This document shows positions 1 through 54,475 of a DNA stretch of 54,475 nucleotides, one piece after another. Numbering within the stretch: the first letter of the stretch is position 1; each line of letters starts with the position of its first letter. The stretch comes from Girardia tigrina (lineage: Eukaryota), in contig MQRK01196814.1 in the NCBI GenBank assembly GCA_001938485.1, positions 4,922 to 59,396 on the forward strand, in the 5' to 3' direction. Under the pieces are notes generated by a model. It searched no databases. It was not told the DNA's origin and saw nothing but the letters and a program-made list of their open reading frames with translations. Both the position numbers and the translations under genes were made by a program.

Positions 1-32
<32 letters not shown>

Positions 33-2757
33 GAATTTTGTGAACACAAGTTTAATATTTAGAAAACATAATTTGACTAAAGCTTTTTTATATAATTATT
101 GGACATGTTTCAATGTTTATATATATCATCATCTGCAATTTTTGTATATTTAATATATGAATATTGAATTGTTTTTATTTTTATATTTTAATCTGATATT
201 AATTTTTATTTTCTTTTTCTTTGGTTATTTGATTTATTCTTTTTTTATAAATATTTTTTTAGCTATGGACCAAAATTAAAATTTTCAATATTAAAAAGAA
301 ATACAAAGTTTTCAGTTTCATTCCTTTTATATTTTATTGTTTCAAAAACTTAATTTTAATGTAAAATTTTCATTCCGCCTAATAATTTAAGATTTTTTTA
401 TTCGAAATTTTTAAAAAAATTAAATAATTCTTAAAGTTCTAAAATTTACAAAAAAGTTAAAAAGGATTTCTTAAAAACAAACAAAAATTAAGTAGTTATA
501 ACCAAAAAAATGTTTACATTGTTTACAATTGATATATTTTAATAGTAAAATAATTAAGAAAAGTTTAAAAATAAGAATTTATAAATAAATAGTAAACGGA
601 TTAAAACTTATAATAATATTTTTTAAAAAAAGTGCTTTTTCTAAATTGAAAATTTTTAGGTGTATGTTAAAAATTTATAAAAATAAATTTAAAAATAAAT
701 TTTATAATTGTAAGGTAAATTTTAAAAATTAAATTAAGAGGAAAATTTAATAAACGAAATTTTGGCGAAATGACTAAATTAACGAAAAATTTGTTTACAT
801 ATATTTGCTATTGTCATTAATAAAGTTTTGCGATAATTATGGGTTCTGAAATTTCGGATAATGAAAATGGCGTAAACGCTACTTACAACATTAACTTATT
901 TTAAAAAGAATTTTTAAAAATTCTTGACAAAATTATTTTATAAATAAATTATCATTTATTAAATTTAGATATAAATTTGTAAAATACAAAAAAAATGAAT
1001 CCCTATTCTTCTTTTCTTGTTTTAATTACATTCTTTAATTATATAAAAAAGTTTTTAATTACCATATTTTCTAATTATAACTTTTTTCATTAAGAAGAAA
1101 AATATTTTTAGTGAAATATTATTTATTAATATTATTTTTAGAAATATAATTTTATTATTCTATATTTTTATTACTTTTATTTTAATTATTGACGCTTTCA
1201 AGCGACAGAAAAATGGCACTGAAATAATCATCAGAGATTTGCCCCACGGACTTTTGGCTATTAATAATCCTCACTCCAAAACCTGAATATTCCACCTGGT
1301 GTTTATAATTTATATAAATCAGCCTAAGCTCGCATTTATTACTTAAAATTTGTTCAAAACAGTCTAAAATTTTCTTTCATATCTCATAAAATTTTTGTTT
1401 CAGTATATCAAGCAAATTATGTTTTGATTTGGTTTTGTTCTGATGTTTACCAAAGGATAAAATTCAGTCGAAAATGTTGCTTAGAAACTTTTTTTAAAAT
1501 GTTTTTACTTTCATAAATTATATGAAGTGTCCCTTAAAGATTTGCTTGTAATTTATGTAAATGACTTGTTTACCATCAGAAAAAATATAACTTATGAATC
1601 CTTCAATATTTAAAAGGAACTTAAATTTATTTTTAGATTTCCAGCTTATGATAACCTTTCTCTAAATTTGATTTTTACTGGTTAAAAAAGCTATATAAGT
1701 ACAATCTTGATTTATGAAATAAAATGAAAAACTCTTAAAGATCAGAAGTTGCTAAAGATAAAATTTCTTTCAAAAACTCTTCTGGCCAGACATAATTGGA
1801 AGAAAAAAAATATAAAATGAAAGTTAAAAGAAATGTTTTTTCAGTATTTATTTGGCTTTATGCATCGGGAGTTTGCTGGAAATAAACTTCAATGATCAAA
1901 TGGAAATTCGCTTCATGACGAGGAATTTATATATCGCAGTTATAAATTATGAACGGAAATAGATAAACTTAGGTATAATTTGTGACCGAAAATAATTGAA
2001 ACTGTTTATAGATTTATTTTAATTTTAATTTACATGAATTCTTTTAGAAAAAGTAAAATGTAATAAATCAATAAATAAGCATTTATTGAAGTACCAAAAA
2101 GGATCGACTGTGACTTCACCAATAACTTAACGTATTTAAGAATTTTCAAAGCAGTTTATGACGTAAATAATTTGTTCTTGATATTTATATTGACATCCTT
2201 CTCTCTGAACGTTCAGGACTCAATCGTTTCATTTTTCTCATGATCAAAATGTTATTAAATATTTAAATGTCAATTCGCATAATTATTTTTGCTTTGCTTT
2301 CTTGTGATAAATATTTTTTATAATATAACATTAAATATATAATTAATAAAAAATTTAAATTAATTATTAAAATAAATTCAAATTATTAATATAAATAATT
2401 TAATTATGAATTTCAAATTTGAACAAGGATTTCTTTGTTCAAATTTGATGTGGATTGACTATTCATTCATGCTAATATGTAGAATTGGATAGAGGATTGA
2501 GTCGGAGGTGTACTCTGAGCTGCTAAAATCGAATGAGACTATTACGACTAAATGATACTAACAACAGATGAATCCATGCATTTAAAACGTTCTATTCCAG
2601 CTATCGAACACCGTAAAGTAATTCTAATACAAGACAATAAGTTCTACGGGACGATAAGTTCTATAACATAATTCTGTGACCCAAAAAATGTGCGTCGATA
2701 AAATGCGCGCACGACAAATGTTATTTACTTCTTATTTACAATATACTAATTTCAATA

Positions 2758-3101
2758 TTATTTACTTATTGCTAAAAATATTTTTAAAATATAAAATTAA
2801 TAGATGCTTTTCAAAATTTTTATTATTATTTACTTATTGTTTAAAATATAATATAAAAAATATAATATAATGTTTAATTGATAATAAATGTATGTTAGTT
2901 ATTCTTTTGCTCCATTTTATTAAATTAATATTTTCATTAAAATGTATATTGACATTAAATATTAAAATATATATTTTTTAGCATTAACAAATTAATAATA
3001 AATTTTCAAAAACAAGTATGCCATTCCCATTTAGCGTATTTTTTTGAAAAGCATCTATTAATTTTATATTTCAAAAATATTTTTAGCAATAAGTAAATAA
3101 T
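2758..3101. repeat. ~58-bp inverted repeat pair
   Basis: TTATTTACTTATTGCTAAAAATATTTT...AGATGCTTTTCAAAA versus TTTTGAAAAGCATCT...AAAATATTTTTAGCAATAAGTAAATAA. Confidence 0.8.
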
Positions 3102-4097
3102 GTCGGGGATACTTCCTTTTAAATGAATACTTGTTGTAATAAATACAAAGCGCTCTTCAAGACCGGGTCTTCAAAAACCACGAAAAAAAATCAAAAATGA
3201 CTCGAAGAATAGATCGCATGAAAAGGCAAGCTACTTTTTTCCGAAGGAATTCAGAAATTACCAGAAAATGCTCAAAATCATAGTTTACAATAGAAAATAT
3301 TCTGAATTAATTAAGATTAACCATTTCTTAGAAATAAGTGTTTTTTTACAAAAAAATATCCAAAAAACTATGCTGTACACCTTGCATATTAATTATGATA
3401 AATATTTAAATTGTATCCTTGTTAATCGTTAGTTACGTATTTTAGTTTTATTTTTTATTAGTATTTCTTGAATGATAGAGAGGTCAGAAGAATTGTAAAT
3501 AAAAAAATAAATAATTACATTTAACCAATCAAATTTTGAATTAAATATAAATAATATGAAATTAAGTCAAAAGAAAGTCCATCTAATTGTTTTGGCAACA
3601 TTTATTATAATAAACCAAACTTAAAAAAAATTAAGAAAACGTAATTTCTATTTATCGAGACTAAAAAAAATCTTCAGATATTAATGACTGTTTTAAGTCA
3701 CAAAATTTTAAAAATTTCCAATTTTAACTCCCTTTATAAATAATGTTCACCATCTATCACTTCAAAAGAACAATTTTGAATTACATTACTAGAAGAAGAA
3801 GACTTTATCAGGAATCAAAGCAAACCCAAAATGGTAAAGAAGTCATTTAATCTTTTCGTTTGAAAAAAAGAAGAATTACGAAATAAAAGAAAAATCTACC
3901 TACACTCTTGATTTGTCTCAGTTTGAATCGTGCTCATCTATTTCTTGCCATTCCTTTTAAAATGACAAAAGAATAATTGAGTTAGATAAATTAAAATAAA
4001 TCTTTACTAAATGAATTCCCTTTTCTGTGATCATTGTTGAATTACCTTTTTTCTGCACTTTTTGTTTTTATGAGTAGTCTAAATAATCAGTTATCAA

Positions 4098-4100
<3 letters not shown>

Positions 4101-4136
<36 letters not shown>
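4101..4136. repeat. (TA)n microsatellite, representative of more than 15 in the window
   Basis: Others lie near 1, 4662, 8905, 10536, 11479, 12892, 20933, 22075, 24394, 35536, 39519, 44962, 47349 and 54459. Two of them flank N gaps. Confidence 0.95.
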
Positions 4137-4139
<3 letters not shown>

Positions 4140-4658
4140 ATATTCCAATTAGTTTTTTTATTAAATTTAAATTAAATTATCTTGTTTTAAATACTCACGG
4201 CAATTGATATAGCCATCAAGGCATTAAAAGTATCGAAAAAATTACTTACTAGTTTTATGGCTGATTTCCAAGCTGATTTATTTGGTCAAGTTTTGTGTTA
4301 TTATTCTATTTGATCGAAATAATTATCTCCGTCATCAATTCTATAGTCCAATCTCAGTTAAAAGAAGAGAAGATTCTACTAATCATCTTTTGGTAGAGAA
4401 TTAAGTGTCTCTGGATATACAACAATACCTAAACTTATTATCTGTGATATCTATTGCACCATCAAAGTAATTTTTAATTGATTTTTATTCTCGCTGTGAC
4501 TTATTTCATATTTTGTGTAATCCGAACATTATTCGTTATATCAGTTCAATAATTTTATTCTAATAAACTATAATTATTAAATTGCGTTATAATATTTATT
4601 ATTTTGTAACTAAATAAAAAAGTCTCAAATTCCTTAAGTCGAATTTTAGGTTTGTTTT

Positions 4659-4702
<44 letters not shown>

Positions 4703-6754
4703 ACCTTATTTATTTGCTAAAAGAAATTATCAAACATAATTGAGTTTTGATTAGTTTTCTTCTAAATTTATTATTTTTCATACTTCGAAATATTCTGGAT
4801 TGTGCAGATCCATCTCTAAAAGAGGAGAATAAGGTTGACAGAGCAGTTTATCTAATCAAAATTGTGGAATGAGGTCTTTAGATTCTTTGCTCTTTTAAAA
4901 AATATTTTAATACAAATCTTCCAGAATAACACTAGATTTTTTGCAGAATGGATTTTAAAGTTTTTATATAAGAAATATTAGTTAATGTTTTGTAAAAAAA
5001 TATTTAAAAAACAATCATAACTCCTTTAGAAATAAATAAAAAATACGATTTTCTGAATCTGTTTTATATTTTATTAATTATGCTGCGTAGTTGAATTTAT
5101 AATTTAATAAATCCTTAAAAATTGTAAACTAATACTAAACTTTTTAAGGTCGAAGACCTTAAAGTTTGTTATCCAGAAACAATGTCTAGTCTCCCGACCT
5201 TAGAATATCATCCCATGTTATTTCTTATCTAAAATAAAAATTAAATTTAAAATTAAATAACTTCACTAAATAAATGTTTTAAAAAAATCCATTAGTAAAT
5301 TTTTTAGTTCAATTAAGTTTAATTTATTCAAGTTATTATTTATTCTAAAAATTAGAGCAAGTCTAATTAACCGTCGGGGAATTGGGCTCTTACCATTCCA
5401 AACAAAGTAAGTTATTTTCGAAAAAAGCTTTTGTTATTAAAATTTATGAGAAAAAAATATTTTCTCTGAAATTTATTAAAATTAACTCGGATAATATTGG
5501 CCAGCTCTCATAAATATTCAATATAATTTGTTTGATAATTGCTTTATATTTCTTTTAATTTAAGCATTTTTTATTAAAATATTTTTTCAAAAAAAATATT
5601 TTAATATTTTTTTTCTTTCTAAATTAAAGTTTGTTGTAGTTGAAAATAATATTTTTATGTTGTAATGTTTTTCTAGTAAGTATAAAAAATAATTTATGCA
5701 AAGGCTACAGGAACAACTTAGAATTTATTAGTGCAATCAATTTCTATTGATTAACCATCAATATTAGACTAAGTGAGAAAAGCTTAAAATAAAACATATA
5801 TATATACACACATATATATATATCATAATTAAACAAGATAGTACAAAAATTGATAGCTGTCAGTGGTTGGTGTATATTTGGTTTTCCACCAATACGTGGG
5901 ATATTTGTGTATGCGTGGTTATTTTCTTTGTGTGTTTTTTTGTGTAAAATCTCTGAGGAATGGTGATCGTGTTTGTGTTCTGACGACAAATTTTAATACA
6001 CTTGAAGGTTTTTATCTTCTTTTGGAAATCTCAAATGTTTCACAAATTGCAGTACGGACATTTGAAAGTGGTGATATTATTGTGATGTTATTGTAATATT
6101 ATTATATATAAAAGAATCAATTAAAAAATATAATTACAATGATTTAAATCTCAAAATTAATTACCGTCTCAAACAAGAAACAAATCAAGACCGGTCAAAC
6201 AATCCGGTTTTTCTTTTTGGACTTAATTGGGAAATTATATCGTGGTCTGTGATTATTTATTTTGTGCTTTTGTTAATTAACTAATATAGTTTCCTTTGTT
6301 TTTTGTTATTTTATTTTGTCATTTATTTATTTATTTTTTTAATTTGTAAAACCTTTATTTAAAATATGTATTCATTTTAAATTAACGATAAATAAAGGCT
6401 TTAAAGTTGGTTTGCGAGAATGAAATTGATCGTGGTTAGTTTTCTTTTTACTTAATTTTAAAGAAAAATAAAATAAATTCATTTTAATCGAATGATTTAT
6501 TCTTAAAATATTTTTAATTATTATATTCTACCCAAATTCAAAAGTATTCAGACACAAAATAATTTTTATTAAAAATTTTAAATTATGAATAATAAATACT
6601 TAAATTGTATTAGAGATGAATTAATTTGATATTTAATGATAACCAAAATACAATTCTAAAATAATTCAAAATCAAATAAAAATGTTAAGTAATAAAAATT
6701 TTATTCATATTAAAAAGTTTGTTCTCTAATTCAAAAGAATTAGTACGCCTGCTA

Positions 6755-7195
6755 TTTAAAATCTTTTGACATGGTCCTTTGCTTTTATGACATCTTCCAT
6801 TCTTCTATTAATTGAATTGTATAAATCATAGCATTTATCAATAGGAAAACTATTCCACATTACTAAAATTTTATTTTTTAAATAAATTTTATTTTTAAGA
6901 CATTATTTTCATAATTCCTTTTCCATAATTTCCATAATGTCTCTATTGGACTTAAATCTGGGCTTCCTGAGGGCCATTTTCTAAAGAAAATATTATTTTC
7001 ATTATTCAAGATTTTGGAATATTAGATGAATCACAAGATGCTCCCTCTTGTTAAAAAATGAAATCTTCATTGTCAAAAAATTGTGTAATAGTTGACATAA
7101 AACTTTTTGTTAATATCTCGGTATACTTTGTTGAGTTCATTGGGCCCTCCATAAAGGGAATTCTGCCAAGTACTTTGCTTGTTATATGTAATGGT
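6755..7195 (-). mobile_element. Tc1-like transposase relic (C-terminal half)
   Basis: GPMNSTKYTEIL...FIF*QEGASC...KWPSGSPDLSPIETLW...WNSFP...SINRRMEDVIKAKG. Confidence 0.82.
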
Positions 7196-8064
7196 CACAG
7201 TTGGTTAGCTTCTTTTTACCTTTTGTTTTATTTTCTTTTATATCACCTTCATTATATATAATATAATATTTATATTAATATTGGTGTATGATCGCTTAGC
7301 TATCTAAAATTTAAATGGATAATGATTTTAAAAAAAATAATATTATTAATATGATATTAATTAAACGTATCATAGGATTTTAAGAATTTGAACTTTCATT
7401 GATTACTTTTTTTGAATACGACTAATTTTGACAATCGATTACAGAACCAGATATTTAAACCGAATTTACCAATCCAAATATTAAAAAATATTCCTCCAAT
7501 TCAAAAGGAAAAAGAAAATTTCGACTAAAAATTAACCTACGAAGAAAAACTTTACAAAGAGAAAACAAGAAATTATTTTTAATCTATTACAAACTGAACC
7601 AGTTATTCCATTTTACTAAGAAACAATTCTAACGTTTGGAAATTAAAGAAACTAATGGATTTTGTTTTTTCCTGACACTATGTTTTCTTGTTTTGTGATC
7701 GAATTATCTTCCTTTTACCTGTCCTTTCTTTAATAATAATTAATTATAAATAATAAAGTTTGTTATTGAATATTACTTATTTATAAGTTAAATGCCAGAG
7801 AATTTATTGAATCAATCATATGTTCAATAAGTTCATTTGCCAACTGAATATATTTATATATTCTGATATTTTTTGTTAATATTATCTCTATCCAACTGAC
7901 CTTTGTCATTTACCGCCTTTTAAGCCAAGATCATCCAACTGGCATCCTAAGATTATACAACCTCAAATAATTACTTTCTCTTGAAATTTCAGAGTTCCAT
8001 TAAAACAGTCCGATAAGGATGACTCGCTACTAAGTCTTGAGATCGATTTTTTATTTTGACCCAT

Positions 8065-8112
8065 AAATAATTCAAAACGAAATTCGTCTGAAAAATAACT
8101 TTATTCCAATCA
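8065..8112 (-). mobile_element. Tc1 first-aspartate motif remnant
   Basis: DWNKVIF(S)DEFRFE with a 1-nt frameshift. Possibly the same element as 6755-7195. Confidence 0.5.
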
Positions 8113-8411
8113 TTTTTGCTCAATTTACTATGATTATGGGCCCATTCAAGTCTCTTTTCTTTATTTAAATAGGTGTCAGAAACGGTTATAATGATGTTTT
8201 AAAAATTAATTAATTTTAGATTTTAAAAACAACACTCATCCATTTTAATTTTTGATTTTAATTGAATATATTTTCAACTCTAACATTTTCCAATGTTTTA
8301 ATTTAAAAAACAATTTTTTATTCTAATTTTTTTCCGTTATACATTAATGTAATAAATATTTTGAAACTTCCTTTGATAGATTTTAAATATTAAAATTCAA
8401 AGACTAATGAA

Positions 8412-8594
8412 CCATGTTTCTCCAAAAATAAGACATCTCCTCGTATAAGACCTAGTCCAAAATTTAAGACTCTAATTTCTAAAAATTTCAAAACTGTAAG
8501 ATTTCTTAATTTCGAAAATACGCTAGTCTAAGACCTATTGGTAATTTTTCCATCAAAATTAAAATAAGACAGTGTCTTACTTCGAGAAACAAGG
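8412..8594. mobile_element. Tc2/pogo-type MITE
   Basis: Imperfect TIRs CCATGTTTCTCCAAAAATAAGACA and TGTCTTACTTCGAGAAACAAGG, with repeated internal TAAGAC motifs. Confidence 0.65.
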
Positions 8595-8869
8595 TTTCTC
8601 AAAAATTCTAACAATATATATATTCATTTTTAAAATATTTTTTTTCTATCAGACGATATATTTACATTTAAAAATCTGTTTCTAATTTTCAAACAAAAAA
8701 ATGATTAATTAATTAATTAAAAATCAATTATTTTTTTTCAAAGATTAATTTCTTTAAAATAGAAAACTGAAATAGAATTTTAAAAATTATATTAAAATCT
8801 TATTAATCAAATTTTATTTTACCAAAATATCTTAAATAAAAAAAATCATAAATAATTAATTTAGGTTCT

Positions 8870-9622
8870 AGGTGCTTCGACCACAGGTGCTTTGACCATA
8901 GTTGATATATATATATATATATATACACACTATATATGAGAACAAAGAATTTGTTTGTTTTTGGTCCCCATAAAGGCTGGTGCCAGGCCTACTAGATTTA
9001 ATATTAAACAGAAAGTATTCACATACATCATCATCAGCAATATTTGGAAATTTAGCATTTTATTATTTGTATAGTTCTCCATGATTTTGGCTTGTGTGGG
9101 TTAGAATCTAATATTTTAGTTGTTATTAATAATATGATTTTAAAATGTATTTAGAATATTAATTAGAATATTTTTTTAATATATTTTATTTCATTAAAGT
9201 ATTATTGGGTAATAATGGCAAAAATATTTTAATTACAAATTTTAAGTATTGAAATGACCTTAATGGGCAAAGTAAAGTTATTTCGATACTTAAAATTTTT
9301 AATTAAAATATTCTTTTTGTCATTATTACACAATAATACTTTAATAAAATAAAATATATTAAAAAAATTCTATTTAAACTTAATATACATTTTAAAATCA
9401 TATTATTAATAACAAATAAAATATTAGATTCTAGCCCACACAAGCCAAAATCATGGAGAACTATACAAATATTAAAATGCTAAATTTCCAAATATTGCTG
9501 ATGATGATGTATGTAATCATCGAAACATGTCCAATAAATATATAAAACAAGCTTTAATCAAATTATATTTTAAAAATATTAAAAGCTGTGGACAAACCAC
9601 CTATGGTCAAAGCACCGCATAC
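8870..9622. mobile_element. Foldback/Mutator-like element with 15-bp tandem subterminal units enclosing the palindrome
   Basis: GGTGCTTTGACCATAG on the left is inverted as CTATGGTCAAAGCACC on the right, and each side has two 15-bp units. Confidence 0.55.
9021..9514. repeat. ~494-bp near-perfect palindrome (foldback)
   Basis: ACATACATCATCATCAGCAATATTTGGAAATTTAGC... is the reverse complement of ...GCTAAATTTCCAAATATTGCTGATGATGATGTATGT. The arms match up to a short spacer near 9268. Confidence 0.93.
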
Positions 9623-10552
9623 CTTAATTTATTAACAATAAACAATGATATAAACTACTTATATTATTTTTGTTTTAATGAACATAAATTTTTATTTCAC
9701 AATCTAATGAAACAAATTATTTCTTTTTCACTGTCAGCATCAATAAAACGGAAACGGAACAAATTATGAAAATAGGAAGTATATTTTTTATCATAAAGTT
9801 TCATTTACATTATTTGTTATTCAGTTGTTATCAATAAAATATAAATATTATTTTAAAAATAAAACATTGTGAGTTAATTTTAATCGTTTAATTATAAGTG
9901 ACTCTTAATAAAGTTTCTCGAATCGTATAGGGCAAATATAAATTTATACTTTAATAATAAATATGTTTTTGTTGTCGTTGGAATAGCTAAAACTGGCAGG
10001 TTAAGAGTCAATTACAAATACGTTTGTAATCTATAACTTTTAAATACTGAAATTTAAGGAATTTATACAAACTACTTGATTAAAGCTTATAAATATTTGT
10101 AGTAAATTATTAATAAAAATACATTTGTTAATATATGAAGAAGAAAAGAAGTTTTCAAAGTCAATTTTTGAATTACTTTGAATTTTGAACAAGTAATTGA
10201 TCAACTAGTGATAATACTCTAATAATAATTGATCCTGTTACGAGACTCTAGCCAACTTTGGATTGATAATTAAGTAACGAATTCGTGTAAAGCCGAAAAA
10301 AAGTTTTCTTTCTGGAACTTGATACATGCGGTTTATAAAGGTATAGTATTGAAAAAAAATGATTGCAATGTGTAATATTACAAATGCATTTCAATTCTTT
10401 TTGTCATTTTTTTGCAGTCAAAGATCCATAGGCTTCGTTAGATTCTCTTAACGAAAAAGACGAATAAAAGAAATTTTGATCTATTTCTAAGAAATAATAC
10501 TTACAGAATGAAAGAAAATCTTCGATTTAAAGAAAATATATATATATATATC

Positions 10553-11160
10553 AACAAATAATATTTTAAATTTAAAAATTATTTCTCAATCATTTAAAGT
10601 TGAGAATATGTTTTGCAATAAATCACATACTCCTTTAGAATTGTGTTCGGACATTGTTTATCAATACACATGTAATGGATGCAATGCCACATACATCGGA
10701 GAGACTGCCCGTCATCTCTGCAAACGAGTGCAAGAACACAGTCAAAAAGGGGGAAAGAGTAATATTGCTGAGCATAAAAAAAACGTGTAAATGTAATGTG
10801 AGCATAAATGATTTTAAGATTTTGTGCAAGCATTTTAAAAATTATTGGGAGAGAGTGTCATGTGAAGCATTGTTGATAAGATCATGTGATCCTAAAATCA
10901 ATGTTCAAACAGCACTCTCAACCAATTTGTTAAGAGTTTTCGATTAGACTTACGTAAGTGATTGCATAATCATTCATTACTTATATAAAAGCAATAAAAA
11001 AGAACATAATCAGTGATCTGATGATGACGGTTAAACCGTCGAAATATATTATCACGAAGTATATTTTCAAATGGCGTTTATTTGTTCAAATGAAAAAATC
11101 TCATTTTAAAAGAAAAATTCAATTTCAGTCTTTTGCATTCGGTCATTTGACCGGATCCCA
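10553..11160 (+). mobile_element. 5'-truncated Penelope-like element: GIY-YIG endonuclease (frameshifted) plus 3' UTR/pLTR
   Basis: IVYQYTCNGCNATYIGETARHLCKRVQEH...NIAEHKK, then a frameshift in the A-run near 10780, then CKC...FKIL...EALLIRSCDPKINVQ. The CxxC and H...H Zn motif is present. It begins right after a (TA)n tract, and the 3' boundary is approximate. Confidence 0.9.
11013..11055 (+). ncRNA. Minimal type-I hammerhead ribozyme in PLE 3' region (pseudo-LTR)
   Basis: GTGAT-CTGATGA-T-GACGG-ttaaa-CCGTC-GAAA-TATA-TT-ATCAC. Stem I is GTGAT/ATCAC, the core is CUGAUGA...GAAA, stem II is 5 bp, stem III is palindromic (AATATATT) and the NUH triplet is AUU. It lies ~65 nt downstream of the GIY-YIG stop codon. 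Confidence 0.88.
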
Positions 11161-14100
11161 ATAATAAAAGAGAAAATAAGAAATATAATCTTGATACGAT
11201 AGTTTTTCTCCACAATTTCACTTTTTAATTCTTCTTTCTTTCTTTTTTATACAGAAAAGTTGTATTTAAACTACAAATCAAAAGCACTTTAGCATTAAAA
11301 TTTCTCGGCTGAAAAGTATAATTAAAAATCTTTAAATGCCAAAGTCCTGGAGAGCTTCCCTTTCCTGTTTTTCTGGATTTTTTGATTAACTTTTTTATAT
11401 TAATAAAACCTTATTTTTAAATCTTTCTTATTTTGATTAATTAGATTAATTTTTTCATTTTCTTTTTTAATATAAACATATATATATATATATATATATT
11501 TGTTGTTTCTTTTGACTGATTTTTAAAATATAATATCATTAATAAACCCTTTAGAAAATATTTTAGTTGTTGCAAACATTTACAATTTACAATATATGTT
11601 AAACAAAAAAAATAAAAGTCAAATTCCGTGATGATAGAATAATAAATACTTACTGCTTCTTAGAATTAAAAAACTTAAAATTTTAAAAAGTCTGTTTGAT
11701 ATTTATGGAAAAATGTTTAAATTTGAGGTTTAATAAAGAAAATTTATTAAATATGATTAATAGAAGTTTAAAAATTTGCTTCAGTCAATGTCGTTTTATA
11801 GGGAATAAAACAGTTAAAAATAAATTTCATAAATAAATAATATTTCTATTTTTGGATTACAGAAAAGTTCTTTTTTTGAGATTCTCAAAGATTGTAAATA
11901 TTTGCTCATTTAACAACAATATTAATTAATGATTCTTTTTTTATTTCTAATTTTAAAATTCTTTAGTCGGTAATTAATTTATGAATTTACATTCAATTCT
12001 TTTTAATAAATTTTATATTTCACCTAATTTACTTATTTTTATTTATATTTTTAAATTATTTTTAGAATATTTAAAAACGTTATTTTTTTACTTAAATTTG
12101 TTTTTAATTTATATTTCACCAAACCTTTACTTTGGAAGTATTTTGAACAAACTTTCAAGATGTCAAGAATAATGGCAGCACATTTTGTATCCTCCTTAGT
12201 TCATGTTTTGTTACCTAATGGTTCACATGTACATTTTAGATCATCTTTTTTGTAAATTTGCTTAATATTAACATATTTTAATCGTCTATTAGAAATACTT
12301 TTACACGAAAATTACCTAAAATTGTCAGCTGAATCTCTAGAAGAAAAATTTCCAGATTTCCCCTTCATGTTTAAGAAGTAAAATAACTATCACTTTACTT
12401 TTTTCTAACAAAATTTACCGAATTTTAATTAACTTGTAAAAAATAGCGTTTTAGTTTTCTCCAAAGCATTTAGATGTCCATTAATAATGTCATACTTTTT
12501 AAGGAATGTTTTTTGTTAAATTGTCTTCAATTTGTCACAAATTGTCAGATTTTTAAAGAAAAAATCAGTAAATATGTCAATAATTAACTTTTCTTAACCC
12601 ATAAAAAACTCGAAAATTTATTATAGAAAAGATAAAATTTATTACAAAATAATTTATAAAATTCAGTAATTTCAGAAATCAAAAAAAACATTATTAGAAA
12701 AATAATTATGTTATAGAAAAAATAAAGATTAAAATAAACTTTTTCAAATAATATATATTATTAAATATTCTTTGCAAATTAAATCTTTATGTGATGCCTA
12801 AAACCTTTTGAAACTTAACAATAAAAACTTTAAAATTAATTTATATTTTAAATTAAATTAAAAGGAAAAAATTGTTCGGTTGTTTTATTGAATATATATA
12901 TATATATATATATAAGTACATCACTTTGTGTTTCATACAAAACTATCTGTTTGTTACCACGTTGAATATGTCATATAATGTGATAACTAAGCAAAATTTT
13001 CTGGAGGGTTTGTAAGAAAAATGTGGTTAAAACACATAAAATGCTTGTAGAAGTTTATGATGTCAAAACGATGAATAATTTAGGGAATGGTTTCGACGTT
13101 TCAAAAATAGTAATTCTAGTGCTAAGACAAGTCTCACTTTGAACGGCCCACAAATAAATTTGAGAGCTTATGTTGCGGAATTTGGTTTTTCACCGACGTA
13201 CCATTCCGTCTGGGTGTTGAGTGCGAGTACGTGAGTTTCTGTTTTGGTATGTAGCGGTTTGTGATCCACAGCTATTATTTTTTTTTCACTTTCGTGTGTG
13301 TTTTTTTGTGTTGCTTTTTATTATTATTCCACTTTTTATTTCGTTTGATAACAAGTGACTTTATATTTTATCATTTTATCCCATGAAATAAAGTATTGTT
13401 TATGGCAATATTAAATGAATTCAAAAAATGATCGATAATATCGATCATTAATTATTCTCTAACGACGAATTTATAACAATAAATTCCTTTCCAAAAAAAT
13501 GGCAATTACTGCCAATTAAATCAGAAAATCCGTAGCCGAAGCCGTCGACTGCTGAATTAATTGGTTCACCAGATTATTTTTCGTGCACGGAAACAGTCAA
13601 TTTCAACCAGTAAGTTTCTGCAGTCCCAGACAACGTTCAATCATACAAAGATAGTCACTTGAGAAATACAGTTTCCCCGTCGAAACAAAGTAGTACTACT
13701 GTACAGTCTTTACCACGATTCCACGACACATTCGTCAAATTAACTGAACATCGAATTCAAAAGTAATTATCATTTTCCCTGTATTAAATTTCGTGATACT
13801 TTTACTCTTGTGATTCTATCCTCTTGTTTCCTATCCAATTTTCCTTCCGTTAATTGTTATATGTAATTATAGTGTTTTCAATCATTTATATATTCTTTTT
13901 ATTTATTATATTAATAACGAGGTTACGTAGACGAGTTAATAGAGTTCTTTGACCTAATTAGCTCGCTTCTGTAATACCTTATTTATTAAAGATCCGAGTC
14001 ATATGCAAGTAAAGTTCGCAGAATCATTGAAAGTTATACAAGAAACAGTTTCCGTATGATAAAATGCATTAAAATGATTGAAATATTTCACAAGAAGCCA

Positions 14101-14778
14101 AATAAATATCCTATGAATTGAGATCGATATAAGATTAAAAAATTCTTTACTAGTTAGAAAATGATTCTCAGAAAACAAAACAAGGATTTTTAATGTAATA
14201 TTTTGCCTGGAAAGTATATTCTACAATAACTCCACGAATAGAAAAAACTACTCCTTACCCTGTAAATAATCTCCATTGACTTCAAAATAAAAATATTAAT
14301 TGTTCAAATCTCATGTTCTATATTCGCAAAAATGTTAAAAGAAAAGCAAAAGAATGGTGATTTTGGACACCTAAAAACGTATATATCTATAAAAGTATGT
14401 GAATATTTTAGATGTCTAAAATAAAAATAAAATTAATTTTTTAAATCTGGTAATTTCCTTGTTATTTGATTGTATATTTTGGTAGCAACAAAAAGTGTGT
14501 ATTTAATAGAAATGTATTAAATTGTGTATTGAAAAAAATAAATAGTTGAAGACGTTTCTTCCTCCTTGATGATTTTCGAAAATAATAATGGCAAGTTGTT
14601 GAATTCTTTTCGGGAATTGGTGAAATCAAATGTGAATTAAATAAATTAAATCTCTCAAACGAATTTGCCATTGCTTTTTGATATAAACGACTCAGCGCAT
14701 TCTGTTTATAAATTAAAATTTTCTTCTGTTAACAGAGTCATCGAATCTCTCTCATCCCATTATTTGATTGGTCTAAAG

Positions 14779-14928
14779 CAAAGGTTCCCAAACCTTTTTC
14801 ACTCGTAGACCCCTTGTCATGATTTTAGGTTTTGGGTAAACCCCTGCTAAGAAAAACCACAGACACCTAATTTATTTCGCTCACGTAAACCCATTGGAAG
14901 TCTATATAGATCACTTTGGGAACCTATG
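14779..14928. mobile_element. hAT (Buster/Charlie-type) MITE, 150 bp
   Basis: TIRs CAAAGGTTCCCAAA and TTTGGGAACCTATG. The 8-bp TSD is GTCTAAAG/GTCTAAAT with a central TA. Confidence 0.88.
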
Positions 14929-16946
14929 GTCTAAATGTTGATTTGTGGATCATGAGTCCTTCATTTCAGCCTTCCACGAGGAACGAGAACATGATCGACC
15001 TCGATGATCACAGGACGTGTTCCGCGAAACATATGTTCTTTTTGATCTTCAAAGTAAGGCCAAAAAATATATATCTTATATAAATGAGAAAGGGTTTCAT
15101 CCTTCCAATGGTCTATAACTTCTACTTCGGAAAAATTCAATTATCAGTTACAAGACTTTCAATTGACTAGACTGCAGTTTGAGATACCAATCTTGTTGCT
15201 CGATTGGTATCCAAAAAATCTTTAGCTGTCTCGATGTTTTTTGTATAAACTTTATTTTGGTGGTCAATTCGATGATTGCGTATGCGTAAATGTCTTGTAC
15301 CCTACTTTTTAATCGCAATTCTTTTATTTTTATAAGATTTGAGAAAGGTATGCCCCTAAAGATATTACAAAGGTTAATTTTATAAATAATGGTTAATGAA
15401 TACATACATATATGTATATATTATAAAATGATTTAGCTAAAGATTTTTAAGAAATTGATTATTAAAACTGTTTTGTTATTTCATACTTATATAAGTCGCA
15501 TATTTTTGTGACTTGAAAACTTTAATCAAAAACTTAATATTAATTGTGCATGTGAGTAGGAATAGTTACGTACTAAATATTGCATTTTACTAACTGAAAT
15601 AACTATGATTAATTAGTAATACTTCTTCTGTGATTGCTGATGAAATTGATTGTGTAAAGTCAGTTGTGATGATATAATAATATGGGTTAGTTGTGTAATA
15701 CCTCATTTTTGTCAAGTAGACTGTTGTGATACCTCCTAAGACACTTTTTTTTATTTTTGTCAGACAGACGTTATGTGATGCTTTCACCTTTGGTGTCATC
15801 CGTACTTTTTGTTTTCTCTTGGATGTGCTTGTTTGTTTTTATTTTTTATTGGTTTTTGTCATTGTCATCTACATGGGTTAATTTACTAATCACGGCGGAT
15901 ACATTTTTTATATAGGTAGCAGATTATTTGTTTTGTTGTAGTCTTTGCGTTTCTTATTCTTTTTATATCATTTCTATTTTTGAGTATACCGATGTAACGA
16001 TAAAGAAAAATAAAACAAAACCTCCCAAAAGAAAATGTGATGCTATTTCAAAAGACGAATCTATTTTCTTGTCTTGTCGGAGATGGTGAAGAAAGGTAAT
16101 TTAAGGGGGAAAGAATATTCTCGAAAGAAAGAAAGAAATGTCGAAAAGAAAGTTAAAGAAATGTAAAAGAAAAAAGATAATTATTATTTCATTAAGCGAT
16201 TATCAAATTATGATATTATTTTTTTTGAATTTAAATTATAAAATTAAAAAATCAATCGAAAAATAAATATAATTATTATCTACCTGACTACGAAACTATC
16301 CACCAACTGTTAATTAAGGACAATATATCTGTTAAAGAATTCAGACTGACTGTATTTTTTCATTTCTATCACAAAGGTGAATTTTATTGAAAATTATTTG
16401 TTGGTAATATATTGGTTGAGTTATTCGTCATTATTCAGTTATCATTTGTCATTTACATTGTTGTTATATTGACTAATTTGATCAAACAGTAGAAGTTGAT
16501 ACTAAGTTTGATCAATTTAGTCCTACATTTGCCTCAAACGATTATTAACTTTTTTAGTTAATTGAGTTAGAAATAGTGATTTCAATTACCTCTCCTATTG
16601 TCTTGATAGGGAACTGAAGTCATTATTTCTACAAGTTCTTTTCATGTTCTTTTTGAATGTATGATTGAATGTATGTTGATAGTATGCGTGTGTTTGAGAG
16701 TGTAAACCAATGAAAAGGCTTTGAAAATGTGAGTCATTATAACATCACTATTTTTCCCATAAAATAGTGGAGATTATTGATATTGTGTTTTAATTAATAA
16801 ATCTTAGAATCGGATTCAGTCATTTTATTTTAAATGGATAACAATGCAAATGAAGAAATCATTAAATTTAAATTAATATTATTTTAATTTTGAATTTAAT
16901 TATTTTTGTTTTATTTAAATAATTTGAATTTAAAATCAACGTTAAA

Positions 16947-18374
16947 ATGTAGAAAATAAGAAGATCGTTTACGGTCGAAAGAAAATTGGAAATTATTGCT
17001 TATGCTGAAAAAACATGGTAACAGTGAAGCAGAAAGAGTATTCAATAAAAATGAAAAAAAAAACATTCGGGGTTGGAGAAAATCAAAAATCTTTTAAACG
17101 TACTGCCGAAAAAAAAGAAAGCAAAAAGAGGGGGATTTGCACATTGGCCCGATTTAGAAAAGGCCGTTTAAAAGTATGTAATTGAGAAAAGGGAGAAAGG
17201 GTTAAAAGTTTCTACAATTGATATTAGATTAACAGCGAAAAAATGGCAAAATATGATTTTAATATAGAAAATTTTAAAGGACCGAATAGTTGGTGCACAA
17301 GATTTATGAAAAGAAATAATTTAAGCATGAGAGCAGTAACTTCAGTCGGATAATCGTTGCCAACTGATTGGGAAGAAAAAAGATTCATTTTTACTTTTTA
17401 TTAAAGATAAAAAGAGAGATATCGATTTGAAGCATCTTGGGAATATGGATGAAGTTTCTGTTAGTTTCGATATTCCGGATACAAAGACAGTTGATAAAAA
17501 GGAAAAAAGATATTCTGATCAAAACAACCGGAAATGAAAAATATAATTTTACAGTTATATTAACTGTAACTGCCGATGAAAAGAGATGTAAACTAATGGT
17601 GATATTTAAAAGACTAGCAATGTCCAAAGAAAATTTTCCAAAAGGAATTATTGTTGAAGTCAATAAAAATGGATGGTCAAATGGTGAAATAATGAAAAAA
17701 TGGATACAAAAAATTTCGCTAGAAAGAAATGATTCCTTTTTAAACCAAAATCACTTATAATATACGATTATGCTAGATGTCATCTTACTGAGGAAGGTAA
17801 AAATGAATTCAAAAAATATTCTGAACTTGCAGTGATCCCTAGTGGCCTCACTAAAAGCTTTCAACCACTTGATCTATCAGTTAACAAATCGTTCAAATCT
17901 AAGCTAAAGATACATTGGGAAAATTGGATTATCAATGGTTGTCACATTTACAACAAAACGGGGAAAATCAAAAGAGCGACATATTCAGAAATATGCTATT
18001 GGATTTTTAAAAGCTGGGAAGATGTTACACCACAGTGTATTAAAAATGGATCTGAGAAAGCAGGGATTCAAACTTATGATGAAAATATCGAAGGTGATGA
18101 TGATTAGGAAATTGAAACTGGAAGTAAGAATAAAGATTTACAAGAAATCTAAACGGAATTTTTGCACATTTTCGAAACATCTGAAATAATAGATGATGAA
18201 GATTTTGATGAATTCAAGGAAATCGAATAATCTTAAAATAAAATTATTACTTTTGTTTTTATATATTGATGTTTTTATTTTTATGTAAGTCGCACACGCG
18301 TATAAGTCTAACCATTTTTTTTTAATTTTCATATTTTTTTATATAAGCCGCGGTTTATAGTCCGATATAGACTG
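16947..18374 (+). mobile_element. pogo/Tc2-type DNA transposon, transposase pseudogene with right terminus
   Basis: Brinker-type DNA-binding domain (RRSFTVERKLEIIAYAEK..HGN), CENP-B-type HTH (WCTRFMKRNNLS) and DDE_1 motifs GNMDE, IIYDYARCH and QPLDLSVNKSFK, with many frameshifts. The 3' end TATAAGCCGCGGTTTATAGTCCGATATAGACTG is followed by TA. The left TIR was not located. Confidence 0.88.
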
Positions 18375-18376
18375 TA

Positions 18377-18832
18377 ATGTAAACCTTTTCTGCTTTTTTA
18401 ATAGTTTTTCTAAAAATGATTCAGAATAGCTATTTTTATGCATACCTTCTGTTAGTTTATCTATGCTTGCATCATCTTTTGCATATGTTGTTGACCGAGA
18501 CCAACATCTAAATATCAAACCTTTTACCATACTTCTTTTATATTTAGTTTCATAAAAACTTTGTGTAGTAGTATGTAACACTGTACCTGTTTTCTTTCTA
18601 TAAATCTCTGTCTCGTTATGACTACCTTTCCTCTCACTCAACAAATCTAGAAATGACAAAACACCATTCTTCTCAAGCTCAACCGTGAAAACAATATTAG
18701 AATGAAGGAAATTAAAATAAGATAAAAACGGCTGCATATTTTCACGTTCTTTAAAAACAAGAAAAATATCATCAACATATCGTTTATAAGCTAAAGGTCT
18801 AACACCCGTGAACAAGTGAATTTTATCTTCAA
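18377..18832 (-). mobile_element. PLE RT relic, motifs C-E and thumb
   Basis: YKRYVDDIFLVF...LHSNIVFTVELEKNGVLSFLDLL...IYRKKT...LIFRCW. Confidence 0.92.
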
Positions 18833-19478
18833 TGTATTGGGTTCGTAATTAAGATCAAGATTCATAACTATAAAAAATAATTTCTATCACATATTACATT
18901 TTACAAACAAATTTATAAGGAACAATATTTTCAATTTGCATAAACAAGATTTTTTATGAATTCTAAATATAAATATCAATATAATAATTAGTGATATAAC
19001 ATTGATTTTATTTTTAAAAAGTTTTGTATAAATTAAAAATTTATTTTCAATTTTTGTTAATCCAAAATATGATTTTAAACATTAATTATAAAAATCATTT
19101 TCGCTTTAAATTTCAATGTTAAATTGATTTCCAAAAATATTTATTTCCATTGTTTTATTTTAAATATTAATTGTAAAAATTATTTCTAATTTAATTTCAA
19201 TTTCGTAAAATATTGATTTTCACTTTGGATTTTAAGCATTAATTATAAAAATCCTTTTCTGACTTAAATTTGGATGTTAAAAATCGTTTTTCTAAAATAT
19301 TTATTTTCCCTTCGGATTTTAACATTAACTGTAAAAATACTTTTCAATTAAAATTTTCATTTTTAAATTACTTTTCTAAAAACTTATGTAGATAAATTAT
19401 TTGAACTTATTTTAATTATAAATATGATTTCACATTTTAAATTTTCAAAAATCTAAAGTTCACCAAAAGTTCCTAACA
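18833..19478. mobile_element. 646-bp TG...CA insertion (solo-LTR-like or MITE-like) inside the PLE RT
   Basis: Ends are TGTATTGGG...CCTAACA, flanked by CAA on both sides. Removing it restores the in-frame IFLSNVEDKIHLF. The interior contains a degenerate ~158-bp tandem duplication. Confidence 0.65.
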
Positions 19479-19605
19479 CAACATTAGACAGAAAAATAGA
19501 TCCAAGTGTTCGTGCCAAAGGAGAACCCATGGCAACACCGTCTACCTCTTTATACCAATCATTGTTAAAAAATATGAACATTTGATGTTGTAAAAGTAAG
19601 TAATT
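19479..19605 (-). mobile_element. PLE RT relic, motif B
   Basis: FFNNDWYKEVDGVAMGSPLARTLGSIFLSN. Confidence 0.88.
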
Positions 19606-20929
19606 CATGAAAGGTAATATCATCAAGCCTATCATGCTCATCAATTTTACCTTTCCAGAGATCACAACAGAGATCAAATGTTTCTGTAAGAAAAAATGAG
19701 AGCGAGTGGATCTCTATCTTCTATTAACTAAATAAATTACTAATCACAAAGTAATCAGGAACATTTATTATTTAGCATAATAAAAATCAGGTTGTTGTAA
19801 AATTAGATAGTCTAAATGTCAATTCATTTTGTGTTATGGAAATAAATAGATTGGGTTCCTGATATCCAAATCAGCAATAAGTATGTTTCTGTACCAGTAA
19901 AAATGCGTCAACTGAAATAGCCACCATGAGGCTTGTTGAACAAATGCTGATTCCATGTTTAGACTGTTACTAAACATTCATCGGGTGAAACTCACAATGC
20001 AAGTGGTTTAGGTGCCGGTAGTTTGATGGAAATTCATCGGCGAGAATGCCATGTGATATGAATTTCCAGTACCGGCTAAACCAGAAAACCCGATAGATGA
20101 ATTGTGATCCGGTTGGATGCATCACCACTAATGTTGTGGAAATGAATTTGTTGATTTTCTCAATGCGAAAAAAATCCGCTGACATTGATTGGTACAGAAT
20201 ACTTAACACTGGATTGGGATGATATAACTCTATTATTAGGGCCTATGATTGACACATTATGTGTTTTCATCGTAATATAATCCAAGTAGTCTTGGACTAA
20301 GAGTTTGATTGGGGAAAAGCGTTTTTTGAACTGCCCTATTAGAATAGCACAAATCAATAAAATAGGCATTCCAACATACATAAAAATTACATTGTCATGC
20401 TTTAAACAAAACATACTCACTTGTTACAGGAAATGAATGACTGATTAATAAAATCAAATTCTAGATAAAAGTTACACATAAAAATTCAAATTATCGGTAT
20501 GACAGTTAAAAATAATCATAATAAACTGAGGCTTATACTAAAAATAAAATAACCATAATAAATACAGTGTCTTTTGATATTTGGGAGGTAGTCAATCGAT
20601 TCATTGATGGTTATGGCACAGCTGCATGTTATCACCAGGCATTCCACAATTGAAATGTCGAGATAAATTAGATATCGTTAATGTGCTTTACTAGTAACAG
20701 ATCGTCTTGAGAATGAGGTTCCTCGTGACTCTGGACTCGATCGACTCGTTACAAGATAGATCGATATGAGACATTGGGAGAGGTTAATTTAGCGATTTCT
20801 CGTTCTTGTTTCGATGAGTTCGGTCAATGGAAATCGTTCGGAATGATAATTTGTTCAATTCGATACGAAATTTTCTCGGTCAATCGATTCAAATATTAAA
20901 AAATCGATTTTATTTAATTTAATTAATAA

Positions 20930-20972
<43 letters not shown>

Positions 20973-20991
20973 TTCAAATGTAGGGTCACTA

Positions 20992-21285
20992 CAGTTTCCA
21001 TTAATACATTTGTGGAGAGACTTCCATTGTCGAAAGAAATTATGAATTTATTTTTATTACCCAAATCAAAGCTTGAAATTAATTCAACAAATTCAAAGCT
21101 ATTCTTACACTGGAACTCAGATGAAACCAAATGTTTTAATTTAGAATTCCAAAACTTTGCAATACATTATTGAGATGCTTGAATCATCGATAAACAGGTC
21201 TCATTGGAATACCATCCTTATGTACCTTAGAAAATCCATATAGTTTAGCAGGCTGAGAACCATTTGGACATAAAGGATTTTCTAA
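20992..21285 (-). mobile_element. PLE reverse transcriptase relic, motifs 1/2 and A
   Basis: Minus-strand translation gives LCPNGSQPAKLYGFSKVHKDGIPMRPV and KNSFEFVELISSFDLGNKNKFIISFDNGSLSTNV..ETV. It is frameshifted and absent from the ORF track. Confidence 0.8.
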
Positions 21286-22082
21286 CGTCTTATCGATGCG
21301 ACCGTTTTTACAAAGTTTACTCAAAAGAGAACGTAGAAATTCCCCATCTTTCAATGGTGAAAATTTCCCATTTTTACAAAAATTATAAATAATAATAATA
21401 AATTATATTATAAACATTATTAAAATAACAGATAAAAATTATGGGGAAAGAAATGCAAAACCGATATAGGAAACCCCATTAGCGGTCGGAAATCACGAAG
21501 TAAAATAAATAACAGATGGAAGAGGAAGAGTTGCTTTAACAGATGAAAAGATGTATTTGTAAAAGATTTTTGACCACTTTAATCTGTATTGGAAGATTTG
21601 ATTAACATCAACAATTGTTAAAAAGTTATGTGTTTGACTTTGACTAGATTTCAGGTTTATGACTTATCTTGTCATTAGTAATAGAAAAGAAGTTAATATA
21701 AATGAGGTAGTGATGAAATGTCAAGTAGTGATTGATCGGATCAAGCAGCCGCCAACACTTATCGAAAATGTAAAAACAATTTGCAAATATAGTAATAGAA
21801 ATTGCTGTGAAATATACATATAATGAGACAGCAAAGAAACTTTGTTTATATTTTTCTGTAGGCGTTTTTGGTGTAACAAAACAAATGAATAATAATAATT
21901 TTTAATTTTAAAATGTGGTGGTCTTTTGCATCTATAAACTTTATCTTTTCATTAATGATCTTTGGTAATAATAGTTTATTTCAATAAAAACGGTAAAACT
22001 TTATTCCAATAACATTTGAACGATCTTTTTCATAAGTCATTCTTCAAAAATTAACAGAAAATTATTTGAATTGTATATATAT

Positions 22083-22125
<43 letters not shown>

Positions 22126-22304
22126 AAAAATAATTTTGTTTAAGCTTTTGTAAGAAATTGATTCTTGCGCATGATTTTGAATTCATTTTCCATCACCAGC
22201 AATTGTAATGTAATGTATAGGATAATAAAATGTTAATAATTAGGAGTGTGAGAAGTGGTTGCAACATCAATATCTGAATTCATATTTAACACCAAAATTT
22301 ATTA

Positions 22305-23737
22305 CAGGGTTTGTCAGCACATTTCAGAATGACATCATCACATTTAAGATTTTTGTAAATCAATTTAAAAATTTTGTATTTCCATTTAAGAAATTCGTCA
22401 ATTCATTTATGACTTTGTGTAAATATTGCGAAATATACAAGTTTACAAATACCTAAATCACAGAAACAAAAACTAAAATGAATAGCTAAAATTTATTTAA
22501 TTCCCATCATATATTGGTGTTCTACTCAAACACTTTGGAAGGATTGAATAGACATTCCTAAAATATCCAGAACAATCTTCAGCCGTTATATATTCACTAA
22601 ACTTATCTATATAGGCAAATAATTCTGCTTCAGACTTTGGTCGTGATTCACGTATCATTCCTTTCCATTTCGAAAACATATTTTCAATCGGATTGAGGAA
22701 TGGCGAATACGGTGGCAAAAACATCAATTCGCATATATTTGCATCCACATGCATTGCTAAAAATTTGTCTTTTATGGATTGGTGCTTTTGAAATCGGACA
22801 TTATCCATAATGACTACAGAACGACAGATATGTTCATCTTTGATATACTGTAAAATTTCATCGATGAAATTAGCAAAGGTTGCTGTGTTGAACGCCGATG
22901 TTTGGGTCACATATTTTACTATTCCACCCTTATTCATTGCGCAACATGCGGAAATATTCCTTGATTTAAGGCATTTCACGTTATGTACAGCTGGTGATCC
23001 AGCTAAAGATCGTCCTCTTTTACTTCTAATAGAAACATTAAAACCAACTTCATCAACGAAAAATAAATTNNNNNNNNNNNNNNNNNNNNNNNNNNNNNNN
23101 NNNNNNNNNNNNNNNNNNNNNNNNNNNNNNNNNNNNNNNNNNNNNNNNNNNNNNNNNNNNNNNNNNNNNNNNNNNNNNNNNNNNNNNNNNNNNNNTAAAG
23201 CAACCAATATATCTGTCAATTGTTTTCAGACAGACAGCAACATTAAATTTTGAACGCAAAAGTCCTTGAATGTGCTGAAGAGTAATTCCGCAATTTTCAT
23301 CAATCCATGATTTACATGATTTAATGGCATCAACATGGTCTTCGGTTAAAGCTTTTCTTCTTGGTCCTCCTTTCAGTTTTTGTTCGATCCTATTTTCTTT
23401 CTTGTAGACCTGAATAATCGAATACACTGTTTTATACTTCAAATTAAGAATTGAAGCAATTTCGATAACTGAATAGTTCGTAATATACGAGTCAATAATC
23501 ATTTCCCTTATTTCATTACAAACTGCCTATCCAAATAAAATATATATGTAGTAAAAAATAAAAAACAGTTTACTCTACTTTACAAATTTAAATAATTATA
23601 ATTGTAAACTAAATATATATTTAAACAAATTACTAAATTGACTTACAAAATTCTTAAATTGATTGTCAAAATTCTTAAACGGATTTACAAATTCTGACGT
23701 TGAATTACAATTTTCTGAAATGTGCTGACAAACCCTG
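22305..23737 (-). mobile_element. IS630-Tc1-mariner DNA transposon (Gambol/IS630-like), DD39E
   Basis: Perfect 25-bp TIRs CAGGGTTTGTCAGCACATTTCAGAA (22305-22329 and 23713-23737), TA on both flanks, and ~21-bp subterminal repeats. Confidence 0.93.
22497..23502 (-). CDS. DDE_3-type transposase interrupted by an assembly gap
   Basis: N-terminal HTH (EIASILNLKYKTVYSII..GGPR) and catalytic FVDEVGF, IMDNVRF and LPPYSPFLNPIE. The frame across the N gap cannot be checked. Confidence 0.8.
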
Positions 23738-24609
23738 TAATATGACAACAATTCACATATTTAAACAAATTTTTCTGTTAATTTAATTATCCCGCCGCAA
23801 ATTAATCCACTAAATTCTTTTCGATTCAAATTTTAAAATCTTGCAAATTTATTAAATACATTTCACATTAAAACTAAAAATTTATTTTAAAATTTATTTA
23901 AAATCATTTTATAACTTATATTAAAATATATAAATTGTTATGACTGTAAAAATATTTTTATTTTTAAATAAATATATAATATTTAATGGTTTTCTTATCT
24001 TTTTTAATTTTAAGATATTTAATAGATACATTAAAAAGATATTTTTTATTTTTAAATAGATATTTAATTTTTTATGATTTTCTTTTATTATATCATTTTT
24101 AATTTTTTAAAATATTTAAAAAGCATATTAACATTAAAATATTTTACCTTTTAAATAAAAATAAATAATAAATTATTCTGGAGAGAAAAATTTAAATTAA
24201 CCCCTTATAAGGAGCTTTTATCTGTATACACTTAATTTTTAAAGATTTTATTAGATAATAATGGGAAATGTGTTTTACTTATTTTAATGAAAGATTTTAA
24301 CAATTGAAAGGGCCTTTCTTTGTCTATTTTGAAAATTAATTAATGAGTTAGACAGCCTTATTAATAATTGTTTGGGATTCAAATATTATTGTTATATATA
24401 TATATATATATATATATTATTTACTGAATCCCGGACTTCCTCATATCTAAAACGAACCTTTGAGAATCAATCAGTGATATTTTTGTTTTTTTGCGTTGTT
24501 ATATGTGTGTGTGTTTGATGTGGTGAGTTTTAGCATTTTAATATTGTAATTGACAAATTTTTGTTTACTGCATATATTTAATATTTTTGACAAACGAATT
24601 TTTTGACAG

Positions 24610-25125
24610 ACGAACACTTTCTTTTGTCACAATGAACGGAAAAGCACTAGCTGGACCCATGCTGCGACAAAGAAGAGGGACCTTCTTGTTTAATTCCTAG
24701 TGCATGCAAACAAAATGTTCAATGCAAACATCTTTCTGATTGCATATCTGATCACGATTACAAAGTTTTGTATCTGAAAAGATATAAACAACATGTATGG
24801 CTTAGAAACCTAAAACTGGACTGCATAAAAACGTGCAAAAAAATCTTGTCATAAGGGACCGAGAATATTTGTTAGTCCAACTTCAACGTATCATTGTTGA
24901 TACTGAACCGGGATGGAATAATACCGAGAAGATAATTACTAAATTACTGCACAGGTGCCGGAGGATAAAAGACCCCCCTCTGAAAGGAAATTGGTTACTT
25001 GAACATAACACCGAAATGTGTCATCTCATCAATGAAAGAAATCACAAAAGGCTGAAATGGGCATTGCACCCTTCCTTTGAGTATCTAGAACACTGGAGAG
25101 CAGCACGGCTTTCATGTGTTCTGTG
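24610..25125 (+). mobile_element. RTE-clade LINE fragment (end of APE endonuclease plus linker)
   Basis: TNTFFCHNERKSTSWTHAATKKRDLLV*FLV matches the NTFF...TW.H...LDY pattern. It is followed by DCISDH and a W...W..EHN.E...LI.ERN....W linker. Confidence 0.75.
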
Positions 25126-26039
25126 AAGGAATGTTTTTTGTAGAAATGAAAAACACATAAAAATTCATAATAGTCTAACATTTTGAAAATTTTATCTTTT
25201 ATTTTAATATTTTTTAAACATATGTGACACGTATTTATACAGTGTAAATGTTCAATGGTTCAATAGTGATTAAAGAAGGAATACATTTATATAAAATATT
25301 GAAAAAAACGAAACAATATTAAAGAAATAAATATTTTATATATAGTAGGAGAATAAATTTCAAAAGATTTTCGAATAACTTTACCTTAGGTGACTTTTTA
25401 TTAGGTATTCTAGTGACATAAAATTTTAAGTATAGCCATCCTAAATATGACACCTATCTAAAAATCTTCCAAGTTGCATGAAAATGAATTAAAAGTGGTG
25501 TAACAAAATCTCGCCCAAAAAATTTTTATTAAAATATGCAATTCATGATTTGAGAATATTAGTATTTAACACAAAATAAAAAAGTTTAGAAATAAAAAAC
25601 GTAATATTTACCATAACTTTTTAAAAAATTATTTTTTATATTTTGAAATGAAATACTTAAAATAGAACAAAATCGATGTTAAAATAAATGTACAAATTAT
25701 AAATAAAAAATTTTTTCAATTAATTAATTATTTAAATTATTTAATTAATTATTTAATGATTTTCAATTTTTGATGTTTGGTTTTTTTATATTTTAATCCA
25801 GAAATTCTGAATTTTTCGGAAAATAACTATTTCTTAAAGGGTCTGATTTTATTTTTGTATACAGTGGTCTGTATGGTAGAATAACTTTAAAAATTAATAT
25901 AAGTGAGAAGTGTAAAACAACTTACTAGTAGAGTATTGAATTGTTTCGTTTCGACCAATTTTTAGCCAGCAACAGTCACCCCGACTATTTCAACGGTGGT
26001 GGAGCAAACGACTTATCCCGAAGATACACATTTATCTTT

Positions 26040-26445
26040 TAGGATCACAGATCCAAATGCGAGGGGAAAGTTCAAATGTCCCTTTCGCGGCTGTACCAAG
26101 TCCACCAATACAGTCAAAGGGATGGTCAATCATGATACCACAATTCATGATTGGTCGTTTGCAACAGGGAAGCCCAAGAAATTTCGGAGACTGAAGCACT
26201 TCGTCCCCGTAGGAGGCCTATCGGGGGGCAGCTAGCACTCTTTAGTTTGAGTGGACCCTCTAAAGAGCCTAGGGGTTCAATACCATTCGAAAGAGATGGG
26301 GGGCCCACTAGTAGATAAAGATAGTGATAAAGTGAAATTCGAATGTCTCTTTCCCCGTTTCACTAAGTTTGTTTAAATAGTGAAAGCCTTATAAATCCAT
26401 GGTACAATAAATTATGATTGGTCTTGAATTAGATCAAAATCCCTT
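26040..26445 (+). pseudogene. Two tandem C2H2 zinc-finger relics (TE-derived or host)
   Basis: GKFKCPFRGCTKSTNTVKGMVNHDTTIHDW and a decayed paralog VKFECLFPRFTKFV*IVKAL*IHGTINYDW about 270 bp downstream. Confidence 0.6.
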
Positions 26446-29400
26446 TCGTATCTAAAGCCTTGTAATATGATCAGAAGCTCTTGTATCTTTTGACATTTCT
26501 ACACGAGATAGTATAATTCACTATCCTCTGCATCCTTTACTCATTACTTAAAATTGAAATTATGCTTTTAAAAAATTGTTTGATAAAATCTTTTCTACAG
26601 ATTTTTCTCTTTGAAAAGACAAATTAAAGTATTTATTTAGAGACATTCGTTATGGAATGAATACGAATTTTCCTAAAAATAATTAATAATCATAAATTAA
26701 TAAAAATATTTTGATAATTGACCAATAATCAAAACAATAAAATTAATTTTATTGCAATTAATATACGGTTTCAAATGTTTAAAATGTAATATTTATTTAA
26801 AATTTTTTTATACAAGTTGGTAACAATTGAAAAAGAATATTTATTATTTAAATAGGTTTTTTTGTTTTTATTAACAAAAATTATGTCTCAAAAATATTCG
26901 CAAATAAAAATTCGACTTTTTTTATTATTTCAAAATATTATTCCTATTTTTCTAAATTAAATAATCTTGTTTTTAATGTTTTAATTAATTTATTTAAAAA
27001 CAAAATTAAAGAAATCAAATTTAGATTAATTAAATAATAAAATATTTTTTAATTAAATAATTTTAATATTCCTAAGTAAAAATACTTATACAATTTGTTT
27101 GTTATTATTAGAAATATATTATAATATGAAAAATAATTTAAATTTTCAAAGTGATTTTTTGGTTTCAATTAACAAAATTTCGACGGAACTTCTATGGAAA
27201 ACATTTATCAAATCTAATTGGTTTTTGGATTTTGTTTTGCCAAATTTTTGTTTTACTAATTGTTTAATAATTAAAATAAAAAAGAATTTTGGAATCTTAA
27301 AAATATTTTGATACTTTTCGTTTCAAATAAAAACTCATTTACACTTTAAACCCAAAATATAAGAAAAAACTATTACGAAAAAAGCTTGGAATGTCCCAAG
27401 CTCAATACGTTTTTTAACACTTTGAAAGTATATTTTACCCTTTCAAATGATATTTATGATCGCGCATCCATCCAGTTGCTCGCGCCTCACAAGATACAAA
27501 TAAACGAACCGGTTTAACAATTTATCAGGGTTAAAAGTTATTTTCAAAATAAATAATATTTGACTCGGTCAACGAAGCAATCACACAGATTTATAAATAT
27601 TTCCTTGCGTTTACCGAATAATACTTTCATTTCTAGCGATATTATAAATTTTTTAATATGATTGGAAGTTTATTCTTACAATTATATTAATATTTTTAAG
27701 CTTCGTTTTTTGAGACATCACATAACAATACTTTCAACTATATAAATTACAATTAATCATATGTTAAGGCCTTTTATTAAGAAAGATTCAATGGGGTCAC
27801 AAGTAATCCGGAAATGGTAGTGTCGTAAAATATAATAAATTTTTTTAGTGGATGAAAATACTTAAGTTTCTTGTTTTCTTAAAATAGCTGTTCCTATTCA
27901 AAAAGTTTGTTTACCAAGTATAATCATATTTCAAATAAGAAAATACACAATTGACCAGACCTATAACATTTTACTAACATCTCAACACGAGTTAAATTAC
28001 ACAACCTTTCAACATATATTACTTACAAGAATAAGAAACAAAGTCTTTTTATGAAAGATTGAGGTTAGATTTTGCGTTCATAGGGGGTATATCATCAAAT
28101 ATATATATTTATTTTTATTAAAAATGCAGTTTTCTTTTAATTTTTGCAATACAATATAACAAATTATACACCGCTTTTATTGTCTTGACGTTCTCAATGA
28201 GATTCTATTGAATTCAAAATAAAAATCAAAGTAATGATTTTTTCAAAAAAATTTGAAAAATATTGATTTTTCTGAGAAATGTTTTGTTTGAACAAATGAA
28301 TATTTCAATGAAGAATAAGATTCTGTTTTATAATATAATATACAATAAACACTATAAGAAAATAATCACGAAGGAGACGGGAACTTTTTTGGTTTCGGTC
28401 TTAACCCAAACAGACAATGTTTTGGATATTGATTTTTTTTCAGAAAATAAAATGAAGAAAGAAACTCGAATGACTGAGAGCAGCGTGCGACACGATGGAT
28501 GTCACGTCGATGTTCTCCTGGTTACGATTGGAATCTGTTCCATATATATCCCAAAATATTCACCAAGTAAAAAAATATATGACCAAAATTAATGAGTAGC
28601 TTTTCAAAGACCATTAAAAGTTGTATTTCCGTCAAGTAAAGGCTTGTATGCAAATTTTCAGAACAACACGACCTAAGGACATGGTCGAAAATTTAGTCAC
28701 AAAAAACAAATGTTATACTCAGACAAATTAAATTTGCAAATCCGTTATCAAAGAATTAAAATTTTTATATTTTGAAACTCTCTGAATCTCGAAAAGTCAT
28801 TTGCAGAAGCTTTCAAAGTTTCAAAACAAAAATGATATTTGAAAATTTCTTTAATATAAAAAATAATTTCTAAAAGAAAAAAAATATTTTTAATAATAAC
28901 AAGGAATTATAAATGATTATTATTAATCTTTCTCATTATTTAATAATATTCATGATTTGATTAAAAAATTAATTTAAACTTCATGAGTTAATTAAAAAAT
29001 TAATTATAAATCAATTTAAATTAAAACAGAAATTTTAAAAACTTAAAATGTTATTAATATTATAATTAATTTTTTGAAATAAAAATACACAAAATTATTG
29101 TTTTAATCATTATTATTACTTTTATTCTTTTATATTAAAATCAACAAAAAATAATTAATAATTGAAAAAGAAAAAATTAAAATTATTTTTTTAAAAAAAT
29201 AATTTTTTTTTATTTTCATTTGGTCAAGAGATAATTGCTCAATAATTGTTTCTGATAATTTAATCAAAAGAAATAAAATAAAATTTCCTAATTTTTATTG
29301 TCGATGATAATTCACAAAACATTTCTGTTTTGAAGTCATTTATATTCTTTCTGACATTATTGAAACAGTTTTACTGTTTCTTCATTTATAAAGTTATAAT

Positions 29401-29705
29401 ATGTGATTGAGTCTATTACATGAAAACTTCATTGTAAATGTTCATGAAAAATTCTATAATAGTCCCAGCAAGGTCCTGAAAGTGAGATTAAGAAACTATA
29501 GAACAGGTAAATAAAAATAAAGTATACCAAAATTTACAAGAATCAATTTTTTTCATTTAAATTTAAAAAAAATATGAGTTTTCCTTGCAATAGCTAACTT
29601 ACCATAAGTGCTTGAGAACAATTATGGTTTTAATATAAATGAAAAGTGCTATGTTATTTAAAGCATGAAAACTGTAAATATTGTATCTTTGATTTCCCAG
29701 AAGAT

Positions 29706-29790
29706 GAAAAACCGTTTAAATGTACCAAATGCAGCAAAGGTTACAAAACGAAAGGATGGTCACTAGGCATCTGCGTAAAGACATACTAAA
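29706..29790 (+). pseudogene. Single frameshifted C2H2 zinc-finger relic
   Basis: EKPFKCTKCSKGYKTK / MVTRHLRK. Confidence 0.5.
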
Positions 29791-29871
29791 GATTTTGTCA
29801 CCCGAAAACAAGGCCCAGGAGCAAACGGACCCACAGTCACGGGATCGCTTGATTTGTGTCTTCGCAATTAT

Positions 29872-30308
29872 CTATACGATTATTTTCGTTGTTGAATTGA
29901 ACAAAAGTTTTTTAACAATAGTGACGACATCAAACGTTTTTCTTTTGTCTTGCACCTCATCATTATCTTCCGATATCAATTTGTGTGTAATTATGAGACT
30001 TTCTTCGAGATAGATAATCTTTCCAGTTAAAACGTGACGACCCATGATCAATGCCGGTCTATTATTTTTCGAAAGGAATGACTGACTAGTTGATTGGAGA
30101 AATGACTTTGATCTTTCACTTCCAAATCGCCTCGGAGTTCAATTATAAAATGTTCTCTCAAATTATCCGCATATACAATACAGCTGAAAATACACTGTAA
30201 ATTATTGAATGAGTAAAATTGAAGAGTCTCTTTCATTTGGGGAATAAAAATAACTAAAAACACTCGAAATTTTTTATTTCTTTGGCACGAAAACTTGACA
30301 AAAACCAT
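29872..30308 (-). pseudogene. CHTF8: Chromosome transmission fidelity 8 (CTF8/CHTF8) homolog, frameshifted
   Basis: EHFIIELRGDLE...SNQLV, a frameshift near 30070, then RPALIMGRHVLTGKIIYLEE...FDVVTIVKKLLFNSTTKII. This matches the Ctf8 pattern recalled from memory (MELQGEIE; LIVGHHILYGKIIHLEKP; KILFKTRPKPI). A candidate GT-AG intron at 30294-30184 would give MVFVNCIV. Confidence 0.75.
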
Positions 30309-31099
30309 GTTGCCACGCAACATATTATTTAAACAAAACTCTGAAATTTTCCAGAATTTTTTTATAACAGAAAAAGAAAAAAATAACTATTTTAAGAAAA
30401 AAATAATTTATTTATTTTAATATTTTAAATTAATCTTTTTTTATTTACATTTTTATAATTCAATCAGAACACACACTTTTCGCATTAGTTACATTTTTAA
30501 GCCAGGAAAATTTATAAACATATTCTTCATAACATTTACTTTCATTTTTATGTGACATCATATTTACAATTTTCCTTCCAAAAACTTTGTTACATTTTCG
30601 ATTAATAATATTTGAAAATTTGAGAATCTAGTGAAAATTAAGATTAATTTATGCTTCCAAACAATGAAACATAGCTTCATTTCCTAAATTTATTTAAAAG
30701 CCATTTGGTCTCATAAAATAAGAGTAATTTAGTACTAAATAAGACACTGTATAAATACTATGTAGTACTAAAATCGAAACCTTTTGATATCTACGTTGCT
30801 TAGTAGTTGACCGTCAAAAAATCTCGACAACATTCCCTCCTTCCTCCAACAACTTAAAAATTTATTCAAATATTATTCAGACAGAAAATAGGGTAAAACA
30901 GTCTTGTTATGTTTGAGATGATTTTTAGAATCTTGATTTAAAGAAAAATCGGAAATTAAAATTATTCAAAATTTTATTTATACACCACAATAACAAATTT
31001 TTCAATATAATTTTTCTTTTGCTCAATGTACACATAAAGATAATGAAATTTAAGTATAAACACTTAATTTATTTAAATCAATAACACTTTTCAAAAAAT

Positions 31100-31590
31100 T
31101 ATATTTTATAGTAACAATATATTTCAGTGCGTTTCACGCTTAATTAACAAACATTTCGTTGTCTTATATATAGCAAATTGATGATTATGCAAACAACTTG
31201 CGTAAAAAATAATTAAATATTTTCAAAACAGTGAAAGAGAGACTTGTTTGGACATGAAGGATAAGGAGATTTAATCAATAATGCCTCTCAAATGACTCTT
31301 TCCAATATTTTTTAAAATGCTGCATCATATTTTAAATTTGATGTTTTCACATTCAATCTACAAACTTTCATATGTCCAGCAAAGTTACTCTCATTACCGA
31401 ATTGTGCATTCTCCAGAATCCGTTTACAGAGATGACGAGCAGCCTTTCCAATGTATGTGACTTTGTACTTAATATACAAAAATTGATAAACCATATTGGA
31501 ACATAAACTCAAAAGAGCATGAGATTTATTGCAGAAAATACTTGCAATTTTGTAAGATTTAGAAATCATTTTTAAATCCAAGTTCAAATT
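31100..31590 (-). mobile_element. Degenerate PLE GIY-YIG 3' fragment
   Basis: IFCNKSH...NMVYQF...TYIGKAARHLCKRILEN, then in another frame EALLIKS. Clearly homologous to 10553-10947, including the 3' UTR. Confidence 0.85.
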
Positions 31591-31669
31591 TATAATTAAA
31601 ATTTATAATATAAGATTCATATAAATATTTTAAAAATGACGATAATGAATTTTTAAAAGTCAAAAAATT

Positions 31670-32070
31670 TTTGTCAGAATATATTGTGATTAATTTCGAC
31701 GGATCAACCGTCATCATCAGACTGAATTAACAATGATATACTCGCGTTTATATATCAAAGCAATGTTTATGTAATCATTATGTCATTTAAATCATGAAAA
31801 TACTTTCAATAAAGTTGAAGAGGACAGTGTTTGGACATTGATTTTAGGATCAAAAGATTTGATCAACAATGCTTCACATACAACAATGCCTCTCCCAGTA
31901 ATTATCAAATTGTGAACACAAAATCTTAAAATTACTTACGTCAACTTTACTATTCAAACAGTTCTTCTTATGTTGAGCAATATTGCTATCACTTTCCCTG
32001 CGATTATGTTCCTGAATTCGTTTACAGAGATGACGACAAGACTCTCCGACGTATGTGGCGTAAGACACAG
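31670..32070 (-). mobile_element. PLE GIY-YIG 3' fragment with hammerhead, in tandem with 31100-31590
   Basis: ATYVGESCRHLCKRIQEH...NIAQHKKNC...FKILC..FDNYWER, a frameshift, then CEALLIKSFDPKINVQ. Confidence 0.88.
31686..31722 (-). ncRNA. Minimal type-I hammerhead ribozyme in PLE 3' region
   Basis: Minus strand reads gt-CTGATGA-T-GACGG-ttgat-CCGTC-GAAA-TTAA-TC-ac. Core and stem II match the 11013 copy, the loop differs, stem III is the palindrome ATTAAT and the triplet is AUC. Stem I is weak (2 clear bp). Confidence 0.82.
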
Positions 32071-35000
32071 CCGTTATTTTTGAAATTTCCTCAAAAGTAT
32101 TCAAGGAAAAAAGCAATATGTAAAATATTAAAACATTTTCTTTAATTATAATTAGAAATTTCATAAAAAATGTTAACTCATAACAATTAAGAGTTCTTAA
32201 ATGATTATAAAATTATCAAGTCATGCAAAAATAAAATTTCAACAATATGCGCCATCCTTGTTAGCAAGAGTCTCGTCAAGAGCAATTCTATGCTAATTAT
32301 TACTGCTTTAGACTCATTCTTCAGTTTTCCCTTTTTTGTTAATAGAAAATTTATCTGAAAAATTGATAATTATTTTCTTTCTTTATTTTACCTAATTTTA
32401 TTTCATCATCAATTTTATTCTTTATTCACAAATAATTTCGTATCGACATTATTTATTCTTTGTTAAAAATATTTAAAAAAATTTTTGATTTATAAAATGG
32501 ATTTTCTGAATACAAATTTATATATTAAATACTATTTTGTTTTCAATTTTTATTGAACTCAAATCGTATATCCAAAGGTCCACTTTGCCTTGCAGAAAAT
32601 CAATCATCTCTGATCAAATCTATCGTTCAAAACTTTGAATAATTCTTTTTTTCAATTGTTTATTACTGATGTGTTTACGCTTTACATGATAATAAATATT
32701 CAAAATAATTAATTCAAATTAAATAAGAAAATTTAATTAAAAATTAAAAAAAATTAAATAACATTACAAAAATAGTAATAATTTTAAATTGAATTTGTTC
32801 ATATTTAAATGAACAAGAAATTATTATTAAAATTGTTGACTCATCGAGTCAATCATTATTGTCCATTAATTTTTAAGTCATAATCACCGAGTAAGCGTGG
32901 TGAATGAAGATAAATGAATTGAATGTCTCATTCTGATTGGTTAACAAATCAGAGCAAGCCTTGTCAGAGATAAAAAAAATTGTAGTGATTTAAAAACACA
33001 CTTAACGAAATTTAGGATCCAACAAATGGAGGCGAAGTTTGTTTCTCTATATTTTTAAAAATTTAACAATTGTTAAAAACGATATTGAAATTGACTTTGA
33101 ATTGCCCTAATTTTCATACTTTTTTATTGCAGCTTTTTCTACAGCCTCTATTGAAGATTGAAGTGAAATAATATTTATCTCTTTCACCCTTTTACCATTT
33201 TTAACGAAGACCTAAGCATTTCACTTATTTTTGTTTACATACCACAAAAATGTTATGTCTGTATCTTTAATACTTGTCTTATCAAATACCAAAAATATTT
33301 ATTATGAGTAAAATTAAATTTACCTCTATTATTTAATATATTTTCTTCCACGAAAGCGTTAAATAATATACTTTATTATAGTCTAAAACATACTTAATAA
33401 AATAAATAAAAAATTAAAATTTCAGGCTATCATAAACATAAAAATTTACATTTAAAAATCAATAATATTAGTCTAAATTTTTTTAATACCATATTTTAAA
33501 AAATATAAAATAAGAAATATAAAACTTTAATTTTTATAAATTTTTATTTTAAAACATTTAAATATTGTTTAACATAACATTGAAAATAATTTATCAGAAT
33601 GACTTTATATAATTATGTTAGCCATACACATAAAAATTATTTTTTAAAATAAATAATATTAGTCTAAATTAGACATGATGGGCTCCAAAAAGAACTGACT
33701 GAAAAAAATTGGAATCGAAAAATATATGATCAAACAAAACGGTGCTAACAAACACTGTAACAATATTTTATATTAAGGTGTTTAAATTACAAATTATCTA
33801 CCGTTATATTTTTTTGTAAATTATTCTCTCTCCTTGCCCAAAGACGACTCAAATACTTGTTGGACGATACTTTCTGAAATATCTTTTTTGCTTTTTTCTA
33901 TATATATTTATAATTAAATTAAATTATCAAATAAAAAGAATAATAAATATCAATTTCAGATTAAATTTAAATTTAAAAATGGAACTTTGTTCAATTATTT
34001 GGTCATTTGATGAGTCATTTGACTCAATTGTTCTTTCAAATGATTAATCGAGTTAATTAACTATATTTGTGATGGCCGAGTTAGTGTGTCATATTTTGTG
34101 AGTGGAAAGTAAATAAAATGTCTCACTCTGATTGGTCAACAAATCAGAGAGTCCTGAACCCGAATTTTTTTTCACTTTTTATTTTGAATTTTTTCGAAGT
34201 AAAATTTTTGGAAATTTTAATTACAAGTTTGTCTAGCATTTGATTGAAATTTTGTAGAGCTTTAAATTGAAATTTTGATGAAATTCTGATTGAAATTTAT
34301 TATCGACCTTAATTATTTTGAAATTTTTTTCAACGCTAGTTGCTAATTATTTTAAGTTAAAAAAAATTTTTTTTTGATTTAATTTATTTAATAAAATTTA
34401 TCGAACTTTTATTTTTGAAATTGGTATAACAAATATTACTGAATCAAAAAAAAAGAAATTTAAAATTCGATAGGTAAGCATTTAATCTTATTAATAAATG
34501 ATGGCCATAATGAACTAAAAATCCTCGAATTTCAAAATCTAACACTGTTACTCTATAGTTATCACCGTTCGATCTTCGGGGCAAACTGAGGATCAGACGT
34601 ATTACAGGAAATTAAAAATTCTAATGACTTCTCAACCACATGAATCATATTTTTTGGTTCAAGATTTTCGATTTGATTTCACTTTGTCTAAGTAATACTT
34701 TAGAGTAAAGGAATACGACAATATTCATTCATATTTGAAAATATTTCCTATAAAACCTATCAATGATCCATTTCTCAGATTAAATGACTGTATAAAAAGA
34801 CCTTTTTGTGAAGTAGAAGTTAATAATTTGTTCTGTTTGTTTACTAGTTTAAAGATAATTTATTAATCGCCATATTTCAACGAGTAAATCTTCTTAACAA
34901 GAACTAAAAAACTTTAAACACTCTGTTTAAGTCAAACTAAATTATTTACAAATATTTTTCTGACCAAAAATGTGGTTGTTGAAGAAAAAATCAGTAAAGT

Positions 35001-36162
35001 TTTGATTAATATTCCGATGTTGACACTTCATATTCATGTGTAGATTTGTCGACAAGTGTCGCCCGTTTTGTGATTTATGGAGGGTGTTGAATGGAAAATA
35101 TAATTTAATTAGATAAATATCCAGATAATATTGTCATATTATAACAAATTTGAAAGTAAATTTATTTTAAAACGTAGAAAATCGAAATAATAAATTATGA
35201 TTTTTTATAAGTAAAGTTAATATTGATAGCTATTTGACTAAATGTATTGTAATTGTAACATAAATAATTTAGAAATCATCAAATAAAAAATTATTATTTT
35301 TTACAAACAAAATATTCATCCGTTGCCAATTTACTTCCTAAATATTTCTTTTCAACAGATCATAACCATTATCCATTTACAATAAACTAATAAAAACATT
35401 GATCTATTGAAATATATTGTCACAAAAATATTTGTGAAATGATAATATTTTTTGATATAAAGTTTTTATTCTATCTAAAACTTTTAGAGTCTACCTTAAA
35501 AGGAAAAACTTACTGATAGAATAATTTTTCATCTTTATATATATATATATATANNNNNNNNNNNNNNNNNNNNNNNNNNNNNNNNNNNNNNNNNNNNNNN
35601 NNNTATATATATATATATAATAAACTCAAAAAATTACTGTTTGATTGTAAAAATAAAAATTAGAAATGAGTGAAAACGAAAAACAAAAATAAAAAAAATT
35701 GAAGTTCTAATGTCAGATTCATGGTAAAACAGAAATCGAAACGTAAAAACTGACTGTAATTATGATCAAGATGATAAATTGGAAAATTTTAAATCAGAAA
35801 ATTCGGAAACAATTGAGAAAAAAAGTGTCTTAACTTTCAATTTGTAAAAATTTCTCAATCGATGATAAATATAAATCGACTATTATTTTGGAATCTTTAA
35901 TGGACAAATTTATTACATTTGGTTTTTTTTGTGAATTTGTCTAATGAAAAATTTATTCTTTATTGGAAAAAATTATTTTGTAAAAGAAATTATTATTATA
36001 TGAGATTTTCGATTGTTTTATTCGAGTAAAATAAAAATATATATTAGCGGCGTTTTGAATTGAATAAAACGAATTTCATAACGACTGTTTATAATGATTT
36101 CGAATTCGAATTGACAACCGATTGTTCAAAGTATTCAAACGATAAATAAAGAAATTGTCATT

Positions 36163-36480
36163 GTGAGTCCGATGTTGAAAATCGAAGCGTCAATTGATAG
36201 TAATAATGAATCCGCCAGAAATAATGATCAGACTCAAGAGTCACAAATTCTCTCATCGAATCTCAAGCCTGAAGCGACGTCGATTAAGAAATCACGAGGT
36301 CATATCGATCGTTATAACGGACTGTCGGAGGAAGAAGTCGTTCAACGAACATTACCGGATTTTTTTAAAGAAAATCTCGATTTAATTGTGGTGGGAGTTA
36401 ATCCGAGAATGACGTCGGCATATTTCGGTCACCGTTATGCCGGGATCGGGAATCATTTTTGGACATGCATCACAGAAGCC
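36163..36480 (+). pseudogene. TDG: G/T mismatch-specific thymine DNA glycosylase (TDG/MUG family), 5' part only
   Basis: DRYNGLSEEEVVQRTLPDFFKENLDLIVVGVNPRMTSAYFGHRYAGIGNHFWTC. The conserved GxNPG reads GVNPR, and homology stops at 36480, where GC-rich unrelated sequence begins. Confidence 0.8.
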
Positions 36481-38259
36481 GTCATGAAACCCTCATCGGA
36501 TCTTGATCAGCCACCGACAATGACGAAACCATCGGACGATAAACGTTGGGGCTCACATGACGCCAGTGAGATTGTGTATTTAAGTTTCCCGCGTCCCACA
36601 GTCCACCCCCAAGCGCCAGGACACCGCGGCCACCAAGCTGCGCTCGCTCTCGCATCACCAATTACAAATATTTAGTTATCCAACTTAATTGATCGGCCGG
36701 AAAAAATGATTTTTTTACAAATCACAAAAAGAGGTTGAGATAAAGAAAGATAACAATAGTTTAGTTAATATGATTAACAGTTATAGTTACGATTGGATAG
36801 AGTCAGTAAACAAGGTAATGTTGTAAAGGAAACTATGTAAACTGAGATATTGTTTTTTCTTTTCTTTGGATGGAATAGAACCAATTTTTAAAGTAGTCGC
36901 ATCATGCAAAATTCTTCAAAAACTAATAGTAACAAAATTCCTCAGAAAGATAAATTAATCCTCGGGAATTAACTATAATTTTATATTTTTTATTTTATAC
37001 TTATTTTTTATTATATTTTTTATATAATTCATATAAAAGAACATATATTTTCAAAATATTTATTTAGATCTTCTAGAATCATTCTTCATCTTCATATGCT
37101 CGGATATTTGACAAAGTTATTTGCTAAAATGATTTACAAAATTAACATAAAATTCTTCTCTTGAAGATTCGATATGAACAGAACAATAATGAATAAAAAT
37201 ATTTGTATAATTGTACACTGGTAAAATGAAAACATATCGATATTAAAATAAGATAATATATAAATTCGTATTTAGTGAACGTCTTTACAATCTGCATTGC
37301 TAAAACAAAAATTTAAAATTTTACATTTCTTTCTTAAAATAGGACGCAATTTAATAGACTATTCGATGTTCTGGTTAAAAGTAGGATTACTTTTATGACA
37401 AAAAAGTGATCCTCGTCAATGTTACTGAACAGGTACTTAACGTTAAGCGAAATTCATGTTTAAAGTTATAAACTATGTTAGGAGTTTGTACTCATGTATG
37501 TTTTATAAAGTTGTAAAATCCCAAAATTTTGAAACTGGAATTTTACAAAATAGTAAAACTGTAAATTTGAAAATTATGAGATTATAAAATTTAAATAAAA
37601 AGTATTCATATTACTTGTAAAGAACACAAATTCGGCTAATAAAAATATATTTAAATTAAATATAGATTGGGTACAATAACCCTTTAAATTTGGAAATCTC
37701 CCCCTTTTATATGAAGGCAATATTATATAATATGCCCCGGGGTCAGTTCATGCAATTGAAATTGACCTTGTAATTGCACATTCCGGTGATGTCATGACAT
37801 ATGAAATCATCGGAATTTGAACTCTAGTTATGTCATAAGATTTGACATCATTGGAGTTCAATATTACTGAATGTGGTGAGAAATGACATCACCACATTAC
37901 TCTATATTTATTTAAAGAGGTTTGTGAATAGAAAAAAATGTTCTTCGGAAATTTGTTTAATAAACAGAAAATTTGTTTAGAAATAAAACTTCGAAATTAT
38001 TTCTAATCTTCATCTTTAGTTCAATTCTAATATGGGTTTGTCAAATATGTCTGAACATAACATATTTTTGTTAATACATTTCCGTAATCACTGAAACTAT
38101 TTTAACCAAATTATATTTGGAAATTAAATAATTTTACTAAAAATAATTTCAAATAATAGAAATGTGCTTTTTTATATATTTCATCAGTTTAAAGCTCTAC
38201 TTTCAATGAATTATGTTGTAGATCAAGCATAAAATATCATTATTTTAAACTACAATCTA

Positions 38260-38573
38260 TTAGAAAAAGACCCGTCATATATGACGAGTGAGCTGAATTT
38301 TCGTCTTTGAAAGTTTCAGTTTTAATTTTTACATCGTAATTATTAAAATGTTTTATTTATTGCTTCGAATTCTGTGTTGAAGGTCAATTAATTTGGCTCC
38401 AGCGTAATTGGGCGATGGCGCTACACCAATAGATTTGTTTTGATGCTGGCTATCCATATTGACCCCGTCCTTAAATGGATTCACTTCGGTCCCTCTGCAT
38501 TTTCTCATTTAAAAGCGTGACCGACAAACAAACAAACAGAAACATTTTTCAGACAAATATTATATATATATAT
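38260..38573 (-). mobile_element. Non-autonomous Helitron-like element
   Basis: On the minus strand: a TATATATAA head, a (GTTT)n tract, and a 3' hairpin ACTCGTCAT-AT-ATGACGGGT a few nt before CTAA|T (CTRR end). Confidence 0.65.
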
Positions 38574-39334
38574 CTTTGTTTAATTTATATAAAAGACAAT
38601 TTTTTGATCGTCAAATAAATTAATCATTGGCCAAATTATAAATAATAAACATCCTACACAATTGACCATCAGAAATATTTTGAAACAATTATGTAAATTT
38701 TTGTATGATCTGAAGTTAGAAGTCCTTCATCCTCCTAAGAATAATTTATTAAATTACTGATTTATCAAATATTGGCAATGTCAATGCAATACAACGCACA
38801 ATGTTAAGGCTCAGTAGATCATTCACACTTTTGTAAGACGGAAAGGTAAAGATTGACAAAATTTTAATATTTAATGTATCATACAATTATTAATGTTCAT
38901 AAAAATTATTAAAACAGTTGCTCATAATTTAAAAATTAATTATGTTTTTATTAGAGTTGAAAGACTTCCTATATTCTGAAATATAATTTTAAAACTTTTT
39001 ACGACCTTTGTCCTGTATTTTGAGAGAGAGAACAAGACGTCTCTCCAGAATATGTAACCTTATACACCTTATATATGTGTTGATATACAAGGTCCGAATT
39101 CAATATAAAAAGAGTTGCTGTTATTTGATAAAATACATTTTGCATCTTATTTGTTTTTGATATTATTTATAAATTAAAAAATATCATTCAATTTTACAAA
39201 CCTAATAGTAAATTAATTAAATTAACCTTTTAAATATTTATTAAGTTTATTTTAATATTTTTGTAAGACGTTACGTAGCAAATAACCTATTAATATTCTA
39301 TTTAAATTAGTATTAAAAATGACTTGTATTGTAT

Positions 39335-39518
39335 TTAGTAATGAATCCGCTCTACCTATAAATGTTAATATATCGAAAGAAAGATAACTATAAAGGGTTT
39401 AAAGGTTAATTTATTGGAGAGACATTCCGTCATCTCTGCATGCCATTTTAAAAAGATAATAAAAACAAATTGAAGAGTTTAAGCAAGCAATAATATGAAG
39501 GATTTCAAAATTCTGAGC

Positions 39519-39520
<2 letters not shown>
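39335..39520 (+). mobile_element. Highly decayed PLE GIY-YIG fragment
   Basis: Collinear pieces FSNESALP, FIGETFRHLC and KDFKILS match the 10553 copy. It ends at a (TA)n tract. Confidence 0.55.
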
Positions 39521-39561
<41 letters not shown>

Positions 39562-42319
39562 AAAACTATACTTGTAAGTACTTAAAATTAATTTCTGAAA
39601 TAGAGTAAATACTTTGTCTAATGTATACACTTAATATAGAAATTAATAAATTTGAATTAAAAGAACTGTGCAGCATTTCCTGTAACATAAAGAAATCTAA
39701 AATATATTTTATTATTAAAATATTTTAAAATAAAGAATGAAAATAAAACCAAATAAATCAAATTAAAGAGACACCAAAAAGAAAATTGAATCATCTAATA
39801 AATTCAAGGAAACTTTTGTAAATAATTGAAAATATAATTAAATTAAAAATAATTAAATGAAAAATAGTTCTGAAACCTATAAAAAACTTCTTTCATATAA
39901 TGAAAATAAAAATTAATTCTGAAAAAAAACATAAATAATTTATACATAATCATTTATTTATTTGATAGATTCCTTCAAATTATATTACTGGGACAAAAGA
40001 GTTATAAAATTTATTTATGAAATATCTCCTTCGGCTAAAACGAATTTGGATAATTCAAAAGAAAATTTCTAAAACAAAATAATTATTTTGTTCATGTTTA
40101 ATTAATCTAAATTTTAATATAATTAGAAATTAAATTTAAAAAATTACAAAACTGATAACGAAAAAAACTGAAAATAAAAAATATAATAAATATAAATTAA
40201 ATAATTTTCAAAATAAATAATTTATAACTGATTTTCTTTTCATTTGTATAAATTTTACTTAATATATAAAATGAACTGTTTTAAATAATAAAATATCGAA
40301 AACGTTGAATAATCTAAATATATAAAATTTTTTGTATTTCCTTTAAAATGATTGTACAAATATTTGAGAAATAAAATAAAAAAAACATTATTGAAAATTA
40401 TTAATTTCTACTTTAAAAAAATGAAATGCAAAATAATATATTATTACTAATAATAATAATAAAAATATTATTATTATTTTAAAATATTAAATAGTCATGT
40501 TATTGACCTGTAGATTATTATAACACATTAAACATATTAATTATATCTGGCAATACTAAACTCTGTAACAAAATATGATATTAAAATTAATATTTTGTAT
40601 AAGTAATTATTATATAAAATAAAAAAATATTCTTTTTCCAATAGATTTGAAATAATTAAACCTTTTTATTTTAAAATTTACATATGAAAATACACCTGAG
40701 AATTCGTTTTAATTATAACTTTCATTTTGAATTTTGTGCAATAATAATTTTGAAGAGATTTAAAAAAATATTTTTGTAATTGTCAAACAAATAAAGAGGC
40801 GTTTCCTCCTTTGGCGAACATTGCGACTTTTGTCTTTAAAATAAGAATAAACAGTTAATAAATGCAACTGTAAAATATTGTATAAATCTAATGAAAATGA
40901 GGACAAAATGTGACAAATTGGGACTTTATGTATACAATTTCTGCTAGGTTAAGTCAGTTAAATAATATTTATTAATGACGACTTCACCATCATTGTGAGG
41001 AATATTTTAAATTATATGAATGTGTAAATGAATTGATGCTGTATGTTGATTTGAGTATGTTGAATTTAGAATGGTGATTCTCCCATCCAGGTGGAAATTG
41101 GTATTTTTTTATATTTACAGTGATTGATTTTTTGAAAATAATAATTTGATAAGTTTATATTTTTAAATTATTAGTATAAATTAAGTTTAATATGTTTTTT
41201 TAAAAACAAAAAGAAAATCATTTAATTATATCTAAATTAAATTCCTTTTTACCAATTTTATAAAGTTTTAATTATTCTGAGTTTTGATTAAGAAATGGTT
41301 AAAATTATTATCTTTAAATAAAGTTCTTATGAAATAAAATATAAAAAATAAATACAATATGAAAGAAAACTAAATATCATAATATATATTAAATGCTAAT
41401 GAAGTTTAACCCTTCGTAACTCAATATCTTAAAAAAAACATAAGTATTTTGTGTAACAGTAGCTTATAAAGAGTAACGGATGTTCAAGAGAATATTCAAG
41501 CAAAAAAGTTTGAGATTTAACAACGAAAAATTCAATTTTTTAAATAAGATATAAAACTCTTTCAAACAAAATTTAAATAGAAACAATTCTTCATATTCAA
41601 TTTAAATTACATTTCTAAAACAAAACTATAATTTTTTCTTTACAAATTCGAATTCCCAAAAGAAAACTAAAATTTTACAATTACAAATAATAATTTCCTT
41701 TATAATCAAAATTTAAAATAATTGTACAAATGTAAATTAATCATTCATAAAATTTTCAATTTAAATAAATTAAGTTTGTTATTTTATTTAACGATTTGGA
41801 AATCGATATAATATTATTTGTTATCATTAATAATAAATATAATATAAAAATAATAAATAATTTGTAAAAAGTAATTTATAATTTAAGATTCGCATCAGTG
41901 TTCACATGCCTCGTTCTAAGTGTACTTTCAACAATTGACGATATCGGAGTATATGCTGGAGAAATGTTGTTTTATGTTGTAAGTTTTTATTTATTAATAA
42001 TTTTATACAAATACGACAAAATACAAATATNNNNNNNNNNNNNNNNNNNNNNNNNNNNNNNNNNNNNNNNNNNNNNNNNNNNNNNNNNNNNNNNNNNNNN
42101 NNNNNNNNNNNNNNNNNNNNNNNNNNNNNNNNNNNNNNNNNNNNNNNNNNNNNNNNNNNNNNNNNNNNNNNNCAGAAATTTATATCACATCTAAATTTCA
42201 TACCTAAAATGTACAATTTCTTTTTTTAATGTTGAATGATAAAATCAGAAAATACAATATATCATTGTCCATAGTAAACCCTATGAAATCTCTATAGGAT
42301 CAAATCGACATCAATTATG

Positions 42320-42510
42320 AATAAAACCTACAAATTTCTACAAATGATGTGTAGATAATGTTTCTTTGATTTTCCGAAATCAATCCCTGATAAAACCATT
42401 CTTGAAATTCATGAATGGTCTTCATTCGAATATTAAATTTACTACATAACTTTATGTAAATAACGAAATTCATTTTCTCGAGATTCTTGTCATCAAAATA
42501 AATGACATAA
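42320..42510 (+). mobile_element. Decayed PLE RT fragment (motifs C-E)
   Basis: FYK*CVDNVSLIF...KPFLKFMNGLHSNIKFTT*...NEIHFLEILV aligns with the 18377-18832 RT. Confidence 0.7.
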
Positions 42511-42613
42511 AGCTGAGGAAAATTAATTTGAGGAAAAATATAGACAGAGTACGAGGAAAAGCCTAGTTGTAATAGTTTAGTATTTGTCCTCCAATTTCAA
42601 AATCGCAGATCAA

Positions 42614-42695
42614 AGTTTGAATAATAGTTTGAATAATAGTTTTGAATAATAGTTTGAATTTGAATAATCGAAGTTTGAATAAGTTTGAATAGTTT
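42614..42695. repeat. 12-bp minisatellite (AGTTTGAATAAT)n
   Basis: About 6-7 imperfect units are visible. Confidence 0.85.
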
Positions 42696-43087
42696 ATAGT
42701 ATTTAAATTGTCACAAGTGTTTAAACTTGTGCATTGAAGATCCTTTATGTATAGTCGTTCAGACATACTTCTTCGAAGTATCCCTTGAAAAAGTAAATTG
42801 GAGGAAAATTAATCTTGGTGGAAGTCTCTGAAGACCATCTCAATACTGTATTTTTTGTTGTAACAGTGGGCCAGCAATCCATTTAAAAGGCTTAGCTTGT
42901 TCTAAATGAGTTGGCGATGATGTTAATAAACGGTACTTCAGTTTGCTTATAGCTACAAAGCAGGATTTACCAACGACCGATAATGAACTAATATCTATAA
43001 ACAAAGTTTGTTGAAACGATGTGATACAAACAAAGTAATATGAATGCGTTATCAGCTTCTCGGACCTCCAAAAGATCCTCGAGTTTA

Positions 43088-44284
43088 TTAGGTGTACAAG
43101 TATGAAATGCGGATTAAATTTTGAAAAGAAATACGTTAAAAACAAAAGAACGATAAAAAAAGCTTTATTCAAATATGCCCCATTACTAATGATACATTTG
43201 TCCCATCTATATCTCAAATTGTGGATACCTTGCCAGTAAAAGTCTTCCTTTTTTTCCATGAACCATTCATCGACCCATTTTTGCACATTTTCGTAAGANN
43301 NNNNNNNNNNNNNNNNNNNNNNNNNNNNNNNNNNNNNNNNNNNNNNNNNNNNNNNNNNNNNNNNNNNNNNNNNNNNNNNNNNNNNNNNNNNNNNNNNNNN
43401 NNNNNNNNNNNNNNNNNNNNNNNNNNNNNNNNNNNNNNNNNNNNNNNNNNNNNNNNNNNNNNNNNNNNNNNNNNNNNNNNNNNNNNNNNNNNNNNNNNNN
43501 NNNNNNNNNNNNNNNNNNNNNNNNNNNNNNNNNNNNNNNNNNNNNNNNNNNNNNNNNNNNNNNNNNNNNNNNNNNNNNNNNNNNNNNNNNNNNNNNNNNN
43601 NNNNNNNNNNNNNNNNNNNNNNNNNNNNNNNNNNNNNNNNNNNNNNNNNNNNNNNNNNNNNNNNNNNNNNNNNNNNNNNNNNNNNNNNNNNNNNNNNNNN
43701 NNNNNNNNNNNNNNNNNNNNNNNNNNNNNNNNNNNNNNNNNNNNNNNNNNNNNNNNNNNNNNNNNNNNNNNNNNNNNNNNNNNNNNNNNNNNNNNNNNNN
43801 NNNNNNNNNNNNNNNNNNNNNNNNNNNNNNNNNNNNNNNNNNNNNNNNNNNNNNNNNNNNNNNNNNNNNNNNNNNNNNNNNNNNNNNNNNNNNNNNNNNN
43901 NNNNNNNNNNNNNNNNNNNNNNNNNNNNNNNNNNNNNNNNNNNNNNNNNNNNNNNNNNNNNNNNNNNNNNNNNNNNNNNNNNNNNNNNNNNNNNNNNNNN
44001 NNNNNNNNNNNNNNNNNNNNNNNNNNNNNNNNNNNNNNNNNNNNNNNNNNNNNNNNNNNNNNNNNNNNNNNNNNNNNNNNNNNNNNNNNNNNNNNNNNNN
44101 NNNNNNNNNNNNNNNNNNNNNNNNNNNNNNNNNNNNNNNNNNNNNNNNNNNNNNNNNNNNNNNNNNNNNNTGAGACACTACATAATTACTCAATATTATG
44201 ACATCATTACCTAACCATTGACCTACTTTTTGCATTGTGCACAATCCGTTTTCTGAAATCCGCATTTCATACTTGTACACCTAA
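43088..44284 (-). mobile_element. mariner transposon, mauritiana (Mos1-like) subfamily; interior is an N gap
   Basis: 28-bp perfect TIRs TTAGGTGTACAAGTATGAAATGCGGATT with TA flanks. The C-terminus YENVQKWVDEWF..KEDFYWQGIHNLRYRWDKCIISNGAY resembles Mos1. Confidence 0.92.
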
Positions 44285-44308
44285 TAATACCTCTATCAGA
44301 TTGAAGAA

Positions 44309-44352
44309 TCGTATTGGAAAGACAAATCGTCATCTTAAAACACGGATTAATT
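44309..44352 (+). mobile_element. Short PLE GIY-YIG remnant just right of the mariner
   Basis: IGKTNRHLKTRIN, on the same strand as and downstream of the 42320 RT relic. Confidence 0.55.
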
Positions 44353-44958
44353 AGTTAATCGAGTAATGTTCTGGATCATTATATACATTGTAAGAAAAAA
44401 ACCTTTGTTACATGTTTCATAAGTTGTTATGAGCGGTAGTTTTGGGAATCGTAATTGAAAAGATACTGAAATACATGAATTAACATTTGATATGGGGAAA
44501 GCGAGGTCATGATACTTGTGACCATGAAAGTTGTACATCAAAATATTTTACATTATGTCTGTTATCGGATTTAGTGTTACTCCTATATATAATTAATGTT
44601 ACTATTTAAGTTCATAAAAATATTTATTTTTCGAAAATCAATAATCGATGACTGAAGGACTATTTCAACATTGCCATTGATAAATGTTTGACTTCTTCAC
44701 ACTTAAAAAGTCAAAAAAAAGTCAAATGTTCCTCAACAAATTATCTTGTTCATTGTGATAAATCTAACATTATCTTTTTTACTCATCCTTCCGATTGTTA
44801 TTGGTTCATGAGAGTAATGTTGGTCTCCTTAACATGATGTTTGGCTTATCTCACATTACCAGTTCTGCTTAATTAGACATTTTTTTTATTAAAATACACC
44901 ATCCGGATAGTTGTTGATTTGATTCATAAATTTAGTTTCAATTAAACTAATATTATTA

Positions 44959-45003
<45 letters not shown>

Positions 45004-45189
45004 ATTTTTTAATATAATTATATGGTATTATAATAAGTTTTAAATTATATTTAAAAATTCAAATTTAAAACGTTTAAATTGTCATATCTGTCAATATTGA
45101 TAAAGTCAGTCCCTCCATATGCTTACTCAATGCCAACATCCGAGACATTCAAAAAATAGCTTAACTGAAAAAGAAACAAGATTCATTGG

Positions 45190-45310
45190 GACAGTGGAGT
45201 TTAATGTAGTTATAAAATGGAATAATTTACCTAATTTAATATTCTTCATTAAAATAATTGATTTTCAAAAATGTGTAGAAGCTCTAAAAGCAAAATTAAA
45301 ACATTTTAAT
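45190..45310 (+). mobile_element. Possible CR1/L2 LINE C-terminal remnant
   Basis: VVIKWNNLP...LKAKLK resembles the WN.LP...FK..L tail motif. Confidence 0.35.
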
Positions 45311-45844
45311 TTTGATGAATATTGACAACTTTTACAAAACAAATTAAAATTTTGGGGTATATTGATTGCTTGAACGTCATTAGAACTTAGAAATATTATC
45401 AATTATTTTATTTATTTTCAGAAAGAAGGAATCATCCTAGAACCATTAATGCCTCACATACGCTCACTCCAAATAATGTATTAAAATCTTATAATAAAAT
45501 ATCTACAAATCCAGTTTAAAAGGTTTCTCAAGTTTCTTTGGTAATTTACTTCTTACATATGTATTAATCCGGACGATAATAACACAAAACCCGTTACAAG
45601 TTAATAGTATAACATATATAGTAAACAATAATTTGAAATGTTTAAAATAGATATTTGTTATAACATTTTTAAAAATCAACGTTGAACATGTTTCAATAAC
45701 AATCAGCAATTTTATTTTTGTTTTATTTATTTGCTTTATTATTTTTTTAAATTTTTATAATAAAAATGGTAACATTTTGTGAAAGACAATGTTAAATTTT
45801 ATTGGTTAATATTTTATTATATTTATTTATTCTATTTAAAGTTA

Positions 45845-46165
45845 TTTAATATTGAGTCTTCTTTCCTTTTCCCATTTCACATATGGGTTAAAGTGTCTTA
45901 CTAGCAATGATTCACAATACAACCTCCCATAATGCGAATCAAAGTTCTGATGAAAAGAAAAATCCTCTTTTGAATTTGATGAAGTTCTATCTTTGTAACA
46001 TCTGCAGTGATCAAGAACTTTACTCGATCTATTCGACTGTGAGTGTTCACTAATCCGTGTATTGAAATGACGATTTGTCTCTCTAATAAACGAGTTTTTA
46101 TCTCTTTGACAATTAAATTTAATAATCAGATTAGCTTTCACGAATTTGTTTAGTTTTGGATTTCA
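45845..46165 (-). mobile_element. Decayed PLE GIY-YIG fragment (different subfamily)
   Basis: NLIIKFNC...SFIRETNRHFNTRISEH...VLDHCRC...ESLLVRHFNP. Confidence 0.75.
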
Positions 46166-46768
46166 CGGAAGGTAATTTCTCACTTTTTTTACATAATCGA
46201 TATTTTTATAAATGCTACTCCTAAATCGAAAAAAGAGAAGTAAAGTGGCCTGAATATTAAATATCTCTAAATAAAATTAAATAAATAACTAAAATTAAAA
46301 AAATAATAATTAAACAAAATAAATTACAACTTCTCTTCAATCTCCCGTGTAATTAAAGGATAATTCGTTGCGACGATAGTTTGATTTCATTACAATTAAG
46401 CTGAACTCGTCGACCTGAATGTTAACCATCTTGAAAAGAAAAATTTCAACAATGGATTTTATAAAACCAATTTTGGAATTGCCTTTCTTTAAGGGCTTCT
46501 TTGCCATACACATCACGTATTATTTTGGCAGCTTGCATTACGTTCTTTTTATTAAAGAAATAATAAAGCAAAATATGGTGAAAATGTTTATTTTTGAACT
46601 TAATATTAATTATTAATTATTATAATAATTATTGAAATCTTTAAAAATTTTATTAAAAAATATCTACACAATCATTTTTTAAAGCTAGGTTAGGATGACA
46701 GCTAACACATAAGAAGAAGTTCATAACATCTACGGATATCATAAAAATGGGATGAAATACATCTTTAA

Positions 46769-46987
46769 CCCTTTGAACCCTAAGACTTTCATTGTATTAG
46801 TAGCATATCCCTGAGCTCCTGAGTAATTTTATCAACATCAACTCTGACCTAGCGACACCATTGACCTGAGTTCATGTTCTTAGCAAGTTCTTGGTTATAA
46901 CGATAGATATGGAGGCCGGTAAATCCTCCATTAGGGTATATGTCTCGCCAAATCTGGCCGGTTTATCGGCCTTTAGGGTTCAAAGGG
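46769..46987. mobile_element. piggyBac-type MITE, 219 bp
   Basis: 15-bp perfect TIRs CCCTTTGAACCCTAA and TTAGGGTTCAAAGGG, with TTAA on both flanks. Confidence 0.9.
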
Positions 46988-49095
46988 TTAACTGAAATCG
47001 ACAATCACTTAGTTGCAAACCCAATAGATGATAAATAATCTAGATAAAGTTGAAAGAATCTTAGAAAGATTTTTAATTTAGGAAGCTCCACCTTCTTTAT
47101 TGTATACGGAGGAAAACGATCAATCGTTCATTACGATCAATCGATAATTATTTTTCTAATGAAAAGTAAATTTATAATTTATGTGACACTTGATTAAGGA
47201 TTTATGATAAAAAATGTTTATTTAAATTATTTATTTGGTTTTAGATAAAATAATACAAAATATATTTATGGTCATTTTTATCTGTTGATAAAAATGAAAA
47301 AATATTTATTATAAATGACTTTTAATAATAATTATAAATAAATAAATTTATATATATNNNNNNNNNNNNNNNNNNNNNNNNNNNNNNNNNNNNNNNNNNN
47401 NNNNNNNTATATATATATATACTTTGTCACATTCATTGTTGTAGAGGCCCTGTTTCCTCAAAATTAAGTTTTCAAAATATAACCAAACTAATTGAATTCT
47501 ATTTTAAAAATCGTAGCATTGAAACATGAAATTCTCGGAAATATATGGTCTTCGACGCGAAAAGGTTAAGGGGTAAACATACAATAATTGATCATAGAAA
47601 ATATAACAGTTTTAATGAAACTAAAACTTTATGTATCTAGTACTCAAACATGATGGAATCTTTTAGTCTATAAAGTTAAATCTATAGGTACCATCCAATT
47701 CGAAATTCCTATTTTAAATAATTTTATCAAACTTTTACCAATGTATTTACGAACAATTAATAATAGTCTTACTTTTTTGAAGATATCAAGCGTAAATCAG
47801 TTTCCATTTTCTACCTCAAGACAGTAAAATTTTTTTAACAATCTGGGTCAATGGGCACATGAACCCGGCTGATACAGAAATGCATTCGCTCCATGTATCG
47901 ACCCTTACGGGCGTCCTTTACACGAGCTGTGGTTTCCACACGGGTTCTTTCACTAGTGGCCTCCCCCCGCGCCCTTCAATTGAGTGAACGCCACACAAAC
48001 AACTCACCGTCACACAGGCACCACCACAGCGTCACCACAACCACCCTTTCTGGCATCGGCCAGAGAGTCATACATCAGCCTAGGTTGGCTGATAGTATCG
48101 GACAGTATCAGCCACTTGGGGGACTTATCACTCGACCGATCTGTTATCTATATATTTTTTAACGACCACCTCACTGAACTCCCGTTTCTACAGCCTTCAA
48201 CCCACTTCCGTGTATCGAAATCCATAGAGGTGGCTCCCTGGGACCAGAGGTACAGTGACGAAAGTAGGACGAAACGAATCTATTATCACATCACTTTTAC
48301 ACACAAGATATATCTCTAATTATTGGCACTTGCGCACCACAGCACTTCAGTGAAATCTTATCTGGTATCATCCTGATAGTGACGGCTCGATAGAAATAGT
48401 GTGAACCAACAGGTCGCCTCCCTGTTGGAAGCCGCATTTACCGGTTCCCCATATAATATGCCTAAGACCGACTGATGTATTCGAGAGTTATCTGATGCCT
48501 AATGACTGGGTATTGTATCTGGAATGTTTCATCGCTTTTTAGAGCCTCACAACTTACTTTATGCTTTTGGCGGATGAGTTTTGTCTTTCTTCGTTAGTCG
48601 ACTCAAGGGGAGTCTTATACAAATTCCTCTCGTAATACTCCATCTAATCGTTCCAATTTTATTATAAGAGGAGCCGAAGCGAACCTTTAATTAGTTTAAA
48701 ACAAATAAAATTTCTATTCATACACATATTTTATTTTTCTAAAACAAATTTAACTGAAAAATGTATTAAAATAATATATTTTATAAAAATAAAATATAAA
48801 GGTCAAAAAATAATTTTTAAATATTTTTTTAATAAATAATATTTTATTTATTGTTCCCAAATGATGTGTTTAGGTTGACACCATTCAGTCTGCTTTTCCC
48901 AATTGAATTTGCTTTTGTTTGCCAAACATAATTTATTAAAATATAACATCGGTCGCCGCTTTTTGCAAACATTTAAATCATCATTTACTCTTTTATTATA
49001 ATTCACAAACTATATATCAAATTTACTTTCTTTGAATTGAAATTTTCGTAAAAAACATAAATTCGTATAATAATCAATTTATAAAAATATTAATA

Positions 49096-49462
49096 TACAA
49101 GTGCAAGCAGTAGTATCCGCCCTTCATTTTGAAAATAAGTTAGTATTTATTTAAATTATCAGTAAATTATCTCAAAGTAAAACTCAAAGTAGATCGCACG
49201 TGCTAATCATAGTAGATGACAGCTCGGACAGCCTTTGGCGCTATTCACAATTAACATGCTTTGATTTTTTGATACTGCAATCCTATTGCTAAGTTATATA
49301 AGCTGTCTGAATTAAAGTCAATCGCGGTATATTTTTCGGAAAAAGTTGAAATCGACTTTCCTTTAAGTATTTAAGGTGTTTGGAAAGCTTGATTGCGTTT
49401 CGTGTTACTATCTCCAAACGCACAGTGAACAGATAAACAGACCTTTTTCTTTATGTATAAGT
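49096..49462 (-). mobile_element. Possible degenerate non-autonomous Helitron
   Basis: Minus strand starts CTTATACATAAAG..GTCTGTTTATCTGTTCAC and ends with a GC-rich motif then CTTGT. The architecture resembles 38260-38573. Confidence 0.35.
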
Positions 49463-51607
49463 TTTTAAAGAAGACTTTTAAAAAATTTAAATTAATTTAA
49501 AAATGTAGGCAAAGATAAGAATAAATTTATGTATTTTTGTATTAATTCTTATTAAATAATATACTTTAATTTTCTAACCTATTTTCTTAAAAATAAATTA
49601 TTAGATAATAAAAAAAATCAGTTTAATATTTTTAATAATTTTTGCATTTTTATTATATTTATTACTGATTTTTAACCAAATAATCTTTATTTTTCATTTT
49701 GTTTAAATATTTTGTAAAACAAATTTTAAAATAGTAAAAATGTTTAAAAATTATTTATTTAATTAAAATATTTTTTGTAGAAATAATTCAAAAGTATTAT
49801 ACATTATAATTTTTATTCGATTACTTTTATTTTTTAATATAATTTTAACATTTTGAATTCTTTATTTTTGCAATCACAAAAATTTTTAGAAAACTTTTTT
49901 ACACACTTTTATGTTTTTTAGTTTAGATTTCATTCTAAATTCTTTAAAAATTTTTATGTTAAATAAATTAGTATTAAAATAAAATTTAAATTAATAATAA
50001 ATTGAAAAATATTAATTGTTTTTCAATATTTTTGTAAGTTATGAATAAGATAGAATAATATTTTATACAATTTTAATAATTTTACAATAATATTTTTAAT
50101 TTTATAAAATATTTTCTTAAAAATAAAATATTAACTTTCCATTTACCAAACAAGTATATTTGACCCCATTGCAATATTCATTAATTTAGTTTTTCATTCT
50201 AATCATTTAAGTGGCTATGACGGATATATTTTCCATAAAAAACGTCTTACAGTACGCCTAAGACGAATATTTTTGAATAAAATTAAGTGATTTTTACATA
50301 TAATTTTTACATATAGTAAAATTGGAAATGTTGAAATTGTTGAAAGACAACACTCTTCAAGTGGCACCCAATGTTTTGGAACAATTTTTTTTGAAACAAT
50401 ATTTTTCTTGTTACACTAATAAGCAGATACTTCTTTTTTATCTTTAGCGTTATATTACAATTTTTAAATTTACTTTACGATTTATTATAATATTAATGAT
50501 AAATTATCATTTTTAAGACTTCTTTAGATATAAATGCGTCTAGTGTTACTGAAGTGGTAATTGACAAAATGGGAATCCTTTGAAGTCTTAACATTGATTT
50601 TGCGGTGTCAGATAGTTTATTTAACAATCTTTTGATAAAACAAGTATAATATTTTGCTTTTTGAAATATTTTCTAAATAATATACTTGAAAAAAACAAAA
50701 AAAGAATCAATAATTAATTCTTTCAAGAAAGAGAAAATTTTGGCCAAAAAAATTCATTACACTTTTAAAATTGTCGTAAGTCTTTGTAAAAAATGAAAAT
50801 AATAACAGAGGAAAGAAATGCTCAATTAGTGCATTTTAGAGACATGATATATTTATTTTGGCAAATAATGTAAAAATAATTTATTCTTTTATTTAATAGT
50901 AATAAAATATTTAGACAGGTTCCACAAGAATATAATTTTTAATAAATTTTTTTTTAAAAAAAATATAAAAATAAATAAAACTAAAAAAATAATTGAACGA
51001 TTTTATATCTAAATTGAATTAAAAAATTATTAATAAAATATATTTTCATTAATTTAAATAAAAATTAATTATTTAAAGTTTTATATTTACATCTAAAATA
51101 TTTCAATGGCGCCTTTATTAATTATATTTTATAAAAAAATTTGTCTATTTCATTAATTGTTTGAAGAAATTCCAAATTAATTAAAAAGATTAAAATTTAG
51201 AAAAAATATATTTATAGAAAAAATTCATAAAAATAAGAAAAAGAAAATAATTACTTCTTTTTCCGAAAATAGTAAATTTAATTTTTTTTAAATCAAATTA
51301 TTATTTTTAAGTATTAATTTCATTTTTTTTCTATTTTAATTATATTATTAATTGTTACTTGAACTTTTTTTAAAGAAAAAATATTTAAAATATGAAAGAT
51401 TTATTACTTTATGGTTTACAATTCCCTTAAAAATAAATTAAATTAATAGTTTTTATACATATTGTGAGGCATATTTTCGAATGAAGTTTATTGTATGTGG
51501 TTTTGTGGATTGTATTTCCCCACACCAGTTGGAAAATCGATATTTTGAATGTTTTGAACAGTTAAATTATTCGGACAATTTTGAAATGTAAATAACATCT
51601 TTAAATA

Positions 51608-52648
51608 TTAGGTTGTTCGATATGAAACGGGTCAAACTTCACACCTTACATTTCAATCGCGTATAACTTAACTTTGAACTATCGTATGAAAATAAATAAG
51701 GTATTTCTTGACAGATATNNNNNNNNNNNNNNNNNNNNNNNNNNNNNNNNNNNNNNNNNNNNNNNNNNNNNNNNNNNNNNNNNNNNNNNNNNNNNNNNNN
51801 NNNNNNNNNNNNNNNNNNNNNNNNNNNNNNNNNNNNNNNNNNNNNNNNNNNNNNNNNNNNNNNNNNNNNNNNNNNNNNNNNNNNNNNNNNNNNNNNNNNN
51901 NNNNNNNNNNNNNNNNNNNNNNNNNNNNNNNNNNNNNNNNNNNNNNNNNNNNNNNNNNNNNNNNNNNNNNNNNNNNNNNNNNNNNNNNNNNNNNNNNNNN
52001 NNNNNNNNNNNNNNNNNNNNNNNNNNNNNNNNNNNNNNNNNNNNNNNNNNNNNNNNNNNNNNNNNNNNNNNNNNNNNNNNNNNNNNNNNNNNNNNNNNNN
52101 NNNNNNNNNNNNNNNNNNNNNNNNNNNNNNNNNNNNNNNNNNNNNNNNNNNNNNNNNNNNNNNNNNNNNNNNNNNNNNNNNNNNNNNNNNNNNNNNNNNN
52201 NNNNNNNNNNNNNNNNNNNNNNNNNNNNNNNNNNNNNNNNNNNNNNNNNNNNNNNNNNNNNNNNNNNNNNNNNNNNNNNNNNNNNNNNNNNNNNNNNNNN
52301 NNNNNNNNNNNNNNNNNNNNNNNNNNNNNNNNNNNNNNNNNNNNNNNNNNNNNNNNNNNNNNNNNNNNNNNNNNNNNNNNNNNNNNNNNNNNNNNNNNNN
52401 NNNNNNNNNNNNNNNNNNNNNNNNNNNNNNNNNNNNNNNNNNNNNNNNNNNNNNNNNNNNNNNNNNNNNNNNNNNNNNNNNNNNNNNNNNNNNNNNNNNN
52501 NNNNNNNNNNNNNNNNNNNNNNNNNNNNNNNNNNNNNNGTGTTGACAACATGGGGGGATATTTTGATTAAAAATAAAATGTTATTATTTAAAAAAAATCG
52601 ATTTACATTTTACTTTAATTTTGACCCGTTTCATATCGAACAACCTAA
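51608..52648 (+). mobile_element. mariner transposon; interior is an N gap
   Basis: 29-bp perfect TIRs TTAGGTTGTTCGATATGAAACGGGTCAAA with TA flanks. The mariner-type C-terminus VDNMGGYFD* follows the gap. Confidence 0.88.
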
Positions 52649-54475
52649 TATTAAATTAATATATTTTAATCAAAATATTTGAAATCTTTTTGAAAGTGAT
52701 TTAATTTAATTATGGATTGTCACGTAACCCATTGCGCAAATGATTATTGTTTCTTTGATTAATATTTTACATGAGGTTCAGTGAAATTGACAACATCACG
52801 ACATCGAATGTTTTAATTCTTACATCCATTCACCTGTAGAAAAAGGTTTTCTCCACTTCATGAAGAGGTGAATCGTTTTTGAATAATATCAAAACTTGTA
52901 AATCTATTGTTATAAGAACATACTGTGCTTTCTGATCTTTCTAAGACCTGTGCATTATCCAAAAAATTCTTGAATTAACCGCTTTCTTCGGATCGTTATA
53001 TAAATTGAAAAAAAATTAATCAAATTCTAAAATCTAGTATTTACTTTAAACCCCAAAAGAACATAAAACTAAGATTATCACAACTTATTAATGAATTGAG
53101 TTTGATGTACCAATAACACAAAAATTAAGTACATTAAGTAATAAGCTGATAAAAGTCTTCAAACGTTTAATGAAATATTTATGTAAAAATAAATAAAAAA
53201 TATAACAATTTTTACATTTATTCAGAGTCATCATTAGAAAAAAAATAAAGTTCAGAAAGAAATTCAAATAACATAAAAGAATTAATAAAGACTGTTTGAG
53301 GTTTGTTTACTTTCGGTATATTTGTTGGATGGGTCATATCCCATCTTTCATAGGAGTATATCCCTTAATAATTCAATTATGAAAAGCATATTTTAATAAA
53401 TCAAAATTTGACTGATCATATTTATACTATTTAAATGAAATCAAATAAATGATTTATCTCTGGAAATTAAATTTTCTTTAAAATTTACAGAAAATAATGT
53501 TTTTAAATTCAAAAATGGAAGTTCTTAAAAGCATTTATAAAAAAATGTATCGGTGTGGAATTTAATCAAAGATAGACTTGTAAAAATATATATTCAGAAA
53601 ATTCCGCTAGCTATTTGTATTATTGTTATTGCTTGTGAAGCAAAAGCATAAGGGCTCATTTATTTGTGTTCCCCGTGATTTATCATGGCGCGCAAAATCG
53701 ATTTTGTTTAAGATAATGAACCAGCAATTTTAAAATACATAACTAATTTACAATAGCCAAGCAACTCGACCATATGCACTGACTCTGTCCTGGTATGATT
53801 AGTAGATGAGCTCTAAATTTGAACAACATTCTATCCCCATTCAACAACATGGATCTCGTAAGCACTGACTATTGTGAAAATCATCGAGCTGTCCTTATCA
53901 AATGAATTTCTGAAGATATGAGCAGCATCCTTTTATAGAATCAGTTTCTAGAAATATAATAGACGAATTCAGAACTATTTCAAATAATGAATTTTGATAT
54001 TGATGATAGAATTGGATGTTTCTATTTTAAAAGAAGTCAAATTCACAGCAAAAACACATACCACCTTTTATTCATCGGATTACCCCCGCTTCAAAACAAA
54101 AAACAAGCTCGAAAAACATTTGATTGATTTGTAATTTAAAAATAAAAATATTTTCAATAAAATCAGAACTCGAGATCAATGTAAACACAATCCTTATTTT
54201 AACATTTAATGTATTACATACAAATTCTCCATTTCAAAATCAATAAACATTTATACACTAAAGCACTTGACAACAACACATTAAAGCAACTTAACAAAGA
54301 AATTTCTTGAATAAAAAATATTTTAATTACCTTTCTAAATGGAACAAATGTATTTAAGGTGTCTAAAATAACATTTTTTCGCATTTCTTTTAAAATTTTT
54401 ACGAATCCAGAACAATTATTAATATTATTTTTATTCAATTCTTTTTATTAGCTTACTTTATATATATATATATAT

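Follow-up and report, generated by a model that had tools for sequence, protein, structure and literature searches.

A minimal type I hammerhead motif, conserved in a high-copy Penelope-like element of Girardia tigrina, within the pseudo-LTR of a truncated copy

The DNA analysed (the window) is a 54,475-nt stretch from Girardia tigrina. On its forward strand lies the 3′ end of a Penelope-like element (PLE) ORF, followed by a pseudo-LTR (pLTR) containing a minimal type I hammerhead motif whose core spans 11018–11050. The parts of the locus are listed below.

10550–10947, + strand: 3′ end of the PLE ORF, GIY-YIG endonuclease with CxxC..H..H; 5′-truncated and frameshifted
10982–10990, + strand: TATA box TATATAAAA, putative promoter element from the sequence
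11010–11014, + strand: initiator-like TCAGT, with A at 11012 the predicted transcription start
11013–11017, + strand: hammerhead stem I, 5′ strand GTGAT
11018–11024, + strand: core residues C3–A9, CUGAUGA
11024–11026, + strand: AUG formed by A9, the extra U and G10.1; in tandem copies, codon 1 of the PLE ORF
11025, + strand: extra U at 9/10.1
11026–11030/11036–11040, + strand: stem II GACGG/CCGTC, 5 bp with a 5-nt loop
11041–11044, + strand: GAAA
11044–11049, + strand: palindromic stem III hexamer AUAUAU, with T16.1 at 11049
11050, + strand: U17; cut predicted after 11050
11051–11055, + strand: stem I, 3′ strand ATCAC; 5-bp allele
11056–11086, + strand: rest of the pLTR, with the first ORF codons; short 3′ end near +63

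The ORF fragment begins beside a (TA)n run, is frameshifted within the endonuclease, and has a stop codon that ends at 10947. The first-pass annotation had set the motif behind a GIY-YIG endonuclease; one is indeed present, though only as this truncated, frameshifted piece. The fragment itself did not score above the Pfam GIY-YIG cut-off, and the domain was detected above cut-off in an unbroken sister copy (L004, E 6.9e-5). An optional tail, reaching to about +100 in the family, is missing from the window copy.

The motif has the invariant residues of a type I hammerhead, CUGANGA, GAAA and UH around stems I and II. It also has the features of the PLE minimal hammerheads, namely an extra nucleotide at 9/10.1, a G10.1-C11.1 pair, a palindromic stem III and location in a pLTR. 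With both stems required to be 5 bp long, the window gave a single match, which was equalled in 1 of 200 dinucleotide shuffles; the core, both 5-bp stems, the extra U and the upstream TATA box are all where the earlier reading had them. When the descriptor was combined with G10.1-C11.1 and a palindromic stem III, three motifs were found in the window and none in 100 block shuffles. Stem III, described at first pass as self-complementary, is a palindrome, but its pairing part is the hexamer AUAUAU and not an octamer, because the octamer's flanking A14 and U17 are core residues. Rfam hammerhead models, which had been named as a check, gave no match in the whole window or in a 171-nt segment at E ≤ 10. 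This does not disqualify the motif, since the minimal forms of PLEs were themselves defined by descriptor, in the account of PMC4209133. Judged from its sequence, the window motif is a real hammerhead, ordinary for its class, for which cleavage is predicted.

Positions 10550–11086 belong to a repeat family. In the AT-rich, 1.43-Gb assembly that was searched, there were 3,646 candidates, and the 40 that were scored were 95–97% identical, the self match aside. Pfam identified RVT_1 (E 1e-10) plus GIY-YIG in family copies, and natural copies encode the reverse transcriptase (RT) along with a C-terminal GIY-YIG in a single ORF, as expected for an EN+ PLE. There were 363 longer protein homologues, most of the 120 listed being 822–890 aa; a PDB sequence search matched only retron RTs. 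One copy (L052) has the arrangement pLTR-ORF-pLTR, with hammerheads at 654 and 3212, 2,558 nt apart and flanking the ORF. Also characteristic of EN+ PLEs are the pLTRs arising from partial tandems, the inverted 5′-truncated copies and the optional tail of 30–40 bp seen here, with pLTR, tandem, tail and clade criteria as given in the relevant part of PMC8557442. By the motif criteria of that source, rather than by a tree, the element points to the Penelope/Poseidon clade: the endonuclease CCHH and a DKG motif were seen by eye in translations of natural copies, and the CX2-5CxxC linker finger was not. The Hydra, Naiad, Neptune and Nematis clades were rejected, as CCHH is present, the endonuclease is not N-terminal and there is no linker zinc finger. 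A non-LTR retrozyme was likewise rejected, as the motif belongs to an RT-endonuclease ORF and not to non-coding tandem repeat units.

The assignment to a minimal type I hammerhead of a PLE pLTR, made at first pass, is borne out by the RT and GIY-YIG of the family, by its pLTR-ORF-pLTR copies and by conservation with compensatory changes. The palindromic stem III, too, is of a form for which a dimer is reportedly required. It is close to certain that the window holds a conserved hammerhead of this kind, in the pLTR of a 5′-truncated copy of a high-copy PLE. The copy in the window is dead, a 3′ fragment that no ORF follows and that has no partner of its own subfamily within the window; the reading frame from its AUG enters flanking DNA and runs for 46 codons.

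Conservation of the core across genomic copies, on which the first-pass reading had been made to depend, was found. The exact core and stem II pattern gave 12,396 genomic matches, and the reversed control 0; sister subfamilies showed compensatory changes in both of these paired regions, stems I and II, and likewise in the palindrome of stem III. Residues were tallied in 67 distinct copies, from 69 loci at the head of the list of matches. Position 7 varied freely (28 C, 22 A, 17 U), the base inserted at 9/10.1 was U in 66 of the 67, and the stem III hexamer was palindromic in 62 (AUUAAU 36, AUAUAU 26). Position 17 was U, A or C across subfamilies; G17 occurred in 55 genomic copies, against 5,615 with AUAUAU-H alone. 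The 5-bp allele of stem I carried by the window copy is in the minority, with 217 exact copies against 1,258 having 3-bp pairing.

To assess covariation, ten natural copies were hand-picked from 7–8 subfamilies, one or two per subfamily. Bases could pair in 92% of cells, 17 cells had double changes, and these fell in 6 of 13 pairs. None of 500 shuffles paired as highly, and slid controls gave 25–68%; the ten copies are related, so the shuffle test overstates significance. Stem II was 100% paired, with double changes in 2 pairs, and in stem I the inner two pairs were 100% paired and the outer three 60–70%. The residues coded over stem II vary between sister subfamilies (MTVKPSK, MAGNPPK, MVENPPK) while the pairs stay intact, which indicates selection on the RNA fold.

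These data bear on whether the motif could be a chance look-alike, retained only because it codes for the first residues of the protein. The motif does cover ORF codons 1–11, and the failure of Rfam to match it would agree. Against this, C3–G8 precede the AUG and are invariant, the pairs of stem II outlast changes in the residues encoded there, and PLEs of an outgroup retain the motif outside the coding frame. A look-alike is already contradicted by the compensatory changes, and we regard it as extremely improbable.

A second alternative is that the fold is kept for protein binding or RNA dimerisation, as in assembling an RNP at the ORF's 5′ end, with catalysis a residual or passenger property. 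The weak stems and U17 would suit such a role. In PAc, the Poseidon element of Anolis carolinensis, the element's protein binds its ORF over the first 172 nt (PMC11167929), and Naiads and most Chlamys are described as thriving without hammerheads, which may instead parasitise PLEs (PMC8557442). A purely structural role would, however, fit poorly with an invariant catalytic core with position 7 free, G17 nearly absent and H17 variable as U, A or C. This pattern across subfamilies is that of selection for catalysis, and the structural explanation is accordingly rated as decidedly unlikely.

The first-pass annotation had regarded the motif as an unusual variant. This is not borne out, for the published minimal hammerhead consensus of metazoan PLEs (PMC4209133) already includes the base inserted at 9/10.1, the G10.1-C11.1 pair, a short helix I and the palindrome at 15.2-16.2, and so covers all the structural features picked out at first pass. 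As with those minimal hammerheads, in the description given there, the family is of type I, exists as thousands of solo copies from truncated elements, and forms several covarying consensus families within one genome. Stem II is 5 bp here and 7–8 bp in the Schistosoma minimal hammerheads (PMC4209133). Relative to the PLE consensus, most copies here pair only 2–3 bp in stem I, and H17 is U in the subfamily of the window. Non-LTR retrozymes also carry type I hammerheads thought to be dimeric, and have been proposed to derive from PLE pLTRs (bioRxiv 10.64898/2026.07.22.740005; PMC7229834). Retrozymes are non-coding tandem repeats (bioRxiv 10.64898/2026.07.22.740005), whereas the motif here lies on an RT-endonuclease ORF, outside any short tandem array.

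In tandem copies, the AUG made by A9, the extra U and G10.1 opens the ORF of the next unit, which continues for 249 codons in L107/L199, 151 in L104 and 84 in L118; in the remaining copies among the 30 loci, the ORF was broken earlier or the motif was absent. The same geometry is reported for PAc, in which the ORF starts at stem II and the cut falls 26 nt after the start codon (PMC11167929). PAc has a different host and sequence, and activity has been shown there; for the present motif it is predicted. Sister subfamilies were examined through 80 regions taken for 150 protein matches (those with 57–68% identity). Of 81 matches in these, a core was present upstream in 33; it carried ATG in 31 of these 33, in frame in 23 and both in frame and open in 15.

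For the outgroup, a descriptor search was made of 79 metagenome loci with related PLEs. It returned 38 motifs, 37 of them on the sense strand; all 37 had the 9/10.1 insertion, in 30 cases as a U reading ATG. The N-terminus could be placed in 18 loci, and among these informative cases one at most had this AUG as the start of an unbroken ORF. In 4–5 of the 18, the start was elsewhere in the ribozyme before the cut, and in the rest it was downstream or unplaced. The general rule that the extra U is conserved because it belongs to a start codon was rejected on these counts (30/37 ATG, at most 1/18 unbroken start). Since the outgroup AUG is rarely the start, start-codon removal would not be a general rule of PLEs either; the outgroup loci show A9-U-G10.1 to be a consensus of structure, which serves only in some lineages, the present one included, as start codon too. 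Two further observations were made in the outgroup. In loci L307–L385 the triplet often starts an upstream ORF of 2–12 codons, and a U3-A8 core variant is present in about 16 of the 37 motifs.

Promoter-like elements were found just upstream of the motif. Among copies in which a TATA motif was found, it lay 33–39 nt before C3 in 38 of 40, across five subfamilies. TCAGT was called initiator-like by the Inr consensus; counted from the initial T of the TATA box, its A (11012) follows at 30 nt. The TATA-Inr spacing was 27–31 in four of the five subfamilies and 22 in the fifth. Together these elements predict a transcription start at about 11012. With such a start, the ribozyme would make up the first ~45 nt of the next unit's mRNA in a tandem. 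When RNA from the predicted start was folded in silico, pair probabilities were 0.55–0.77 for stem I and 0.98–1.0 for stem II; with longer upstream sequence included, two alternative hairpins masked the core. Penelope pLTRs of Adineta vaga similarly contain a TATA box, an Inr-like element and the first ORF codons (PMC3846280). The number of pLTR codons is 12 in Adineta, or 22 with the tail, and about 21 here, or 33 with the tail; the Adineta element also has an optional tail, of 31 bp, and inverted 5′-truncated copies (PMC3846280). The promoter and dimer logic of PLE hammerheads is reviewed in PMC6765202.

As to expression, part of the stretch is present in 20 of 21 runs, all of them assembled contigs that are uninformative on strand, start site and level. 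By analogy with D. virilis, an intron of 60 nt reaching from GTAAGT at 10954 to CAG at 11013, at the edge of stem I, was considered and rejected, as sister subfamilies lack the donor. No 10954/11013 joint occurred among the 15 shown of 37 joints from four runs, a weak observation given that these are contigs and the library type was mostly guessed.

The first-pass annotation took the ribozyme to process the RNA end behind the endonuclease. This is opposed by the tandems, in which the hammerhead forms the 5′ beginning of the following unit and holds its AUG. Because the ribozyme overlaps the AUG and lies just behind the likely promoter, it would cut the start off the mRNA and not trim the tail. 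The ends of genomic copies argue in the same direction. The 30 nt beyond the cut were common to another copy in 56 of 67 copies picked regardless of downstream sequence, compared with 2 of 29 in a flank control. Of the others, 3 were too short, and 8 did not share the 30 nt yet had a few family bases past the cut. In 36 distinct copies chosen to reach +30, the 3′ ends fell at +59 to +74 in 18 and at +89 to +110 in 16, with two earlier; the ends lie 35–80 nt beyond the cut site. Since genomic copies extend past it, the template's 3′ end is not set by cleavage. In PAc, two RT starts define the tail (PMC11167929), and an RT start is reported at +111–118, compared with 3′ ends of about +63 and +100 here.

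Among 46 junction copies examined for their 5′ ends, 14 run to a contig edge and 4 have a 5′ end within +24 to +33; of 80 sister loci, 8 have a 5′ end within +20 to +34. An end at exactly +28 was found by eye once in each set. In neither the 46 junction copies nor the 80 sister loci did 5′ ends pile up at the cut; they scatter broadly, and nothing sharp marks a cleaved end at which reverse transcription would have run off. In copies L173, L183 and L188 (5′ pLTR) and L124 (3′ pLTR), an in-frame 15-nt deletion between two AAATATATT repeats was observed. The deletion takes out the cut site and is represented by at least two independent copies.

These ends also bear on the processing and circularisation model of Cervera and de la Pena. 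There, tandem hammerheads would release a unit-length RNA; once closed into a circle by ligation, it would be reverse-transcribed over more than one unit. Tandem pLTR-ORF-pLTR copies exist, the palindrome is identical in both pLTRs, and a circle, as proposed in PMC4209133, would restore the AUG and tail and so agree with 3′ ends past the cut. A linear cleaved unit, however, would end at +27, and not only do most copies continue for 30 nt, but each of the 8 others, too, reaches past the cut. The 5′ ends without a pile-up at +28 also speak against the model, as does PAc, in which catalytic mutants insert equally well and the template is uncut RNA (PMC11167929). We therefore consider circularisation unlikely.

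The energetics suggest how cleavage might occur. In the folding calculations, closing A15.1-U16.1 of stem III within a monomer costs 5.4 kcal/mol. Because stem III cannot close within one molecule, two motifs would swap strands via the palindrome. The resulting double hammerhead is feasible, at a calculated −19.0 kcal/mol (−12.0 for the majority allele), but a non-catalytic stem II duplex is far more stable, at −30.8 kcal/mol (−26.0 for the majority allele). U17 and stems I of 2–3 bp predict poor activity. Published behaviour is similar: PLE minimal hammerhead monomers are inactive and dimers weakly active (PMC4209133), and in PAc the element's protein is needed for hammerhead cleavage, the dominant template being RNA left uncut (PMC11167929). 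The agreement of the energies with this behaviour favours slow, protein-assisted cleavage of a dimer. A point against is that in PAc no RNA-seq read was seen to end at the cut (PMC11167929). On these calculations and analogies, dependence of the predicted cleavage on dimer and protein is considered probable.

The sequence of events would then be as follows. The TATA box and initiator of the pLTR would start transcription at ~11012, so that the ribozyme leads the mRNA of the next tandem unit. Slow, protein-assisted dimer cleavage would take the cap and AUG off this mRNA. Uncut RNA would be the main template for reverse transcription, with RT starting at about +63 or +100. Cleavage would be an occasional side reaction, either disabling the RNA for translation or giving ends for circles. 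As a whole, the reading of a conserved PLE pLTR hammerhead placed over the start codon, whose slow, protein-assisted dimer cleavage would remove the cap and AUG, is held to be probable.

What such cleavage would achieve is a separate matter. A role in turning translation off may be suggested only tentatively. A lineage-specific off-switch, in which the protein joins two RNAs via the palindrome and the cut removes the cap and AUG, as a negative feedback that senses copy number, is more doubtful. A full-text literature search, in sources available in part, returned no translation off-switch role; the papers of 2014 and 2017 may already note the overlap with the start codon. The motif adds one family to a class known since 2014, and its novelty is at the level of sequence. 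With more than 12,000 copies and at least seven covarying subfamilies, the family is nevertheless handy material for asking whether PLE hammerheads serve translation control or circles or are incidental, and the TATA-Inr-hammerhead-AUG layout common to the subfamilies of this genome makes the translation-control question easy to pose.

Other elements were observed in the window. A second, unrelated minimal hammerhead core lies at 9498–9530 (+), inside a foldback repeat of ~600 bp (9021–9627) with 242-nt arms. It has an extra U, a 4-bp stem II, an ACAUGU palindrome, C17 and a 5-bp stem I. There were 1,480 candidates for the repeat, the 40 that were scored were 95–99% identical, and no PLE coding match was present in it at seven other loci. 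It may be a non-autonomous foldback element that bears a hammerhead and came from a PLE pLTR. A decayed foldback copy is found at 86–165 (−), and in L004 a piece of the repeat adjoins the copy of the PLE family.

At 31163–32059 (−) sister PLE subfamilies are represented by two 3′ fragments. One has an intact hammerhead (core from 31720), with an AUUAAU palindrome, C17 and a 2-bp stem I; in the other the core is deleted. Decayed PLE RT/endonuclease fragments were seen at 18393–21398 (−), 39000–39180 (−), 42339–42506 (+) and 45842–46162 (−), one of them with insertions. Pogo-like DDE_1 transposase fragments were identified by Pfam at 17431–18107 (+), and an apparent Tc1/IS630-type transposase was recognised by eye at 22497–23526 (−). 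Finally, an exon-like piece of a thymine/uracil DNA glycosylase at 36115–36480 (+), with a weak Pfam UDG match (E 0.016), is likely the host gene of the region.

Follow-up and report, generated by a model that had tools for sequence, protein, structure and literature searches.

A hammerhead motif with a palindromic helix III in a truncated Penelope-like element of Girardia tigrina

The element and its hammerhead motif

The window, by which we mean the whole stretch of 54,475 nucleotides of Girardia tigrina DNA that was analysed, carries on its minus strand a Penelope-like element (PLE) of a family that we term B (Table 1). The element is 91-94% identical to the family copies L207 and L196, and 89% identical to L214. 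Its GIY-YIG remnant can be followed in two frames with 87-88% amino-acid identity to the L013 peptide, for which we obtained a Pfam GIY-YIG match above cut-off. The open reading frame (ORF) of L207 encodes RVT_1 (35.2 bits) and then GIY-YIG (27.8 bits) in a single frame, with no CxxC found by eye in the linker between reverse transcriptase (RT) and endonuclease (EN), and a DKG motif is present in L206. Since longer family copies contain RT and GIY-YIG in one frame, we interpret the window copy as a 5'-truncated PLE; the family has the canonical C-terminal endonuclease of EN+ PLEs, of which the window copy holds the endonuclease end alone. The hammerhead starts 72 nt after the endonuclease stop and is also found at the 5' end of ORF-bearing copies, which places it in the pLTR. 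Further PLE traits, namely 5' truncation, inverted partners and an optional tail, occur among the copies. A non-LTR retrozyme, built of non-coding tandem repeats that each carry a hammerhead, was rejected because the window copy is dispersed and joined to a GIY-YIG remnant.

Table 1. Positions of the hammerhead-bearing element, its parts and two other PLE copies in the window
Feature	Position	Strand	Remarks
5'-truncated PLE, family B: endonuclease end, 3' pLTR, coding tail	31610..32069	-	ends approximate
C-terminal GIY-YIG endonuclease remnant	31792..32059	-	frameshifted near 31880; resembles L013 peptide
Two TKRCRYAA-type motifs, TGACATAA and TTACATAA	31767..31785	-	also paired at 10950-10969 (+)
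TATATAAA box	31747..31754	-	31 nt before A of Inr-like element
Inr-like TCAGT, predicted transcription start A 31723	31721..31725	-	prediction from sequence and cross-family spacing
Type-I minimal hammerhead	31686..31722	-	2-bp stem I, core, extra U, 5-bp stem II, AUUAAU helix III segment
AUG of A9, extra U and G10.1; ORF start of the element	31712..31714	-	second in-frame AUG 3 nt upstream
First ~33 codons of ORF, through cut site into pLTR tail	31610..31714	-	
Older decayed copy, family C	31065..31584	-	hammerhead core deleted, TATA palindrome kept
Comparison PLE copy, family A	10550..11110	+	hammerhead 11013-11055 with TATA and AUU

Read on the minus strand, the hammerhead comprises CUGAUGA (31720-31714), the extra U (31713), stem II GACGG/CCGTC (31712-31708 and 31702-31698) with the loop TTGAT, GAAA (31697-31694), the palindrome TTAA (31693-31690) and U-C (31689-31688), and cleavage is predicted after C 31688. 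It shares the features of PLE type-I motifs: a core CUGANGA...GAAA...UH with G10.1-C11.1, an extra nucleotide between A9 and G10.1, a short palindromic helix III (A-UUAA-U) and a short helix I (2 bp here, 2-5 bp across families). The published PLE consensus reads CUGANGAH G...C GAAAN-palindrome-NUH (PMC4209133). Core and stem II together have 4,326 exact matches in the genome and the reversed control has none, so the motif is not a chance occurrence. Rfam hammerhead models returned 0 matches across the window at gathering thresholds, unconstrained folding of monomers and dimers did not yield the active fold, and in cofolding of 4 families the active dimer was never the minimum-energy structure. 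We find it very probable that the motif is the 3'-end ribozyme motif of a truncated, frameshifted PLE, its palindrome likely serving cleavage as a dimer.

The family A copy, which is 70% identical to the family B element in the endonuclease region, contains a related hammerhead at 11013. The sequence-only reading had compared the two, and its description holds: core and stem II are the same, the window motif has TTGAT in place of TTAAA in the loop, TTAA in place of TATA in helix III and the triplet AUC in place of AUU, and the TATATAAA box recurs at a similar distance (box end to core is 26 nt here and 28 nt in the 11013 copy, against the 25-30 nt proposed). Overall, 28 of 33 core bases are identical. 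Stem I differs as well, being reduced from 5 bp (GTGAT/ATCAC) in the 11013 copy to 2 bp (GT/AC). The flanks had been described as strongly diverged untranslated regions, and their ungapped identity is indeed low (14/40 upstream, 8/27 downstream), but the downstream flank is coding sequence and the upstream flank is still alignable, with shared motifs kept.

The family C copy lies directly downstream of the family B tail, with its TATA box and upstream motifs intact, and B followed by C forms a mixed-family tandem on the same strand. A third hammerhead at 9498 (+), with a CATG palindrome and a 5-bp stem I, belongs to family M (element region 9021-9611) and is partnered by an inverted partial copy (9021-9262). 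Further pieces matching family M loci are located at 51-202 and 45828-46140, and 18400-21400 (-) contains disrupted pieces of a PLE reverse transcriptase with 70-86% identity to family B DNA.

Palindromic helix III, 2-bp stem I, the AUC triplet and a TATA box with an Inr are all published for PLEs. The pLTR hammerhead of D. virilis Penelope is likewise of type I, with a 2-bp helix I, AUC, an extra base before stem II and a palindromic helix III (U-AU-AU); it differs by a bulge inside stem II that the window copy lacks, and by its extra base, which is C there, A in many listed species and, in the window copy, a U that forms AUG (PMC4209133). AUC is rare in viroid hammerheads (PMC1636495) but not in those of PLEs. 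In Anolis Poseidon (PAc), the ORF also begins at stem II and the tail runs into the ORF, the cut falling 26 bp past the start codon, compared with ORF base 27 in the window copy; cleavage of PAc has been measured and needs protein (PMC11167929), whereas that of the window hammerhead is predicted. The pLTR of Adineta vaga Pen2a similarly holds the first ORF codons and has an Inr-like element preceded at 20 bp by a TATA box, but Pen2a is single-copy, and the passages of that paper considered here do not connect its promoter with a ribozyme (PMC3846280). The general layout of the window hammerhead matches PAc, Pen2a and D. virilis. PLE hammerheads with a short stem III are reported to cleave as dimers (Lunse, Weinberg and Breaker, PMC5785218, via PMC6765202).

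Genome-wide, a loose motif pattern has 36,496 matches, 35,760 with U as the extra base (98%) and 736 with another base; the reversed controls have 17 (4 and 13, respectively). Exact searches returned 2,220 matches for family A, a TATA count that takes in a few related families, and 1,031 for family B. We named 16 families by motif and flank rules, with F2, P and Q represented by single copies and 15 of 167 motifs falling outside families. Helix III is palindromic in most copies inspected: by eye, 92 of the first 100 listed loose-pattern motifs are perfect palindromes, their outer pair being partly forced by the search pattern, and so are 85 of the first 100 in another listing. A search with a purine-first helix III gave 826 matches, mostly single changes away from known families, with 1 palindrome among the first 100 listed (by eye). 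A repeated hammerhead-like motif with non-palindromic AGTA or GGTA and a bulged stem II was seen at L095 (G000:C10444) and in five similar cases (6/100 among the matches listed); no connection of it to a PLE was found. Family N (CGCG; L051-L072 and L157-L170) has some 3,000 matches (listing total 3,429); no upstream GIY-YIG match was found at the family N loci examined, and the family may be non-autonomous or a distant clade. Downstream of the L103 hammerhead, a 263-aa open frame resembles, by eye, a mariner-type transposase. Three long "open frames" from the protein search were discarded as N runs.

Reading frame and predicted promoter

The reverse-transcriptase ORF begins within the hammerhead, and the predicted cut follows ORF base 27. 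A search with DNA from the ORF start gave 30 loci. Where the motif is intact and in place, the frame is open for 150 aa in L214, 139 aa in L224 and, across an N gap, 113 aa in L218; that of L219 is broken by indels, and L208 reads 159 aa across an N gap. Among 20 regions of other families, one family C copy (L274) is in frame for 172 aa and one family H copy (L279) is in frame with a stop at 54, while the frame does not match in both A copies (L267, L268) and in one further copy each of C and H; 14 have no intact motif, and of these two A and one D are in frame by eye. The N-terminal peptides of families A, B, D, E, F2 and H align, and stem II plus loop measures 15 or 18 nt in the A-H and Q representatives, which keeps the frame. 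As the ORF starts inside the ribozyme, the change from TATA to TTAA also replaces Tyr by Leu (TAT to TTA) and the loop change replaces Lys by Asp. The common variants within family B are synonymous and preserve the fold (loop GTT/GTC 20:8, cut site ATC/ATA 16:12). The protein-coding overlap, as read from these sequences, is a second constraint on the hammerhead segment, beyond the fold. In family M the frame from the corresponding AUG closes after ~13 codons, and in S, T and P it also ends soon, which limits the demonstrated overlap to the clade holding the window hammerhead. An AUG at A9-U-G10.1 as a universal PLE trait was rejected, the extra base being A or C in many species of the alignment by Cervera. 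A U at this position raised the cleavage of a viroid hammerhead 3-4-fold (PMC3705267), and the extra U may therefore be kept for catalysis as well. The palindrome of the CATG families (L130, L131 and family M in general) includes an AUG of its own, a candidate for the ORF start in these families.

Upstream of the core, the TATATAAA box would occur in a 10-nt window with a chance of ~0.003. TCAGT, which we take to be an initiator (Inr), contributes its last two bases as the 5' strand of stem I, and the predicted start lies 3 nt before the core. If transcription starts there, the family B RNA would begin AGU-CUGAUGAUG, leaving room for just 2 bp of stem I. The layout recurs across families: A, B, C, D, E, K and Q have a TATA box whose first base precedes the A of TCAGT, TTAGT, TCATT or similar by 28-32 nt, and the strict spacing is found in 7/10 A, 5/14 B, 3/3 C, 3/7 D, 2/3 E, 2/3 K and 1/1 Q copies (shuffle rate <=0.003, for patterns chosen after seeing the data). 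It is absent from M, N, S and T, and the strict spacing failed in F, F2, G, H and P. Stem I has 2 bp in B, C and D, with the Inr A at -3, and at least 3 bp in the A, E, F, G and K representatives, in which the Inr A is further back. TKRCRYAA motifs occupy positions -75 to -40 in 11/14 B, 9/10 A, 3/3 C and 7/7 D copies (shuffle rate ~0.03). They are paired 11-15 nt apart also in L049, L052, L056 and L068, vary in sequence by family within a bZIP-like consensus, and as pairs are absent from families M, N, S and T. These putative elements resemble bZIP sites. The 5' boundary varies widely among the 30 ORF-start loci, from about -158 to positions past the tail, and the boundaries do not cluster at either the Inr or the cut site. 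Among the RNA runs, all 19 of which consisted of contigs, X1, X6 and X7 behave like DNA; four runs compared with the B copy and four compared with the A copy gave no usable start, end or splice joint.

The YAG before the core could instead be the 3' splice site of a pLTR intron, the TATA box being incidental. There is precedent for this in D. virilis Penelope, whose promoter, in contrast to the window copy with its TATA box and Inr, lacks a TATA box and whose 75-bp intron ends at helix I (PMC2377424, PMC4209133), and family A contains a GTAAGT ~70 nt upstream. However, B, C and D keep no donor there, the TCATT of family E lacks an AG, the distance to the core varies but the TATA-to-Inr spacing holds steady at 28-32 nt, and the RNA contigs, as weak evidence, contain no GT..AG joint. 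We thus consider a splice site unlikely.

Selection and pairing across families

The two partners of a type-I double hammerhead would form helix III, as well as both stems I, with each other. On this topology identical copies would need a self-complementary centre, and any palindrome would serve. In an alignment of one representative of each of the 16 families, 93.7% of cells are paired and double changes occur in 9 of the 11 pairs; covariation scores 0.78 compared with 0.22 for shuffled and <=0.16 for slid controls, with stems I, II and helix III all covarying. The helix III centre is self-complementary in 16/16 (AU 10, UA 5, GC 1). As its central two bases can pair only between molecules, this supports selection for dimer pairing. 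The families are related, and firm independent palindrome changes number ~3 (among TATA, TTAA, CATG and CGCG). TGCA was not counted as an independent palindrome, as it is likely a CpG decay product of CGCG: the old group in which it is found also contains CGCA, CGTG, TGCG and CGTA.

A motif-independent sample was drawn from the 30 best loci of a protein search, 28 of which extend to the hammerhead; 27 of these 28 family B copies contain TTAA. Mismatches affect 6 of 336 core cells (1.8%), similar to the ORF end (51/2,234) and the UTR (44/2,085; 2.1-2.3%), which suggests that genomic copies decay neutrally and that selection acts on active parents. The earlier proposal of purifying selection on the fold and the dimerisation palindrome is thus borne out between families, by covariation, but not among genomic copies, which decay at flank rates. 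Selection on fold and dimer pairing in active lineages is supported by these alignments, and selection on the fold and on a palindromic helix III has been published (PMC4209133).

Could the motif be kept merely as coding and promoter sequence, the ribozyme no longer mattering? The segment is coding, and the flank-like decay of genomic copies would fit such an account. Yet double changes in stem II alter amino acids (MTV, MVE, MAG) while pairing is kept, the non-coding 5' strand of stem I covaries, and none of the 16 representatives departs from the core sequence upstream of the AUG, which together make this hardly credible. A different question is what the differences between palindromes mean. 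Four palindromes serve the 16 families, with TATA used by A, C, F, F2 and G, TTAA by B, D, E, H and Q, and CATG by K, M, P, S and T. The sequence-only reading had suggested that they restrict pairing to the subfamily, and they could have been selected as barcodes that block cross-pairing. For A x B (TATA x TTAA) this restriction holds: helix III loses 2 of 6 pairs at a cost of about +6 kcal/mol (computed as +5.4 kcal/mol compared with -0.8 and -0.2 for the homodimers), and stem I pairs are lost as well. Only 6 of 120 family pairs (B-D, C-F, C-F2, F-F2, K-P and M-T) are predicted to be fully compatible once both stems I are required to have at least 2 bp, and mixed same-strand neighbours (B then C in the window; L006, L093, L171) indicate that cross-pairing could be met. 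The restriction does not hold in general, as palindromes are common to many families: a perfect helix III is possible in 30 of the 120 pairs, large coexisting families use one palindrome, and B x D are among the compatible pairs though only ~65% identical in the endonuclease region. Most pairs are predicted to be incompatible chiefly through stem I, a separation that neutral divergence predicts equally well. An endonuclease tree (30 of 41 rows kept, 11 being short or without homology; K, P, H and I absent) needs three palindrome changes and does not reject a single TTAA clade (p-AU 0.254), so palindromes rarely change at family splits. Selection as barcodes therefore appears highly improbable, and we infer that the palindromes came to differ as a side effect while the families diverged under constraints on RNA and protein. 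PLE families with different palindromes (CGCG, GGCC) in one genome have already been aligned for Aedes (PMC4209133).

Possible roles of cleavage

Cleavage would need two copies and probably also the protein of the element, as in PAc. With a start 3 nt before the core and a cut after ORF base 27, the RNA would lose its cap, the AUG and the first nine codons. The ribozyme would then make up the first ~35 nt of the mRNA, start codon included, and the cut would separate this codon from the remaining ORF. We tentatively favour the view that the main role of cleavage is that of a switch shutting off translation of the RNA. This is preferred over a role in which, as proposed by Cervera and De la Pena (PMC4209133), cleavage at both terminal repeats would free a unit-length or circular RNA as the template for insertion. 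The motif does lie in the repeat, so that a tandem transcript carries two copies. On the other hand, genomic copies run uncut ~70 nt past the cleavage site into the tail, which a linear cut RNA could not template, although a religated circle could. In the experiments described for PAc, insertion uses uncut RNA and proceeds normally in vitro with catalytic mutants, and none of the reads terminates at the cut site (PMC11167929). A template role thus seems rather doubtful, if possible.

An extension of the translation off switch, which we rate as quite improbable, is that dimer pairing, helped by the element protein, senses RNA concentration and sorts the families into cross-silencing groups. Helix III and stem I would then define such groups (B/D, C/F, M/T), much like the incompatibility groups of plasmids. 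Judged from titles and abstract openings, we found no proposal of a dimer off switch or of cross-silencing in the literature. The ~36,500 motifs in at least 16 families offer natural compatible and incompatible pairs for tests of translation control and cross-cleavage.
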